Origin: Megasphaera cerevisiae DSM 20462
GTDB taxonomy: Bacteria > Bacillota > Negativicutes > Veillonellales > Megasphaeraceae
Assembly (NCBI RefSeq): GCF_001045675.1
Contig: NZ_LEKT01000071.1
Span: forward strand, 1 to 10,527
Length of the DNA stretch: 10,527 nucleotides
Direction of reading: 5' to 3'
A program made the translations under genes and the position numbers. Shown one piece after another: positions 1-10,527 of the stretch. The notes under the pieces were generated by a model. It was not told where the DNA came from. It did not search any database and was given only the letters and a program-made list of their open reading frames with translations. Within the stretch, counting starts at the first letter, position 1, and every line of letters begins with the position of its first letter.

Positions 1-155
1 AGATGATTTTCCATTTCACCATTCAGCATGGCCTCAAACATAGGCCCGAAAACATCTTTAAGAGCGTTTTGCATATCTTCCACGGTCTTTGGCTTATATT
101 CACTGATAATGGCTTTAGCAAGGGATTCACCCCGTGTGGGCTGTTTCTTTGACAT
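1..155 (-). CDS. IS256-family (Mutator-type) transposase, N-terminal fragment; the CDS continues beyond the left window edge
   Basis: The minus strand from the ATG at 155 translates to MSKKQPTRGESLAKAIISEYKPKTVEDMQNALKDVFGPMFEAMLNGEMENHL. The block EDMQNALKDVFGPMFEAMLxGEMxxHLGY is the characteristic N-terminus of many Firmicute IS256-family transposases. An RBS GGAGGTAAT (reverse complement of 162..170) lies 6 nt upstream of the ATG. Confidence 0.85.
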   Translation of the reverse strand, partial: MSKKQPTRGESLAKAIISEYKPKTVEDMQNALKDVFGPMFEAMLNGEMENH

Positions 156-250
156 AAAATTATTACCTCCGCATGTGTTTGACATCCCCGAGGGGGAGTA
201 TCGTTTAATCTGTTGCTGACTTACTTACACAGTTTATTATACACTCCCCT
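1..250 (-). mobile_element. IS256-family insertion sequence, left copy. Only its 5' part is in the window: terminal inverted repeat, leader and transposase start.
   Basis: The transposase N-terminus is encoded on the minus strand from 155. The reverse complement of 223..250 (AGGGGAGTGTATAATAAACTGTGTAAGT) matches plus 10279..10306 (AAGGGTTTGTCAAGTTAAGTGTGTAAGT) at 20/28 positions, including a perfect 9-mer TGTGTAAGT. That is the geometry expected for the two terminal inverted repeats of the same IS type. The outer boundary is uncertain by about +/-5 nt. Confidence 0.75.
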
Positions 251-618
251 GGATTCCAACAGTTGTTTAGAATATAGGATTTAAACGTATCTGATAAAGG
301 CGTAATATTCTTTCTAAAATCAGTTGTCACCTTTTCAAACGCTTTCTTCCATACCGCATCTGGCGGCGAAAAAGAATTGATATCTGACGGATCAACCTGA
401 TCAAGAGGGACATATTCTCCTTCTTGGTATCCACCTATAGGTCCCATCGCTCCCGTATAAGACCCATACTGTATTACTTCTTTTTTCCACAGAGCTCTAT
501 GTATAACACCATGTTCATCTACAAATATACTAGGTATCACCCTGTCAAGGTTATGTAATGTCCCGGTATATAGTCGTTTTTCTATTTCTTTATCATTCAA
601 AAAATCCTCCGGTTTCAT
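205..618 (-). CDS. Hypothetical protein (137 aa as read). The last ~14 codons and the stop codon lie inside the predicted IS terminal repeat, so the gene is probably 3'-truncated or fused by the IS insertion.
   Basis: This is an ORF from the supplied track. I recognised no family and saw no signal peptide. There is no good Shine-Dalgarno close to the ATG; the nearest GGAGG is more than 20 nt upstream. It is in the same reading frame as the upstream receptor segment, separated by one TAA (667..669) and 16 sense codons. Confidence 0.45.
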   Translation of the reverse strand: MKPEDFLNDKEIEKRLYTGTLHNLDRVIPSIFVDEHGVIHRALWKKEVIQYGSYTGAMGPIGGYQEGEYVPLDQVDPSDINSFSPPDAVWKKAFEKVTTDFRKNITPLSDTFKSYILNNCWNPGECIINCVSKSATD

Positions 619-669
619 ATATTGAAGACTGAGATGTATCCCCTCCGCAGTTTCATTGCTAAGATATTA

Positions 670-1608
670 ACCGAATACATTACCATTACGGTCCGTAATT
701 GTCGTCTTCACCAAAACAGGCATTATTGCTTCAATACCAATATACAAACTCTTTTGAAATCCATCACTTGCCGCATCATCACTTTCTGCAATAAGTTTAT
801 TAATCAATTCAGTATATCCTTCAGGATTCTTTTCCTTGATCACCGCTAAATAATCCTGAAAAATTTTTTTCTCTTCCTGCCAATTTGCGGCCTTCTGCAG
901 CTTCTGCTGCATCGTTTCATAGTCAGGGTTATCGCTGCCCATATTTCCTAACCATTCCGCTTTCGTAGGTCCCCTGAAAAAGACCTGCCGCGTCGCATGC
1001 GTATAGGCACTGTCACTGACACCCGTACTCTGACTGAAATCACCGTAGCCGACTCGGACCTGATTTTTCCCGCTGGTCCAGACGGCGCGGCCGCCGTCAT
1101 ATTCCTTGCCAAACCAATAGCCCGTCACCCCCATCGATTCCGTCAAGCGGCCGATGGAGAAGTCCCATTTATTTGCATGCTGGGTCACATCGACCGTATC
1201 CATGTGCTGATGGTTCAATCCTTTTGAATCACTCACGTCATGCATGGTGTCCACACCGGTCATGCCGGACACACTTCCCAAGAGGGTTACATTCGTGTTG
1301 TCGCCGATCCGGGCGTCGATGCCGGCACAAAAGCGTTGTTCAAAGCCATGGTCTGCCTTTTCCAAATAATTTTTATAGGCCGTACCCACGTTTGCAACGG
1401 TTGTAACCCGAGCTTCCGACGGCTTTACTTTCCCCGTGAAGGAATTCCACCGGGCCCGGTAATCGCCGATGAATTCGACGCCTTCTTCTTTTTCCGTGTC
1501 AAAAGGTACCTGGATAGACCAGTCGTCGTCACGGAGCTTGGCACGAACGACTTCCTTGGCCTTGGCTACGGTCTTCGAGGCCGGTCCGTCGTCGTGTCCG
1601 TCTGAGCC
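670..1608 (-). other. C-terminal extension of ~313 aa, in frame after the canonical last beta-strand of the TonB-dependent receptor
   Basis: The canonical barrel end ...ERVYKFGVNMKF has its terminal Phe codon at 1609..1611. It is followed without a stop by GSDGHDDGPASKTVAKAKEVV...TDRNGNVFG* (stop at 667..669). I did not recognise the domain. Confidence 0.5.
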
Positions 1609-4121
1609 GAATTTCATATTCACGCCGAATTTATAGACCCGTTCCTGGAAGGCCTGATCATCGTCATGATGGTTAAAAAGATTGTCGATGCCGAAGTATA
1701 CCATAGAGTCTTTGTCGATATTTTTTTTGGAATAAGATATTCCACAGGCCAAAGGTCTTTTTCTGATAGCCCCATTTCCCTTTCTCGGAAAATCCGTATT
1801 GGATATTTCCGTCTTTATCGTAGGTCAAATAGTTACCATTGTTAGTAACACTGTTACTGTCCAGCATATGAATATAATAATCTCCCCACAGAGACGCGTT
1901 ATTTTCGTAGGTCACGCCGATATCGACCTTATGCTGGGGCTTATCGAGAAGCTGCTTTGGCATATCGGGATCGCTTTTATTTATAGCATGGAGATAGGTG
2001 TAGCCCAATTTCCCCGACCAGTGCTCATCAAACTGCTGGGTCACTTCCGCTTCCAGTCCGGTGATTTCCGCCTTGCCGATATTTCTGAAACTGTATATCA
2101 TATCGGGCGGTGTAAGCCATTTCATTTTTTTATCCCAGTCCGTTTCCGGCGGATTAAAATCTAATACTTCGCCAGTAAAGTACGTACTCATATAATCTTT
2201 AATGCGGTTATGAAATATATTGATCCGCGCTGACGTTTTTCCATTTTCGCCTTCAATGCCGATATCAAAATTCACGGATTTTTCCGGTTTTAAATCAGGA
2301 TTGCCGATCCAATAATATCCCAGTCGCCCTTCTCCCATTCCACTCGGCATACCGGCATACATTTCCCAACTGTAATAAAGTTCTCCCATGCCCGGTTCTG
2401 TATAGCCCGTTCCCACATTCGCCTTGAAGCGGCGATTTGCTTTGCCGCCGATATTGTGTGTCAGCCCCATATTAAAGGTCGCATTCGTACCAAATAAATC
2501 ACTGGGGTCCACACGAAAGATAGGCGAAACGATCGTGTTCTGGTTCATCTGCCACGTATCCTGAACAAAGAAATTTTGTTTTTTTATAGCTACTTGTCCA
2601 ATACTCTGTCGATTTTGACAAGTGATATAGTCTTCTTGAAATAATTTTCCGTTGTAGGCCGCTGTTCTCGAATTATAATAATGCGATACGGCCATTCTGA
2701 GACTGTGTGTTGGATCTTGATCATGGAGCTGTTTGGCGAATTCCCTCCACTTTTTCTTTACTTCAGCCAGTGCATTGGTAGCATAAGCTCCGTATGCAAG
2801 ATAATCTCCATAGGTATAGGTGGAACATCCTCTTTTCGCGTTACACCGTACCATTCATAATTTTGATCGTAATATGGCACATGATTTTCATCATATGCGA
2901 TTCGATAATCATGTATCGTAGAAAAAGGAGCTCCTTTACCACCCTCCGTATACAGGTTTTTATCATAATCCCAGGGGTCAATATATCGCGTATGTATATT
3001 GGATTTTGGTGCGTTTTTTAAGCGATTTTCCTTACCTGTTTCCTTCGTATATCCAAACCCATAGGTCAGTAAGTGGGCGTCGTTAATCTGTGTGTTAGCA
3101 CTGGCTTTAACATTCCATTGTTTATGCATAATGTCATCAAGATAATTTAAATAATTTTTACCTTCATACTGAGAATTGCCATAATATGATGTCATGGTAA
3201 TATCATCTTCTACCAGTTTTGCATAATCGACGTCAACCTTCCAGTCCGTAGAGCCGCCGTTATTGCCCGTATAAGACAACCGATACGTATTGCGGTCTAC
3301 CTTCTCGTTTGAAATGCTGCTGTGGTTCAGAAACGCTGCTGGAGTGCTTCACGTACCGTTCCATATCTTCTTTCGTCTTATCCATATTGAAATCGATTGT
3401 ATTGCGGTCATCAATATCGTAAGTCGCAGACATGCCGATGTTTTTGATATCGCCATAGTACCGCAGGGAATTTCGCACATTTCCCGTTTCATTGACCGCA
3501 TCGGTAATAGCCGATCCCGTATTATGGTCGCCGCCAAACCGTTCCAGGCTATAGATCGGCATGGTTTTCCGCTTACTGCCATAGACCGCAGCACGGACTT
3601 TACCGATCTGGCCGGAATCCGCCCGCAGGAAGAAATTCTGGTACGGGAAGATATCGCCGTCCTGTTTGACCCGTCTGCCTTCGACATTCACCTGCATACC
3701 TGCCGTCTTGGCGGCTTTCTTGGTAATGACGTTGATGACGCCGCCAATGGCATCAGAGCCGTATTTAGCCGACGCGGCTCCCTGGATGATTTCGATATGA
3801 TCTACATTTTCCGTTCCTAAACGCTGCAGCTCATCTCCTGCGCCGCTGTACTTGGCAAAGTCCCCCATGACGGGCTGACCGTCTATCAATATCAGGGTAT
3901 GCCGCGGTTCTGCCCCGCGGATAGACACGGTTACCCGGCCCATAGCATCCACTGTCCGGGAGACGCCGGTCTCGCTGAATATGATATCTTCTACGGATTT
4001 CGCCTGCTTCTTGGCAATGTCTGCCGCCGTGATGATCGTCGTCTGCTGGCTTTCCAGCTTGGCTTCCTCTTTAGCCTTGTCCGCCTCCACGACGACATCC
4101 CGTGTTATTACCCAATGATTG

Positions 4122-4131
4122 CCCCCCCCCC
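4122..4131 (-). repeat. Homopolymeric tract, C10 on plus and G10 on the coding strand, inside the receptor gene between the signal peptide and the TonB box
   Basis: Counted directly: g4121, ten c at 4122..4131, then a4132. With G10 the signal-peptide frame reads GTG GGG GGG GGG CAA... and stops about 17 codons later. With G9 it would read ...GGG GGG GGC AAT CAT TGG GTA ATA ACA CGG GAT GTC GTC GTG GAG..., which joins the plug-domain frame. Confidence 0.95.
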
Positions 4132-4270
4132 ACTGGACTTTCCGCTGCCATGACAGGAGCCGTCATCCACAGCAGAAGCGCACAAGACAGACCGGCATAC
4201 CATGCCTGCCGCTGTTTTTTCGATACCTTGTGTTTCATAGAGTTTCCTCATTTCTGTTTGCTATCTATTT

Positions 4271-4285
4271 TGATATTAAAAATCA
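4271..4285 (-). promoter_or_regulatory. Candidate Fur-box-like 7-1-7 inverted repeat between the -10 element and the RBS of the receptor gene
   Basis: The minus strand reads TGATTTT-T-AATATCA. The Bacillus-type Fur 7-1-7 consensus is TGATAAT-n-ATTATCA, so 11/14 half-site positions match. It sits just downstream of the predicted -10, which is a typical repressor position. Confidence 0.3.
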
Positions 4286-4298
4286 ATTTATACTTGCC

Positions 4299-4327
4299 AT
4301 TATAGCAAACAGAAAAATCTCTTTCTA
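4299..4327 (-). promoter_or_regulatory. Candidate sigma70-type promoter of the receptor gene with an extended -10
   Basis: The minus strand reads TAGAAA (4327..4322), a 17-nt spacer ending in TGc, then TATAAT (4304..4299). The extended -10 is therefore TGcTATAAT. The -35 is weak. Confidence 0.4.
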
Positions 4328-4359
4328 CTCCATTCGGACGCAAAATGCTCCATTCCGAC
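4328..4359 (-). repeat. Tandem 12-nt direct repeat with 20-nt periodicity, abutting the -35 of the receptor promoter
   Basis: Plus ctccattcggac (4328..4339) and ctccattccgac (4348..4359) match at 11/12. On the minus strand they read GTCGGAATGGAG and GTCCGAATGGAG. The spacing is two helical turns, as for response-regulator or activator sites. Confidence 0.5.
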
Positions 4360-4415
4360 ATTTATTTTTATATCTATCACAAAATGATTTATTCCATTGC
4401 CACTGTGCAACGTGC

Positions 4416-4454
4416 AAAAAAAAGCAGCGGGATGAAATATATCATCCCTGCTGC
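4416..4454 (-). terminator. Rho-independent terminator downstream of glyS
   Basis: The minus strand reads GCAGCAGGGATGA-tatatt-TCATCCCGCTGC (one bulged base) followed by T8 (the A-run 4416..4423 on plus). It lies about 45 nt after the glyS stop at 4500..4502. Confidence 0.8.
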
Positions 4455-4499
4455 TTCTCATGTTATATGTAATGCTGGTTCAATCCGGATCCGTACTGA

Positions 4500-6548
4500 T
4501 CAGGATAATTTTTTGATATTACCGAGCGGACTGATAAGGCTGAATACAAGAGTAAGCAAGTGAATGCGATTGTCCCTGACAGCTTCATCATCATGCATAA
4601 CCAGAACGTGATCCAGAAAATCATTGATCGCCGCAATCCCCTCTGACAATACCGCGGCTACGCCCTTGTAATCGTAGACGGCATATTTTTCCGGTACATT
4701 GACCTGCATAGCCTGGCAAGCGCTGTATAAAGCTCGTTCTTCCTCCGTTTCAAATAGTTCCGGATCGACGATAGTATTTTCAGCATCCTTGATCATGTTA
4801 CCTACCCGCGTAAAGGCCTGGAGCAATTCTGTCTGTCCCATCATATCCGCATCCGCCAGAGCCTGCGCGCGTTTAGCCGCTTCAGCAGCGTTGAGCGTAT
4901 CTGCGCTCAGCACGCAGTCAATGATATGATAGTCCACTCCTTTATCCTGGAAAATATTTTTCAGGCGCAGCGTAAAATATTCATGAAGCTGGCAGATAAC
5001 GGTATCCCGTGCTTCTCCTTCTACATGGAGAAGGCCCAGAATATAAGCAAATACTTCACTGCAATTGATATTCCAACCGGCTTCCATGAGAATATTTAGC
5101 ACGCCTATCGTCTGACGTCGCAGCGCAAAGGGATCCTGTGAGCCCGTAGGACTAAATCCGCGGCTGAACATCCCTGTAATCGTATCAAATTTATCTGCCA
5201 GACCCAAAAGCTTGCCGATATCCGTCTGCGGCAGATCATCACCGGCAAAGCGCGGCTGATATTGCTCGGTCAGCGCTTCGGCTACTTCCGGGGCTTCTCC
5301 GTCGAGAAGTGCGTATTCCTTCCCCATGACCCCCTGCAGTTCTGTAAATTCCATGACCATCTGTGTGGCAAGATCGGCCTTGGCCAGCAGGGACGCCCGT
5401 TTCAGCGCTTCTTCCTGTAGCCCCAGATCGAGCTTGTGGTTGAGAAATACCGTGATGTCCGCCAGGCGCTGCGCCTTGTCATAGAGCGTTCCCAAACCGT
5501 CTTGGAATACGATTTTCTTCAATTTTTCCACCCGGTCGGCCAGCTTCTGCTTCTTATCTTCCTCAAAGAAAAATTTTGCATCATCAAGACGGGCCCGTAA
5601 GACGCGTTCGTTGCCATGCTGCACCGTTTCCAAATGGTAGTCATCGCCGTTACGTACAGTGAGAAACAAGTTCATGAGCTTGCCGTCTGCGTCACGCATT
5701 GGGAAATACCGCTGATGATCCTTCATAGGCGTAATAATAGCCGCTTCGGGAAGCTGCAGGAACGCCTGATCAAATTCACCGCACAAAGCCGTCGGATATT
5801 CGACGAGGAACACGACTTCTTCCAGCAGATCTTCATCCATAATAATTGTGCCATTTTTTTCTGCCGCCAATTTTTGCAGGCCGTCGAGAATCATCTGCCT
5901 GCGTTCCTCTGGATCGACGATAAGAAAATGTTCCCTGGTCACGGTTTCATAATCCGCCATGGAAGGAATAGTAAAATCACCGGTTCCCAAAAAGCGATGC
6001 CCCCGGCTTACCTTGCCGGAATGAACGCCGGCAATTTCAAAGGGAACGACTTCTGTACCAAATAACGCGACAAGCCACCGCAGGGGACGAACGAAATGGA
6101 CATTCTTATTTCCCCAGCGCATGCTTTTCGGGAAGGTCAGAGATAACACGATGCTTTTGAGGATATCCGGCAGCAGACCTGCCGATGCGCTGCCGATACT
6201 GGTCACGCTGGCATAGACATAGCCGTCCTCCACAGTAAGCTCCTGAACATCGATTTTCTGACCGCGGGCAAAGCCGGCAGCTGCCTTCGTCGGATTGCCA
6301 TCGCCATCATAGGCAATCCGAACCGACGGGCCTTTATGCTTTGCCGAAATGTCTGCCTGCTTTTCCGCCACGCCCTGTACGAGCAGTACTGCCCGGCGCG
6401 GCGTGCCAAGAGAACGGATCGTCCCGTATTCAATATTGGCTTCACCAAGTTTCTTGGCAGCCAATTCCTTCAGCTGACCGAGAATCCCCGGCATATAATG
6501 AGCCGGAATTTCTTCCGTTCCGATTTCCAGTAATATATCTTTGCTCAT
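4500..6548 (-). CDS. glyS: Glycine--tRNA ligase beta subunit
   Basis: The 682-aa ORF begins MSKDILLEIGTEEIPAHYMP..., the typical GlyS N-terminus. The length is typical. It starts immediately after the glyQ stop (TAAATG at 6546..6551), with a GGAGG RBS inside the glyQ 3' end. Confidence 0.97.
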   Translation of the reverse strand: MSKDILLEIGTEEIPAHYMPGILGQLKELAAKKLGEANIEYGTIRSLGTPRRAVLLVQGVAEKQADISAKHKGPSVRIAYDGDGNPTKAAAGFARGQKIDVQELTVEDGYVYASVTSIGSASAGLLPDILKSIVLSLTFPKSMRWGNKNVHFVRPLRWLVALFGTEVVPFEIAGVHSGKVSRGHRFLGTGDFTIPSMADYETVTREHFLIVDPEERRQMILDGLQKLAAEKNGTIIMDEDLLEEVVFLVEYPTALCGEFDQAFLQLPEAAIITPMKDHQRYFPMRDADGKLMNLFLTVRNGDDYHLETVQHGNERVLRARLDDAKFFFEEDKKQKLADRVEKLKKIVFQDGLGTLYDKAQRLADITVFLNHKLDLGLQEEALKRASLLAKADLATQMVMEFTELQGVMGKEYALLDGEAPEVAEALTEQYQPRFAGDDLPQTDIGKLLGLADKFDTITGMFSRGFSPTGSQDPFALRRQTIGVLNILMEAGWNINCSEVFAYILGLLHVEGEARDTVICQLHEYFTLRLKNIFQDKGVDYHIIDCVLSADTLNAAEAAKRAQALADADMMGQTELLQAFTRVGNMIKDAENTIVDPELFETEEERALYSACQAMQVNVPEKYAVYDYKGVAAVLSEGIAAINDFLDHVLVMHDDEAVRDNRIHLLTLVFSLISPLGNIKKLS

Positions 6549-7427
6549 TTAGTTTTCCTCCTTCTTCAGCATAGGGAAGCCCAGCTTTTCACGCTGTTCC
6601 AAATACGCCCTGGCGCAAGACCGCGCCATATTACGAACACGGCCTATAAACGCAGCCCGTTCACTGACGCTGATCGCGCCGCGGGCGTCGAGAAGATTGA
6701 AGGTATGAGAGCATTTCAATACATAATCGTACGCCGGAATGACAAAACCCGCCTTGACGATACGCATCGCTTCCTTTTCATATTGGTCAAACAAACGGAA
6801 CAGCAGTTCGGCATCACTGAGTTCAAATGCATAGGTAGACTGTTCCACTTCATTTTGATGGAAAATATCACCGTATGTAATTTCATCATTCCATTTCAGA
6901 TCATATACATTTTCCACACCTTGAATATACATAGCCAGTCGTTCCATACCATACGTAATTTCAGAGGAAACGGGATCGACGTCGATGCCGCCGACCTGCT
7001 GAAAATAGGTGAACTGCGTTACTTCCATGCCGTCCAGCCAGACTTCCCAGCCCAACCCCCAGGCACCTAGCGTCGGCGATTCCCAGTTGTCCTCTACGAA
7101 CCGTATATCATGTTCTCTGGGATCAATCCCCAGCGTTTCCAAGCTTTTCAGATACAGTTCCTGAATATTGTCGGGAGACGGCTTGCAAATCACCTGAAAT
7201 TGATGGTGCTGATACAGCCGGTTGGGATTGTCTCCATAACGTCCGTCAGCAGGACGGCGCGACGGTTCCACGTAGGCTACATGCCACGGTTCCGGTCCGA
7301 GTGTACGCAGAAACGTAGCCGGATTCATGGTGCCGGCTCCCTTTTCCACATCATATGGTTCATAAATGATGCAGCCTTGGGAGGACCAAAAATTTTTCAA
7401 TGCTGATACCATATCTTGAAAATTCAT
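6549..7427 (-). CDS. glyQ: Glycine--tRNA ligase alpha subunit
   Basis: The 292-aa ORF carries highly conserved GlyQ blocks: [77 protein letters not shown]. An RBS GGAGGG lies 10 nt upstream of the ATG. Confidence 0.97.
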
Positions 7428-7450
7428 CTGCTTATTTCCCTCCTAATAAC

Positions 7451-7487
7451 AAAAAAAGCCCCTGTAACATTGTGAAATGTTACAGGG
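7451..7487 (-). terminator. T-box leader terminator (attenuator) upstream of glyQ
   Basis: A perfect 11-bp stem pairs CCCTGTAACAT (7460..7470) with ATGTTACAGGG (7477..7487) around a 6-nt loop. On the minus strand it is followed by GC and T7 (A7 at 7451..7457 on plus). Confidence 0.85.
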
Positions 7488-7680
7488 ACGAGTATACGTG
7501 CTGCCCGCGGTTCCACCCTGATTGGCCCAAAGGCCCACTTGATTTATCTGACCATACACTAACCTGCAGAGGAAATTTCCGGTCACGGCCTTCAGAGTGC
7601 CTTCAGCATATCCATGATAAGCTCTCACTGCCCTTATCTCGCTGCCCTATGCCTACTTCTCTCCTGCATCGCCTTTACTT
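7451..7680 (-). promoter_or_regulatory. T-box riboswitch leader (glycine-specific) controlling glyQS
   Basis: On the minus strand the Stem I base with a GA motif is GCGAUGCAGGAGAG, and the distal region carries AGCGAGA and AGUGAGAGC. The specifier-loop context is CUGAAGGCA, with a GGC (Gly) codon at 7601..7599 followed by the conserved purine. The T-box sequence AAUCAGGGUGGAACCGCGGG is the reverse complement of 7504..7523. Its UGGA bulge (7515..7512) fits a tRNA-Gly acceptor end UCCA. A terminator hairpin follows. Confidence 0.9.
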
Positions 7681-7690
7681 CATGCCAATT

Positions 7691-7719
7691 ATCATAGCAA
7701 AAAAAAAGCTAAAAGTCAA
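7691..7719 (-). promoter_or_regulatory. glyQS promoter
   Basis: The minus strand reads TTGACT (7719..7714), a 17-nt spacer, then TATGAT (7696..7691). It is positioned just upstream of the T-box Stem I. Confidence 0.7.
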
Positions 7720-8057
7720 TTTACATATCTAAAATACGCACTTGCTTCTTCTTTGTACGCTGTCGCATAACATATTCGGCAGGGCAAGCTTACGATCAAC
7801 AGAAAGGAGAAGCATATCAGACCAAAACCGGGTATGCTGGATCTCTATGATCCGCACAGGCCGCCGGCGTAAAGCTGTAAAACCGGCCCTGCTCCTGATG
7901 CGCAGTCATACCTGTCTGCCAAATACAGATAGCTCATCACATGCCCATGCAGACAAACACGCCTGTTCATCATTGATAATACCGATCGCAATATAAGGAA
8001 ACTAGATATGATCTGTCAGCAGGAAGAATCGCAGCTTCAATCATTTGGGAGACATAC

Positions 8058-8084
8058 AAAAAAAAGCACCCTTTTAAGGGGTGC
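8058..8084 (-). terminator. Rho-independent terminator with no long ORF upstream
   Basis: The minus strand reads GCACCC-cttaaaa-GGGTGC followed by T8 (A8 at 8058..8065 on plus). Confidence 0.65.
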
Positions 8085-8094
8085 GTTATTATCT

Positions 8095-8123
8095 AAAAAA
8101 TGGGGTAGGGATTTGCACCCTAC
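8095..8123 (-). terminator. Possible second (tandem) terminator-like hairpin
   Basis: The minus strand reads GTAGGG-tgcaaat-CCCTAC, then CCCA, then T6. The U-run is 4 nt away from the stem, so this is a weaker call. Confidence 0.35.
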
Positions 8124-8165
8124 AAGATGCTTCGTCAGTCAGACCGAAGGTATCTGCCGCTCACA

Positions 8166-8249
8166 TCAGGCCATAATACCTATACCAAACCATATCAGGT
8201 TAAAGTACGAGGTGCTTGTGACCTCACGTCTACCTTTTCCGCCACCCAT
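8166..8249 (-). CDS. Candidate 27-aa small ORF; speculative
   Basis: The minus strand has AAGGAatATG-ATG GGT GGC..., which encodes MGGGKGRREVTSTSYFNLIWFGIGIMA and ends at a TGA (8168..8166). The AGGA lies 5 nt before the second ATG. The N-terminus is basic and the C-terminus hydrophobic. It lies between a predicted extended -10 promoter and the tandem terminators. There is no homology evidence. Confidence 0.2.
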   Translation of the reverse strand: MGGGKGRREVTSTSYFNLIWFGIGIMA

Positions 8250-8321
8250 CATATTCCTTATCGGGAAATTGATGTAAATATAATTGACTTCTATCTATAT
8301 ATATATTTTATACTTTATATT

Positions 8322-8330
8322 ATTATACCA
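8322..8330 (-). promoter_or_regulatory. Candidate extended -10 promoter element for the orphan minus-strand transcript
   Basis: The minus strand reads TGgTATAAT (8330..8322). There is no good -35; the best candidate is CTGATA at 17-nt spacing. Confidence 0.3.
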
Positions 8331-8419
8331 CACTTGAGCAAACATATCAGGTATTTTTTATTCGAGTCTGTTATGCATACATCGATTTATCAACAAAAAA
8401 AAGTATATATTTTTTTTCA

Positions 8420-8448
8420 TTGACAATTTCGGAATAGTTTGCTATAAT
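8420..8448 (+). promoter_or_regulatory. Cold-shock gene promoter with near-consensus elements and an upstream A/T tract
   Basis: TTGACA (8420..8425), a 17-nt spacer ending in TGc, then TATAAT (8443..8448). It is preceded by A8-GTATATA-T8 (about 8393..8417), which resembles an UP element. Confidence 0.8.
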
Positions 8449-8471
8449 TACATTCGTTGGTTACAAAGTTT

Positions 8472-8537
8472 AAACTCACGTAAATTTGTAAGGTTATACT
8501 TAGTGTACGATACCTTATAGATTTATGTGAGTTTTTT
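8472..8537 (+). promoter_or_regulatory. Long imperfect hairpin followed by a U-run in the csp 5' UTR; candidate thermosensor or attenuator
   Basis: AAACTCAC (8472..8479) pairs with GTGAGTTT (8527..8534). Inner helices pair TAAAT with ATTTA and TAAGGT with ACCTTA. The 3' arm runs into T6/7 (8532..8537). It lies about 40 nt upstream of the RBS AGGAGG. Confidence 0.45.
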
Positions 8538-8573
8538 ACATTATTAGTACTTTTTTTTCAGGAGGAATTTTCA

Positions 8574-8786
8574 ATGACTACAGGAACAGTAAAATGGTTT
8601 AACGAAAGCAAAGGTTTTGGTTTTATTACTCCGGATGACGGACAGAGCGATGTATTCGTACATTTTTCCGCAATCGTTTCCGATGGCTTCAAAACACTTC
8701 AGGAAAACCAGAAGGTAAGTTTTGACGTAGAACCGGATCCGAAAAACGCATCCAGATTCAAAGCTGCTAACGTTAAAGCACTTTAA
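8574..8786 (+). CDS. Cold-shock protein (CspA family, CSD fold)
   Basis: The 70-aa ORF is [34 protein letters not shown]..., with RNP1 (KGFGFI) and RNP2 (VFVHF) motifs. An RBS AGGAGG lies 8 nt upstream. Confidence 0.95.
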
Positions 8787-8802
8787 TTTTAAATGTATGT
8801 AC

Positions 8803-8835
8803 AAAAAGGCTCCATCTTCGGATGGGGCTTTTTTT
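8803..8835 (+). terminator. csp terminator
   Basis: GGCTCCATC-ttcg-GATGGGGCT forms a stem with a UUCG loop, followed by T7 (8829..8835) and preceded by A5. Confidence 0.85.
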
Positions 8836-8859
8836 GTATGTGAAGAATATTTTGCGCTG

Positions 8860-8901
8860 AAAATAGGCAAGCCTCGATTACTGACGAGGCTTGCCTATTT
8901 T
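8860..8901. terminator. Bidirectional terminator between the convergent csp and DapB-like genes
   Basis: A perfect 17-bp stem pairs AAAATAGGCAAGCCTCG (8860..8876) with CGAGGCTTGCCTATTTT (8885..8901) around an 8-nt loop. The A-run and T-run are part of the stem arms, so it can act in both directions. Confidence 0.8.
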
Positions 8902-8966
8902 GATATTACAATCCGGCTCAATCTCCCCCAATCCTATTTATACCTGGGAAAATTTGCAATGCCGCA

Positions 8967-9731
8967 TCAATATATTGGGATGTTATCTCTAAACATTTTT
9001 AAAATAAACTGCTCCATCCCATAGAGTCCCGGCTCCTTACCTGCAATATGCTTGATCGCAAAAATAGCTCCCTGACCAAAAGCCGCCTGATTTGTGCTTT
9101 CATGACTGATACGTATCGTCTGATTAGGAAGGCCAAATATAACCATATGCTTGCCTACCGTTTTGCCCACCCGAATAGAATGAATCATGTCGGCCGGTAA
9201 GTTCAGCATCCCCGCGATCTTTTTCGCCGTACCTGACACGCTTTCCTTTTCCCGGAAATGTTCCTCTATAATTTCGATATCAGCATGCGGAACTGTTTTT
9301 TCCAATATCTGTGAAATAATCATCAGAATATTAATACCCAACGTGATATTAGGCGAATATAACACGGCCGCCTTTTCGGCACAGTTCTTTAGTGTTTTCA
9401 AATCAGCCGGCTCATAATGTGAAATAGCCGATACAATAGCCGTCCTGTCATTTGCCGCATTTTTATACAGTTCGATGGCTGAACTAGTAGAAAAATCCAA
9501 AATCACATCTACCGGATGCGCCTCGAAAAAAGCCTCTGAAATATCAGCAATGCTGTATATAGGCCCTTCATGGGACTGCAAATGTAAAATCTGTCCTGCA
9601 GTCTGTTTCTCCAAGTCGGGGGATCGCTTGATGACCCACGCCAAACAAATATCATTATCCTGTATCAGTTCAGTTGCCACAATTTTTCCGGTACGGCCAA
9701 AGCCTACAAGGCCTACTTTTATTTGTTTCAT
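8967..9731 (-). CDS. DapB-family (4-hydroxy-tetrahydrodipicolinate reductase-like) NAD(P)-binding oxidoreductase; divergent paralogue
   Basis: The 254-aa ORF has an N-terminal Rossmann motif VGLVGFGRTG. Its central and C-terminal blocks align by eye to DapB: NITLGINIL..., DIEIIEEHFREKESVSGTA against [20 protein letters not shown], then HESTNQAAFGQGAIFAIKHIAGKEPGLYGMEQ against H.A.SR..FA.GA..AA.W...K..GLY.M.D. The GTTG motif is replaced (IVSAISHY) and the second His of the HH pair is Phe. Confidence 0.75.
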   Translation of the reverse strand: MKQIKVGLVGFGRTGKIVATELIQDNDICLAWVIKRSPDLEKQTAGQILHLQSHEGPIYSIADISEAFFEAHPVDVILDFSTSSAIELYKNAANDRTAIVSAISHYEPADLKTLKNCAEKAAVLYSPNITLGINILMIISQILEKTVPHADIEIIEEHFREKESVSGTAKKIAGMLNLPADMIHSIRVGKTVGKHMVIFGLPNQTIRISHESTNQAAFGQGAIFAIKHIAGKEPGLYGMEQFILKMFRDNIPIY

Positions 9732-9769
9732 ACTAGCCCTCCTTTTATCAAATAATGTGTATATGATTA

Positions 9770-9778
9770 ATTATAACA
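9770..9778 (-). promoter_or_regulatory. Candidate extended -10 promoter for the DapB-like gene
   Basis: The minus strand reads TGtTATAAT (9778..9770), about 40 nt upstream of the ATG at 9731. An RBS AAGGAGGG precedes that ATG. Confidence 0.4.
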
Positions 9779-9893
9779 TAATGTATTTATATTTTCTAAT
9801 TTACAAATATTCATAATACTAAATGCACAGGTAATGAATACATATGCCATGCATTCGTCTAAAAATAATCTGATACAGAGTGCCTCCCCTGAA

Positions 9894-9923
9894 TTGACAC
9901 TCTGCAGATCTGCGTTGTATAAT
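9894..9923 (+). promoter_or_regulatory. Candidate promoter for the 101-aa ORF
   Basis: TTGACA (9894..9899), an 18-nt spacer, then TATAAT (9918..9923). Confidence 0.55.
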
Positions 9924-9970
9924 CTGAATAAACAATAGTCTATTTGAAAGCATCATAGGAGGGATCCAGT

Positions 9971-10276
9971 ATGAAGGTAAATGCAGCTTTTATTTTTGTG
10001 GCTCCGAAGGTCGATTATACAAAACACCACACCGTGATTGATACCCCGGTAGTCCAATTGACAATAGTCGGTGTAAAAAATTACGATGAAGCCGTGATCG
10101 TCGCAAAAGGCCTGGCTGACCAGGGAGTCAAAGCCATTGAGCTCTGCGCCGGCTTTGGCAATGAAGGAATCGCGATGGTGAGCAAGGCCGTCAAAGGAAA
10201 GGCCTCTGTAGGAGCCGTAAAATTCGACCATCATCCCGGCTTTGATTTCAAAAGCGGCGATGACTTGTTCCAGTAA
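9971..10276 (+). CDS. Small conserved-looking hypothetical protein (101 aa)
   Basis: A strong RBS AGGAGGG lies 7 nt upstream of the ATG. The composition is protein-like: MKVNAAFIFVAPKVDY...VGVKNYDEAVIVAKGLADQGVKAIELCAGFGNEG...VGAVKFDHHPG. I cannot name a family with confidence. The stop is at 10274..10276, only about 3-5 nt before the predicted right IS end. Confidence 0.7.
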   Translation: MKVNAAFIFVAPKVDYTKHHTVIDTPVVQLTIVGVKNYDEAVIVAKGLADQGVKAIELCAGFGNEGIAMVSKAVKGKASVGAVKFDHHPGFDFKSGDDLFQ

Positions 10277-10278
10277 GA

Positions 10279-10527
10279 AAGGGTTTGTCAAGTTAAGTGT
10301 GTAAGTTTTTTTAGGTATCATAAAAGAAGATGCGTTACCAGTGATTGCTGGCTTTAAAATTTCTCGTATTTCAGGATACGAGCTTGCAGCTTATCATCCA
10401 TAGCCAACTGGTTTCTGACCATCGCCCAGTTCTGGATATGATGCCCTTCCCACTTGGCATAGAGTTCCTTTACCCTGAGATAGAGAACCTTGAAGACAGA
10501 TTCCTCGCTGGAGAACGAGCCCTTCTT
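10279..10527 (-). mobile_element. IS256-family insertion sequence, right copy. Only its 3' part is in the window: transposase C-terminus and terminal inverted repeat.
   Basis: The transposase C-terminus is on the minus strand and ends at a stop at 10354..10356. The terminal repeat candidate 10279..10306 matches the reverse complement of 223..250 at 20/28 positions. It has the same orientation as the left copy. Confidence 0.75.
10354..10527 (-). CDS. IS256-family transposase, C-terminal fragment; the CDS starts beyond the right window edge
   Basis: The minus strand from 10527 reads KKGSFSSEESVFKVLYLRVKELYAKWEGHHIQNWAMVRNQLAMDDKLQARILKYEKF*. The pattern K.K..F..E.S..K.LYL....(K)KW.G..I.NW......L is the conserved C-terminal block of IS256-family transposases. 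Confidence 0.85.
   Translation of the reverse strand, partial: KKGSFSSEESVFKVLYLRVKELYAKWEGHHIQNWAMVRNQLAMDDKLQARILKYEKF

What the first reader, a model, noticed from the sequence alone, without database searches (positions are those of the whole stretch)
4100..4238. G10 tract between the signal peptide and TonB box of a TonB-dependent receptor: candidate slipped-strand phase-variation switch, read here as OFF
The receptor's signal peptide (ATG at 4238, cleavage-like VMA/AE) and its TonB box and plug domain are in different frames. They are separated by a run of exactly ten G on the coding strand (4122..4131). Removing one G (G9), or adding two (G12), fuses the two into one continuous, sensible protein: ...AAESPVGGGNHWVITRDVVVEADKAKEE.... 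Poly-G tracts in TonB-dependent receptor genes are the classic ON/OFF mechanism in Neisseria (hmbR, hpuAB). I am not aware of this being an established mechanism in diderm Firmicutes. Its position right after the signal peptide means the OFF state wastes almost no translation.
Basis: partly seen in the sequence, partly recalled or inferred. Interest (0 to 1): 0.7.

Follow-up and report, generated by a model that had tools for sequence, protein, structure and literature searches.

The report
Variable poly-G tract in dead receptor gene
The ten-G run is real and belongs to a length-variable poly-G tract conserved in a family of giant outer-membrane receptor genes of Megasphaera, but this copy (M. 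cerevisiae DSM 20462) carries five further lesions, so changing the tract length cannot turn it back on.

Summary
Observation confirmed. G10 lies at 4122-4131 on the coding (minus) strand, between a signal peptide (ATG 4238) and the TonB box and plug, which are in another frame. G9 or G12 fuses them.

The window is Megasphaera cerevisiae DSM 20462. The same tract sits at the same codon position in many paralogues and orthologues (Megasphaera, a Selenomonas MAG), with lengths G8 to G17. Length differs at orthologous loci that are otherwise near-identical:
- this locus, G10 vs G16, with 1 SNP in 5 kb;
- a paralogous locus, G17 vs G11;
- a locus found in several metagenomes, one of them human oral, G8 (in frame) vs G9 (out of frame), 99.9% identical.

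Homologues without the tract (Veillonella) almost never show this frame break.

This copy is nevertheless a fixed pseudogene. With G9 the ORF stops after 325 aa, against about 1,500 aa in intact relatives. The further lesions are a +1 frameshift near 3300, a -1 near 2822, an A7-to-A8 insertion at 1721-1728, a TAA at 667-669 and an insertion at 248. The first four recur, gap-free, in strain NSB1 or in six independent read sets; the insertion is DSM 20462-specific.

This is a known mechanism in a lineage where I found no report of it. Reversible switching is untested.

The parts
4122..4131 (-). G10 homopolymer tract (C10 on the + strand). It encodes the Gly run of the mature N-terminus and sets the frame between signal peptide and plug.
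   Evidence: The same tract position holds G8 to G17 in related loci.
4146..4238 (-). Signal peptide coding region (MKHKVSKKQRQAWYAGLSCALLLWMTAPVMA, cleavage-like VMA|AE). The ATG is at 4238-4236.
   Evidence: Translation. It has a basic n-region, a hydrophobic core and an AxA-like end (by inspection), and is conserved in paralogues.
4071..4238 (-). The 55-aa ORF actually encoded with G10: signal peptide plus an out-of-frame tail.
   Evidence: It is also called as a 55-aa gene in the JGI assembly.
4082..4105 (-). TonB-box-like segment TRDVVVEA, in the plug frame.
   Evidence: Translation. The position is conserved across homologues. The assignment is by position and sequence only.
3260..4121 (-). 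Plug-domain frame segment (frame -3). It ends at a stop created by the next frameshift.
   Evidence: Pfam Plug PF07715, E 1.2e-21. tblastn of intact homologues.
3300..3303 (-). Lesion 2: a 1-bp insertion (GAAG-G-TAGAC) that shifts frame -3 to -1. It is not in a long homopolymer.
   Evidence: It is present gap-free in NSB1 and in Logan assemblies.
2758..3279 (-). Barrel fragment (173-aa ORF, frame -1).
2815..2833 (-). Lesion 3: a net -1 frameshift (GATGTTCCACC|TATACC) that shifts frame -1 to -3.
   Evidence: Shared by the other assemblies.
1673..2854 (-). Barrel fragment (393-aa ORF).
   Evidence: Pfam TonB_dep_Rec_b-barrel, E 1.8e-33. The exact protein is present in NSB1 and in six independent read-set assemblies.
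1721..1728 (-). Lesion 4: A8 where the intact paralogues lack one base at this run (P0162 protein implies A7). A +1 frameshift 50 codons before the end of the barrel.
667..1752 (-). End of the receptor barrel (...GVNMKF) plus the first part of the C-terminal extension. It is closed by an in-frame TAA at 667-669 (lesion 5), which intact homologues read through.
249..666 (-). Continuation of the C-terminal extension in the same frame after the TAA (includes ORF 205..618).
1..248 (-). Lesion 6: inserted element that replaces the last ~250 codons. It begins GGGAGTGTATAATAAACTG..., and its ORF start resembles a Mutator/IS256-type transposase. The contig ends inside it.
   Evidence: Identity with strain NSB1 stops at window 249. 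Pfam Transposase_mut gives E 0.0047, below its cut-off, with only 66 aa available.
4299..4327 (-). Promoter-like site: TAGAAA, 17 nt spacer, TG-extended TATAAT.
   Evidence: Conserved in paralogues.
4270..4286 (-). Palindrome TTGATTTTTAATATCAA just downstream of the -10 element. It is a possible metal-regulator (Fur-like) operator, which is an inference only.
   Evidence: Read from the sequence. Conserved among M. cerevisiae paralogues.

Best explanation
The window is from Megasphaera cerevisiae DSM 20462. On the minus strand, downstream of glyQS, lies one copy of a multigene family of about 1,450 to 1,530-aa outer-membrane proteins. Each consists of a signal peptide, a poly-G tract, a TonB box, a plug, a 22-strand-type receptor barrel and a C-terminal porin-like extension.

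The poly-G tract is a mutational hot spot. Replication slippage changes its length, and because it lies between the signal peptide and the rest of the protein, only lengths of 3n (here G9, G12 and so on) export a receptor. In intact family members this would work as a stochastic ON/OFF switch layered on a conserved promoter and operator.

In this copy the switch is a relic. The gene also carries a +1 frameshift (~3300), a -1 frameshift (~2822), an A7-to-A8 insertion (1721-1728), a nonsense codon (667-669) and an insertion at 248. It is therefore a pseudogene whatever the tract length, and the tract keeps drifting (G10 here, G16 in another M. cerevisiae genome).

Shown here: the tract, the frames, the lesions and their presence in independent assemblies, and length polymorphism at orthologous loci. 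Inferred: slippage as the cause, reversibility, and ON/OFF function in intact paralogues.
For: Source organism:
- Exact protein matches to M. cerevisiae DSM 20462 accessions.
- 100% identity over 9,090 nt, including G10, to the independent JGI assembly FUXD01000063.1.

Pseudogene status:
- Intact homologues map to the window in frames -2, -3, -1, -3, -1, with breaks at 4122-4131, ~3300, ~2815-2833 and 1721-1728, and they align through the TAA at 667.
- The breaks at ~3300, ~2822 and 1721-1728 and the TAA are reproduced without gaps at 99.8 to 100% identity in strain NSB1 and, each in at least three of them, in Logan assemblies of six read sets.
- Both isolate genomes were sequenced on Illumina MiSeq, which makes indel artefacts unlikely.
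- glyS, glyQ and dapB in the same window are intact.
- The G9 or G12 ORF is only 325/326 aa.

Hypermutable tract:
- At this locus the window has G10 and a M. cerevisiae MAG contig has G16. The only other difference in 5,049 nt is 1 SNP.
- Other assemblies break or carry a scaffold gap at or next to the tract.
- A paralogous locus has G17 in DSM 20462 and G11 in a metagenome.
- At the rpiB-upp locus found in several metagenomes (one human oral), eight contigs have G8 (in frame, 1,462 aa) and one has G9 (out of frame, ORF otherwise intact). They are 99.9% identical over 5,874 nt and the only gap is the tract.
- Further copies have G10, G14, G12, G10, G9 and G8.
- In every Megasphaera-related locus checked, the only G/C run of 8 or more is this tract.
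- Among cluster representatives that reach the N-terminus, 16 of 33 with the Gly run lack an in-frame signal peptide, against 1 of 25 without it (Fisher p = 2.9e-4).
Against: - No read-level data were available, so within-culture heterogeneity and reversibility are untested.
- Some length differences come from metagenome assemblies. One has about 1.6x coverage and one has a scaffold gap in the tract, so long G runs could be miscalled there.
- The cluster counts are not phylogenetically independent, and I classified them by eye.
- Several M. cerevisiae paralogues are themselves damaged: an IS insertion in L093, a signal-peptide deletion and split in L167, an extra frameshift in L179 and a C-terminal frameshift in L092. 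The family may therefore be decaying in this species rather than being used as a switchable repertoire.
- Lesion 4 lies in an A8 run, which could in principle also be slippage-prone.
Confidence: 0.85

Rival explanations
1. One reading: a live, reversible slipped-strand switch at this locus that is currently OFF, so that loss of one G restores a functional receptor.
For: G9 or G12 fuses the signal peptide and the plug. The tract length does vary at this locus. The promoter and operator-like elements are intact and conserved.
Against: The G9 ORF ends after 325 aa. Two further frameshifts, an A8 insertion, a TAA and (in DSM 20462 only) a truncating 3' insertion interrupt the rest, and the first four are shared by other strains or read sets. 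The two observed lengths at this locus (G10 and G16) are both out of frame, as expected without selection on frame.
Confidence: 0.04
2. Sequencing or assembly artefact: the true tract is G9 or G12, and the apparent OFF state and the length differences between assemblies are homopolymer miscalls.
For: Long G runs are difficult for sequencers and assemblers. Contigs end 17 and 33 nt from the tract, and one scaffold has 10 N inside it. Some comparison contigs have very low coverage (record name).
Against: Two separately deposited assemblies of DSM 20462 are 100% identical over 9,090 nt including G10; the published one used MiSeq reads at 90x. G10 vs G16 and G17 vs G11 are 6-base differences, not +/-1 miscalls. 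G8 and G9 runs are short enough to be read reliably, and the G8 allele recurs in eight contigs. Homologues without the tract do not show the frame break. Even if G10 were wrong, the gene would still be broken downstream.
Confidence: 0.05
3. Expression-level recoding: RNA polymerase slippage or ribosomal frameshifting on the G run yields some in-frame product regardless of DNA length, so the tract tunes expression rather than switching it.
For: From my own knowledge, transcriptional slippage on long homopolymers is documented in bacteria. Many family members are out of frame in assemblies yet keep ORFs of 1,400 to 1,500 aa.
Against: Nothing here tests it directly. From my own knowledge, known slippage sites are mostly A/T runs. 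The in-frame G8 allele is the common one at the metagenome (rpiB-upp) locus, which suggests that DNA-level frame matters. It is irrelevant for this copy because of the downstream lesions.
Confidence: 0.04
4. The G run is only a Gly-linker coding sequence with no special mutability. The frame break here is one ordinary pseudogene lesion among several.
For: This copy has several unrelated lesions. The tract encodes a flexible Gly stretch at the mature N-terminus.
Against: Glycine could be encoded by GGN mixtures, yet an uninterrupted G run is kept at the same position in many paralogues and species. Its length is the only indel between otherwise near-identical alleles at three loci.
Confidence: 0.03

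Closest known systems
Neisseria meningitidis hmbR and hpuAB: poly-G tracts in TonB-dependent haemoglobin receptor genes
   Same: A G homopolymer inside the coding region of a TonB-dependent receptor system. Length changes shift the frame and give ON/OFF states, and isolates differ in tract length and state (PMC3352162, PMC3786947).
   Different: Switching in Neisseria is demonstrated experimentally, whereas here there is only comparative evidence. The lineage here is Negativicutes (diderm Firmicutes). The tract position is fixed between the signal peptide and the TonB box across a whole paralogous family. The protein is about twice as long because of a C-terminal porin-like extension. Haem specificity is not supported. 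This particular copy is a pseudogene.
Poly-G/C contingency loci of Campylobacter jejuni and homopolymeric-tract genes of Helicobacter and Bordetella
   Same: Multiple loci per genome carry G/C homopolymers of about 8 to 17 nt in surface-protein genes. Tract length differs between strains (PMC8355987, PMC1891110, PMC2823697).
   Different: Those sets span many unrelated gene families. Here all tracts seen belong to one paralogous receptor family, at one homologous codon position, which suggests the tract was inherited with gene duplication.
Veillonella parvula OmpM1 porin (PDB 8BYT, 8BYS, 8BYM)
   Same: It is the best structural match to the C-terminal extension of intact family members (Foldseek E 1.9e-18, TM 0.77 relative to the target), and it comes from the same bacterial class.
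   Different: OmpM has an N-terminal SLH domain and is a stand-alone porin. Here the barrel is fused behind a TonB-dependent receptor and carries a helical insert of about 160 aa. The model confidence is only moderate (pLDDT 67), and the sequence-level signal is weak (Porin_5, E 0.0014, below its cut-off).

Membership tests
Homopolymeric-tract (SSR) translational phase-variable contingency locus | An uninterrupted homopolymer of about 7 nt or more inside the 5' part of the coding region | tested here: met
   G10 at 4122-4131, 107 nt after the ATG.
Homopolymeric-tract (SSR) translational phase-variable contingency locus | Tract length decides whether the downstream ORF is in frame with the start codon | tested here: met
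   G9 or G12 joins the signal peptide to the plug. G8, G10, G11 and G13 give 42 to 56 aa peptides.
Homopolymeric-tract (SSR) translational phase-variable contingency locus | The ON length gives a complete, functional gene product | tested here: not met
   The G9/G12 ORF is 325/326 aa, against about 1,500 aa in relatives. There are three more frameshifts, a TAA and an insertion. The feature is met in relatives: L157 has G8 in frame with 1,462 aa, while L082 and L166 are out of frame with otherwise intact ORFs.
Homopolymeric-tract (SSR) translational phase-variable contingency locus | Tract length differs between strains at the same locus while the flanks are near-identical | tested here: met
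   G10 vs G16 with 1 SNP in 5,049 nt. G17 vs G11 at a paralogous locus. G8 vs G9 at 99.9% identity.
Homopolymeric-tract (SSR) translational phase-variable contingency locus | Length heterogeneity within one culture, with high-frequency reversible switching | not testable with these tools
   This needs raw reads or single-colony amplicons. Only consensus assemblies were available.
TonB-dependent receptor (Pfam Plug PF07715 plus TonB_dep_Rec_b-barrel PF00593) | Plug domain and receptor beta-barrel | tested here: met
   Plug E 1.2e-21 and barrel E 1.8e-33, found on separate fragments.
TonB-dependent receptor (Pfam Plug PF07715 plus TonB_dep_Rec_b-barrel PF00593) | Signal peptide and N-terminal TonB box in one uninterrupted ORF with the plug and barrel | tested here: not met
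   The signal peptide is in frame -2 and the plug in frame -3, and the barrel is split over frames -1, -3 and -1. The TonB box (TRDVVVEA) is assigned by position and conservation only.
Haem/haemoglobin/transferrin TonB-dependent receptor subfamilies (TIGR01785, TIGR01786) | Score above the curated family cut-off | tested here: not met
   For the intact relatives P0162 and P0002, the best hit is TIGR01786 at 125 bits against a cut-off of 323.75, and TIGR01785 at 115 bits against 316.85. The substrate is unknown.
OmpM-type porin of Negativicutes (for the C-terminal extension) | A 16-strand-type porin barrel preceded by an SLH domain | tested here: inconclusive
   A barrel-like model matches OmpM1 best. 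No SLH domain precedes it, the model has pLDDT 67, and the Pfam Porin_5 hit is below its cut-off.

The most novel reading that the evidence does not exclude
Megasphaera and relatives (e.g. Selenomonas) may carry a family-wide set of poly-G contingency switches. Each would control export of one paralogue of an unusual two-barrel outer-membrane protein, a TonB-dependent receptor fused to an OmpM-like porin. This would be the first simple-sequence-repeat phase variation described in diderm Firmicutes, including human oral and gut species. The M. cerevisiae copy in this window would be a decayed member whose tract still drifts in length.
Probability: 0.5. Interest if true: 0.65.

Novelty: new member of a known kind. 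Interest (0 to 1): 0.5.

Why it matters
Slipped-strand ON/OFF switching of surface receptors is a hallmark of host-adapted Proteobacteria and Campylobacterota. Four full-text searches found no report of it in Negativicutes.

If the conserved tract really switches, populations of Megasphaera and related oral, gut or brewery bacteria would be mixtures that differ in which giant receptors they display. That would bear on nutrient uptake and on sensitivity to phages and bacteriocins. It would also bear on annotation, because many of these genes are currently called as truncated or 'partial' proteins that start after the tract.

For this window the practical message is more modest. The gene is a pseudogene and should be annotated as one.

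Tried and rejected
- **Genome-contig scan.** I queried with a family alignment. The back-translated patterns were generic TonB-receptor motifs, so only about 17 of 80 loci were relevant and no M. cerevisiae locus was returned.
- **Metagenome-contig scan.** The flank pattern GAAAGTCCAGTG-N(6-30)-GCAATMAT gave 63 matches, none with a G-rich gap. All were chance matches.
- **Sequencing-error explanation for the downstream frameshifts.** Rejected, because the same lesions recur in strain NSB1 and in six read-set assemblies, and both isolate genomes are Illumina assemblies.
- **P0001 (851 aa) ending at the A-run as a second switch.** Rejected, because that copy is truncated by an IS30-like insertion.
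- **Assigning a substrate.** NCBIfam gives only sub-threshold hits to haem, siderophore and B12 receptor models.
- **C-terminal extension by sequence.** There was no NCBIfam hit, no PDB sequence hit, and only a sub-threshold Porin_5 hit.
- **Rfam at gathering threshold.** It found nothing in the window.
- **Contig look-ups.** All 12 were used, so the ON/OFF pair P0005/P0007 and other pairs could not be compared at DNA level.
Full report
**1. The observation**

The minus strand of the window carries an uninterrupted G10 at 4122..4131. It is the only homopolymer of 10 or more bases in the window. Dinucleotide-preserving shuffles give an expected 0.05 such runs.

An ATG at 4238 opens a typical signal peptide, MKHKVSKKQRQAWYAGLSCALLLWMTAPVMA|AESPVGGG. 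With G10 this reading frame stops after 55 aa (ORF 4071..4238). The plug domain (Pfam Plug, E 1.2e-21) lies in the next frame, preceded by TRDVVVEA, the TonB-box-like segment.

G8, G10, G11 and G13 give short peptides.

**2. Where the window comes from**

GlyQ, GlyS, DapB and three of the four receptor fragments queried match proteins of Megasphaera cerevisiae DSM 20462 (= PAT 1T) exactly. The window is 100% identical over 9,090 nt, tract included, to contig FUXD01000063.1 of the JGI assembly of that strain. The published DSM 20462 genome and that of strain NSB1 were sequenced on Illumina MiSeq (PMC4566188, PMC5323634).

**3. The gene is broken in more places than the tract**

Intact relatives are about 1,450 to 1,530 aa long. 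Mapped onto the window by tblastn, they run through frames -2, -3, -1, -3 and -1. The lesions beyond the G tract are:
- A 1-bp insertion near 3300-3303 (GAAG-G-TAGAC).
- A net -1 frameshift near 2815-2833.
- A8 at 1721-1728, where two intact paralogues lack one base in the nucleotide alignment (P0162's protein implies A7).
- An in-frame TAA at 667-669, which the relatives read through.
- Loss of identity with strain NSB1 at window 249. The remaining 248 nt are an inserted element whose first ORF weakly resembles a Mutator/IS256-type transposase, and the last ~250 codons of the gene are missing.

The three internal frameshifts and the TAA are reproduced without any gap at 99.8 to 100% identity in NSB1 (all four) and, each in at least three of them, in assemblies of six independent sequencing runs. 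GlyS, glyQ and dapB in the same window are intact. These are therefore real, fixed mutations. The locus is a pseudogene, and the ON tract length would give only a 325-aa fragment.

**4. The tract is nevertheless a real, conserved, length-variable element**

The homologous position, between the signal-peptidase site and the TonB box, holds an uninterrupted G run in many family members. "OFF" below means out of frame with the signal peptide.

| Locus | Source | Tract | State |
|---|---|---|---|
| Window | M. cerevisiae DSM 20462 | G10 | OFF, pseudogene |
| L082 | Metagenome paralogue next to an alternative nitrogenase cluster | G10 | OFF, 1,522-aa ORF otherwise intact |
| L092 | M. cerevisiae MAG | G14 | OFF |
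| L093 | M. cerevisiae MAG | G12 | In frame, but truncated by an IS30-like element |
| L167 | Second DSM 20462 paralogue | G17 | OFF |
| L168 | Metagenome counterpart of L167 | G11 | OFF |
| L179 | M. cerevisiae MAG | G10 | OFF |
| L015 | Uncultured Megasphaera | G9 | In frame |
| L012 | Selenomonas MAG | G8 | OFF |

Veillonella homologues have no tract. In every Megasphaera-related locus checked, this tract is the only G/C run of 8 or more.

Three comparisons are at the same locus:
- **This locus.** A M. cerevisiae MAG contig (L169) differs from the window over 5,049 nt by one SNP and by G16 instead of G10. Another assembly has a 10-N scaffold gap inside the tract. Two others end 17 nt before it and 33 nt after it.
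- **L167 vs L168.** G17 against G11.
- **The rpiB-upp-receptor locus recovered from several metagenomes, one of them human oral.** Eight contigs have G8 and a 1,462-aa protein with its signal peptide. One contig (L166) has G9 and a protein called from an internal start. The two are 99.9% identical over 5,874 nt, and the tract is the only gap.

At the protein level, I looked at cluster representatives that reach the N-terminus. Of those with the Gly run, 16 of 33 lack an in-frame signal peptide, against 1 of 25 without it (Fisher p = 2.9e-4). That classification was made by eye, and the clusters are not independent.

**5. Mechanism**

The best-supported reading is replication slippage in the G run. 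In intact members this toggles export of the receptor. The mature N-terminus tolerates a variable number of glycines, so every third length is ON.

A conserved TG-extended -10 promoter (4299-4327) and a palindrome just downstream of it (TTGATTTTTAATATCAA, 4270-4286) are shared by the M. cerevisiae paralogues. A direct repeat (GTCGGAATGGA / GTCCGAATGGA) lies upstream of and overlapping the predicted -35 hexamer. These suggest a transcriptional layer of control, possibly metal-dependent. That is inference only.

In the window copy the switch has no functional consequence. Both lengths seen at this locus (G10 and G16) are out of frame, as expected for a tract drifting without selection.

Shown: the sequence anatomy, the lesions, and the between-genome length polymorphism. 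Not shown: within-culture heterogeneity, reversibility, protein ON/OFF, and the substrate.

**6. Comparison with known systems**

The mechanism is that of the poly-G tracts in Neisseria hmbR/hpuAB and of the poly-G contingency genes of Campylobacter (PMC3352162, PMC3786947, PMC8355987).

Membership as a working phase-variable gene fails for this copy on one defining feature, because the ON length does not give a complete product. The tract features and the between-strain polymorphism are met. Switching itself is not testable here.

Haem-receptor membership is not supported. TIGR01786 scores 125 bits against a cut-off of 324.

Four literature searches returned nothing on simple-sequence-repeat phase variation in Megasphaera, Veillonella, Selenomonas or Negativicutes. 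Absence from that library is not proof that nothing has been published.

**7. Verdict**

The window holds a fixed pseudogene that preserves a still-mutating poly-G tract. That tract marks a previously unreported candidate contingency family in diderm Firmicutes.

The novelty is a new member of a known kind. Interest is moderate (0.5). It rests mainly on the family-level pattern and on the odd two-barrel architecture of the proteins, not on this dead copy.

Noticed in passing
window 249-1650 (-), and intact relatives P0033, P0162 and others: Family members carry a C-terminal extension of about 600 to 690 aa after the receptor barrel (...GVNMKF), and it ends in its own aromatic terminus (...TYRF or TFKF). 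An AlphaFold2 model (pLDDT 67) shows two blocks of antiparallel strands around a ~160-aa helical insert. Its best PDB match is the Veillonella parvula OmpM1 porin (E 1.9e-18, TM 0.77 relative to the target). This would be a TonB-dependent receptor fused to a porin-like second barrel.
   Followed up: partly
window 7481-7678 (-): A full-length T-box leader match lies upstream of glyQ (67.7 bits, E 3e-14, below the Rfam gathering score of 93). It sits within a ~1.1-kb stretch without called genes, between a cold-shock gene and glyQ.
   Followed up: partly
window 1-248 (-); L081 8936-9135: The contig end is an inserted element that truncates the receptor gene in DSM 20462 but not in NSB1. Its first ORF (MSKKQPTRGESLAKAII...) weakly matches the N-terminus of Mutator/IS256-type transposases (E 0.0047).
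   Followed up: partly
window ~4415; L171 3635-3953: In strain NSB1 the sequence diverges from the window at 4415, between the glyS terminator and the receptor promoter. It runs into an element encoding MDTSSLAHTKWRCKYHLVF..., which from memory resembles IS200/IS605 TnpA. Pfam gave no hit on the 35 aa available.
   Followed up: partly
window 4270-4360 (-), and paralogous loci L082, L092, L093, L167, L168, L179: The upstream region is conserved between paralogues at different chromosomal sites. It has a direct repeat ATGTCGGAATGGA...GTCCGAATGGAGTAGAA upstream of and overlapping the predicted -35 hexamer, a TG-extended TATAAT, and a palindrome TGATTnnTAnTATCA downstream of the -10 element that looks like a Fur-type operator.
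   Followed up: partly
L092, L093, L167, L179 (M. cerevisiae paralogues): Several other copies of the family in M. cerevisiae genomes are also damaged. L093 has an IS30-like insertion after codon 851. L167 has a ~38-nt (per the alignment) deletion in the signal peptide and a split ORF. L179 has an extra 1-nt deletion in the signal peptide. L092 has a frameshift near the 3' end. The family may be decaying in this beer-spoilage species.
   Followed up: partly
L082 1-4486: The intact G10 paralogue from a metagenome lies directly downstream of an alternative-nitrogenase-type cluster (AnfG/VnfG, Oxidored_nitro, NifH, NifB-like) and upstream of an encapsulin/EncFtn pair. This hints at a metal-related context.
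   Followed up: no
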